The notes beneath the pieces are model-generated. The model had not been told where the DNA came from, made no database searches, and saw nothing but the letters and a program-made list of their open reading frames with translations. From positions 1-42,537 of the IMG/VR virus record IMGVR_UViG_3300022936_000014: a stretch of 42,537 nt of DNA. One strand, written 5' to 3'. The position numbers and the translations under genes were made by a program. This document shows, piece by piece, positions 1-42,537 of the stretch (its first letter is position 1; each line of letters begins with the position of its first letter). This stretch comes from a virus (Duplodnaviria > Caudoviricetes).

Positions 1-1
1 G

Positions 2-469
2 AACCTTGAGCTTCGAAATCTGAGCCTGCAGGTCAGCAGCAGGAACGTTGAAGCCCTGCGCCAGAAATTCCTGAGCCAGTTCTTTCAGGCGATAGCCATG
101 CCCGCCGAGACGCGCAATGTAGCGGTCATCAAACTGAGCCAGACCCTCGATAGAGAAAATCTTTAGCGCACGGAGGTCAGCGATGCGCGATGGGTTCAGG
201 AACGGCGCGCGCTCCAATGGAGTGCCGCCTGCGGTCTGGGAGGAGCCCTGCTTGAACTGCGCATACTGCTCCGGCCAACGGTCTGCGTAGGTTACATCCT
301 CGCCAAAGTCACCACGGTCAAACACATCGACGGCACGGAAAACTGGAACGGAACGGCTGTCACCAGCCTTGAGAACGCGAACGCATTCTTCGCCCTCATG
401 CAAGAAAAACTGCGGTGTAATAGCCGCTTCCTCGTTGGGCTTGAACTGCTGCAAAAATGGATCGGCCAT
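2..469 (-). CDS. Conserved phage hypothetical protein, 5' part of a gene spanning the contig junction
   Basis: Not in ORF track. ATG at 469 opens MADPFLQQFKPNEEAAITPQFF...YADRWPEQYAQFKQG...GTPLERAPFL, open to the window edge and continuing at the right end. Confidence 0.85.
   Translation of the reverse strand, partial: MADPFLQQFKPNEEAAITPQFFLHEGEECVRVLKAGDSRSVPVFRAVDVFDRGDFGEDVTYADRWPEQYAQFKQGSSQTAGGTPLERAPFLNPSRIADLRALKIFSIEGLAQFDDRYIARLGGHGYRLKELAQEFLAQGFNVPAADLQAQISKLKV
14..139. repeat. Terminal direct repeat, left copy (126 bp; circular assembly overlap)
   Basis: Identical to 42412-42537; falls inside a gene that reads continuously across the junction. Confidence 0.95.
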
Positions 470-474
470 ATATT

Positions 475-696
475 TTACTCCGTAATACCTTTGACGGCCC
501 ACATGACCGCTTCTTCAATCTTGGTCTTAGCCAAGCTAATCTCGCGAGATGCTGGCATACTTGCGACAAGCTCAAAGAACTCGCGGCCCGCAGATTTAAC
601 AGCATTCATGTTGTTAACTTCGGCTTCAGTAAGCTGCCGAACAGCCTTGACGCGAGTAATGTCTTTGGGGTCGTATGCTGGATTTTCTTTAGTCAT
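475..696 (-). CDS. acb2: Acb2/Tad1-family cyclic-nucleotide sponge (anti-defence) protein
   Basis: 73 aa; RQLTEAEVNNMNAVK resembles the Acb2 N-terminal helix; SREISLAKTKIEEAVMWAVKGI matches the Acb2/Tad1 helical-hairpin signature as recalled. Confidence 0.75.
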   Translation of the reverse strand: MTKENPAYDPKDITRVKAVRQLTEAEVNNMNAVKSAGREFFELVASMPASREISLAKTKIEEAVMWAVKGITE

Positions 697-732
697 TTTG
701 CTGCCATCCTTGGTTCAGCGGTTAGGTAAGGT

Positions 733-758
733 AGAAAGGCGCGACCGAAGCCGCGCCC
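733..758 (-). terminator. Intrinsic terminator after capsid/decoration genes
   Basis: Minus strand GGGCGCGGC-TTCG-GTCGCGCCT-TTCT; cUUCGg tetraloop, short U tract. Confidence 0.75.
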
Positions 759-764
759 TGTTGA

Positions 765-1073
765 TTAGGCGTCCTTGCCGGGAAGGCCAAGCGAGCGCGC
801 ATAAAAGAACGCGTTGATCGGAATAGCCGCGACAGGGGTTACGTACCCACCAGCGCCCGCCGTAGCGACCCAAGTGGTTTCGTTGATCGTGATAGCCGTT
901 CCAGCTGTAGCGAAAGCCGCGCCAGCCTTGACAAACACGTAGTAGTGGCCGTCCGAGCCAAGTTCAGGATTGCCGAGCATCGGGGACGTATCAACGCCCT
1001 GAAGATCGAAAAACTGGACAGTATCGAACTGATCGACATCGGGGCCAAGGTTAGGAGTCGTGCGAAATGCCAT
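765..1073 (-). CDS. Putative capsid decoration/cement protein
   Basis: 102 aa Ala/Gly/Thr-rich beta-type protein directly after the major capsid gene, before the terminator. Confidence 0.6.
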   Translation of the reverse strand: MAFRTTPNLGPDVDQFDTVQFFDLQGVDTSPMLGNPELGSDGHYYVFVKAGAAFATAGTAITINETTWVATAGAGGYVTPVAAIPINAFFYARSLGLPGKDA

Positions 1074-1085
1074 GTTATGTGCTCC

Positions 1086-2105
1086 TTATGCCGCTGGGTT
1101 GCTGTCGTAAAGGCGCCAGCTGTACTGAGGGTCACCCAGAACAAACTGACCAAACCAGACCAAGAAGTTCGCAATAGCGTCCTGGTTGATAGGCATGGCG
1201 CCGTCGCCATCAAACAGCATGTCCATGTTACGATCAGGGTGAGCGTACATGTACAGGTCGTCGCCACGCAGGCCGTAGGTCGTATTGGCGGGCATGCTGG
1301 AACGAATACCGGCTGCGGGAATGACTTCGGAGGTGAAGCCTGCGCCTGCAAATTCCAGTGCAGGGAAGCCCAAGCGGCCAATGCGGCCAGTGGACGTAAC
1401 GCGCTGGTGAGCGACGAGCGAAGCCGAGAATGCCTGGAAATGCTCAGTGGAAGCAATCAGGATATCAGCGGCGCGGTTGCCCTTGGAACGCTGCAGCAGA
1501 ATGCGTTCGTACATCGGGCGGATGGTCGTGCTGTCAACCTGCGTACCAAGATCGGGGAAATCCGAGTTGGCATTATAGGTCGAAGTGCGCCAGATGGGGT
1601 TGATCGAACGGTCAATGCCGCCATACGTGCCGGTGTTGGTGACGACCGGCAGTGCAGCCGCAAGACCAATGATGGAGCGACCGTTGGAGGCCGTACCGTC
1701 GCCGTTGATACCGGCTTCAATCAGGTCCTGCATGGAACTAGTGGCGGACTTTTCGTATTCGGCAAACAGGTCGATGACCTGAGCGCGACCACGGTTCACC
1801 AGCAGTTCAGTGCCGTTAAAGCTAATCGGCACATAGGCGTTTGTCGGGGTGAAGAAAGCATCGTTAAACAGCTCGATTGGGCTGTTGCGGAGCTTGTCAT
1901 ACCCAGTGAAGTAGCCGCCAGACTGCTTGTTGATCTGCAGGTGGTGGCGAATTTCTGGACCATAGAACGAGCGAACGTTGCCGTTAGCGCGAATGATCGC
2001 AGTTATTGGGTTGTTGTTGAAAACCAGTTCAGTAATGCCGGGCTTACGCATTGCCATGGAGGCAGAGAGTAGCTGGCGGTACTGACGGTCAGAAGTGACT
2101 GCCAT
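1086..2105 (-). CDS. Major capsid protein
   Basis: 339 aa, follows scaffold; GINGDGTA..IIGLAA..GTYGGIDRS..WR pattern typical of podovirus HK97-fold capsids; AAGGA RBS. Confidence 0.88.
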   Translation of the reverse strand: MAVTSDRQYRQLLSASMAMRKPGITELVFNNNPITAIIRANGNVRSFYGPEIRHHLQINKQSGGYFTGYDKLRNSPIELFNDAFFTPTNAYVPISFNGTELLVNRGRAQVIDLFAEYEKSATSSMQDLIEAGINGDGTASNGRSIIGLAAALPVVTNTGTYGGIDRSINPIWRTSTYNANSDFPDLGTQVDSTTIRPMYERILLQRSKGNRAADILIASTEHFQAFSASLVAHQRVTSTGRIGRLGFPALEFAGAGFTSEVIPAAGIRSSMPANTTYGLRGDDLYMYAHPDRNMDMLFDGDGAMPINQDAIANFLVWFGQFVLGDPQYSWRLYDSNPAA

Positions 2106-2117
2106 GTGTTAATCCTT

Positions 2118-3290
2118 TTAGAAGCCTAGAGCGCGCATTGAGGCGTCAATTGCTTCTTTGGTGCTGAGGTTTGCACTTTTGGGAACGGATGTTCCGTTAG
2201 GTGCGCCTTTGATGGATTTTGCGCCAGCCGGGTTGATCGGCTTCACAGGCGTTGCGGTGTTGAGCCGCCCGGTATTCTGTTGCGTATAGCCAGCGGGGTT
2301 GATCCGCTCTGCCATGTCGTAAGCTGCCGCCAAACGCTTTTGTGCGCTTAGCGTTGACGGTATCTTATCACTGTTCAGGAAAAACGCAATATCCTCTTCC
2401 AATTCTTCGTAACGGTCATCGTCACCGAGAGAAGCGCGGAATGGTTCGATAATGCTAGATTTAACCTGCTGTAGCTGTTGTTCCTGCTGAGACTGCTGTG
2501 TGGTCTGGGTCACGCCCTGCAGTTGCTGGGTTAGCTGCTGGATTTGGCGTTCTAACTGGCTCACCTTGGGGTCCGCAGGAGGCTGCTGAGGAGCGTTAAG
2601 GATGTGCTGCGCATACTGCTGCGGAGTGATGCCAATCGACGTCAGGACACGGTTAATGCCAGCTACAGGGTCAGTCTTGAGCAGGTTATCAATGGCGACA
2701 TAGTTGGTCATCGCCGCTTTGACGGTCGTACCATGCTCCCGCGCCATATCCTCAAACTCACGAAGCTCCTTGCGAAACTCGTGACTCTCACGATGCTCCT
2801 GTAGGCCCTTCTCAGCGTTCTGGAGCGCCCGATGCACCTCACCCCTTACATCGGCGTCAACCTCTGCCCACTTCTCTTTGGCACGTGGCAGAAACCGGGC
2901 AGGAGGCTTATCAATGTCACGATCCTCAGACGACCGATCTTTGGTTCCGTCCTCCTGCCCAGTCTCCTCACCCTCAGCGTTAGCTTCGGGGTCTTGATCG
3001 GCTTCGCTGTCAGGCGCGGCCTTATTTTCGGGTTCTGTAGCTACCTCAGCTTTGGCGAACTTGCCGCCTTCGCGCTTAGGTTCTGGCTTGACCTCTGGCT
3101 TATCGTCAGCCTCGTCATTGCCAATCTTGGTGCCCTTGGCTTCTAGCTCATCAGCAGCCTTTTCCAATGCCTCGCGAGAGGATAGGGGCTTGGGTTCCGG
3201 CGCGGCTTTAGGCTCTGGTGCGTCTGGCGTGTAGCTGAGCGATTGCGGGTCGGACCCGGCCTCGATCACTAGGGAGTTGTTTTCGGTCAT
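2118..3290 (-). CDS. Capsid scaffolding protein
   Basis: 390 aa; acidic disordered N-terminus, Gln-rich coiled coil, short C-terminal helix; immediately upstream of capsid gene. Confidence 0.75.
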   Translation of the reverse strand: MTENNSLVIEAGSDPQSLSYTPDAPEPKAAPEPKPLSSREALEKAADELEAKGTKIGNDEADDKPEVKPEPKREGGKFAKAEVATEPENKAAPDSEADQDPEANAEGEETGQEDGTKDRSSEDRDIDKPPARFLPRAKEKWAEVDADVRGEVHRALQNAEKGLQEHRESHEFRKELREFEDMAREHGTTVKAAMTNYVAIDNLLKTDPVAGINRVLTSIGITPQQYAQHILNAPQQPPADPKVSQLERQIQQLTQQLQGVTQTTQQSQQEQQLQQVKSSIIEPFRASLGDDDRYEELEEDIAFFLNSDKIPSTLSAQKRLAAAYDMAERINPAGYTQQNTGRLNTATPVKPINPAGAKSIKGAPNGTSVPKSANLSTKEAIDASMRALGF

Positions 3291-3351
3291 TTAGTGTTTG
3301 CCTTTGTCTGAGAAAGGTGGTTGGGTAGGCACGCATTTTAGGAGGAAATTA

Positions 3352-3519
3352 ATGCTTCAAAGTATCGCCGTAGCAGTAGCCTTGCTGTGCTTTATCAGCG
3401 GTTTCGCATGTTTGCTAATAGCCGCTTTCACCGGTTTTACTTATCCATTGATCGCTATTTGGGGATTTGCTGGACTGCCAGCCGGAATTTTGGTGGCGAT
3501 GATAGCAGAACCCGATTGA
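3352..3519 (+). CDS. Antisense small two-TM membrane protein (55 aa)
   Basis: AGGAGG RBS then ATG 3352; MLQSIAVAVALLCF...; fills the gap between two minus-strand genes. Confidence 0.7.
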   Translation: MLQSIAVAVALLCFISGFACLLIAAFTGFTYPLIAIWGFAGLPAGILVAMIAEPD

Positions 3520-3885
3520 TCACTCCACATGATCAAATTCCCCACGGCTAACAGCAGCCTCAGCCTTGTCCAAAGCCGCTGCAATATCCGTCTTGTCAGC
3601 CTCAAGCGGCTTATGCACCGGGTTCAAATACCCCGCATCATCACCTACCTCAACGAACTCAGTCCCGCGTGGGTTGTTATGCGCACGATAGCTCTCACGC
3701 ATAGCGGCCTTGCTGGTATAAATCTTGCCATCAACCATTGATCGCAGCGGCTCAGTCTCATCACCCGTATAGATGCGCGGCAGCGGTGCCGGATTCTCTG
3801 GCGTGTACTCACGGTAGGCGTAAGGCTCGACCACGCCGGTATCGAGATTGAGGAAGCCGCCTGGAACTGATTTGTATGTTGTCAT
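3520..3885 (-). CDS. Conserved phage hypothetical protein (head module)
   Basis: 121 aa, SMVDGKIYTSKAAMR..EVGDD motif; translationally coupled to the upstream gene. Confidence 0.7.
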   Translation of the reverse strand: MTTYKSVPGGFLNLDTGVVEPYAYREYTPENPAPLPRIYTGDETEPLRSMVDGKIYTSKAAMRESYRAHNNPRGTEFVEVGDDAGYLNPVHKPLEADKTDIAAALDKAEAAVSRGEFDHVE

Positions 3886-4364
3886 TAGCCAAGCCTATAA
3901 ATGCGAACGGGGATTGAGTAGCTACCTGCGATAGAGATGGCTGGCACGAGCAACCCTACAGTAATTTGCCCCGCTGTGGAACATACGCAGTCTTGCACCG
4001 AATAGCCAGATGGTGGCGCTGAAACTGGAACTGCAACGTATGAGGCTGTGGTGACAGTCCCTGTTAGCGCTGTGGTAACGCGGCGGACGCCTAGGGATAG
4101 GGTTACTAGACCGCTCTCCGCTAGCGTGGCTGTGCCGAGTAGGGTTGAGCCGGACGGGCCTGTTGAACCCTGGATGCCTTGAATACCCTGTGTCCCTTGC
4201 GCTCCCGTATCGCCCTTAACACCCTGTGAGCCGGTTGCACCCTGAGCCCCGGTATCGCCTTTAGGCCCCGTCGCGCCTGTCATCCCGGCAATACCGGCAG
4301 CGCCAGTGTCGCCCTTAGCGCCAGCCGGTCCCTGAATGCCATACCCCAATGACCGAACCGTCAT
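3885..4364 (-). CDS. Collagen-like (Gly-X-Y) fibre protein
   Basis: About 20 consecutive GXY triplets with repeated GxKGDTGA, then a beta-rich C-terminal domain. Confidence 0.85.
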
Positions 4365-4708
4365 ATCCCAAACCCATAATTAACCTCAATTGGCACCAAG
4401 TCTGAGCCTACAGGAAACCCCGGCCTAGCAACAGCCATAACCGACATCCGCTCAGGTTTCTGAGTGGCATATACAGACACATGGCCGGGTGGCAGCAGCC
4501 AGCCCTTGCCTTCCTCGACCTCGCCAGCCTCGCCAGTCTTGAACCCTCGCAGTCGCACATAGCACGAGTTGGAGTTAACAACCTGGAACGCATCCGCATT
4601 GAGAGGAATGTAGTTCACCGGCACAACCGTAGACTGCCCAACCGTACCCGTGACAGGCAACATAATCGGATCAGTTAACCGCCGATAAGGTGTAGCGATA
4701 GCCATCAC
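4361..4708 (-). CDS. Putative virion structural protein
   Basis: 115 aa beta-rich, overlapping neighbours in the fibre cluster. Confidence 0.55.
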
Positions 4709-5079
4709 ACAAGCTCCGTAACTACGGCCACGCCGTCATTGGGATCAGTTGCCCAAACACCTGTGATAATGCCAGTATATGGCATAGTAATCTCCTGAGT
4801 GGCGTTCTGCGGCAAGCGATAGGTAAACATGAGTGCCGATGCCGTACCACTGGCGAGGCGCACGTAAAGGATAGCTGAAGAGGTATTGGTTATAACGCAA
4901 GCCTTGCGGGCTGGGTTTGCAGCCAACAAGGTTACACTCGTAGCATTATCGTTGACGTTTGTTACTGCGCCGCTAGTTGCAGCCGCCACAGACATGGGGA
5001 ATGGGTTAGCCGCACTGACGCGCTGGTCAACGTTGCCCGCCGCTGGATTTGGTGTGACTAGTGAGACTGCTGCGCCCAT
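4705..5079 (-). CDS. Putative virion structural/fibre-associated protein
   Basis: 124 aa, LLAANPARKACVITNTS..LYV motif, beta-sandwich-like composition. Confidence 0.6.
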   Translation of the reverse strand: MGAAVSLVTPNPAAGNVDQRVSAANPFPMSVAAATSGAVTNVNDNATSVTLLAANPARKACVITNTSSAILYVRLASGTASALMFTYRLPQNATQEITMPYTGIITGVWATDPNDGVAVVTELV

Positions 5080-5097
5080 TTTGATAATCCTAACTTA

Positions 5098-6234
5098 TTA
5101 TCCGATTAGGAGGTTAACGTTGGCTTGCGCCCAATCTCGATACATCTCAGCTTTTAGATGTACAGTGGCGTCTTGGTTCATTCCCGCCGCCTGAATTAAT
5201 GACCATGACCCATAGCGAGTTCTTAGGTCTATTAGCCCTGCACCTCGCTCCAAGGCTAGTTCATACATAGCAGCATCATACGCTGCCGTAACACCCAGAG
5301 GGTCGCGGCTTGCTGCTTGTGGCGGCTCAATCCCTAGAATGAAGGCGCTATTGGGATTAGAAACCATAAAGGCTCTAACACTAGCCTTGTAAGTAGCAGC
5401 CGGTATGGTGTCCATACCATTGCTTCCAATGAAATAAACAATAGCGTCGGGTTGCAAAGCAGCCATAGCAAGTGCTGGCGCGTAGGGCGAACTAGAAACC
5501 TCCCAATCGGACGCCCTTGCACCAGCCCATCCCATATTGCAGAAATGAACTGCAGGGTTTGCGGTATCATACGCAATCAGGCCAATAATCCAAATGCGGC
5601 CTCCTGTGCCGTTTCGTTGGATATTGATAGTCCCAAGAGCCGCCGTTCCACCACTAGTAACGGTAATCTTTTGTACATCCGTAGATGCATTCTGAGAATT
5701 GTACGTAGCTAATGTTGCGCCACCAAAATTGACGGTTAGCGTGCCATGAGTGCTAGCCCTCACAAGGAGGATATCAACTGCATTGAATGCCTTTTCGGGC
5801 GTGTACGTGAATGTGTCAGTAGTGCTTGAGTTCTGCAATAATGCAGCACCAATAGACTTTTGATCATCGCGCCAAGACCAGCCGGAACCGGCAAAAGTCA
5901 TCTTTGCATCATACTGAGTGGTAATAGCAGTAGTGGGGGAGGCGCTGCCCCATCTTTGATTGCCAAAAAAGTTATCGACCGTTGCTTTGTAGGATGCTGG
6001 CATAAGCCTCGCAGATTGAACAGGATGAGAATAGGGCTTAGACCCTTCATAATCCTCTGCGTTTGGCCCGCCTCCTTGACCAGCTGTCAAGCTGTCACCC
6101 GCAAAGCCTATGACAACTCTACTTCCACCGGGCAGACCTGTAGTTATACGGTTCATTTTGCGCTTTAGCGCCAAGAAATTCTTAACTAGCGGCAGGCCAA
6201 CATCCTGCGGGGTAATTAACCGACCTAGAGCCAT
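5098..6234 (-). CDS. SGNH/GDSL hydrolase, probable virion-associated esterase/spike
   Basis: Blocks GDSLTAG, NMGWAG, IGSN, DATVH, with an inserted beta-rich domain. Confidence 0.82.
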   Translation of the reverse strand: MALGRLITPQDVGLPLVKNFLALKRKMNRITTGLPGGSRVVIGFAGDSLTAGQGGGPNAEDYEGSKPYSHPVQSARLMPASYKATVDNFFGNQRWGSASPTTAITTQYDAKMTFAGSGWSWRDDQKSIGAALLQNSSTTDTFTYTPEKAFNAVDILLVRASTHGTLTVNFGGATLATYNSQNASTDVQKITVTSGGTAALGTINIQRNGTGGRIWIIGLIAYDTANPAVHFCNMGWAGARASDWEVSSSPYAPALAMAALQPDAIVYFIGSNGMDTIPAATYKASVRAFMVSNPNSAFILGIEPPQAASRDPLGVTAAYDAAMYELALERGAGLIDLRTRYGSWSLIQAAGMNQDATVHLKAEMYRDWAQANVNLLIG

Positions 6235-6740
6235 TATGCAGCTATCCCATAAAGTGGGGAGCCATCAGCCCCCGTTAAGTATGCGCCATCATTACCTAGC
6301 AACAACTGGCCTGTAACACCGTCAATTGTGATAAACTGCGGCACCCCGCCTTCATACGGCGTACCATCCAAGTTAAACAAATTCATCGGAACGCCGCCGC
6401 TATCAACAAGAGTAATCTTAAGACCATACCCGTTCGCACTAACTGTAGCTACAGGAGCGGCAGGGTTGACAGGCTCACCGGGAGCATTGAGTTGCGTAAC
6501 AGCTATGCCTCCAGTCAACACGATGATAACCGGAATGCCCTGTATCATGCCTTCAGACTCCGTTGGTGGCGGCGCGTCCACCTCATACACGCCAGTTTGC
6601 CACCGAAGTAGCATGGTTTCGTAGCTCTCAGTTGGCGCGTCCAACACGAGAGGGTAGTTATTCTGCTGGCCCTTGTCGGTCGTAATGCCCAGAGTACCCG
6701 GATAGGCAACCTGAAGCCGCAGCCCGGAGAACCTACGCAT
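6234..6740 (-). CDS. Putative virion structural/fibre-anchor protein
   Basis: 168 aa; overlaps portal stop; C-terminal LLGNDGAYLTGADG repeat. Confidence 0.55.
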   Translation of the reverse strand: MRRFSGLRLQVAYPGTLGITTDKGQQNNYPLVLDAPTESYETMLLRWQTGVYEVDAPPPTESEGMIQGIPVIIVLTGGIAVTQLNAPGEPVNPAAPVATVSANGYGLKITLVDSGGVPMNLFNLDGTPYEGGVPQFITIDGVTGQLLLGNDGAYLTGADGSPLYGIAA

Positions 6741-9087
6741 CGCGGTCGCCCTGTGGCTTCATAGCCTGAGCGAGCCGTGCTGCGTCAGCCTGTCGCTGCT
6801 GTGCGTCTAGTTTGTCATACTCAAGCTGCGTCGAGATGGCTAGTTCTTCTCTACGGAAAGCATCGTCTGCGGCAAACCTTTGGTCCTCGGCCATCTGCTC
6901 CTGGGCTTTAATAGCGGCCTCTGCCTCAAGGTCTTGGGCATTGGTTTGTGTATCAGCATCAAGTTGCGCCTGCTCCGTCATCAGGTTAACTTCAGCGTCT
7001 TGTGTGCGTTCCTGCAGGCGGGCCTGAGCCTTTATCTGCTCAGTCTGAGCGGCCATCTGCGGACGCGTCTGCAGTTCCTGAGCCTTCAACTGAAGATCCT
7101 GACCACGCAGCCCAAGCTCAGCCTGACGGTACTCATTATCGCCCTGCAGCTTCTGCCCCTCAAGCGCCAACATGCCCTTCTTGTACTCGGCTTCGGCTGC
7201 GTTCTTCTCAGCATCCGGGTTGGGCTGTGGCTGTGCATTCTCCATGCTCTCTACCCACTCATCCACCAAGCCCTCAAGCTCACGCCCAGCCCGATACGGA
7301 CCAAGCTGAAACTTAATTAGCCCACCAGCCATCTTAGCGCCAGCAGGTCCACTCATAGCCAACGGAGCCAAAGCCTGGGATGCCGTGACAAACACAGTCA
7401 TGAACTCGTTACGGCTTTCCTTCTCAGCCTGCTCATCGGGGTAAATCGTGCTGTCCGTCTCGATGTCGAACACAAATGGCCGCGTCTTGCTGTCGTCTAG
7501 CAGTTCCTTAACCATCTCCTCAGTCACTGACTGCCCTATCTTGGCAATCTGCGGCTGGTATTTGGCTATGATGGCTTGCTGCGCCTGTTGGTATTGCGCC
7601 TGCGCACCCTCAAGAGCCGCTGGATCACCCCCCTCCTGGTTAGCCAAGGCTTGCTCAGCCTGATCAGTCAATGCCTCAAGTTCACCACGCGCAGCTTTCT
7701 CAAGCTCACGCATTTGCTTCTTGATGTCAGCCGTGGTCGGCAGTTCCATCTGGGACATATCAATGAGCGTGTCCCAATCGAACTCCTCAGCCATAATCTC
7801 AACCATGATGCACACGGTATCACGCGCAATGCGGACAAGCTCACTCACACGGTCGCGAATACGAACCGAGCCGTACTGTGATTTGAGCTTCTGAGCGGTA
7901 GCTGTCTCCTGCGCATCACTCTCACCGCGCATGATATCGGCAATACCGAACAACTCCTGCACGTTGCCGATGATTTCGCGGCGGGCTTCAACCGCTGACA
8001 GGATAGCCTGCGCCACCATGTCAATAGGGAGCCACTCGATCCCATTTTTACCATCGCTCATGCTCATGGCAGGAACGGGGATCATCATGTAGCTAGCATC
8101 ATCCGAGCGCAGCGCCTGCTCGATAGCATCACCAACGTCAGTGCCAGCCGGGATAATACCTTTGACAACCAGCTTCTCGCAGAGGTCATGAATACGGACC
8201 GTGAGGCTGTTGATGGTCTCTAGCTGGTCCTCGATATAAGAAATATCCGGCACAGGCACCAGCGAACGCCGCTGCATAGTCCCATACGCTGGCCGTGGGC
8301 ACGGAAAGAAGCCCTTAAGCTTCAGATGCGGTTCACCGCTGTCTAAGAACTCCTCACAGCCCTCAGCGACCCAATAGACCTTGTTCTCTACTTTGTCCCA
8401 TACCTCATAGAACGGAGCCTTGTCGTCATCGCTAGCCCATGCGTCATCGCCTACGCGGTCTTTGTGTGTGCCGTAGTTGGCCTGCATCGCAGCTTCGCCA
8501 AAACGCTTCTTAGCCGCAACGCGATCCAGCCAAGCAATGCGCCAGACCATGCCAACTTCAGACCACTTGCGGGCTATCGAGTGCCCAAAGTCCTTGCGGT
8601 CCAAATGTTCAATGCAAACCTTTTCCCCGTCGCCCTCATCCTCATACGTCAGCCAGATCACGCCGCGCGCGTTGATAACGAGGTCGTCGCGCACACTGAG
8701 CATCACCTGATCGATGTCGCTCTCGTCAAACCCAGCGACAGCGCAGCGCTCCAGCAACTCGCTAGTAACACGGTTAACCGGGCGGCGATCCTTGAATTTA
8801 GGCGTCACCACAGGCACAGGCGGGCGGCTATAGATAGATGGCTTGATGACCTCTACAGAGGCCCAGAACAGGTTATATTCGCGGTCAATGAAGCTATCGC
8901 CCACAGCGTCAAAGCCGGATAGCGTCTGCAGGCTAGAATACAGTTTATCGATGCGGTCGCACTTAGCCTGCCAGGTGTCAAACTTGCGCTCAGCGTCCTT
9001 GACGATAGCCAAAATGCCCTTAGCCGAGCGGTTGGCCTCGTCAGCTTCTCCTGTGCCTACGTTGTCGTAGGTGACGGGATCAGGCAA
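6733..9087 (-). CDS. Portal protein with long C-terminal coiled coil
   Basis: 784 aa (TTG start), first large gene after terL; ELFGIADIMRG..ETATAQ motif and helical tail as in P22-like portals. Confidence 0.85.
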   Translation of the reverse strand: MPDPVTYDNVGTGEADEANRSAKGILAIVKDAERKFDTWQAKCDRIDKLYSSLQTLSGFDAVGDSFIDREYNLFWASVEVIKPSIYSRPPVPVVTPKFKDRRPVNRVTSELLERCAVAGFDESDIDQVMLSVRDDLVINARGVIWLTYEDEGDGEKVCIEHLDRKDFGHSIARKWSEVGMVWRIAWLDRVAAKKRFGEAAMQANYGTHKDRVGDDAWASDDDKAPFYEVWDKVENKVYWVAEGCEEFLDSGEPHLKLKGFFPCPRPAYGTMQRRSLVPVPDISYIEDQLETINSLTVRIHDLCEKLVVKGIIPAGTDVGDAIEQALRSDDASYMMIPVPAMSMSDGKNGIEWLPIDMVAQAILSAVEARREIIGNVQELFGIADIMRGESDAQETATAQKLKSQYGSVRIRDRVSELVRIARDTVCIMVEIMAEEFDWDTLIDMSQMELPTTADIKKQMRELEKAARGELEALTDQAEQALANQEGGDPAALEGAQAQYQQAQQAIIAKYQPQIAKIGQSVTEEMVKELLDDSKTRPFVFDIETDSTIYPDEQAEKESRNEFMTVFVTASQALAPLAMSGPAGAKMAGGLIKFQLGPYRAGRELEGLVDEWVESMENAQPQPNPDAEKNAAEAEYKKGMLALEGQKLQGDNEYRQAELGLRGQDLQLKAQELQTRPQMAAQTEQIKAQARLQERTQDAEVNLMTEQAQLDADTQTNAQDLEAEAAIKAQEQMAEDQRFAADDAFRREELAISTQLEYDKLDAQQRQADAARLAQAMKPQGDRDA

Positions 9088-9345
9088 CTAAATCGTCCCC
9101 TCAATCATCTTCTTGAGCATCGGCGCTAGAACGCTATCCATGCCGCGCTCAGTCGCAATCTTCACATTGAACGTATCCGCCGTGATGGACGACGCCACGT
9201 AATCACACAGCAGCGGCGCACCAAGCGCTAGCTCCTTCAGCCTCCGGCTATTACCCGTGCCCGCAGTAATCTGCGCTGTGAGTTCTTTGGCTATGCCACC
9301 AGCTACACCGAGTGCTTGCAGCTTCTGCGTGTTATTCAGGGGCAT
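9088..9345 (-). CDS. Hypothetical protein
   Basis: 85 aa, AGGA RBS, abuts portal start. Confidence 0.7.
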   Translation of the reverse strand: MPLNNTQKLQALGVAGGIAKELTAQITAGTGNSRRLKELALGAPLLCDYVASSITADTFNVKIATERGMDSVLAPMLKKMIEGTI

Positions 9346-9379
9346 GATTTAATCCTGTGGCCGAACAGTTCATAGACGT

Positions 9380-9405
9380 TAGCATGCGGCGGGTGAACGT
9401 GCAAG
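9380..9405 (-). promoter_or_regulatory. Putative promoter of portal operon (CTTGC-N16-TGCTA class)
   Basis: TTGCAC-17-TAACGT on minus strand in an intergenic gap; same pattern at 13013-13038 and 13272-13297. Confidence 0.6.
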
Positions 9406-9639
9406 CTACTCTATGCATTGATCGCAATAACCAGTATTCTCCTCGTCCTCATGGATTAGCTCTCCACTCTCTGACCACCACCCACAGCCCTTACATTCCT
9501 CCATCCCATAGGTCAGCATTTCATCTTCCCAGTCTATATCTGGGTCTAACTCTAAAAATTCTACAGCACCATGGATAGTGGCGCATGTACCCTCAAGGAA
9601 CTTCGCGAGTTCTTCAACTTTAGCCGATTTATCAATCAT
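9406..9639 (-). CDS. Small acidic CxxC/CxxC zinc-finger protein
   Basis: Probable start ATG 9639 after GAGGA; CKGC..CDQC; the longer track ORF runs through a terminator. Confidence 0.6.
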   Translation of the reverse strand: MIDKSAKVEELAKFLEGTCATIHGAVEFLELDPDIDWEDEMLTYGMEECKGCGWWSESGELIHEDEENTGYCDQCIE

Positions 9640-9655
9640 TATCCCATCCTCGTAT

Positions 9656-9686
9656 GAAAAAGCCCCGCCATTGCTGACAGGGCTTA
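9656..9686 (-). terminator. Intrinsic terminator
   Basis: Minus strand AAGCCCTGTCA-GCAA-TGGCGGGGCTT-TTT; GNRA loop, G-U pairs, U tract. Confidence 0.82.
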
Positions 9687-9693
9687 TAGTATC

Positions 9694-9937
9694 CGGGGGT
9701 GGCGGACCTAATGGTATTTGTCCCAATCAACTGTGGCGCGTGGCTAGCCATGTCATAGCCCTTTGGACTCGCATTCACAATCTGATGTAGGTTACCAGAC
9801 CTACACACTCCACCGTGACCGGCTTACTAATTTATGCGGCTCGCCTAACCATTACCCTCGAATACTACTAGTGGGGCAGGGACAACATGGCTGGCTGAGA
9901 TGCGCCTACATCCGCTTCGGCGCTGAGGAAAGCCCCG
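9694..9937 (-). ncRNA. Candidate structured non-coding RNA of unknown family
   Basis: Intergenic, nested complementary segments closing 5' and 3' ends (see findings), followed by a terminator. Confidence 0.6.
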
Positions 9938-9939
9938 TG

Positions 9940-10236
9940 TTAGTTAGCCGCGTCGATCTGGCGCTTAACGCCACCCTTACGAACGTTATTGTCATGATCC
10001 AATGGATCAGCCTTAGCCTCATAACCAGCAGCACGCTCCCGCGCAAGCTCGTTCTGGCGATCAACGGCAGTCGGCATGTCCGAGGCAGTCACTTCCCCTT
10101 CCTGCTTTTCGGTCCAGGCTTCAAGGGCATTGGCGCGCAGCACAGGGCTGACGTTCTCTGGGAACGTGGTCATGTTGCCCTCGACGTAGCCGGATGCTTC
10201 GAGGTCTTTTAGCTCGTCTTTGGTGAGTTTAGCCAT
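9940..10236 (-). CDS. Hypothetical protein
   Basis: 98 aa, AGGA RBS, DPLDHDNN..KGG motif. Confidence 0.7.
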   Translation of the reverse strand: MAKLTKDELKDLEASGYVEGNMTTFPENVSPVLRANALEAWTEKQEGEVTASDMPTAVDRQNELARERAAGYEAKADPLDHDNNVRKGGVKRQIDAAN

Positions 10237-10251
10237 GGTGGTTATCCTATG

Positions 10252-10500
10252 TTAGTCGGTGTCTGAGGTTGGCGTTACAACGGCTGGCGCGGTCTCAGGT
10301 TCCTCACTCGCTACCGGCTCCAACTCCTCAAGCGTAATCCCATACTGCAAATATGTCTGCAGTCTAGCCTCAATCTCCATCCCGTTCAATAGCTGAGGCG
10401 TCACAAGCTTCGTGCCATACATGGCGTTCTGCTCGTCAATCATATCCTGCCGCACACGGTCGCGGGCCTCTTTGATCGCAGCTAGGGTGTAGCTAGGCAT
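10252..10500 (-). CDS. Hypothetical protein
   Basis: Probable ATG 10500 (MPSYTL..) after GAAGGA. Confidence 0.65.
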   Translation of the reverse strand: MPSYTLAAIKEARDRVRQDMIDEQNAMYGTKLVTPQLLNGMEIEARLQTYLQYGITLEELEPVASEEPETAPAVVTPTSDTD

Positions 10501-10756
10501 ATCCTTCGACCCCGCGCAGTGCGTTAGCTTTAAAATCATCACCGAAATCGCCAATACTTTCGACGCACACGGCGCAACGTTCTGTCTCAGCAGCTATGGC
10601 CAGAGCAAAGTCATATGTGAGTCGGTCTGCTAATGTAGCAATAGGCAGAGCCTTAGCAGTGTTGGGCCAACATTCATTAACCCACCAAAGATAATCGTTC
10701 GCCTTTTGCGCAGCATCGTTCCAAACTTCTTGGCTGATACCCTCTGGCTTAGTCAT
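10493..10756 (-). CDS. Hypothetical protein (similar to 14241-14492)
   Basis: 87 aa, MTKPE..VW..AIAAETERCA. Confidence 0.65.
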   Translation of the reverse strand: MTKPEGISQEVWNDAAQKANDYLWWVNECWPNTAKALPIATLADRLTYDFALAIAAETERCAVCVESIGDFGDDFKANALRGVEGYA

Positions 10757-10757
10757 C

Positions 10758-12134
10758 CTACCGTCTCCTCATCCTCATCTGCGGCGCAACTATGCCATCT
10801 TCGTCCGAAACGGGCAAGGGGGTTTCCACCACGGCTGGCGCTCGAATGCCAGCGTTGACCGCAAACTCCCCAAACCCATCTGCAGCATGCGAATGCTCAT
10901 CATGCAGCGGTCCAAGGTAAATCCCAAGGTTTTCGTTCATCTTTCGGCTGTACCGGCGCAGGTGGTTCAAACCTAACACGACCCGTTCAGTCTGGTTAAA
11001 CTCGCACATCGGCAATAGCTGGCGAACAGCGTTGATCCGATCCTCTGGGGCCATAGGCACGCCACGGTTGATCGTACCTAGCGGCACACCCAGGCCATTG
11101 ACCGTCTGGATACGCGTCTTAGCGCCTGCGCCCCATTCTCGCATGCCCACGTCATGAGGGAAGAAATGCCGCTTGTAGCTGTAGCCAATACCCCGATGTA
11201 GCAGCAGAAGCGCCTCTACGCGGTCCTGTACGTCCGCTGTGTACTCCGGCATAGCCGAGGCGACAATCTCCGCCGCACCAAGCCCGCTGGCCTCGTAATA
11301 GTCGATGATCCTGACGCGAGGCACACCATCGGGATAGTACACCTGATAAAACCAGATGACCGTGTAGTCATCGACGCCCAAGTCCCAGGACGTGAACACC
11401 TGACCCAGCGCAGGATCATACGGGAACGCGCCAACCCATCCCTTACGCTCCAGTGCGGCGATATGTTTGGCGAAGTACGCGCCAGCCGTGATGCGCTCGT
11501 AGCCGCCGCCCCATACGTGGTCAGCCATCTCAGGATCGCTGGCGTAGTCCTGGTCTTTCTCAGCCTTCAGTGTGCCGTTGAACCAAGGGTTGTCATGCCA
11601 GTTGATGTTGATGATGATGGCGTCTTTTGGCGGGTTTCCGCCGCGAAAGAACTTGTCCACAGGGTCAGTCTCGAACCGTGGGTTCCATGAGAACCAAATC
11701 TCAGAACCATCCTTACGGATCGTCGGGCGTAGCATCCTTAGCGAGGTCTCGGAGAACGTTTGGGCCTCCTCGACCCATGCTCCATCAAAGTCCTCCAGTG
11801 ATTTAAGGTTTGCAGCGTTGAAGCTCTGCATGCCCTTGAATATGATTATACCACCGTGTGGGCAGCGTATTTCAGCCTCTAGCACCTCAAACTGATCCTC
11901 GACGCCGAACTTGGCAATCTTGTCAATCAGCAGTTGGCGCACGCTTTCACGCAATGACCCCTGCACCTCACGAATGCAAGCAAAGCGCGTCTTGCGCATC
12001 AAGCAGCGCTCTATAAGCTTCTCAGCGAAGAAATGGGATTTGGTGCCACCACGGCCACCGTGCAGAGCTATGTACCGGGCAGGCTCTAGCGCAGGGACAA
12101 GCTTTCGGGGAACGTCGATGACGAGTTCGGTCAT
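10758..12134 (-). CDS. terL: Terminase large subunit (PBSX/Terminase_3-like)
   Basis: Walker A GGRGGTKS, Walker B WVEEAQ, SWNP coupling motif, nuclease WDLG..D and HAADG. Confidence 0.95.
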   Translation of the reverse strand: MTELVIDVPRKLVPALEPARYIALHGGRGGTKSHFFAEKLIERCLMRKTRFACIREVQGSLRESVRQLLIDKIAKFGVEDQFEVLEAEIRCPHGGIIIFKGMQSFNAANLKSLEDFDGAWVEEAQTFSETSLRMLRPTIRKDGSEIWFSWNPRFETDPVDKFFRGGNPPKDAIIININWHDNPWFNGTLKAEKDQDYASDPEMADHVWGGGYERITAGAYFAKHIAALERKGWVGAFPYDPALGQVFTSWDLGVDDYTVIWFYQVYYPDGVPRVRIIDYYEASGLGAAEIVASAMPEYTADVQDRVEALLLLHRGIGYSYKRHFFPHDVGMREWGAGAKTRIQTVNGLGVPLGTINRGVPMAPEDRINAVRQLLPMCEFNQTERVVLGLNHLRRYSRKMNENLGIYLGPLHDEHSHAADGFGEFAVNAGIRAPAVVETPLPVSDEDGIVAPQMRMRRR

Positions 12135-12334
12135 TCAGGAAGATAATACTCTGTGTGGGTTAGACCGTTTTTACCATTATCAAAAACATCAACGGATTTA
12201 CCAACCACACGACCGTTATCGCTGTATCCCAGCAGTTTCCACAAACTTGTGTAAGGCCATGAGCCTTGTATCTGCGGGTGAACGTTGAGGGGTCCTACCT
12301 TTCGATAGAACTCCTCTGTTGTGACTTTCCTCAT
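12131..12334 (-). CDS. Hypothetical protein
   Basis: 67 aa, ATGA-coupled on both sides. Confidence 0.65.
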   Translation of the reverse strand: MRKVTTEEFYRKVGPLNVHPQIQGSWPYTSLWKLLGYSDNGRVVGKSVDVFDNGKNGLTHTEYYLPE

Positions 12335-12537
12335 GCCGCCAACTTCCCTGCCAAGTAGTCGGCCTCGTCCAAGATAGTCGCCACTGCGTTCTTGGTATCG
12401 AGATGCTTGGTCTGGTTTTCCATGTCCTTGACTGCAAATACCAAAGCAATGTTCTTATCGCCACCCACTGAGATCGTCTGAAGGTAGGTTGCGTAAACTG
12501 CTGCGAACTTCACGAGGGCTGCTTTGCGGCTGGTCAT
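12331..12537 (-). CDS. Hypothetical protein
   Basis: 68 aa, GGAGAG RBS, own promoter. Confidence 0.7.
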   Translation of the reverse strand: MTSRKAALVKFAAVYATYLQTISVGGDKNIALVFAVKDMENQTKHLDTKNAVATILDEADYLAGKLAA

Positions 12538-12560
12538 TTTCTCTCTCCGTTTGATGACCC

Positions 12561-12589
12561 TTTATCCCACACGCTTGCGCATACGTCAA
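12561..12589 (-). promoter_or_regulatory. Sigma70-like promoter with TTGAC-N5-CGCAA box
   Basis: TTGACG-17-GATAAA; box at 12575-12589. Confidence 0.65.
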
Positions 12590-12598
12590 CAGGTTATT

Positions 12599-12988
12599 TC
12601 AACTATTTTGCGGGTCAACAATCCGGCGCGTGATCTGCTTAATCTCAACGCCGCCAGAGTGCACGGTCTCGACCTTATCGCCGTATTTCTTGGGGACCAT
12701 TTTGCTCATGAGCCACTTGCGTGTGTCAACGCGCAGCTTGTCGCGGTTAACATCGCCGGTCAGGTCATCTGAGATATCCACCAACTGCTCTGACCAAGCC
12801 GTGGTTCGATCAGCCTGGGCCTTCGCGTACTTGTCACCAAAGGCAGGGTGTCGACCAATCCAAAGATAGACCGACTTAGCCGAAGGCATGCCCTCATCCT
12901 CACAGATCGAACGAAGGGAGCGCCCAGACGCAATCTCTGCGCAGATGGTCGCTGCAATCTCATCGTTGTAATCTGTGGGTCTGCCCAT
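12599..12988 (-). CDS. terS: Terminase small subunit (Sf6 gp1-like)
   Basis: GRPTDYNDEIAATIC..GRSLRSICEDEGMPS..KLRVDTRKWLMSKMVPKKYGDK signature. Confidence 0.9.
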   Translation of the reverse strand: MGRPTDYNDEIAATICAEIASGRSLRSICEDEGMPSAKSVYLWIGRHPAFGDKYAKAQADRTTAWSEQLVDISDDLTGDVNRDKLRVDTRKWLMSKMVPKKYGDKVETVHSGGVEIKQITRRIVDPQNS

Positions 12989-13012
12989 GCGGTCCTCTTA
13001 CCCCCAAATACC

Positions 13013-13038
13013 TAGCACGTTGCATGGCTCTGCGCAAG
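13013..13038 (-). promoter_or_regulatory. Putative terS promoter (CTTGC-N16-TGCTA class)
   Basis: TTGCGC-17-TAGGTA about 25 bp upstream of the terS start. Confidence 0.55.
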
Positions 13039-13108
13039 GGCCGTCGCGTCAAGCGGGCAGCGATAGCTAGGCGGGTCTTTCGGTTCACTCAGATTGGTTC
13101 ATCGTAAT

Positions 13109-13262
13109 TTGACGATAACACAATGGGATATGACCTCTATATCTAGTTCAAAAGCTCTCTTGAACCCTTATAGACACGAGTGCTATACACTAGACTTCTC
13201 CACCTCTATACACTAGCACTATTCTCCTATATCAGATTTTCGGTTATTGAACTAAAGCTAGA
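13109..13262. repeat. AT-rich region with short direct and inverted repeats (candidate origin or packaging signal)
   Basis: CTATACACTAG at 13183 and 13206; ACCTCTATA at 13133 and 13202; inverted pairs TAGTTCAA/TTGAACTA and AGTGCTA/TAGCACT. Confidence 0.55.
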
Positions 13263-13271
13263 AGTCTGGTA

Positions 13272-13297
13272 CTTGCGGATTGGAAAAGCCCATGCTA
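13272..13297 (+). promoter_or_regulatory. Putative promoter of rightward operon (CTTGC-N16-TGCTA class)
   Basis: TTGCGG-17-TACAAG upstream of 13332. Confidence 0.55.
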
Positions 13298-13331
13298 CAA
13301 GGGTTTTTTACCACTGATACCAGAGTTCCAA

Positions 13332-13820
13332 ATGCCCAAAAGACTAGTAATTTCAGACGCAATGCGGTTTCTGATTGAGGCTTGCAGGTCTAGTGACCAG
13401 AGGTGTATTTTCTTCCCGTACGAACAAAAAGGAGTTTCCTTGGGTGGCAAAACACGCACCCCTCAATGGGTAACATGCCATGAAATCAACGGCACTCCTC
13501 CTCCCGATATGGTCCCGGTTAACACCTGCGGAGTGGTCGGCTGCATCAATGGCCGTCATTATAAGTGGGGTTCATTCCACGACATGCTTGCCTCGCGGCG
13601 CTTCAAAGAAAGGCGTGGGTCAGATAATCCCAATGCTAAATTAACTGAAGATCAGGTTGCTAGATGGAAGGCCAAAGACTGGGGGAATGGTGCTGAAAAA
13701 GGTCCGGAATCTCGAAAAGCTGGAATTTCCATCAAAACTTTAAACATGATTTTGGATGGGAAGGCATGGCAGCACGTCGAGCCTAATGCTCGCGCTGGCC
13801 TTGAAGGTGATGAATTTTGA
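13332..13820 (+). CDS. Degenerate HNH endonuclease-like protein with C-terminal DNA-binding domain
   Basis: NTCG..CINGRH pattern and GSDNPNAKLTEDQV..HTH..WQHV tail typical of phage HNH proteins. Confidence 0.7.
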   Translation: MPKRLVISDAMRFLIEACRSSDQRCIFFPYEQKGVSLGGKTRTPQWVTCHEINGTPPPDMVPVNTCGVVGCINGRHYKWGSFHDMLASRRFKERRGSDNPNAKLTEDQVARWKAKDWGNGAEKGPESRKAGISIKTLNMILDGKAWQHVEPNARAGLEGDEF

Positions 13821-14044
13821 GTTGGTGCAAGCTAAAAAACGGGCTTGAAGAGCTAATCCTGGCCGACAAATCTTTAGGTACAGGATGGTTTGTCAACATC
13901 CGATCTACGCACGGAATCTTTGTCCCTCGCTTAACAAAGGGGATTACATCTGCCGAGTTGGAAGCGCGCAGAGCCTTTGCAGAGAAACACGGCATAACGA
14001 CTGAAATAATTGCTCGCGTTATAAACAGGAAGTATCAACGATGA
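13817..14044 (+). CDS. Hypothetical protein
   Basis: 75 aa, 4-bp overlaps with neighbours. Confidence 0.5.
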   Translation: MSWCKLKNGLEELILADKSLGTGWFVNIRSTHGIFVPRLTKGITSAELEARRAFAEKHGITTEIIARVINRKYQR

Positions 14045-14244
14045 TAATGAACAAATCTGAAATTAATCTCTCTTCACTAAAGGGCTTGATGGGCCGATTG
14101 TGCCAGCATCCAACAGTGGACACTCAGGCTCGTGAAGTGCTGTTTGAAGCCATGGTTGCGCTATGTGCAATATCCGACCATGCGACGGAGCAGGGGTGGG
14201 ATTTACCGATAGTTATCGATGTACCGAAGGAGTTCTTGAAATGA
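14041..14244 (+). CDS. Hypothetical protein
   Basis: 67 aa, coupled. Confidence 0.6.
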   Translation: MIMNKSEINLSSLKGLMGRLCQHPTVDTQAREVLFEAMVALCAISDHATEQGWDLPIVIDVPKEFLK

Positions 14245-14492
14245 CCAAACCAGATTGGTGCCCAACGGATGTGTGGGAAACAGTTCGCGCCGCAGAGATG
14301 GCTACATTCGTTGCCCGTAGCACTGGCCGCAAAGTTTCAGATAAGGAGATGCTAGCCCGCGCCATCCTTGCCGAACGTGAGCGGGCTTTGGAGGAGGCGG
14401 CACAGTGCGCCTATAATATGAATGCACTTTGCTGCGGCAATGCCGTGTTCTTGGTGGCTGGAGCCATACGCGCCCTAAAGGAAACACCATGA
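14241..14492 (+). CDS. Hypothetical protein
   Basis: ATG 14241 after AAGGAG; MTKPD..VW..ARAILAERER. Confidence 0.65.
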   Translation: MTKPDWCPTDVWETVRAAEMATFVARSTGRKVSDKEMLARAILAERERALEEAAQCAYNMNALCCGNAVFLVAGAIRALKETP

Positions 14493-14755
14493 CCAACAAA
14501 AACCTAATCGATCGGCTTAGAGACCTGCCTAGACTCGATGACTGCGACGAAGCCGCCGCGCTGATCGAACAACAGGAGGCGGTTATTGCCTCTCTTATCG
14601 GTGCGCTTGAGCAGATAGCGTTCTCAGGCATTACGGACAAAGATAAACTAACAGCCTCCGCCGTGGATTATATCGATGGCGGCGGTAAGTACCCTAATGA
14701 GAGGACAGTGGCTGCTTATGCCCTCCTCGCAGCCAAAACCCATTTGGGAGAGTGA
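14489..14755 (+). CDS. Hypothetical protein
   Basis: ATG 14489 in ATGA overlap; LIDRLR..CDEAAALIE. Confidence 0.65.
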   Translation: MTNKNLIDRLRDLPRLDDCDEAAALIEQQEAVIASLIGALEQIAFSGITDKDKLTASAVDYIDGGGKYPNERTVAAYALLAAKTHLGE

Positions 14756-14756
14756 G

Positions 14757-14975
14757 ATGACCGACAAGCTAAAGTTAGACCTTATTAACTCTCTACCGCA
14801 GCCGTTTTTTACAACCTGCACGATGGGGTGGCCTGTGTATGACATCGATGTTCAAACGGGACTTATGCGGCTCGATGTGATGGGGAAGTTGGATGTTTCG
14901 CACATAGCCGAGCACTATACACTACGCGATGCGGAGGGGACTATCCATGAAACGGATGAATGGTACTGCGAATGA
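14757..14975 (+). CDS. Hypothetical protein
   Basis: ATG 14757 after GGAGAG; LINSLPQPF..WPVYDIDVQTGLMRLDV. Confidence 0.65.
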   Translation: MTDKLKLDLINSLPQPFFTTCTMGWPVYDIDVQTGLMRLDVMGKLDVSHIAEHYTLRDAEGTIHETDEWYCE

Positions 14976-15145
14976 AAGTTCCCATCACCGACCAAATCAC
15001 CGAAGCCCGCCGCTGGCTGAGTGTCCTGCCTGCGGGGGAGCGGAGGGATCGCGCGGAGGGGGTAGTGCTGACGTTGGAGTTTATGAAGGTGTATCGTTCG
15101 GATTTTTATGAGTTTATGGCGCAGCGGAGTAAGGAGACGAAATGA
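14972..15145 (+). CDS. Hypothetical protein
   Basis: ATGA-coupled; MKVPITDQITEARR. Confidence 0.6.
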   Translation: MKVPITDQITEARRWLSVLPAGERRDRAEGVVLTLEFMKVYRSDFYEFMAQRSKETK

Positions 15146-15363
15146 ATTACGTATCGGCGGCTATATTTGGTGCGATGATAGGTTGGGGGTTGGCTGCGTT
15201 TATGTGGAGTCCAATGCTAGACCGATGGATAAATGCATACGAGGGTTCGTCTGAACGGCTAACCTATTACTCTGAAGGCGCGGCCAATCGAGGCATGTTG
15301 GACATCTGCGATAAGGCTGGTGTTCAAGGTGTATATTTCAAGGATGAGTGTGACAGCAAATGA
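15142..15363 (+). CDS. Hypothetical protein with N-terminal TM segment
   Basis: 73 aa, AAGGAG RBS, hydrophobic N-terminus. Confidence 0.6.
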   Translation: MNYVSAAIFGAMIGWGLAAFMWSPMLDRWINAYEGSSERLTYYSEGAANRGMLDICDKAGVQGVYFKDECDSK

Positions 15364-15557
15364 GTGAACTCCTAAAACGCGCCGGTAACGTCGAGGTAGG
15401 CACATGGCTAGACGGCCATCCACGATGGGCATCCATCAAGTTTCACGGCCAGACTATCAAAAGCATGCAGCCGGAGGACTTGCGCGACCTGCGGTATTGC
15501 ATCGATAGGTTTCTGGTGGGGATTGAGGAGTATGATGCGCGGTTTAAAGGGAAATAA
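15360..15557 (+). CDS. Hypothetical protein
   Basis: 65 aa, coupled. Confidence 0.6.
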   Translation: MSELLKRAGNVEVGTWLDGHPRWASIKFHGQTIKSMQPEDLRDLRYCIDRFLVGIEEYDARFKGK

Positions 15558-15559
15558 GA

Positions 15560-15787
15560 ATGAAACGCAAATCAATGACCAAACCTCAACATATCGTTGC
15601 CCTTCTTATAATGCTTCCATCGCTGCCATTTGCGTTGCCTTTGGGGCTTTTGGTTCTGCTGTCGGATTGGCTCAATAGGGCTGCTGAGTGGCTTTACGAG
15701 ACTACATCGGTGCCTTTTCTGTGGGCCAATCGTAAATGGGAAGTGCGCTGCGATAAACTCAACAATCCTGACGATTACACCCATTGA
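15560..15787 (+). CDS. Hypothetical membrane protein
   Basis: 75 aa with long hydrophobic stretch. Confidence 0.6.
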   Translation: MKRKSMTKPQHIVALLIMLPSLPFALPLGLLVLLSDWLNRAAEWLYETTSVPFLWANRKWEVRCDKLNNPDDYTH

Positions 15788-15812
15788 CACTCCCGCAACA
15801 GCCATCTAAAAC
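15784..15812 (+). promoter_or_regulatory. Sigma70-like promoter with TTGAC-N5-CGCAA box
   Basis: TTGACA-17-TAAAAC; box 15784-15798; AAGGAGAG RBS downstream. Confidence 0.7.
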
Positions 15813-15841
15813 AAACGCAGAGATTAAGGAGAGATAGAATT

Positions 15842-16261
15842 ATGGCGCAGCCCACACGAGACGAATTACGAGACCTCGCAGCACGTTTGAATGCATACGC
15901 CGAGGCTGACGCTAGCCGCGAAAGCCTAGGGTCTAACAAAACCCCAACCGCCTTCCGCTGGACCTCCGAGATGTCCGCCGTATTCCCTGTTCGGCTTACG
16001 ATGTCGCAGCTTACCGCGATGTGGGAGGCTTTGCATGACGCGGCTGAGTATTCTGCTGTCGGTGCATCTGACGAGCTAACTGATGACACAGAGGGTTGGA
16101 ATGAGAACACCAACGGGAAGTACCCAAAGGGACTTAAGGACAACACTCGCGTTGAAGTGAAGTTTAGGAACGGGACAACCGACACTGACAAAATACACGC
16201 TTACGTTTGGGATTTGGACCTTACATTCAGCGCCATCACCCACTGGCGTCTAGCCAAATGA
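15842..16261 (+). CDS. Hypothetical protein
   Basis: 139 aa; C-terminal VEVKFRNG..W..ITHWR module common in phage early proteins. Confidence 0.7.
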   Translation: MAQPTRDELRDLAARLNAYAEADASRESLGSNKTPTAFRWTSEMSAVFPVRLTMSQLTAMWEALHDAAEYSAVGASDELTDDTEGWNENTNGKYPKGLKDNTRVEVKFRNGTTDTDKIHAYVWDLDLTFSAITHWRLAK

Positions 16262-16458
16262 CCATCCTCCACATCATCCGAGACGACGAACCAATCACAG
16301 TGTTTCTAGACTGGCAAAGCTGCGACGACCAACTCTATAATGTTACTGCCCACACACGCACCGGGCTTGATATCAAACTATCCCCCACCGAAGAAAACGA
16401 CGCGCTAGAGAAAATATACGGCTCGATGCCTTCGGTTAGTAATTATGAGCTTTATTGA
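16258..16458 (+). CDS. Hypothetical protein
   Basis: ATG 16258 in ATGA overlap. Confidence 0.55.
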   Translation: MTILHIIRDDEPITVFLDWQSCDDQLYNVTAHTRTGLDIKLSPTEENDALEKIYGSMPSVSNYELY

Positions 16459-16469
16459 GGAGAATGAAA

Positions 16470-16896
16470 ATGCGCATTGAAGCAGGTAAGTATTACAAGA
16501 CTCGTGATGGGCAGAAAGCCGGGCCAGCCGTCCGCTGCTCGGAGACTGTAATTCAATCATGGAAACTAATGGTAAATACCTATCCTAGATATTATAATTC
16601 AGACGGCAGTTGGATGTCTCCTGAACAAGATGAACCACTTGACCTCGTAGCCCTCTGGCAAGACCCCGCATCTCAAGGTCCCGTCCGCACCAAGACTGTG
16701 AAAGAGATTACCCCCGGAAAATGGAAAATATGGCCGGATTATAACAGGCGGTAAAGTTTTCTCGGATAGCGAATGGGTCTCCGTTGGGTTCACTAACTCA
16801 CACGGTAAGGGGAACCCTAGTCAACATCTAAACGCCAACGAACTCCGCGCCGCCGCAGCTACACTACTCGAAATTGCAGAGGCTCTCTCAGAATGA
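16470..16896 (+). pseudogene. Phage early gene frameshifted by a 7-bp tandem duplication
   Basis: GGAAAAT twice at 16716-16729; removing one copy gives a 139-aa ORF whose TGA overlaps the next ATG. Confidence 0.75.
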
Positions 16897-17147
16897 CCCG
16901 CGACCCCGACTACAACCTTTCAGTCTACGGCCATATCTCAGGCCACGGCCAGCCTTTTCTCGTCCGCGTGAAGCACCCTCGCACCAAGCTACATATTTTC
17001 TTTGAAGGCGGCACCAAAGACGAGGCCGTTAACTCCGCCGAAAGATTTTGGGCTGAATATCAGGAGGAACGCGAGGCAGCTTGGGCACGGCAGGAAGCCG
17101 GTAAGATTGCCCGCGAGATGAAGGCTAAGGAGAAGAACCGTGATTAA
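16893..17147 (+). CDS. Hypothetical protein
   Basis: 84 aa. Confidence 0.65.
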   Translation: MTRDPDYNLSVYGHISGHGQPFLVRVKHPRTKLHIFFEGGTKDEAVNSAERFWAEYQEEREAAWARQEAGKIAREMKAKEKNRD

Positions 17148-17247
17148 GACGCTAACCCACCACCCAATTTCCACAGCCCTTGCTATCCTCGCTGTCGTTT
17201 GGGTTCTAACCATGGAAAATGGAGTACTATCGTGGCTAGGACTGTAA
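17140..17247 (+). CDS. Small single-TM peptide (35 aa)
   Basis: AAGGAG then GTG; ..ISTALAILAVVWVLTMENGVLSWLGL; fills a gap. Confidence 0.45.
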   Translation: MIKTLTHHPISTALAILAVVWVLTMENGVLSWLGL

Positions 17248-17498
17248 GCCCCCTAAATTTCGTTTATAAATGGAAAGTAGGCGTTGGCCTCACAGCCGCC
17301 CTGCAAGAAGAAATCGACGTGTACGGCGACGATCACGATTTCCTCTACCTCGCAAGCCGCGTCCCAAGCGTTCAACTCATGTTTGCAACGCCAGGAGAAG
17401 CTGAGTGCGCTATCGCAGCCCGCGACGAGGCCGTGAGCGAAGCCGAAATGGTTGGTGTGGTCGCTGTTACGGAGAAGCCGGTGTGGTTGAGGCTGTAA
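17232..17498 (+). CDS. Hypothetical protein
   Basis: Probable GTG 17232 after GGAG. Confidence 0.55.
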   Translation: MARTVSPLNFVYKWKVGVGLTAALQEEIDVYGDDHDFLYLASRVPSVQLMFATPGEAECAIAARDEAVSEAEMVGVVAVTEKPVWLRL

Positions 17499-17761
17499 AC
17501 GATACGCTCAAGGAGCGCGGCTCTCGGTATGGTGACTTTACGGACCATGCTTTCATAGCTCAGGAACTACAAGACGCTATGAGGGCTAATGACGGCTGGA
17601 AGCGGCTCGATGCCGTTAAGCGCCAAGCCCTTTCTGTCATCGCGGATAAGATAGCCCGAATCCTGAACGGCGATCCTGAGTACGCCGACAATTGGCACGA
17701 TATCCAGGGATATGCGCGGCTGGTCGAGGAACGATTGGTTAAGGGAGGTAAGGATGAGTAA
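17483..17761 (+). CDS. DUF6378-like protein
   Basis: TLKERGSRYGDF..KIARILNGDP.YADNWHDIQGYARL signature; start uncertain. Confidence 0.8.
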   Translation: MVEAVNDTLKERGSRYGDFTDHAFIAQELQDAMRANDGWKRLDAVKRQALSVIADKIARILNGDPEYADNWHDIQGYARLVEERLVKGGKDE

Positions 17762-18044
17762 TTTTCGGGTTGGGCAGAAGGTGGTTTGCATCGAAGGAAG
17801 CAGGGGTGGAATGCTTGTCAAGGGGCAAATCTACACGGTGGAGGATATCATCCAACGCTACGGTAAAACCTATATTTGTCCTGTAGAAACTCCTAGGGAT
17901 ATTATGGGAGAAAAAGGATGGCTCGTTCACCGCTTTCGCCCCCTCATCACACCCGAACAAGACATCGCCCTTTTCCACGCCCTCTGCCCCGGCCTTCCTG
18001 TCGTTCCACCAGCTATTCTGAAGCCTAGGGTTAGGGTTGAGTGA
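17754..18044 (+). CDS. Hypothetical protein (SH3-like FRVGQKVVCI family)
   Basis: ATG 17754 after GGAGG; FRVGQKVVCI..GQIYTV..RFRPL. Confidence 0.7.
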   Translation: MSNFRVGQKVVCIEGSRGGMLVKGQIYTVEDIIQRYGKTYICPVETPRDIMGEKGWLVHRFRPLITPEQDIALFHALCPGLPVVPPAILKPRVRVE

Positions 18045-18092
18045 AATCAACATGTAGTGGGTCTTGTGGAGATAGCCCCACGGACTAGCGGA

Positions 18093-18123
18093 TTGACGAA
18101 TAACAGGCGGCGGGCGATTATGC
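18093..18123 (+). promoter_or_regulatory. Putative sigma70 promoter
   Basis: TTGACG-17-GATTAT(GC), intergenic, upstream of GGAGG RBS. Confidence 0.6.
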
Positions 18124-18149
18124 CCGTCCGAATTTAGGAGGGAAATGAG

Positions 18150-18356
18150 ATGAAATACATTATCAACTGGACTGATAAAAACACGGAAGTCGATTGTGTC
18201 GAAACCTATACCGACATAGATGAGGCTGAGAAAGAGGCTAGGACGCTTAGCAATAAACACGGCATTGCATGCATTCTGGCGTTTTTTGAGGATGATTTGA
18301 CGGGCACGCTTCAATATAGTTTTGGTCGCAGAGGCGAAGTTGATGGCGACCTATAA
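18150..18356 (+). CDS. Hypothetical protein
   Basis: 68 aa, GGAGG RBS. Confidence 0.65.
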   Translation: MKYIINWTDKNTEVDCVETYTDIDEAEKEARTLSNKHGIACILAFFEDDLTGTLQYSFGRRGEVDGDL

Positions 18357-19194
18357 GCAAAAAGAAATTATCGGAAATTGCACACTTCTTTTGGGTGACT
18401 GCCTAGAAATCATCCCAAGCCTTTCTCCCTCTCAAATGGTGATGACGAGCCCGCCATATGATGGGTTAAGGGAATATGGAGAAGGCTTCACCGGTCTAGA
18501 TTGGCGCAAGGCTATTACGATGCTATCCGGCAATCTTGCAGATGGGGGTGTAATGGTTTGGAACGTTGCAGACCAGACTGTTGATGGTAGCGAAACTGGA
18601 ACAAGTTTCCGTCAGGCTTTACACGCGATCGACAGCGGCTTGCGCCTTCACGATACCATGATTTATTGCAAAGAAGGCGTAACGTTTCCTGACGCCAATC
18701 GATACCATCCAGCCTTCGAGTACATGTTTGTGTTCTCCAAGGGAGCGCCATCTGTTTTCCAAGGCATAAAGGATTGGAAAAACAAGTGGGGCGGCACAAA
18801 GATGCACGGCACCGACCGAAACCCAGATGGCTCAACCTCTAAAATTAGTGGCGATGGTAAACTAGTCCCTGACTATGGTTTGCGAAGGAACTGGTGGGTT
18901 ATATCAAATCCATATACTGGAGCCACAAAGGGGCATCCTGCGCCAATGCCATACAGTATGGCTTACGATCATATTGCCAGCTGGAGTTTGACAGGCGATA
19001 CGGTTTTAGATCCTTTTCTGGGCAGCGGTACTACAGCGTTGGCGGCGATGAAACAAGGCAGGAATTTCGTAGGGACCGAAATCGATCAGGCCTACTTTGA
19101 CATCGCCTGCCGCCGCATCGAGGACGCCTACAAACAACCCGACATGTTCGTCACCCCCGCACCGAAGGCTGAGCAAGTGCCGCTAGACTTCTAG
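18343..19194 (+). CDS. DNA N4-cytosine/N6-adenine methyltransferase (beta class)
   Basis: GDCLE, catalytic TSPPY, HPAPMP, SAM-binding VLDPFLGSGTT. Confidence 0.92.
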   Translation: MATYKQKEIIGNCTLLLGDCLEIIPSLSPSQMVMTSPPYDGLREYGEGFTGLDWRKAITMLSGNLADGGVMVWNVADQTVDGSETGTSFRQALHAIDSGLRLHDTMIYCKEGVTFPDANRYHPAFEYMFVFSKGAPSVFQGIKDWKNKWGGTKMHGTDRNPDGSTSKISGDGKLVPDYGLRRNWWVISNPYTGATKGHPAPMPYSMAYDHIASWSLTGDTVLDPFLGSGTTALAAMKQGRNFVGTEIDQAYFDIACRRIEDAYKQPDMFVTPAPKAEQVPLDF

Positions 19195-19217
19195 CGCACC
19201 CGGTCCAAGAGGAACCC

Positions 19218-21608
19218 ATGCCCAATTTTGAGCCTGCTCTACTTGAGCAGATAAAATCGCTCGTCCCAATTTCTAAGCTTGTGGGTGAGTACGTTGCTGC
19301 CGATAAAGGCAAGTCCTCAGCAGGAGACCTGTGGGCCTGTTGCGTGTTCCATAGCGAAAAGACACCTTCATTCCATGCTGAGGACGCCAAAGGGATTTAC
19401 CATTGCTTCGGCTGTGGTGCGACAGGCGACCATTTTCAGTGGATGCAGGAGCACCAGGGAATGACCTTTACGCAAGCCGTGGAGGCCGTTGCCGATCGTG
19501 CTGGCGTCACACTGCCCGGGAAGCGCTCAGAGCCGTCAGCGGCCAAGCCACGCGCCCGCTATGATGCTCCTAAGATCGTTGACCCATACGAGGGTTACGA
19601 GTTTGTGCAAGTGCCAGCCGGTACACCGCTTATTGTTCCCGGCCAACGAACACCGGAACTGCGCAACCCTAAGAAATTTGGCACCGAAAAGTTTGTCACG
19701 CGCTACAAGCCATCGGCTGTGCACGCCTATGAGAACGCTGCGGGGGAACTGCTAGGGTACGTCCTGCTGGTCGAGTTCAAAGATGGCAAGTCAACGCCTG
19801 GGATTTGGTGGGCGCATGGTCCGGATGGCTTTGAGGGGTGGTGTCACGGATCGATTGATAATTGCCCGCTGTATGGTTTGCCAGAACTACTGGCGCATCC
19901 TGATAAGCAGGTGTTGGTGGTCGAAGGTGAGAAGTGCCGTAGAGCCGCAGACAAGGCGCTAAAGGGCCGCGTGGTGGTCGTTAGCTGGTGTGGCGGCACA
20001 AACCGTGTTGATCGGTCTGACTGGTCGCCGCTGGCGGGGCGTTCGGTGATCTGGTGGCCTGACAATGACCCTGAAGGGCTTAAAGCCATGGCTGAGGCCC
20101 TCAGCATAGCGAATGCATCCAAAAACAAGCGCATAGCCCCCTACGGCGACAAAGGCGGCGACGTTGCCGATCTGATCTTAGCCGGTGGCTCGGTTGCGGA
20201 TTATATCAAGGCTAATATCAGTGAGTGGAATGATGACGCTAACCCTGAGCCTACTGCTGACAGCGAGCCTAACGCTGAACCTGATGCAGCGCCTAAAAAT
20301 CATATCCCTCCAACACAAAGTGTGGGTGGCGGGGGTCGAGAAGCGGTTGTGGTTGAGGAAACGATAGATTGGGAAGGCACGTTAGATAGGACAGACAAGG
20401 CCACACTGACGCTTAACAGCCTTCATAACTCAGTTGTCATTCTGCAGTATCATGCAGATTTCAAAGGTGTTTATGCGTATAACGAATTTGCGCAGGAAAT
20501 CTCTCTGCTCAGGAAGCCGCCTTATGATCCACCCAACAGGCCGTTCAAGCCCCGGCTTTTGACCGAAATCGACGTTATCGCAAATGCTGCATACATGGAA
20601 ACGATGGGTGAATATAAGCTAAAGCCTAAAGTGAACGATATGATATTGGCTATTAAGCGTGTCGCTGATTTCAACAGGTTTAACCCTGTTAGGGATGCGC
20701 TGGACGCTTTGGAGTGGGATGGTCTACCGCGACTGCAAGGCGGAACAGTTGGCAAGCGCTTGTTCAAAAGCTTTGCAGTTCGTTATCTCGGCGCTGAGGA
20801 TACCCCAATCAATGCTGCTTTCGTCAAGCGCAGCCTGATATCGGCTATTGCCAGAGCGTACAAACCCGGCTGTAAAGTTGATACTATGCTTGTGCTAGAA
20901 GGCGGGCAAGGCAAATTCAAATCTACCAGCCTTAACGTTCTCGCTGACGCTATCGCACCCGGTCTTTTCACCGATGAAATGAGCGACCCAGGTTCTAAGG
21001 ACGCCGGTTTGCAGATGCAAGGCCGGTGGATAATTGAGATTTCAGAGCTTGATGCCTTCCGCAAATCTGATGTGTCAACTCTAAAGGCATGGTTGGCCCG
21101 TAAAGAGGATCGGTTCCGTAGGCCGTATGGTAAGAACGTCGAGGACTTCCCGCGCTCGTGCATTATGATCGGAACAGTCAACCCGCCTGAGAGTGGTTAT
21201 CTGCGTGACCCGACCGGCGCTCGTAGGTGGTGGCCTATTCGGTGTGGGGAGTTTGATTTGCCGTTGCTCAAAGAGGATGCGCGTCAAATATGGGCCGAGG
21301 CACGTCACCTGTATATGGCTGGCGAACAATGGCACCTAACCGACGAGGAGGAGGAACAAGCTAAGGTTGTGCAGCAAGCCCGTTATGAGCATGATCCTTG
21401 GGCGACATTGATCAGTGACTATCTAGCTAGACACACCGACGCAGTTAAAAGCACAGTTAAGCTCATCGATCTTATGGGGGATATGTGCCTACGCATTCCA
21501 CCTGAACGCCGAACCCCGCTGCAGAACGCTCGTATTGAAGCACACCTAAATATGATTGGCTGGCTAAAATTAGATAGCGGGACATACCGAAGGGGGTTGA
21601 CGCCCTAA
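19218..21608 (+). CDS. Primase-helicase (CHC2 zinc finger, TOPRIM, VirE/VapE-like helicase)
   Basis: CVFHSEKTPSF..YHCFGC; VVEGEKC..PDND..GDVAD; EGGQGKFKS, IEISELD, DPTGARRWWP. Confidence 0.92.
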   Translation: MPNFEPALLEQIKSLVPISKLVGEYVAADKGKSSAGDLWACCVFHSEKTPSFHAEDAKGIYHCFGCGATGDHFQWMQEHQGMTFTQAVEAVADRAGVTLPGKRSEPSAAKPRARYDAPKIVDPYEGYEFVQVPAGTPLIVPGQRTPELRNPKKFGTEKFVTRYKPSAVHAYENAAGELLGYVLLVEFKDGKSTPGIWWAHGPDGFEGWCHGSIDNCPLYGLPELLAHPDKQVLVVEGEKCRRAADKALKGRVVVVSWCGGTNRVDRSDWSPLAGRSVIWWPDNDPEGLKAMAEALSIANASKNKRIAPYGDKGGDVADLILAGGSVADYIKANISEWNDDANPEPTADSEPNAEPDAAPKNHIPPTQSVGGGGREAVVVEETIDWEGTLDRTDKATLTLNSLHNSVVILQYHADFKGVYAYNEFAQEISLLRKPPYDPPNRPFKPRLLTEIDVIANAAYMETMGEYKLKPKVNDMILAIKRVADFNRFNPVRDALDALEWDGLPRLQGGTVGKRLFKSFAVRYLGAEDTPINAAFVKRSLISAIARAYKPGCKVDTMLVLEGGQGKFKSTSLNVLADAIAPGLFTDEMSDPGSKDAGLQMQGRWIIEISELDAFRKSDVSTLKAWLARKEDRFRRPYGKNVEDFPRSCIMIGTVNPPESGYLRDPTGARRWWPIRCGEFDLPLLKEDARQIWAEARHLYMAGEQWHLTDEEEEQAKVVQQARYEHDPWATLISDYLARHTDAVKSTVKLIDLMGDMCLRIPPERRTPLQNARIEAHLNMIGWLKLDSGTYRRGLTP

Positions 21609-21626
21609 CCCCCGCATGTATTATGC
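21594..21626 (+). promoter_or_regulatory. Promoter GGGTTGAC-N17-TATTATGC for sRNA candidate 1
   Basis: Mirror copy at 21974-22006. Confidence 0.6.
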
Positions 21627-21629
21627 AGT

Positions 21630-21702
21630 TGTGTTCGCGGCTCCCCTGCCGCTTGAGCCTTAAGGGCCACCAGTGTTCCTCCCACTGGTGGCCCTATTTT
21701 AT
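21630..21702 (+). ncRNA. Candidate two-hairpin sRNA with anti-SD loops; second hairpin also a terminator
   Basis: GCGGC-TCCCCT-GCCGC and AGGGCCACCAGTG-TTCCTCC-CACTGGTGGCCCT-ATTTT. Confidence 0.6.
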
Positions 21703-21787
21703 GAGAGGGTGTGTTTTGGAGTGCAGGGGACTTGCACTCTTTGTTTTGCACTTAACACATGAAATGGCATCCCCACGCCTCTTATCT

Positions 21788-21861
21788 TTCCGCTTCGTCT
21801 AATGGTAGGACAGCGCACTTTGAATGCGTCAATCGTGGTTCGATCCCATGAGCGGAAGCCA
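21788..21861 (+). tRNA. trnQ: tRNA-Gln (TTG)
   Basis: Acceptor TTCCGCT/AGCGGAA, D arm, anticodon arm GCGCA-CTTTGAA-TGCGT, T arm CGTGG-TTCGATC-CCATG, encoded CCA. Confidence 0.95.
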
Positions 21862-21863
21862 AT

Positions 21864-21888
21864 AAAAAAAGACCCCGTTAAGGGCCTT
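21864..21888 (-). terminator. Intrinsic terminator
   Basis: Minus strand AGGCCCT-TAAC-GGGGTCT-TTTTTT. Confidence 0.8.
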
Positions 21889-21969
21889 AATTATGATGGC
21901 TGATCGGCCCCATCGTGCGACGAGATTATGGTGGTATGCACACCTCGAAAGAGGTTCTCTATTAAAGCT
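21864..21969 (-). ncRNA. Candidate sRNA 2 (~105 nt)
   Basis: Bounded by promoter 21974-22006 and terminator; hairpins ACCTC-TTTC-GAGGT and CTCGTC-GCAC-GATGGG; no convincing ORF. Confidence 0.45.
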
Positions 21970-21973
21970 GGCC

Positions 21974-22006
21974 GCATAATAGCAAAAGGCTTTGGATAGT
22001 CAACCC
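21974..22006 (-). promoter_or_regulatory. Promoter GGGTTGAC-N17-TATTATGC for sRNA candidate 2
   Basis: Same flanking octamers and spacing as 21594-21626. Confidence 0.6.
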
Positions 22007-22320
22007 TCCAACACCTTCATAGCCCCTTCAACACTATCGGCCCACCCAATGCGCAGCGTAGGGCAGGATTTTAGCGCAGCTTCCCGCCAGTCGTTTTGAT
22101 CCTTGGTCGGCTTCTTTCCCGGCTTCTTCATCTCAATGAGGACGGCGTAGCCATCCTTGGTCCATCCCCACAAATCTGGCGCGCCGTCGCCGCCTATCCC
22201 GAGCTTTACATAGCTCTTAAGGGTTCGTCTAACACCCACTTTATTCTTGAATAGACGATGCCCCGCAGCCGAAGCTGCGAGGATTACACGCGTCTCTATA
22301 TCAATCTCTAGCTCACTCAC
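22000..22320 (-). CDS. VRR-NUC family nuclease (putative Holliday junction resolvase)
   Basis: GAPDL..IEMKKPGKKPTKDQ..W PD-(D/E)XK pattern. Confidence 0.85.
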   Translation of the reverse strand: MSELEIDIETRVILAASAAGHRLFKNKVGVRRTLKSYVKLGIGGDGAPDLWGWTKDGYAVLIEMKKPGKKPTKDQNDWREAALKSCPTLRIGWADSVEGAMKVLEG

Positions 22321-22549
22321 CGCTCATCTCCTCCCACCGCCGAACACCATACAGAACAGTCGCATGGTCGCGCCCGATGCAATCGCCAATCTGGTAGGTG
22401 CTTAGCTTAGTCTCATTGCGGATGCGCGACATAATCTCCCACCGAGCGCGGACTAGCTTAGGATAACGCTTGCGACTAAGTACCTCGCCACGGAACACGC
22501 GGCGAGATTTGCAGACCTCATCAATTATGGTAGACCACTTAGCTGCCAT
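22313..22549 (-). CDS. Stand-alone DnaA C-terminal (domain IV)-like HTH protein
   Basis: LSRKR..LVRAR..LSTYQIG..GRDHATVLYGVR; start set at the TAATG overlap. Confidence 0.8.
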   Translation of the reverse strand: MAAKWSTIIDEVCKSRRVFRGEVLSRKRYPKLVRARWEIMSRIRNETKLSTYQIGDCIGRDHATVLYGVRRWEEMSGE

Positions 22550-23151
22550 TACGCTGCAAGCCTCTGTAGAACTTCTTTCCAACCTGCAGTAAATTTCTCA
22601 TAGAAATATTGTCTCCGATCATCGTCATTCATCGACCAGCATGGATGGACCCGATAGCTAACCGTATCATTCCGGTGCGGGTCACATCCCATCTCAATCA
22701 GGATATCCCGCACAGCCTGCGTTTTCATCTTGAGCAGGTTGGCGATATCCGTTGAGCTTGTGCCATTGTCGTAACGCTTACGAATGGAAGTCTTGGTGCA
22801 AAACTGAGGATAACGACCTTTGGGGCGAAACGTCTTTGGACCGCGCAACATGCCCATACGGCGAATTTTGCTCATGATAGAGCTACGAGGCCGCTTTAGC
22901 TTAATAGAGCAAACATAACTAGTCTCTCCGCCCATCCATAGCTCTCTGAGCTTATCCTCCTCAGCGGCGGTCCAGTCCGTCCCGCCGATGCGCGGGCGCA
23001 CTATTGAGATACGCCCCTCACGCCGCAGAAGTTCGATCTTTGAGCCAATGCTACTCATGCTTCTGCCGATGTGCTGAGCAATTATTTGGTTCGTTGTGCC
23101 CTTGGCGTACATGCGCAATAGAAGGTCGGTTTCGGCGTCGGTCCATTTCAT
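22549..23151 (-). CDS. GcrA-like/Myb-like tandem HTH regulator
   Basis: Two WT..E...L..lw..G.t..ia..l.R..SSI.SKI repeats resembling the GcrA N-terminal domain, plus a third HTH. Confidence 0.7.
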   Translation of the reverse strand: MKWTDAETDLLLRMYAKGTTNQIIAQHIGRSMSSIGSKIELLRREGRISIVRPRIGGTDWTAAEEDKLRELWMGGETSYVCSIKLKRPRSSIMSKIRRMGMLRGPKTFRPKGRYPQFCTKTSIRKRYDNGTSSTDIANLLKMKTQAVRDILIEMGCDPHRNDTVSYRVHPCWSMNDDDRRQYFYEKFTAGWKEVLQRLAA

Positions 23152-24623
23152 GCTACTAATCTTCCTCTCTCACGTTTAACCTCGATGAGCTTCTTAGCCC
23201 ATCCGTCCTTATAGCCCCGTTCGCGGCCATAAGCTATTATTTCCTCAGCCCTATTGAGGGATGCAATAGCGCGCTTCCGGTCCATTGTCGCAGCGGCTTT
23301 AGCGGCTTCGTGGGCGGCGCGTTCCACCTCTGCCAGATGACCCTGAACTTCCTCAATCTCACGGCGTGTGGCGGCTCCTGGACGGCCTTCGCGGATATCC
23401 TCGCCACAATGCTTGCATTTATGCTTGATCGGGATGGCTGTCGCTAGGCAATGGGGGCATTGCACCGGTTTTATCTCTTTAGGCTTACGAATAGCCCCGG
23501 CCAAAGTCCATTCAATCTCGTCATCGGGTAGCCATTCAAACGCTCCGTAGCAATCTACGTGGTCAGCAATAATACCCGGCGCGCCGTCAGCCTTTGGACG
23601 CATAGCCCGCATAGCCATCTGCACGAGCAGAGGGAACGAAGCCGTCAGGCGACATAGCCCCACAACCTCAATTGTTACGTCTTTGCCAGCCTGCGCAGCT
23701 AGATCGTAGCCCTCGCCAGCGATGAACGCATTGCAGAACCCATACAGTTCACCATCGGCAATCTTGCGGGCTATGCGCTTGCGCTCCCATTCTGGCGTAT
23801 CCTTGTCCATCCACGCCATAGGGACACCGGCAGCGCAGAAAGCGTCTGCGTACTTTTTGCCAGTGGAGATATTGGGGAAAAAGTATATAGCCTTTTTGCC
23901 CATGAAATGGGTCTTGTAGTTCTCCACGACGCTACCGACGATAACGGCACGGGACATGATATCGCCCTGCTTCTCCAAAGCATCATCGCCGCCAACGCGC
24001 ATCTTGACGTTATGCAAATCCTCTGGCGGCTGACCGCGCATCCACTTGAAGTCTGACAGAGCGCCAGACTTAATCAAGTCGCCAACCTGCGGGCCAAGAA
24101 CAATGTCGTCGCAAACCTCTCCCAAGCCCACGCCATCAGTGCGGTCTGAGGGGGTTGCGGATAGGTACATGATCGTAGCATCGGGGAAATTCTCACTAAC
24201 CCACCTATAGGTTGCTGCAACGCCCCTGTGGCCCTCGTCTATTAGGATCATTGTGGGACGATGCTTGAGCTTAGAAACGCGGCTTTTGATTGAACCGATC
24301 ATCCCCACATGTACGGTTTCGTTAGGATTAAAAGGCTTCCCCGCAGCCATGAAAGAATGCGGGATTTTCATTTCCTTGAACGTAAGGCTAGTTTGCTCAG
24401 CCAGGAATGAGCGATGAGCCAGGAACATCACGCGCCCGCCGCGCTCTAAGGCAGATTGCGTTATCATCCCGGCAACGCGGGTCTTGCCGGAGCCACAGGG
24501 GGATTGCATCATCAACCTAGGCTTCCGCTTAACCCCCCTCTCATTGAGGGAGGCTTGGATTTCTCTCAGTTTTAGTCGGGCTTGGGAGATTAGGGTTTGT
24601 TGATAAGACCTATCTATCCCCAC
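23148..24623 (-). CDS. SF2 DEAD/DEAH-like DNA helicase with C-terminal zinc finger
   Basis: SPCGSGKT, IDEGH, SATP, EGYD, QMAMRAMR; CPHC..CKHC. Confidence 0.9.
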   Translation of the reverse strand: MGIDRSYQQTLISQARLKLREIQASLNERGVKRKPRLMMQSPCGSGKTRVAGMITQSALERGGRVMFLAHRSFLAEQTSLTFKEMKIPHSFMAAGKPFNPNETVHVGMIGSIKSRVSKLKHRPTMILIDEGHRGVAATYRWVSENFPDATIMYLSATPSDRTDGVGLGEVCDDIVLGPQVGDLIKSGALSDFKWMRGQPPEDLHNVKMRVGGDDALEKQGDIMSRAVIVGSVVENYKTHFMGKKAIYFFPNISTGKKYADAFCAAGVPMAWMDKDTPEWERKRIARKIADGELYGFCNAFIAGEGYDLAAQAGKDVTIEVVGLCRLTASFPLLVQMAMRAMRPKADGAPGIIADHVDCYGAFEWLPDDEIEWTLAGAIRKPKEIKPVQCPHCLATAIPIKHKCKHCGEDIREGRPGAATRREIEEVQGHLAEVERAAHEAAKAAATMDRKRAIASLNRAEEIIAYGRERGYKDGWAKKLIEVKRERGRLVA

Positions 24624-25231
24624 TGCTCTGCCATTGCGTCGGCAATGCCCTGATAGGTTCGGCTGCGTTCTTTCCAGCGGTTCGGTCCTGGCGTCATGTG
24701 GAACACACGGTTCCGTTCCTGCGGTTTCAGCGTCATCATATGCGCTTTTACGTGTTCCGCGTCATCGTTAGGCACCAACTTTGGCAAGCCCTTTAGCCAA
24801 AGGCACGTAGATTTGGTTTCAGGATGACCGAACATCCATGGCTGGATAATCTGATCTGGCTTGCGGATTTTAGTGCTAATGATGCTGATGGGGTTTTCAA
24901 GCGCGATCTTATTGCATGGAGCATCCATAAGAGCCTGCACAAAGTCTAGAGCGCGTTGCTGGCGACCGTCTGCAATCTTTTCGGGGAAATGACGCGCCCC
25001 AGAAACAGCTAGGTCAGTGCAAGGTGGATGTGCAATGATTAAGTCCCACCTACGAACTCCGTATTCCGACGACTGTCCATTGAGCAATGAAATAACATCG
25101 CACCTATAATGAAATGCACTGGTGTAATTGGCTTCGGCCTCCAACAAATCGCACGACCAAGCATCATGCCCCCGGTTGCGAAACGCTTGGCGCACACGCC
25201 CCGAATATTCGCAGGCCACTAAAACTCTCAT
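24614..25231 (-). CDS. DNA cytosine-5 methyltransferase-like protein
   Basis: MRVLVACEYSG, DLIIAHPPC, IALENP; ATG 25231 in ATGA overlap. Confidence 0.82.
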   Translation of the reverse strand: MRVLVACEYSGRVRQAFRNRGHDAWSCDLLEAEANYTSAFHYRCDVISLLNGQSSEYGVRRWDLIIAHPPCTDLAVSGARHFPEKIADGRQQRALDFVQALMDAPCNKIALENPISIISTKIRKPDQIIQPWMFGHPETKSTCLWLKGLPKLVPNDDAEHVKAHMMTLKPQERNRVFHMTPGPNRWKERSRTYQGIADAMAEQWG

Positions 25232-25395
25232 TTCTGGCACTCGTGGAGAATGGCATCACCGCTCTCGATGTACATGTTTGCCAAGCTTTCGCTTGCGTCA
25301 AACGATGTGGCCTCAAAGTATTTAACGCCACGAAATTCCTTGCCAGGCAGAACGGTAATTCGCTTCATGCCCTTAGCCAGCTTGCTGTATGCCAT
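25228..25395 (-). CDS. Hypothetical protein (55 aa, not in ORF track)
   Basis: AAGGAGAG RBS; MAYSKLAKGMKRITVLPGK..HECQK; stop overlaps the methyltransferase ATG. Confidence 0.7.
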   Translation of the reverse strand: MAYSKLAKGMKRITVLPGKEFRGVKYFEATSFDASESLANMYIESGDAILHECQK

Positions 25396-25419
25396 CTCAT
25401 CTCTCCTTATTACCCACCC

Positions 25420-25448
25420 ACCATACCCCTATGTTGCGCGCCAGTCAA
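25420..25448 (-). promoter_or_regulatory. Sigma70-like promoter with TTGAC-N5-CGCAA box
   Basis: TTGACT-17-TATGGT; box 25434-25448. Confidence 0.7.
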
Positions 25449-25707
25449 TACTAACATGCCCGCAGCAGGAACATTTGTGTTCAAGATGCTGCCACATCTC
25501 CTTATCAATGCCATTCTCAACAGCCCATCCCATCAGCAGATCGTTATGCTGAATTGGAATGCAGCCCGCAGCCACCCACCGAGTTACGCGGGATGGATGA
25601 ACCTTTGTCAGCCGCGCTAACGCAGCGTTATTACCGCTTAGCTTATTGCCCTGGTACTTTTCGTTCTTGCTGCCAACCAACGCCGCAATAGCTTCAACCT
25701 TGTTCAT
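25429..25707 (-). CDS. Cro-like HTH protein
   Basis: NAALARLTKVHPSRVTRW..G.IP; C-terminal CSCCGH. Confidence 0.65.
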   Translation of the reverse strand: MNKVEAIAALVGSKNEKYQGNKLSGNNAALARLTKVHPSRVTRWVAAGCIPIQHNDLLMGWAVENGIDKEMWQHLEHKCSCCGHVSIDWRAT

Positions 25708-26045
25708 TATTCCAACTCCAACATTCTAACACGTTCCTTAATCGTTATTCCTGTACGAGTGAGATTATCCCAATCGGCTTGTTTAGAGGGCGGCACGTCA
25801 TAACCTCGGCGGGCTAGATCGCGCAGGCGGCGTCTCCGCGTAGGATCAGCGGGTAAAGCTAACCCTGGTGGCCTGCGAATACGCTTAGCCCCAATCTTGC
25901 GCTTTTCTATCCGCCATTCCGGCACTGTGTCTTTGGCTAGCCTGTAAACCGAACCAACGCTGGAATTGAGCGCGTAGGCAATGGTTTCAAAGCTTAGGCC
26001 CATGCGTCTGAGTTCTATGGCGCGGGTGGAGATGTCCTCCCTCAT
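25707..26045 (-). CDS. HTH domain protein
   Basis: RAIELRRMGLSFETIAYALNSSVGSVYRL. Confidence 0.65.
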   Translation of the reverse strand: MREDISTRAIELRRMGLSFETIAYALNSSVGSVYRLAKDTVPEWRIEKRKIGAKRIRRPPGLALPADPTRRRRLRDLARRGYDVPPSKQADWDNLTRTGITIKERVRMLELE

Positions 26046-26377
26046 TCCGGTGCCTGCTGTGATAGGGCGGCGTGGGCTTCGGATCGAGACAGCACCTCAA
26101 TGCTGCCCTGGTGGTGAACGAGAAGAGACTTGAGCCCCGTCGGAGGAAACGCCAGCGCTTCATCGTCTAAGCAAAACTCTCCTTTCAGTCCGCCCTCGAT
26201 TGGCTTGATGAATTGAAGGAGCCTTCGCCGTACCAGCCGATGAGCAGAATTCAGCTCTCGCCCCTTGCAAACTATGCTGTCGGCTGTCCATGCTGCCAGC
26301 AGCACCCGCGTCTGCTTAGGCGTCAACCTGAGCCATTCGATGTTTGGAGTCTCCCCCTTCGGCGTGCGCGTCGTCAT
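26042..26377 (-). CDS. Hypothetical protein (possible winged helix)
   Basis: 111 aa, LTPKQTRVL; coupled. Confidence 0.6.
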   Translation of the reverse strand: MTTRTPKGETPNIEWLRLTPKQTRVLLAAWTADSIVCKGRELNSAHRLVRRRLLQFIKPIEGGLKGEFCLDDEALAFPPTGLKSLLVHHQGSIEVLSRSEAHAALSQQAPE

Positions 26378-26778
26378 GATGCGTCTCCAGAGGATAGGGC
26401 GGCGAAGGCTGACTGAAGTTGTTGCTGGGTGAATTTGGTTGACTTCGTTTTTGGCGCTAGGATTGTTACTCCATCGAAGCTGGTTCCCATAACCTCATAG
26501 GGCTCAATATCGCCAGCATCCTTAGATGCTGTTTCGAAGGAGGATAGGGCGGATAAAATGCGGGCGGTGAAATCAGCCTGCGCAGCGGCTTTGGCTTGGT
26601 CCAATTGCGCGTAACTGATGCCGCCGTATTCGTAGGGGAAACACATACTCCAACCATGCTCAATCCGAGCGTGGCTTATCGATCCGACAAACCCGGCGTA
26701 ACCCTCACCGATCTTCCTCCACTCCAAATCACGCACACGCAGCCCAGCGTTCGCCAACACTCCAACAATATCGGTCAT
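26374..26778 (-). CDS. Hypothetical protein
   Basis: 134 aa; VRDLEW..AKAAAQADFTARILSAL module. Confidence 0.65.
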   Translation of the reverse strand: MTDIVGVLANAGLRVRDLEWRKIGEGYAGFVGSISHARIEHGWSMCFPYEYGGISYAQLDQAKAAAQADFTARILSALSSFETASKDAGDIEPYEVMGTSFDGVTILAPKTKSTKFTQQQLQSAFAALSSGDAS

Positions 26779-27575
26779 GGGGTGGCACTCCGGGCGCGGC
26801 GTTCGAGTTCATCGGCGACGGCACGAAGGCAACCCGCCTCGCTATCCGCAGTCGCTTCCCAATTGTCATCACTGTCAGCGTCATTGGCGGGCGCGAGCCA
26901 TGCGTGGTATGTGACCCGCACCACTGCCGCATGATGGACCTCAATCGGCTTTCCGGGGCCGTGGCTGTCGATAATGTCGCAGACCGACATATGCCCTTCG
27001 CCGGGGTCGGTTGCATCCAGATACCATTCGGCATCCGCCTTTACGGCTTCCTCCACAACAGGAGAGGTGGCGTAGAGGGGCTCAACGATAAAGCCGTTGC
27101 TCTTGCGGGCTTTCGCTTTGGCCGCACCTTCGAAATACGTCCACGGCCATTGATCGCCGTTGATGTCCTCGTTAGTCCATCGCCAAGCCACCGGCTCTGC
27201 CGCCACTTCGGGCTGCGCAGAGGCAGTCATTGCGGGGGTGAAGCTGTTGGTCTGAAAGTCGTACGGCGGCATCGGCAGGGCGTGGATGGGTTGGCCCGCC
27301 ACTTCGGGCTTCGGCTCTGGAGCGGGGGTGGCGATCTCGGTAAAATGGGTGAAAGTGTTATGAGCTGAGGTTTTACCGTTCCTGTAGTGAACGGTCCCAC
27401 AATCATAGCGACCCTCAAAACTTACCCATCCTTCATCGGATAGGTGGCGCCAAAGATTGTACCAACGCGATCCGTCTAGCAATTGGGCGCGCGGCAAAGC
27501 TCCTGATGGTAGTTCACTCGTCTTGTTCACAGCGCCTCGCATTGGGTTAGAGGGGATGATTGGGTTGGGGATCAT
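26775..27575 (-). CDS. Mosaic hypothetical protein (Ead/Ea22-like EPVAW module)
   Basis: Probable ATG 27575 in ATGA overlap; EPVAWRW..VEPLYA; internal 15-bp direct repeat. Confidence 0.6.
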   Translation of the reverse strand: MIPNPIIPSNPMRGAVNKTSELPSGALPRAQLLDGSRWYNLWRHLSDEGWVSFEGRYDCGTVHYRNGKTSAHNTFTHFTEIATPAPEPKPEVAGQPIHALPMPPYDFQTNSFTPAMTASAQPEVAAEPVAWRWTNEDINGDQWPWTYFEGAAKAKARKSNGFIVEPLYATSPVVEEAVKADAEWYLDATDPGEGHMSVCDIIDSHGPGKPIEVHHAAVVRVTYHAWLAPANDADSDDNWEATADSEAGCLRAVADELERRARSATP

Positions 27576-27661
27576 GACTGGTGCCAATCGTCGTAAACTG
27601 ACCGGATGAAATAGCACAGTGCCACAATAAACGCGCACTGCATGATGAATTGGAACGTCAT
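27572..27661 (-). CDS. Small single-TM peptide (29 aa)
   Basis: MTFQFIMQCAFIVALCYFIRSVYDDWHQS; ATGA overlaps at both ends. Confidence 0.5.
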   Translation of the reverse strand: MTFQFIMQCAFIVALCYFIRSVYDDWHQS

Positions 27662-27807
27662 GTCACCACCTGCCAAACCGCATACCAGAACACGGCACAT
27701 CCGACGATAATAGCCAACCAAACATGCCCGCGATATTTAAACCGAGCAATGCGGTAATCCTGGGATGGCGAGATAACACGCGCCCGCAGCTTATGGTTCA
27801 AAGCCAT
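27658..27807 (-). CDS. Small single-TM protein (49 aa)
   Basis: GGAG RBS; MALNHKLRAR..VWLAIIVGCAVFWYAVWQVVT. Confidence 0.55.
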   Translation of the reverse strand: MALNHKLRARVISPSQDYRIARFKYRGHVWLAIIVGCAVFWYAVWQVVT

Positions 27808-27980
27808 GATGTAACTCCCCAATACATTGCGGTAAAAAAGATGACGGCGAGAAGGCAGATACCGCCGAGAACTACGAAGTCAAACCAAACTGGCAGCTCT
27901 GCTGGAACGTTGTCGTTATCGGCAACCGCCATCTCTACGGTTACGCCGTCACCAAACTCGTCTTTCTCTCGCAGGTTCAT
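27798..27980 (-). CDS. Small single-TM protein (60 aa)
   Basis: GGAGAG RBS; first gene of leftward operon; C-terminal hydrophobic helix. Confidence 0.65.
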   Translation of the reverse strand: MNLREKDEFGDGVTVEMAVADNDNVPAELPVWFDFVVLGGICLLAVIFFTAMYWGVTSWL

Positions 27981-28014
27981 CTCATCTCTCCTAGCCTTAC
28001 CTCAAGGCGTGAGA

Positions 28015-28061
28015 TATCTATAAAACACCATTGACAGATACGCAAGCGGTATTTTATAGAT
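28015..28061. promoter_or_regulatory. Symmetric divergent promoter pair centred on a TTGAC-N5-CGCAA box
   Basis: Rightward TTGACA-18-TATAGA, leftward TTGCGT-17-TATAGA; 13/14 inverted repeat 28016-28029 / 28048-28061. Confidence 0.75.
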
Positions 28062-28086
28062 GGGGTGGAAATAAAGGAGAGAGTGG

Positions 28087-28536
28087 ATGACATACACACA
28101 AGAACAGATTGCCGACGCCGAAAACCATCCTGTATTGGGTGCTGAGTATTTTGCAGCGCGTGACGCCGCAGACCGATTCCTTGAGCATTGGAATGAGGAA
28201 CATGCTGCAAAACTATCAGAGGAAATCGTTAAGCCGCTGTTGGATACCATCCACGAGCGCGTAAACGATGCGTTCCGTGACTATCTGATTAGTGACGCCG
28301 AGGATAACCTGCATAGCACGATGCGCCGCATGGTTGAGGATACTGTCGGCGCGCTTATCGGTGGTCAGAAATGGGCCAATGCTAAGTACATCGAGACAAA
28401 TTATAGAGACGGGCAGTTGGTGCGCGAAACCTTGGCTAAGCTTTACAGCGACCCTATCAAGGATGGGCGCATTGCCGATCTTGAGAAGCAAATTGTTGAG
28501 CTAAAGAAAAGCCTTGAATGGGCGCGGGGACGGTAA
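28087..28536 (+). CDS. Hypothetical protein
   Basis: 149 aa, AAGGAGAG RBS. Confidence 0.75.
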   Translation: MTYTQEQIADAENHPVLGAEYFAARDAADRFLEHWNEEHAAKLSEEIVKPLLDTIHERVNDAFRDYLISDAEDNLHSTMRRMVEDTVGALIGGQKWANAKYIETNYRDGQLVRETLAKLYSDPIKDGRIADLEKQIVELKKSLEWARGR

Positions 28537-29367
28537 ATGCCCCTAATCACTGAACCCAACGAAACCTACCACTCTCACCCCGCATGGTCCAAATCCAAAT
28601 TATGGCGCTACAGCACCCTCACGCCCTACCGCGCAGAGTTCGGCAAGATCGAGGAAAAGGACTACTACCTATTCGGCAACGCAGGTCATATCGCCGTACT
28701 AGAGCCGGAGCGGCTAGAAGCCTCCATTTTCAAGGCCACGGCAACCCGTCGCGGCACAAATGAATGGAAGGCCGACCAAGCCGAGGCTGGCGATAAAATG
28801 CTGCTCAAGGCTGAGGATTACGACCTGATTATGATCATGCGCGATCTAGCCGATGAGCATCCGTTGATCCGGCAGTTGCGCAAGGGTACGCCGATCATAG
28901 AACGCAGTTGCTATGCTGTTGACCCTGAAACCGGGGCGGAGATTAAGTGCCGTCCTGACCTCTACTCGCCGGACCTCGGCATCATCATGGACATGAAGTT
29001 CCTCGCCAACATCGAGGATGATGCATGGAGCCGAGACCTAGGCCAGTATGGCTACAACATGCAAGACGCCGCATACCGCCATGTGTGGAACCTGGGAAGT
29101 GGTTATGAGGCAGAGGCGTTCGTTTTCGCTTGCATTAGCAAGACAGAACCGCCAGAAATAGTGGTTCGCGAAATCGAGCCTATCGATGTAGAGGAGGGCA
29201 TGGCTCGTTACCGTGAAGCCCTCGCGATTGCCGAGAAGTGCCGTCGCGACCAGCATTGGCCGGGCAAGCCTTTGGATGTGGTGCGAGGCGTTAAAATGCG
29301 TGATGCTCACAGGCGGTTCACCCCTAGTCAGTGGAATGTGGAGGAGGATGAGGATGAGCAGGAGTGA
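28537..29367 (+). CDS. RecE/exonuclease VIII-like PD-(D/E)XK nuclease (DUF3799-like)
   Basis: YH..SKS, FGNAGH..LEP, KCRPD..MDMK, YGYNMQDAAY; next to recT. Confidence 0.85.
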   Translation: MPLITEPNETYHSHPAWSKSKLWRYSTLTPYRAEFGKIEEKDYYLFGNAGHIAVLEPERLEASIFKATATRRGTNEWKADQAEAGDKMLLKAEDYDLIMIMRDLADEHPLIRQLRKGTPIIERSCYAVDPETGAEIKCRPDLYSPDLGIIMDMKFLANIEDDAWSRDLGQYGYNMQDAAYRHVWNLGSGYEAEAFVFACISKTEPPEIVVREIEPIDVEEGMARYREALAIAEKCRRDQHWPGKPLDVVRGVKMRDAHRRFTPSQWNVEEDEDEQE

Positions 29368-29371
29368 GCAG

Positions 29372-29581
29372 ATGAAAGAAGAAATAGAACTAGCCGAAGC
29401 TTACATTAAAGACAAGCTTAAAGCCGAATTTGAAGCTAGAGACGCCATAGTCAAGCAGACAGACGATCTGGCTGATATTATAGACATTGCACTTGCTGCA
29501 CTACAAGATCATCAGCCAGCCTTGAGCGCGACATTGATGCGCAAAGCCAAGGCCATATTTAATAGAGAGGAACCCAAATGA
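29372..29581 (+). CDS. Hypothetical protein
   Basis: Probable ATG 29372 after GGAG; helical. Confidence 0.55.
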   Translation: MKEEIELAEAYIKDKLKAEFEARDAIVKQTDDLADIIDIALAALQDHQPALSATLMRKAKAIFNREEPK

Positions 29582-30501
29582 CCAACGCCATCGTATCACT
29601 GCAGCAATCTCTATCCGCCCGTAAAGACGAAATCGCCAAGGCCCTTCCCGGCCATATCACGGTGGATAAATTCATCCGCACGGCGCAGACGGCCATTGTC
29701 TCCACCCGCAATATCGAGAAGGCCAAGCCCGGCCCCCTGCTGCAAGCAATCTCTAAGGCTGCGGCTGACGGTCTAATCCTGGATGGCCGTGAGGCCGCTC
29801 TCGTCATCGACTATAACGGCGATGCGCAGTACCGGCCTATGATGCGCGGACTGCTCAAGCTGGCGTACAACTCAGGGCGGGTTAAGTCGATCTCGGTACA
29901 GATTGCCTGCGAGAATGACGAATTTGAGTACGTGCTTGGAGATGACGAACGGATCAACCACAAGATCAACTTTAAGAGCCCTCGTGGGACACCTATCGCT
30001 GTATATGCCATTGCGACACTCGACGGCGGCGAGGTTATGCGCGAGGTGATGACCGTCGATCAGGTTAACGGCATTCGCGACCGTTCGGACGCCTATCGTG
30101 CGTTCAAGGCTGGCAAGATCAAGTCTACGCCGTGGTCTACCGATTGGGAGGAAATGGCGCGCAAGACCGTGTTCCGCCGCCTGAGCAAGTATCTACCAAG
30201 CTCGACCGACAAGGAAGGGCGTCTCGTGCAGGCAGCGGAGCGCATAGACGAGGAATACACGTTTGCTGAGGAGGTAGCGCCCGCTCCGCAGATTGAGGCT
30301 CCTAAGCGCGTCCGGGCTTCGGATCGGTTGAAGGCTGAGGTTAAGTCGTCAGGCGCGGCTAGAATTGATGCACTGACCGACGCCGAATTTAACGAGGATC
30401 GGTCAGCTGAAAACCCAAACGTGGGTAAGTACGTTGACCACGACCCTGAGACTGGCGAGATTGACGACAGCTTGGCGGCTACGGAAGGGGATGAGTTTTA
30501 A
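29578..30501 (+). CDS. recT: RecT single-strand annealing protein
   Basis: ALPGHITVDKFIR..AADGL..GLLKLAYNSG..PWSTDWEEMARKTVFRRLSKYLP; acidic tail. Confidence 0.92.
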   Translation: MTNAIVSLQQSLSARKDEIAKALPGHITVDKFIRTAQTAIVSTRNIEKAKPGPLLQAISKAAADGLILDGREAALVIDYNGDAQYRPMMRGLLKLAYNSGRVKSISVQIACENDEFEYVLGDDERINHKINFKSPRGTPIAVYAIATLDGGEVMREVMTVDQVNGIRDRSDAYRAFKAGKIKSTPWSTDWEEMARKTVFRRLSKYLPSSTDKEGRLVQAAERIDEEYTFAEEVAPAPQIEAPKRVRASDRLKAEVKSSGAARIDALTDAEFNEDRSAENPNVGKYVDHDPETGEIDDSLAATEGDEF

Positions 30502-30735
30502 ATGATAAACTCTGAATATCAAAAGCGGGTTTTAGAAGCCCGCAGAAAACAGCGCGATAACGAAAAAGCCTTTATAGCCGAAATGCAGGCCGCAACACGA
30601 GAGGATAAGATAGATCGATTGGCTGACGCATTGGAGAGTATGTGGTCCGGTGGCGGGGATTATGGGGTTTACACCGTAGCCACAAAGCGAGACGACATGA
30701 GGCGTATGTTGCATGAAATACTAGGAGAAAACTAA
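30502..30735 (+). CDS. Hypothetical protein
   Basis: 77 aa. Confidence 0.6.
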   Translation: MINSEYQKRVLEARRKQRDNEKAFIAEMQAATREDKIDRLADALESMWSGGGDYGVYTVATKRDDMRRMLHEILGEN

Positions 30736-30848
30736 TGAGCTATAACCACGAGCCGTTCACCGCCCAAATCGCCCACCTACTAACCCAAACCCGCGTTATT
30801 CAGGTCCAGAACCGCGTGTTTCACGTTGGGCAGTTGGTGCGAAAGTGA
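30735..30848 (+). CDS. Small hypothetical protein (37 aa)
   Basis: AGGAG RBS, TAATG coupling. Confidence 0.45.
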   Translation: MSYNHEPFTAQIAHLLTQTRVIQVQNRVFHVGQLVRK

Positions 30849-30997
30849 TGAACGGGTATCATTTGGCTAGCATCGTTTTATCTGCAACCGCCATAGTTAC
30901 GACTATCGTAGCGGCTGCGCTTTCGGCACCTGTCTGGGTGTTTTTTGCCACGTTCGGCTTAGCTATGATGGCTTTTGTGCCACTTATCGCCGCATAA
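30848..30997 (+). CDS. Small two-TM membrane protein (49 aa)
   Basis: TGATG coupling; MNGYHLASIVLSATAIV..FVPLIAA; ends just before a hairpin. Confidence 0.55.
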   Translation: MNGYHLASIVLSATAIVTTIVAAALSAPVWVFFATFGLAMMAFVPLIAA

Positions 30998-31001
30998 ACT
31001 A

Positions 31002-31025
31002 AGACCCGCCCCGTAGGGCGGGTCT
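31002..31025. terminator. Hairpin between convergent early and late units
   Basis: AGACCCGCCC-CGTA-GGGCGGGTCT, perfect 10-bp stem; cUACGg loop on minus strand; weak U tracts. Confidence 0.7.
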
Positions 31026-31539
31026 ACCTAACCAATCCAGTGAATAGCTTGCCTAGCACCGCCAAAAGAGGCTCCAAAACCTTGCTAGAGGCAATGACAG
31101 CACCAATGACCACACCAGCCACCAACTGCCCCATACCGGCTCTACGAGGAGTCACAGATGGCGGCGTTGACGCTCTGGAGAAAAGGAACACGCCTGCAAA
31201 TTGGGCGTAGATAGCCGCTGCATAAAGATGCGTATGCTCAATCCATTCCGCGCCGGGGATGTTACGAGTTACAAGGCCATAAGATCGCATGACAATAATG
31301 GAGGCAAATAGCAGTGACAGCCCAAATAGGGCATATGCGGTTCGATCCGAACGGCCTTCCCAGAATGCCGCCCACGCCTCGCCAGCAATCAAGAACATGG
31401 CATATGCGCTAAAAATTAGCATTGGGCCGCTAGCGGCGTCCATCATATGATTTGGTTCAACAAAAAGCGCTGGAATAGAGAATATTAGAACCAAAACGAG
31501 CAGTACGCCAATATTACGCAACCTTGGGTGTTCAGTCAC
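31024..31539 (-). CDS. Multi-pass membrane protein (lysis region)
   Basis: 171 aa, about five hydrophobic segments. Confidence 0.7.
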   Translation of the reverse strand: MTEHPRLRNIGVLLVLVLIFSIPALFVEPNHMMDAASGPMLIFSAYAMFLIAGEAWAAFWEGRSDRTAYALFGLSLLFASIIVMRSYGLVTRNIPGAEWIEHTHLYAAAIYAQFAGVFLFSRASTPPSVTPRRAGMGQLVAGVVIGAVIASSKVLEPLLAVLGKLFTGLVR

Positions 31540-31720
31540 GACGTCCCTCGTCTATCTGTGCAATTAAGGCTTGTAGCATATCGCCTATTGGCGTGTCTTT
31601 AGTCTGTGTTGTCAACCTGGAGCGCACTCTATCGTTACGCACAACTGCCTCAGCTAGTTTACCGCGTTCCTTGCGAGCTACTTCCTCAAGTGCGTGATTA
31701 TGTTGCCAAAAGAACCTCAT
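31532..31720 (-). CDS. Hypothetical protein (lysis region)
   Basis: 62 aa, coupled. Confidence 0.6.
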   Translation of the reverse strand: MRFFWQHNHALEEVARKERGKLAEAVVRNDRVRSRLTTQTKDTPIGDMLQALIAQIDEGRRD

Positions 31721-32004
31721 ACCTGCCCCCGGTTCATCATCGAACGGGTGACGGCCAGAAGCTCTTTGGTTGCCTCGGTGTTGGCTACCATACGTTCCTC
31801 GGCACTGTTGAGGTTGTCGGTTGATTTAGAAACAGCCTCTAGGGCTATGCGCGTATCGTTAATCTGGTCTTTTCGGATGCCGTCAATGCGGCCATATAGC
31901 ACGATAATATGACGGACACAAAAAACCATTGCGCCCGCCAAGACAACTATGGTGACGCCGAGTAGGCCTTGATCTAAGTAGGCCTGAACGGCACCAGCAT
32001 CCAT
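31717..32004 (-). CDS. Holin-like single-TM coiled-coil protein
   Basis: 95 aa, N-terminal TM then helix. Confidence 0.55.
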   Translation of the reverse strand: MDAGAVQAYLDQGLLGVTIVVLAGAMVFCVRHIIVLYGRIDGIRKDQINDTRIALEAVSKSTDNLNSAEERMVANTEATKELLAVTRSMMNRGQV

Positions 32005-32367
32005 TTATTTGCCCAGCGGCTTCAGCCCAGTCTTAAACCGGGAGTAGAGTGTAGCCGCAGGGGTTACAGCCGAACTGACAGCTAGTGCTAGGACAACGAT
32101 AAGATCACGGTTCTCTGGCGAGATTTCATAACCCCATAGAACACCAGCAAGGCCTGCCAGGATCGAAACCATCTGAACCCAAAAGATGCGCGACTGATAC
32201 CATGGCTCTTTGTTCGATGCATTCTCAATGACGGGCTGAAGCTCTTTAGCCACCTCAAGCGCCACTGTAGGAGCCTGAGAGTTGTTCACTGGAACATTGG
32301 AGCGCTTCAAGACACCTTCGATAACCTCGACTAGAACGCCTGTTGCCAAGCCTCCGATAACGCTCAT
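32005..32367 (-). CDS. Putative holin
   Basis: ATG 32367 overlaps lysozyme stop; KEPWYQSRIFW then two TM segments. Confidence 0.65.
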   Translation of the reverse strand: MSVIGGLATGVLVEVIEGVLKRSNVPVNNSQAPTVALEVAKELQPVIENASNKEPWYQSRIFWVQMVSILAGLAGVLWGYEISPENRDLIVVLALAVSSAVTPAATLYSRFKTGLKPLGK

Positions 32368-32975
32368 GGCGCAATTCCCATTTGTTTGAGGATGAAATAG
32401 ACGACGCCTGCTAGGACTACGCCACCGACGCCCCATGCTACGCCAATAGGGGGCTTGGTAGTCTCTGTGCGAATAGGCTCTGCGTCATGCACGATGATAG
32501 GTTCTGGCTGGCGAGCGTTGGTTGGCGTCTTGAACAAAGAGGCCTCAGCCAATCGACGGCGCGTGAGCCCCGCCATGATTTTACCATTTGCACGGTTCCA
32601 ACGAGCGAACTCAGCAGCAGCACCGTCATAGTCACCGGCATTTAGCTTACGAACCAAGGTAGACGAAGCCAAGTTAGCCGCACCGAGATTGTACGTAAAT
32701 GACACCAGTGCGCCTAGCTGATTATCGTTCAACGGCACCTTGACGTACTTCTTAACCGAAGCCTCGTACTGTCCTAGATCATGGCGCAGCATCTCCAATC
32801 CCTCAGCTACGGTAAACGTCTTATTCTTGGTTGCAGCATACTTAGGATCGCCAGCAGCGTCGGTATGACCATAGGCAACAGTCGGCACCTTCCAGCCATG
32901 AGCGCTATCCGGATACCAATTGGGAACGAACCCCTCAAATTCAGTGATTAGCTTTAACGTCGCGTCGTTAACCAT
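32364..32975 (-). CDS. Endolysin, GH24 phage lysozyme with C-terminal TM helix
   Basis: FEG..YPD..PTVAYGHT triad, ALVSFTYNLG, GLTRRRLAEASLF. Confidence 0.93.
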   Translation of the reverse strand: MVNDATLKLITEFEGFVPNWYPDSAHGWKVPTVAYGHTDAAGDPKYAATKNKTFTVAEGLEMLRHDLGQYEASVKKYVKVPLNDNQLGALVSFTYNLGAANLASSTLVRKLNAGDYDGAAAEFARWNRANGKIMAGLTRRRLAEASLFKTPTNARQPEPIIVHDAEPIRTETTKPPIGVAWGVGGVVLAGVVYFILKQMGIAP

Positions 32976-32984
32976 TCATTCCTC

Positions 32985-33737
32985 CTAAACTTGAATAGCT
33001 GATATTGTGCGATCCTGGATCAGCACAGGGCCAGTAGCTTCCTGCTTCCTTATAAAAAGCTCAATTCGGTATGACCGCCCGATAGTCATTGCGCTGTAAG
33101 TCAAGCTGCAGGGAGCCCCAATCTGGAATGCGCCTAAAGAGCTTCTAATCCGCGTCTCCAACCCAAGGGCGGCGATGACGTTGTTACTCAGGTCTCGCAA
33201 CCTAAGCTGACCATATACCACAGTTGGGCTACCGCCAGTTTGGTCAATCTGGAACCCGCCGCTAATCATAATAGAGTTACCGAGAGCTATAAATTCGCGA
33301 GTGCAAAGAACGTCACCCTCAATACGAGCGTCAAAATTACCCCCTTCATAGCCTCCGAAAGCACGGGCACCTCTTAGGGATAGAGTTCCGCCCTCAACAG
33401 CAAAATTAGCTGTAGCTGCGGCGACCCCATTGACGACAACTTCAATAATCCCATCGCCATTTTGGCGGATACCACTGTCGTTGTCACCAAGAGCGATGCC
33501 CTTGCCATTATCCATGATGCCGGCGGGAGTAGCACTCACGCCAAGAGAGCCGCTGGCAGTTTTATTAGGCCCGCCATGAACGCCACCCGTGCCGCCGTAC
33601 TCTATGGGTGTAGGCGCGTTGAACGTCTGCGTAACATCGTCAACATAATTGTTGAACATGCTGCTGGATATGACGGTATTAGGCGCTTGCGGCACCGTGC
33701 CGGGTGGTGGGCTGTAAATTACGGGACCGCGCGGCAT
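32985..33737 (-). CDS. Short tail fibre protein
   Basis: 250 aa; N-terminal anchor (NTVISSSMFN..PIEYGGTG), IALGDNDSGIRQNGDG fibre repeat. Confidence 0.7.
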   Translation of the reverse strand: MPRGPVIYSPPPGTVPQAPNTVISSSMFNNYVDDVTQTFNAPTPIEYGGTGGVHGGPNKTASGSLGVSATPAGIMDNGKGIALGDNDSGIRQNGDGIIEVVVNGVAAATANFAVEGGTLSLRGARAFGGYEGGNFDARIEGDVLCTREFIALGNSIMISGGFQIDQTGGSPTVVYGQLRLRDLSNNVIAALGLETRIRSSLGAFQIGAPCSLTYSAMTIGRSYRIELFIRKQEATGPVLIQDRTISAIQV

Positions 33738-33799
33738 AGGCTACTCCTGAAGTTCCGTCATTGTTATCACAATTCTAGACGTTCGCAAACCATTGTTCA

Positions 33800-35164
33800 T
33801 CAGTTGTACGAGGTATCGCCGCGTGTCGAACTGCCGGAGCGGCCCGATGTAACATCGTTAAAATAACTGTTCGATGACTGGTAGCTTGGGTTAGTAGCTC
33901 TGGAGCGGGCTAACTGCTGCGCCTGGGCGTTGGCGGCGGCATATGCCTGTGCCGGTGATAGCTGTGGCTGCATAGCTTGCCGTAACCCCGCACCTTGCAC
34001 TAAAACCTCTAGCGGAGGCCGCGCGGCCATCAGCGGCATTTGAGGTTGACGCACGACCGGCACCGGCTGACGCATAACAGGCGCAGCACTAGCCATAATC
34101 GGCGCTGCTGTCTGTGGGCGCATAAAAGGCGTAGGAGCCTGCCGCGCAACTTGAGCAGCCGGTGCCAATGCAGGCAACCTAGCCGAAGACGGGTTAATCG
34201 CCGTCGCGTTATACTGAGCCTGACGCGCCAATGCATCACGCGATAGCCCGCCACTCTGCACAGCGCCGCCAGTAGCGGCAGGGTTAAACGCCATGGCTGG
34301 TGAGCCAGGGAGCAACCGCTGAGCCGTCTTGATGGGTGCGGCAGGGCCGGGAACGACACGGGCAGGCATGCGCTCTTGCCCTGCATACGACTGGTTGATA
34401 CCCATAGCCATAGGCACAGGAGCGCGAACAGTCTGGCGCGGCAGAGTTGTGACTGAGGGGGAACGATCAGCCCCGGCATAAGTCTGATTAGCACCGATGC
34501 TCAGTGCGGCCCGCCTAGCTGCATCGTTGACAGACGGGCCGGGAACGGAACGAGATTGCACAGAGCGGGTTGCCGGAGCCTGAGCGACGGTAGGAAACGA
34601 AGCCACCGTGCTAGCCGTGCCCTGCATGGTCATCGGCGTTACGCGATTTCCCTCTCTAGTCGCGTATGCGTTCAACGCCTCCTGCAACGCAGTGTTGCCT
34701 CCACTAGGCGAAGTCACAGCCCTGCTAGAAGCCATCAGCGGCGACTGAGAGGCAGGCGTTGGCGCGACTGGCCTGGGGGCAACAGCCCTATCAGTAGCAA
34801 ACGCATGGTTGCCGAACTGCCCAAGCGAAGTCATCGACCCCGCCCACGAAGGGTTGACAACGCCAGGGTTCCAATAGTGGTTAGCGCCGCCCGTAGGATC
34901 GTCAGGGCCTTGCGCCATCTGCCAAGCCGCCTGTGCCGCGCTCAGCGCCGCAGGATCACTCTGAGCCCGAACAGCCGCAGGACCGGGGGCGCTGTACCCA
35001 GTATACTGAGCCCGCTGTCGAACCACCTCCGCCGGAGTCATCCCGCGCTGATCTGCCCGGTTCAAGATAGTCTCCGCAATCCGGCGCATGCCCTCCTGAC
35101 CCTCGCCAATGCCCTCGGCAATCAGCGTCTTGATAACGTCCTGAATATCTTTTTCGTTTGCCAC
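33800..35164 (-). CDS. Virion-associated cell wall hydrolase (SleB/Hydrolase_2) with low-complexity tail
   Basis: TLIAEGIGE..ILNR..QYT..DPTGGANHYWNP..GNHAF; about 320 aa Ala/Pro/Gln-rich extension. Confidence 0.82.
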   Translation of the reverse strand: MANEKDIQDVIKTLIAEGIGEGQEGMRRIAETILNRADQRGMTPAEVVRQRAQYTGYSAPGPAAVRAQSDPAALSAAQAAWQMAQGPDDPTGGANHYWNPGVVNPSWAGSMTSLGQFGNHAFATDRAVAPRPVAPTPASQSPLMASSRAVTSPSGGNTALQEALNAYATREGNRVTPMTMQGTASTVASFPTVAQAPATRSVQSRSVPGPSVNDAARRAALSIGANQTYAGADRSPSVTTLPRQTVRAPVPMAMGINQSYAGQERMPARVVPGPAAPIKTAQRLLPGSPAMAFNPAATGGAVQSGGLSRDALARQAQYNATAINPSSARLPALAPAAQVARQAPTPFMRPQTAAPIMASAAPVMRQPVPVVRQPQMPLMAARPPLEVLVQGAGLRQAMQPQLSPAQAYAAANAQAQQLARSRATNPSYQSSNSYFNDVTSGRSGSSTRGDTSYN

Positions 35165-35186
35165 GCTACGGCCTTTACGCTATATC
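35158..35186 (+). promoter_or_regulatory. Promoter of antisense microprotein gene
   Basis: TTGCCA-17-TATATC. Confidence 0.6.
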
Positions 35187-35208
35187 AAGGGAATTGGAGG
35201 ACTTAAAC

Positions 35209-35307
35209 ATGCTTATGGATCGCCGCGTCTGGATTTATGCTATCAGCTTTTCTGCATGTTATGCAGTGATGAAATTTGTTGTTCCGTGGCATGCTCTCTT
35301 TTCCTAA
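35209..35307 (+). CDS. Antisense hydrophobic microprotein (32 aa, not in ORF track)
   Basis: GGAGG RBS; MLMDRRVWIYAISFSACYAVMKFVVPWHALFS; fills gap between ejection genes. Confidence 0.6.
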   Translation: MLMDRRVWIYAISFSACYAVMKFVVPWHALFS

Positions 35308-36899
35308 AAATTGGGTAGAAGCCGCCCGCCAAAATTTCCAGATGCATTCACTAGAGCCTGAGCAACAGGCGTGTAAGCCTGCGATGGCAGCGCACCACCG
35401 GCACGAGCTAAAGCGGCTGCAACCTGAGCGTTACGAACTGTTCCCCTCTCTGCTACTCTACGTCCAATCTCGCCTGGTAGAGCAACCGCTCCGGCTGCAA
35501 GCGCAGCGCCAACTGGACCGCCAACACCAGCGCCAGCAGTACCAGCAAGTATTGATGGAATTGCAGAGACAGGCCCTCGAACGGAAAACTTCCCTGCAGC
35601 GCGCGCGAAATTCTCAATAGGTCCACCCTCGGCAACCTTTTTGACTTGTGCGGCAAGATCAGGCGTTACGCCCCGAACACGGCCTTTGATGATCTGCGCA
35701 TTAAGCTGACGGAATTGAGTGCGCAACGCATTGTCCATGCCAGATTGAGAATACTGACTGGAGCGGTTTTCAGCTAGATCAACAGTTTCTTCAATAAGTT
35801 CACCCATCTTGGACTTCCAATAAAGATTGGAAGCCTCAGCGAGTTCCGGCGCTACGCCGTGGGCGAAGTCATCGAACTCACCAAGCATCATCGTGGCAAC
35901 GCGACGTTCACCGGGATCAAGGCTTTTGGCCGCGTCCTGCAGATTACGCCGAATAGCCTGCATCTGCCCCACGTCAAGGGGGCGTCCTTTGTATTCATCG
36001 AATACGTTAAGGATGCCAGTGAGCTTTGGATAAGTAGGGTTCACCTTGCCGCTAGGGAGTACTACGTTTTCAGCGCGAGCTATGCCTTCAATAGTGTTGG
36101 CAATGCCGTTGGTCATCTGCGGCGATGCAGTAACGCCCGATGCACGAGCCGCTTGGTACAAAGCGGCAGCTTGATCTGCTAATTCTTGCGTGGTCGGCAC
36201 TGCAGCATTTTGAGCGCGAGACATAAGACCGCCTGCTACCCCACCTGTTAAGGCACCTAGGACACCACCTACGCCAGCCCCTTGCGCAGCAGCGCTAAGC
36301 CGACCCGGCAAGGTGTTATCCTCGGCAGCGTTGAAGCCCGAAGTTCCGCCTTGGATTGCGCCCTCCACACCTCCGCGACCTGCCATACCCATAACGCTAG
36401 GAGCTGCCACAGTTGCAGCGTTAGAGCCGCCTGCAAGCAAACCTAACGCTAAAGAACCCGCAACGTCACCACCCATAGCGGCAATTGGAGCTTGTTGGTA
36501 CGCCTGCGAAACAAGGTCTTGCTGACCCTGCTGGGCATCTAGGAAAGAACGGCCTAGGAAGCCTCCAACGTCGCCAATTCCATTTATGCTATCTTGGCCT
36601 GTGACGAGGTTTTCGATGCCCTTGATAGGAGCGCCGACTGCTGCAGCCAACTCATCATAAGCGCCCATGGTAGCGCCCTGAGCCATGCCTGTAAGCGTCG
36701 AGCCCACAGACTGGCCCAAGCGACCAGCCATATCACCCATCCAATTGCCTTGGTCTGGCTGTGAAACGGGTTCAGGCGCAGCAACAGGATCCGGAGCCGC
36801 GCCGCCAAACTCTTGCTGCAGCACAGCCTCGATATCAGCATCAGCCATCCCATCTGGGAACTGTGCAATAGAGCCGTCTGGTAGCTTGATCTCAATCAT
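35304..36899 (-). CDS. Putative DNA ejection/internal virion protein
   Basis: 531 aa Gly/Ala-rich; N-terminal IKLPDG..QFPDG motif; position. Confidence 0.7.
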   Translation of the reverse strand: MIEIKLPDGSIAQFPDGMADADIEAVLQQEFGGAAPDPVAAPEPVSQPDQGNWMGDMAGRLGQSVGSTLTGMAQGATMGAYDELAAAVGAPIKGIENLVTGQDSINGIGDVGGFLGRSFLDAQQGQQDLVSQAYQQAPIAAMGGDVAGSLALGLLAGGSNAATVAAPSVMGMAGRGGVEGAIQGGTSGFNAAEDNTLPGRLSAAAQGAGVGGVLGALTGGVAGGLMSRAQNAAVPTTQELADQAAALYQAARASGVTASPQMTNGIANTIEGIARAENVVLPSGKVNPTYPKLTGILNVFDEYKGRPLDVGQMQAIRRNLQDAAKSLDPGERRVATMMLGEFDDFAHGVAPELAEASNLYWKSKMGELIEETVDLAENRSSQYSQSGMDNALRTQFRQLNAQIIKGRVRGVTPDLAAQVKKVAEGGPIENFARAAGKFSVRGPVSAIPSILAGTAGAGVGGPVGAALAAGAVALPGEIGRRVAERGTVRNAQVAAALARAGGALPSQAYTPVAQALVNASGNFGGRLLPNF

Positions 36900-38041
36900 T
36901 CAAGGCGACCTGTGGCTGGGTTGAACACGCGGACTGTTGGCGCTGGTGTAGTCGCTGCTGGAGCCATGGGATTAGCGACTGGCAGTTTACGCTGCATAGC
37001 TGCAACATCGCGTTCCTTCTGAGAAATAAAGGCGTCAAGGATAGCCTTCTTCTCCGCAGGAGATTTGTTCGGATCACCCAACGTAGCGCGGAGGCTTTCG
37101 CCTTCCGACACAGTGAATGCAGCGCCAAAGGTATCCTTGAGCAGTGGGAGGACCTGATTATCAACTATTGCGATATAGCTAGAGCGGTCAATCGCACCCT
37201 GCCCAACGGGCAAACCAAACTCACGCTTAACGCTATCCATGATCTGTCCGGACTGAGTATATGTGGCTGTGTCGGCAAGGCTAGTCAGATTATCGATAAC
37301 CGAACGAAGGCCCGGCATTTTGCTAGACACGCTCTCAGCCAGCGCAACGTTTTCGGCGTCCGTCTTGCCCTCAACGCCGCCGAAGCCTGTTTCATAGGCA
37401 GCTTCTCGGTTTTGCTTAGGAGTGCGGAACAGTTCGTTCCCATAAATATCCTGAGTGATAATCTCAGTACCAGTATCAATCTGCTTGGTAGTTGGCGCAG
37501 GTGTATAGCCCTCGGCACCTTGCAGCGGTTGCCAGTTGCCTTGGTTAGATGCCTGACCCAAGACTGTGTTGCCGTTAGCGTCTGTCATGGGGACAATGTT
37601 GCCGAAGAAGCTTTCATTGCCTTGACCGCCGTTAGCGGCTTCAGCCTGTAGTTTAGCCAACTGAGCCTGATACATTGGGTCTTGCCGCTCAAGCCCCGTA
37701 TTCAACAGCGCTGATGCAATAGAAGTCTGAGCCGGTGAAGCCCAAGCACTATCAGGTGATGTCAAAGCCGCAATGATCGAGTTAGGATCAGCGTTAACGG
37801 CTAGATTAGCGAACAACCCGCCTGCCCTCTCACGCCCTGCGGCTTCGGCTTCGTCCACGCGCCCACCTAGAACTGTCCCCGATAGAGCAGCAGCTACGTC
37901 AGCAAGGCCCTCGCTCCAGTTCTGTCCGGGAGTGGCAGACTGTGCAATCAAAGCCTCAGCGATTGAGCGCTTGCGGGCGGCTTGCTCTGGGCTGGTGATG
38001 GCCTGATTGCCCATCCATTGGAACGGTGCTGGTGCGGCCAT
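36896..38041 (-). CDS. Putative DNA ejection/internal virion protein
   Basis: 381 aa Ala/Gln-rich; C-terminal RVFNPATGRLE. Confidence 0.7.
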   Translation of the reverse strand: MAAPAPFQWMGNQAITSPEQAARKRSIAEALIAQSATPGQNWSEGLADVAAALSGTVLGGRVDEAEAAGRERAGGLFANLAVNADPNSIIAALTSPDSAWASPAQTSIASALLNTGLERQDPMYQAQLAKLQAEAANGGQGNESFFGNIVPMTDANGNTVLGQASNQGNWQPLQGAEGYTPAPTTKQIDTGTEIITQDIYGNELFRTPKQNREAAYETGFGGVEGKTDAENVALAESVSSKMPGLRSVIDNLTSLADTATYTQSGQIMDSVKREFGLPVGQGAIDRSSYIAIVDNQVLPLLKDTFGAAFTVSEGESLRATLGDPNKSPAEKKAILDAFISQKERDVAAMQRKLPVANPMAPAATTPAPTVRVFNPATGRLE

Positions 38042-38985
38042 TATGCAAACGCCTCCGAGTAGTTAACGCGCATGAAATCATCAGGACCAATAACAACAGC
38101 ATGCGGCGCAATGTGTTTGACCTCATCAGCCATAACGCCAATCTGGAAAGGCCCGCCGCTGCGATAGCGATAAAGATAGAGGCCAAGCCCGTTATCCGCA
38201 GTACCGATGCGCTTAATATCTGTCTTGGCGCGCCGATCCGAAAGCAGCGGGATCAGCGATGCGCCCGCCGAGAACAGCCCACCGAGTTGCTGTTGACCTG
38301 CCTGATAGCCCTGCATTTGCTGCTGATATGCGCCGTTAGTAATGCCTGCAACGTCTGTGCCTGCGACAGAAGTTTGAGGCGTTGATGCAAAGTTAGGCTG
38401 CTGGATTTGACCCTGACCCGCAAGAGCCAAGATTTCGTTCAACGGCCCTGCCCGCAAAGCGGATTGAGACTGCTGAGCGGTAGTAAAATTGTTCAAATTC
38501 GCGGCGTTGTACGAGCTAGACTTATTATTTTGGAAATCCGCTAGCTGCTGCTGATAGGCAGTCGAACCAGGACGAATACCCCGATTAACTAGAGATGTCT
38601 CAAACTGTTCACCCTGCCTTGCCCACATTGGGTCAAGGTTTGAGTTGGTCAGGTTATTGAGGTAGTCCCTCTGAGCGCTGAAATCGTTAGGGGCGTTGAG
38701 CAGCCCCGACAAGCGGCCCGACTGTTCACGCGCCACGTTGGCAAGGTTCTGTGATGTAGCCTGAGTGGTAGACTGAAGTTGCTTCCCGGCCTCAGACAAC
38801 GCCTGTGTAGCCTGATAGCGAGGCGTACCGTCCGACCACTGCCCAATCTGGTCATAGGTCAGTGATCCGTCTGGCGTCACCTGATTAACGGCATTTAGGC
38901 CAGCCTGCGTAATCGCCGTCTGCTGATTTGAGGCAGTCTGAGCGTTGGCCGTGGAAGTGGGAGAAGGGGCTTTAGGTGCGCACAT
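38041..38985 (-). CDS. Ejection/pilot protein with C-terminal peptidase S74-like chaperone domain
   Basis: Gln-rich body; SDRRAKTDI..YRY..GVMADEV..VNY. Confidence 0.78.
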   Translation of the reverse strand: MCAPKAPSPTSTANAQTASNQQTAITQAGLNAVNQVTPDGSLTYDQIGQWSDGTPRYQATQALSEAGKQLQSTTQATSQNLANVAREQSGRLSGLLNAPNDFSAQRDYLNNLTNSNLDPMWARQGEQFETSLVNRGIRPGSTAYQQQLADFQNNKSSSYNAANLNNFTTAQQSQSALRAGPLNEILALAGQGQIQQPNFASTPQTSVAGTDVAGITNGAYQQQMQGYQAGQQQLGGLFSAGASLIPLLSDRRAKTDIKRIGTADNGLGLYLYRYRSGGPFQIGVMADEVKHIAPHAVVIGPDDFMRVNYSEAFA

Positions 38986-39454
38986 CTGGTGCCTCGAAGT
39001 TATAGGTCATGATTTGCGCAACTGGCTTAAATCCCATGCGCTCCCAAATTTTCCCCACTCGCAAGTCAGTCACAGGCGTAATGCTAACACGTTTGACGCC
39101 ACGCCCGCGCAACTCATCAAGGATGAATGCAGCCAGCTTTCGCCCGATACCGTTCCGGTGTTCCTTATCCACGAAAATAGTGTCCTCTTGCGCGATAAGA
39201 TCACCGTTGTGCATGTCATTGGTCAGCCATATGTTACTATAGCCTATGATCGTTTCCAATTCTAGCACAATAAACGTCAGCATGTCACCACGGTCCATCG
39301 CGGCAAAATACTCATCGAGACGAGGATTATAATCACCAATCGGGACGCCATCAGCATCAAGTCGCGCCTTCATTTCAGCGTAGTGCCTACGATAAAGCGG
39401 CTCAATGCGGGAGTGCCATTCGCGACCGTTAACCATGCGGATTTCGTAATTCAC
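38972..39454 (-). CDS. GNAT-family acetyltransferase
   Basis: IFVDKEHRNGIGRKL acetyl-CoA motif, WERMGF. Confidence 0.8.
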   Translation of the reverse strand: MNYEIRMVNGREWHSRIEPLYRRHYAEMKARLDADGVPIGDYNPRLDEYFAAMDRGDMLTFIVLELETIIGYSNIWLTNDMHNGDLIAQEDTIFVDKEHRNGIGRKLAAFILDELRGRGVKRVSITPVTDLRVGKIWERMGFKPVAQIMTYNFEAPDVRT

Positions 39455-39939
39455 TCTAGCCTCACAAACTCGCCGTGATGCTCTAGCGCAAGGAACATGT
39501 ATTCCTCAGCGGCTTCACGTTCATCTGCAAAACGTTTTTGAATGATAGGTCCGCTTGGAAGTTTGAAAGTAATTTTCCAGCATTTGGTTCGACCCTTATC
39601 ATAGGTCACTCCCTTCCACTTAGAATGACCAATCTTAGGAGGCGTGTTCCATCGGTTTTGTTGCCACGTTGCGGATCGCAAATTGCTAACTGCGTCACTA
39701 TTCTCACCATATGTGATATGATCAACCACGGCGTCAGGCCACTTACCAGTGGTGTAAAAAACCGATAGCCTGTGGGCTGAGTAATGCTTGTAATCAAGCA
39801 TTATCTGGCAGTATCTGTCGCCTAGAGCGCACCCTGCTTCTTGTCCTGCACGCATCCCCCCGCGGTTAACACGCCATGTGAAAACGCCTGTTTCAGGATC
39901 ATACGCCAAAAGATCCAACAGTCGTTGGTGCGTTATCAT
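39451..39939 (-). CDS. HNH endonuclease with AP2-like domain
   Basis: YDPETGVFTW, AHRL, VDH..NLRSAT..N, KGVT..W, HGEF. Confidence 0.85.
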   Translation of the reverse strand: MITHQRLLDLLAYDPETGVFTWRVNRGGMRAGQEAGCALGDRYCQIMLDYKHYSAHRLSVFYTTGKWPDAVVDHITYGENSDAVSNLRSATWQQNRWNTPPKIGHSKWKGVTYDKGRTKCWKITFKLPSGPIIQKRFADEREAAEEYMFLALEHHGEFVRLE

Positions 39940-41537
39940 ACCCCAAAAGCCCCTTGTTCAACGGTTGCATGCAGGATCATAATCTCTGCATCTGGAGTAT
40001 TCACTGTGCCCACTGGTATCTGAATTTGCAAGGAAAAGACATCACCTGTCGCACCAATGGATTGCATGCGGGTTGATTTGGTCGCAGGTATGCTGTCCCA
40101 AATGGCTACATCAAATTCCCCCACATCCCACAGCGAGCTATTAGCCGGATCAATCAACACAGGAGGAGGGGATGGGAACGATGTAAAGTACCCCACCGAT
40201 GCGCTGATTTGAACAGAGAATGGATAGGCAGTCAGAAACTCAGCCTTAGCCTGCCGAATGGTTTTGGTGAACCCTGGATTTCCCATATGCGACCATGAGA
40301 ACCCAATGTTCACGTTATACGGCATGCCCATATCATAGCCGCCCACTTCAGCAGTCCTGACCGTTCCGTCATCGCATCCGAAATACATCTGCTCATTGTG
40401 GATTGAACCGCAACGCATGGCCCATCCGGTATAGAGCGACCAAGCCCCGGTTTGCAGGTTCCCGGTAAAGTTCATTGACGCATTAGCTGTGCTGGTCGTG
40501 GGCATGACCACGTAGAACAGCCCTTTACTATCCCACTTTAGCAGTTCCCATGGTAGGCTAGAGCGAACCCGCGCTTCCTTCGTCCAATTAGGCTCAATAG
40601 ACCGCGACACAGCATCCAACGACAGCGCAGCGGGGTCTTTATATCGAGCGGCTGATACAGGTACAGCCCCGCGCTCTGTGGCAATGATAATATCGCCGCC
40701 CGCCTTCATCCATGCATTGACACCCATCGGCTTTGAGATTTCATAGACGCCCACATACTGCCAGTCGGTGCCGGATGGGAATGAGCCTTGGAAAATAGCA
40801 GCCTCTCCCATCGTGGAGACCACAACTAAGTAGTCATTCAAGGCACTAGACCCGCTCTCGCTGGACCAAGTGGCGGTGAACAGCACCGAGCCACCTTTGA
40901 GGAATATACCGCTCAGGCTAAGCTGTTGTGCCACTCCACCAACACTGTCAACGGGCAGGTAATCAATGACTAGCTGGTTGAGCCGAACGAAGTACAGCCG
41001 GTTACGATAAACGTTAACGTGGCTCCATTCCTCAGTGGTCGCACCTGAGACCGCTATAGGCGTGCTTGCTGCGTCAACAGCCTGCCAAGTAGTTCCGTCA
41101 TAAAGCTGAGCCCGGTCAGTACCGTTGACGGCATACATATAATAGCCGCCCGTAGTGGCGAAGTTGGCGCGGGCATAATAATTGGAGGTCTGGCCTGTGA
41201 CTGAAGGCGTGGGTATAACGTCAGGATCAATGACGCTCGTGAGGGGATAAATATTGCCGCCAGCGCCCGCGAACATCTGCTGGCTGACAGCGCCAACATA
41301 ATTCATCATGCTTTCTACGGGGCCTGACATCGTAGCGTACTTGAGGTTCCCGCCACGAACACGAATGCCGGTTGTGGTGGCATAGGCGTTGGTCAAAACC
41401 GTGCAAGTGCCATCTTTTGACGCCGCTAGGTTCTGAGCCGTCACCCAACCGCCCGTAGGGGCTGGCATGCTGACAGGCCTAGCCACAGGCCCGCTCTGAC
41501 GCCGACCCGCTGCAATCTGCATGCGCCTGCTGACCAT
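39936..41537 (-). CDS. Tail nozzle/packaged DNA stabilisation protein (P22 gp10-like)
   Basis: 533 aa beta-propeller-like composition, follows adaptor. Confidence 0.7.
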   Translation of the reverse strand: MVSRRMQIAAGRRQSGPVARPVSMPAPTGGWVTAQNLAASKDGTCTVLTNAYATTTGIRVRGGNLKYATMSGPVESMMNYVGAVSQQMFAGAGGNIYPLTSVIDPDVIPTPSVTGQTSNYYARANFATTGGYYMYAVNGTDRAQLYDGTTWQAVDAASTPIAVSGATTEEWSHVNVYRNRLYFVRLNQLVIDYLPVDSVGGVAQQLSLSGIFLKGGSVLFTATWSSESGSSALNDYLVVVSTMGEAAIFQGSFPSGTDWQYVGVYEISKPMGVNAWMKAGGDIIIATERGAVPVSAARYKDPAALSLDAVSRSIEPNWTKEARVRSSLPWELLKWDSKGLFYVVMPTTSTANASMNFTGNLQTGAWSLYTGWAMRCGSIHNEQMYFGCDDGTVRTAEVGGYDMGMPYNVNIGFSWSHMGNPGFTKTIRQAKAEFLTAYPFSVQISASVGYFTSFPSPPPVLIDPANSSLWDVGEFDVAIWDSIPATKSTRMQSIGATGDVFSLQIQIPVGTVNTPDAEIMILHATVEQGAFGV

Positions 41538-42208
41538 TATGGGAAACTCTGGCCGGTTGGGAAGCGTCTGCGCGAACCTGAAGTGATGTTAGGCCGGGAG
41601 CCTGGGTCCTTGAACCTCGCCATGCTTAGAGCGTCCTCATAACGCTGCAGGTCGCCTACGTAGTCTTGGCCTTTGAGAGACTTCCAATTGTAGATGACAC
41701 AGAGTTTCAAAAGACGCTCATCCAATGTAAATGTATCGGTATCTGCCGTGAACGTGGCCTGAGTGCCGTTGACGACCCAATTGGAGATATAGCCGTAGCT
41801 TAGGGTTTCTAACGATGGCAACGCCGGGAGGATATTGAGGTTGCCGCCGAAGATCGACCAGCGTTGGTCCCACGATCCGGTATCGTAGCTGACTAGCTCC
41901 AGCCAGTCGTTGAAGTCCGCCACCTGCTGCTGCGGATAATATGTGAAGCTCGGTCCCCACAGATTGGCATTCATTACCATGCGGTCAAAGTCTGCGGCGA
42001 GGGGGAAGGCCGTCAGCGTACCGTCGCCAGTGACCGATGCCACCTTTTTAAGCCGCGACCAGTCGTATTCCTCAAGAATTTGACGGGCGCACTCGTTAAC
42101 AAGCGCGCACATCTCGACCCATGTACGGGTAGTATTGGAAAATAGGACGGATGGAATTTCCAAACCCAATGAGGTGCTGGCGTCTCGAACGACTGATAGA
42201 ACCGTCAT
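41537..42208 (-). CDS. Head-tail adaptor protein
   Basis: 223 aa; size and position before nozzle; EYDWSRL, FPLAADF. Confidence 0.68.
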   Translation of the reverse strand: MTVLSVVRDASTSLGLEIPSVLFSNTTRTWVEMCALVNECARQILEEYDWSRLKKVASVTGDGTLTAFPLAADFDRMVMNANLWGPSFTYYPQQQVADFNDWLELVSYDTGSWDQRWSIFGGNLNILPALPSLETLSYGYISNWVVNGTQATFTADTDTFTLDERLLKLCVIYNWKSLKGQDYVGDLQRYEDALSMARFKDPGSRPNITSGSRRRFPTGQSFP

Positions 42209-42222
42209 GGGCTAGGCTTCCT

Positions 42223-42537
42223 TTAGGCTGCAGCAGCGTCTTGAGCTAGCATGTTGAGCAGTGTGGCGCGACTAGGTTGCCCACGCGGGCGCGAACCATG
42301 CTTGGCGGCGATAGCCTCTTTGAGTTCTTCGTCCGTGCGAGGGTCAGCATCAATAACAGCCGGAGCCGCCGCACCAACACCGCTCATCCGCGCAATCTGA
42401 TCCTGAAGCTGCGAAATCTGAGCCTGCAGGTCAGCAGCAGGAACGTTGAAGCCCTGCGCCAGAAATTCCTGAGCCAGTTCTTTCAGGCGATAGCCATGCC
42501 CGCCGAGACGCGCAATGTAGCGGTCATCAAACTGAGC
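42223..42537 (-). CDS. 3' part of the junction-spanning gene that starts at 469
   Basis: ..DLQAQISQLQDQIARM..TDEELKEAIAAKHGSRPRGQPSRATLLNML.. TAA at 42223-42225. Confidence 0.85.
   Translation of the reverse strand, partial: AQFDDRYIARLGGHGYRLKELAQEFLAQGFNVPAADLQAQISQLQDQIARMSGVGAAAPAVIDADPRTDEELKEAIAAKHGSRPRGQPSRATLLNMLAQDAAAA
42412..42537. repeat. Terminal direct repeat, right copy
   Basis: Identical to 14-139. Confidence 0.95.

What the first reader, a model, noticed from the sequence alone, without database searches (positions are those of the whole stretch)
9656..9937. Unrecognised ~245-285 nt structured RNA between terminase and portal
Seen: a gene-free gap with nested pairings: 9694-9698/9933-9937, 9702-9707/9910-9915, 9735-9740/9901-9906, 9743-9753/9885-9895, 9770-9774/9834-9838, 9775-9781/9812-9818, hairpin 9786-9792/9799-9805 and 9849-9854/9869-9874. 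A minus-strand GNRA terminator follows directly. Wobble pairs are split between strands, so the minus assignment rests mainly on the terminator. I do not recognise tRNA, tmRNA, hammerhead, hairpin-ribozyme or group I cores. Inference: a new phage ncRNA; possible roles are packaging-associated RNA, protein decoy, or an attenuator gating read-through to the portal operon.
Basis: partly seen in the sequence, partly recalled or inferred. Interest (0 to 1): 0.85.

Follow-up and report, generated by a model that had tools for sequence, protein, structure and literature searches.

The report
Portable ultraconserved phage RNA hairpin
The gap is not one folded RNA but a row of swappable small RNA modules, one of which is a 54-base hairpin with a nearly fixed 31-base core that recurs in about 125 different places in uncultured phage sequences, matches no family in the RNA catalogue searched, and likely works by binding and blunting a still unidentified host factor.

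Summary
The listed helices are in the sequence, but the 282-nt region folds no better than shuffles (z -0.6 and -1.4), and relatives swap its middle.

The minus-strand gap is an array: clade-conserved module A (9944-9835), private spacers, a hairpin (9782-9729) and a real terminator.

The hairpin's 31-nt core (9770-9740) recurs in 127 distinct contexts, almost all viral contigs of 34-70% GC. Its inner 5-bp stem is Watson-Crick in 127 of 127 across nine stem sequences. Its outer stem covaries, with G-U pairs fixing the minus strand.

Carriers hold one copy (21 of 21), share no partner protein, and lack a Pfam reverse transcriptase match (0 of 50). In 28 of 127 contexts a tRNA lies within 500 nt. 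Six tRNA frames carry the motif in place of the anticodon loop. It is antisense to neighbouring genes in 11 of 47 loci. No Rfam, rRNA, cultured-phage or searched-paper match was found.

Best reading (45%): a trans-acting aptamer or decoy for a conserved host factor. Rivals: self-cleaving ribozyme (20%), cis element (12%). Function is untested, and one large candidate catalogue could not be searched.

The parts
9729..9782 (-). Motif hairpin: variable outer stem P1 closing the conserved core
   Evidence: Model R1 match, 63.9 bits (the window is in the model's training set). P1 covariation across 126 distinct rows.
9740..9770 (-). 31-nt core: G1-C31 pair, 9-nt/1-nt internal loop, 5-bp stem P2 (9760-9756 with 9746-9742), 9-nt apical loop
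   Evidence: 127 contexts. This copy differs from the commonest core by one compensatory pair, 9756/9746.
9835..9944 (-). Module A: clade-restricted conserved non-coding element of about 110 nt, with a local stem-loop; function unknown
   Evidence: 92-100% identical in L001, L005, L042, L206, L220. 0 of 117 changes against 31 of 292 in the adjacent gene in run X5. Folding z +0.19.
9783..9834 (-).
   Evidence: Replaced by unrelated sequence in the relatives examined. z -1.86.
9687..9728 (-). Module D: private spacer
   Evidence: Not found in relatives. z -0.11.
9657..9685 (-). Intrinsic terminator-like hairpin, 11 bp with GCAA loop and U tract
   Evidence: z -4.7. Conserved in L001, L005, L042, L206 and run X4.
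9940..10236 (-). 98-aa conserved gene of unknown function that anchors the array upstream
   Evidence: Homologues in 8 viral loci. tRNAs follow it in L004.
9406..9639 (-). 77-aa phrog_2855 gene after the terminator, replaced or absent in relatives

Best explanation
The gap is a minus-strand array of exchangeable small RNA modules ending in a terminator, and its key member is a 54-nt hairpin whose fixed 31-nt core likely forms a binding surface that would act in trans on a conserved host factor, most likely an anti-phage protein or signal molecule. SHOWN: the modular layout; the two-stem fold; near-invariance of the core across unrelated phages; one copy per genome; no shared partner protein; display on tRNA bodies and on other repeated stems. 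INFERRED: transcription on the late message that ends at the 9657 terminator; local co-transcriptional folding, with module A closing its own stem first; release or stabilisation by the host scaffold; binding as the function; a defence-related partner. A 3-pair pseudoknot (G3-C24, C5-G23, C6-G22) is possible but shows no covariation.
For: (1) Fold: P2 is Watson-Crick at all 5 pairs in 127 of 127 contexts. All 21 contexts with a changed stem that only the stem-free pattern could find are perfectly complementary. 256 cells change on both sides against 93 in shuffles, 0 of 500. (2) Core positions left free by a scan stay fixed: 5, 6, 22, 23, 24 in 106 of 106 genuine hits's type. (3) Context independence: PHROG-matched neighbours are head genes in 20 loci and replication or nucleic-acid genes in 19; the motif is antisense to them in 11 of 47 loci. 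(4) A tRNA lies within 500 nt in 28 of 127 contexts against 0 of 133 controls, 84 of 85 on the same strand. (5) Six tRNA frames with different acceptor stems carry it instead of an anticodon loop, and another phage group carries it on a long stem that is repeated with other inserts (read by eye). Display on a stabilising frame fits a binder. (6) One copy in 21 of 21 genomes, the most widely shared protein cluster is in only 7 of 21, and RVT_1 matches 0 of 50 records, so the partner is probably not phage-encoded. (7) It is dispensable: absent from 8 of 9 related records, including 2 of 3 near-complete ones.
Against: No ligand or target was identified. No host RNA that it could mimic was found: rRNA of one host is no better than shuffles, and there is no genuine hit in 400 sampled genomes. 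A defence role is an analogy, not a result. Nearest-neighbour folding does not favour P2 in this copy (probability 0.37; above 0.5 in only 49 of 127), so tertiary contacts or a partner must be assumed. Promoter-like sites upstream are not significantly enriched (17 against 8 of 122, p 0.09). Core positions 7-10, 16 and 20 and all loop lengths were forced by every scan, so their invariance is not shown.
Confidence: 0.45

Rival explanations
1. The hairpin is a new class of small self-cleaving or processing ribozyme that cuts polycistronic tRNA and late transcripts.
For: Host-independent chemistry would explain the invariance and the lack of a partner protein. It lies among tRNAs, as theta ribozymes do (PMC10879173, abstract). 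A hammerhead-like match lies about 1 kb away in L327.
Against: No match to any Rfam ribozyme, even at E-value up to 1. The core is closed by P1, so a cut would only nick it. Distances to flanking tRNAs vary from about 18 to 80 nt. Mounting it in an anticodon arm or among swappable inserts has no clear processing purpose.
Confidence: 0.2
2. It acts in cis on its own transcript, as an antiterminator, a nuclease block or an attenuator gating read-through to the portal operon.
For: It is sense to its neighbours in 35 of 47 loci. The 5' end of module A (9937-9930) can pair with the 5' arm of the terminator, and both are kept in relatives (sequence).
Against: It is antisense in 11 of 47 loci, has no fixed downstream gene class, and occurs inside tRNA bodies. 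A promoter-like element at 9404-9376 is conserved in L001, L005, L042 and L206 downstream of the terminator (my reading, not called by the scanner).
Confidence: 0.12
3. One reading: one RNA of about 250-285 nt folds through the long helix between module A and the motif, possibly as a switch that masks the motif.
For: The helix is 11 bp, and only 7 of 399 control stretches reach that length. It is possible wherever A and the motif co-occur: window, L005 and run X18. It is isoenergetic with the motif fold in the window.
Against: The whole-region z is not significant. Module A occurs without the motif in L001, L042, L206 and X4, and the motif occurs without A in about 125 contexts. In L005 the modular fold is the minimum (-102.0 against -97.3). 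Duplex energy is ordinary (44 of 133 controls as good). The helix was picked after the fact from a 42-kb window.
Confidence: 0.08
4. The motif is a DNA-level site, such as a single-stranded DNA hairpin or a recombination or protein-binding site.
For: It occurs once per genome, is nearly invariant, and lies in either orientation.
Against: G-U bias towards one strand and co-orientation with 84 of 85 tRNAs; insertion in anticodon arms of tRNA frames, two of them ending in CCA; no RT match.
Confidence: 0.07
5. It is a packaging RNA, like phi29 pRNA, with the internal-loop and apical-loop bases pairing between copies.
For: It lies near head genes in 20 of 47 annotated loci. The two loops carry complementary invariant bases.
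Against: It is absent at this site in L001 (portal 97% identical) and from near-complete relatives G459 and G460. The carriers have different portal families.
Confidence: 0.05

Closest known systems
RNA anti-CRISPRs (Racrs; PMC10651486) and pseudo-ToxI repeats (PMC3475682); I saw the search listing and start of the abstract only
   Same: Small phage-encoded RNAs that act in trans without a phage protein and blunt a host system.
   Different: Those copy an identifiable host RNA (a CRISPR repeat or ToxI) and track one host system. No host template was found for this core, and it recurs nearly unchanged in contigs of 34-70% GC.
Theta (minimal HDV-like) ribozymes of phage tRNA arrays (PMC10879173; abstract and outline)
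   Same: Small structured RNA next to phage tRNAs, on the same strand.
   Different: No HDV-type nested double pseudoknot (fold recalled), no fixed position at the tRNA end, and it also sits inside tRNA bodies.
UG27 RT ncRNA arrays (10.64898/2026.09.22.753630; sections 9 and 10 read)
   Same: Phage arrays of structured RNA units that are gained and lost between close relatives.
   Different: UG27 units are about 150 nt, diverse in sequence and tied to an RT plus two proteins. Here the core is fixed and no RVT_1 match was found in 50 records.
Engineered tRNA-scaffold aptamers, and T4 species 1 and 2 RNAs (recalled; one listing seen, PMC7590224)
   Same: A foreign RNA domain displayed from the anticodon stem; small stable RNAs inside phage tRNA clusters.
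   Different: This is natural and was apparently recruited more than once. The T4 RNAs were not compared directly, but no cultured phage record matched the core.
Riboswitch aptamer domains (recalled)
   Same: A compact two-stem fold with many invariant unpaired bases.
   Different: No expression platform, no consistent downstream gene and no Rfam match.

Membership tests
Any Rfam 15 family | Covariance-model match at the gathering score over the element | tested here: not met
   Window; 20 motif loci at gathering; 16 and 15 loci at E up to 1. The only overlap is one sub-threshold flavivirus stem-loop hit in L365 (E 0.24).
Self-cleaving ribozymes (hammerhead, HDV/theta, twister, pistol, hatchet, hairpin) | Known catalytic core and topology | tested here: not met
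   No Rfam ribozyme model overlaps the motif. The consensus has only two supported stems.
Self-cleaving ribozymes | Site-specific self-scission | not testable with these tools
   Needs an in vitro assay.
Racr / pseudo-ToxI mimics | Sequence copies a host CRISPR repeat or antitoxin RNA | tested here: not met
   No Rfam CRISPR-repeat or ToxI hit. The core is single-copy in 5 GTDB genomes, in phage-like contexts for four. No genuine hit in 400 sampled genomes.
Racr / pseudo-ToxI mimics | Inhibits a defence system in trans | not testable with these tools
   Needs a plaque assay.
Retron, DRT or UG27 template RNA | Cognate reverse transcriptase in the locus or genome | tested here: not met
   PF00078 in 0 of 50 records, 31 of them at least 90% complete. 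A very divergent RT could be missed.
Riboswitch | Consistent 5'-UTR position before functionally related genes | tested here: not met
   Mixed neighbours and 11 of 47 antisense.
Packaging RNA (phi29 pRNA kind) | Conserved in all relatives with the same motor | tested here: not met
   Absent from 8 of 9 related records; 6 of the 9 are fragments.
tRNA, tmRNA, 6S or rRNA fragment | ARAGORN or Rfam call, or similarity to rRNA | tested here: not met
Candidate structured RNAs of Fremin et al. 2023 (PMC10690425) | Present among their alignments | tested here: inconclusive
   No hit in the four readable files. The zip and PDF files that probably hold the alignments could not be read.

The most novel reading that the evidence does not exclude
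Phages carry arrays of plug-in RNA aptamers mounted on tRNA bodies and repeated stems, and this 31-nt core is an all-RNA sponge for a universal immune signal or defence protein: the RNA counterpart of protein sponges such as Acb4.
Probability: 0.2. Interest if true: 0.93.

Novelty: new variant of a known kind. Interest (0 to 1): 0.72.

Why it matters
A 31-nt RNA core kept almost unchanged in about 125 contexts of mostly unrelated phages, while its closing stem has turned over completely, is under selection as strong as a riboswitch or ribozyme core, yet it has no gene to regulate and no phage partner. It is small enough to synthesise, so self-cleavage, ligand and pull-down tests are immediate. 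Either outcome, a new ribozyme class or a natural trans-acting aptamer, would be notable. It also offers a handle on the question of what the non-tRNA inserts in phage tRNA regions do, and suggests that some are portable payloads.

Tried and rejected
SEARCHES THAT FOUND NOTHING USEFUL
- Blastn of the gap against cultured phages gave only 28-32-nt terminator matches. The motif had no credible match in phages or plasmids.
- Patterns for module A found only close relatives plus chance hits in viral and metagenome contigs (one search stopped at 36 of 64 parts) and none in GTDB.
- Similarity or complementarity to 16S and 23S rRNA was no better than shuffles (one genome, 16S partial).
- Literature: the exact core in DNA or RNA spelling is in 0 papers. 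Topic searches showed nothing on this motif. The supplement of PMC5737381 could not be read. The 'GUCCY-hairpin' of PMC2864571 was seen only as a table row and could not be compared. VIPR (abstract and outline only) needs GGY/NN repeats, which are not here.

EXPRESSION
No RNA holder was listed for this stretch. Two runs of one study, guessed to be RNA, hold other copies of the motif in short contigs (depth 155, 98, 34 and 11). Contigs cannot show level or ends, so this is not counted as evidence.

IDEAS REJECTED
- Alternative core pairings (2-6 with 10-14; 3-5 with 17-19) break in the variants.
- An antisense partner near other copies of the motif is not enriched.
- Promoter and terminator enrichment around the motif is not significant.
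- 6S, RNase P, tmRNA, group I or II intron and twister resemblances came from memory and were not supported by Rfam.

AN ERROR OF MINE
The constrained energy of -87.7 used coordinates off by one. One search replaces it.

Full report
Setting. The window is a 42.5-kb tailed phage genome. Its portal is about 44% identical to those of Brucella phages. The gap 9640-9939 lies on the minus-strand late region, after terminase and three small ORFs and before two small ORFs and the portal. Rfam and ARAGORN find only one tRNA, far away at 21788.

The eight pairings exist, but the 282-nt region is not more stable than shuffles: z -0.62 on plus and -1.36 on minus. The terminator hairpin is real (z -4.7).

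Relatives show modules. Relatives found through the portal, the 98-aa gene and DNA patterns keep module A (9944-9835) and the terminator but replace what lies between. The inserts are 110 nt in L001, 94 nt in L042 and L206, and a tRNA-Val-like stretch plus the motif in L005 (my reading). Run X4 has a shorter insert without the motif, and X18 joins A to the motif with 14 letters. More distant relatives have tRNAs at this site (L004). Module A is more conserved than the gene beside it (0 of 117 against 31 of 292 changes in X5, p 3e-5) but has no folding signal and too little variation for a structure. One short stem has two alleles that both keep the pairing.

The motif and how it was counted. 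An 18-letter pattern from 9740-9770 hit 32 viral stretches; I estimated 3-4 by chance. All 32 extend into the same 31-nt core with unrelated flanks. Two further scans freed parts of the core: 58 stretches and 119 (stopped at 58 of 64 parts). GTDB gave 5. After collapsing identical 12-nt flanks and leaving out hits within 12 nt of a locus end, 131 contexts remained. I dropped 4 as chance (9 or more changes, no outer stem), leaving 127. Some of these come from related phages, so they are not 127 independent events.

The fold. The inner stem P2 is Watson-Crick at all five pairs in 127 of 127. Twenty-five contexts use one of eight other stem sequences, and 21 of these could only come from the scan that left the stem free. 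The window's own two differences are one compensatory pair. The first three variable pairs of the outer stem P1 give 291 Watson-Crick, 50 G-U, 15 A-C and 25 other. The tool count on 126 distinct rows gives 94% paired cells against 81% in shuffles, and 256 double changes against 93; that control does not correct for kinship. Positions 2, 4, 18, 19 and 21 tolerate change. G3, C5, C6 and G22, G23, C24 are nearly invariant and complementary but show no covariation, and by my estimate the geometry next to P1 would be tight. Positions 7-10, 16 and 20 and the loop lengths were forced by all scans.

Context. A tRNA lies within 500 nt in 28 of 127 contexts (27 had shorter flanks) against 0 of 133 control stretches; the controls are chance pattern hits and were not matched for being intergenic. 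Of 85 such tRNAs, 84 are on the motif strand. Six contexts have D- and T-arms around the motif, which replaces the anticodon loop; ARAGORN with inserts finds seven, five of them the same. About ten further contexts mount it on a long stem, which in L361, L399 and L365 is repeated with other inserts (by eye). I scanned 144 of 192 flanking ORFs; 61 matched PHROGs in 47 loci. Head genes occur in 20 loci and replication or nucleic-acid genes in 19, and the motif is sense in 35, antisense in 11 and mixed in 1.

Partners. In 21 genomes (20 fetched, two cut at 60 kb, plus the window) there is one copy each, and the most widely shared protein cluster covers 7. RVT_1 matched 0 of 50 records; one of the 50, L387, was a chance hit. 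In 400 sampled genomes of the phylum of G001 there were two other matches, both without P2, against four for the reversed control pattern. Of 9 related records only L005 has the motif; six are fragments, but L001 and L042 span the site.

The long helix. The 11-bp pairing between module A and the core is longer than in 392 of 399 controls, but its duplex energy is ordinary (44 of 133 controls as good), and it would destroy both P2 and the local stem of A. It is isoenergetic with the motif fold in the window (-98.2 against -98.1) and 4.7 kcal/mol worse in L005. I read it as an alternative fold and cannot exclude a masking switch.

Mechanism. A portable, single-copy, dispensable RNA with a fixed core, no phage partner, no fixed neighbour or orientation, and repeated mounting on stabilising frames fits a trans-acting binder best (0.45). 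That its partner belongs to host defence is inferred from Racr and pseudo-ToxI precedents (listings and abstract starts); no partner was found. A new self-cleaving ribozyme remains open (0.2), as the same invariance would follow from chemistry.

Novelty. There is no Rfam match over the motif, no cultured phage or plasmid match, no paper with the core, and no look-alike among earlier findings of this scan. The alignments of the 10,000 viral candidates of PMC10690425, which covers DNA viruses and phages, could not be read, so the motif may be listed there uncharacterised. bioRxiv supplements were closed.

Papers seen: sections 9-10 and the abstract of the UG27 preprint; abstract and outline of the VIPR preprint and of PMC10879173; passages of PMC5737381, PMC2864571 and PMC4604425; searches in four supplement files of PMC10690425; listings for the rest.

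Verdict. The real finding is a small, strongly supported, uncatalogued phage RNA motif inside a swappable RNA array; its function is a testable inference. Interest 0.72.

Noticed in passing
L220:1366-1439 and L004:4283-4356: A shared 74-nt element with a covarying stem and a hairpin loop complementary to a downstream CCCUC. By eye it has three stems, a pseudoknot and a GU junction, resembling a circularly permuted pistol ribozyme (features from PMC4604425 passages). No Rfam hit.
   Followed up: partly
L361, L399, L360, L365, L366, L439, L281, L295, L240, L264, L237, around the motif: A conserved long stem, repeated up to four times in L361 with different inserts, carries the motif as one payload. 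It may be an RNase III-cut display array (inference).
   Followed up: partly
L361, L399, L360, L365, within 500 nt of the motif: A second recurring small element: a hairpin with a GUUAGCG loop in a variable stem, followed by a CUGCUUUAUG tract. Not in the Rfam scan.
   Followed up: no
L005:3805-3905 and L005:4025-4095: Two degenerate tRNA-like elements flank module A: one with an enlarged anticodon loop, one Val-like with an altered T-loop. Neither is called by ARAGORN.
   Followed up: partly
L004:2739-2805 and L006:2884-2950: A tRNA-Gly-like gene with a reduced D-arm directly after the 98-aa gene (weak tRNA hit).
   Followed up: no
window 9404-9376 (-): A promoter-like element conserved in L001, L005, L042 and L206 ahead of the 85-aa gene and portal, downstream of a variable gene slot. 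It is weak against the E. coli consensus.
   Followed up: partly
window 9937-9930 and 9685-9678 (-): The 5' end of module A repeats the 3' arm of the terminator and could pair with its 5' arm, as a possible antiterminator or a relic half-terminator.
   Followed up: no
window 10758-12134 versus L001, L005, L042: Close relatives share the ends of the large terminase but carry a different terminase sequence between them, which suggests a gene swap.
   Followed up: no
run X3, window 9738-9772: One soil DNA run holds several contigs with the motif and different flanks, plus a 35-nt contig at depth 104, so many carriers coexist in one sample.
   Followed up: no
window 21788-21861 (+): A single tRNA-Gln(UUG) gene.
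   Followed up: no
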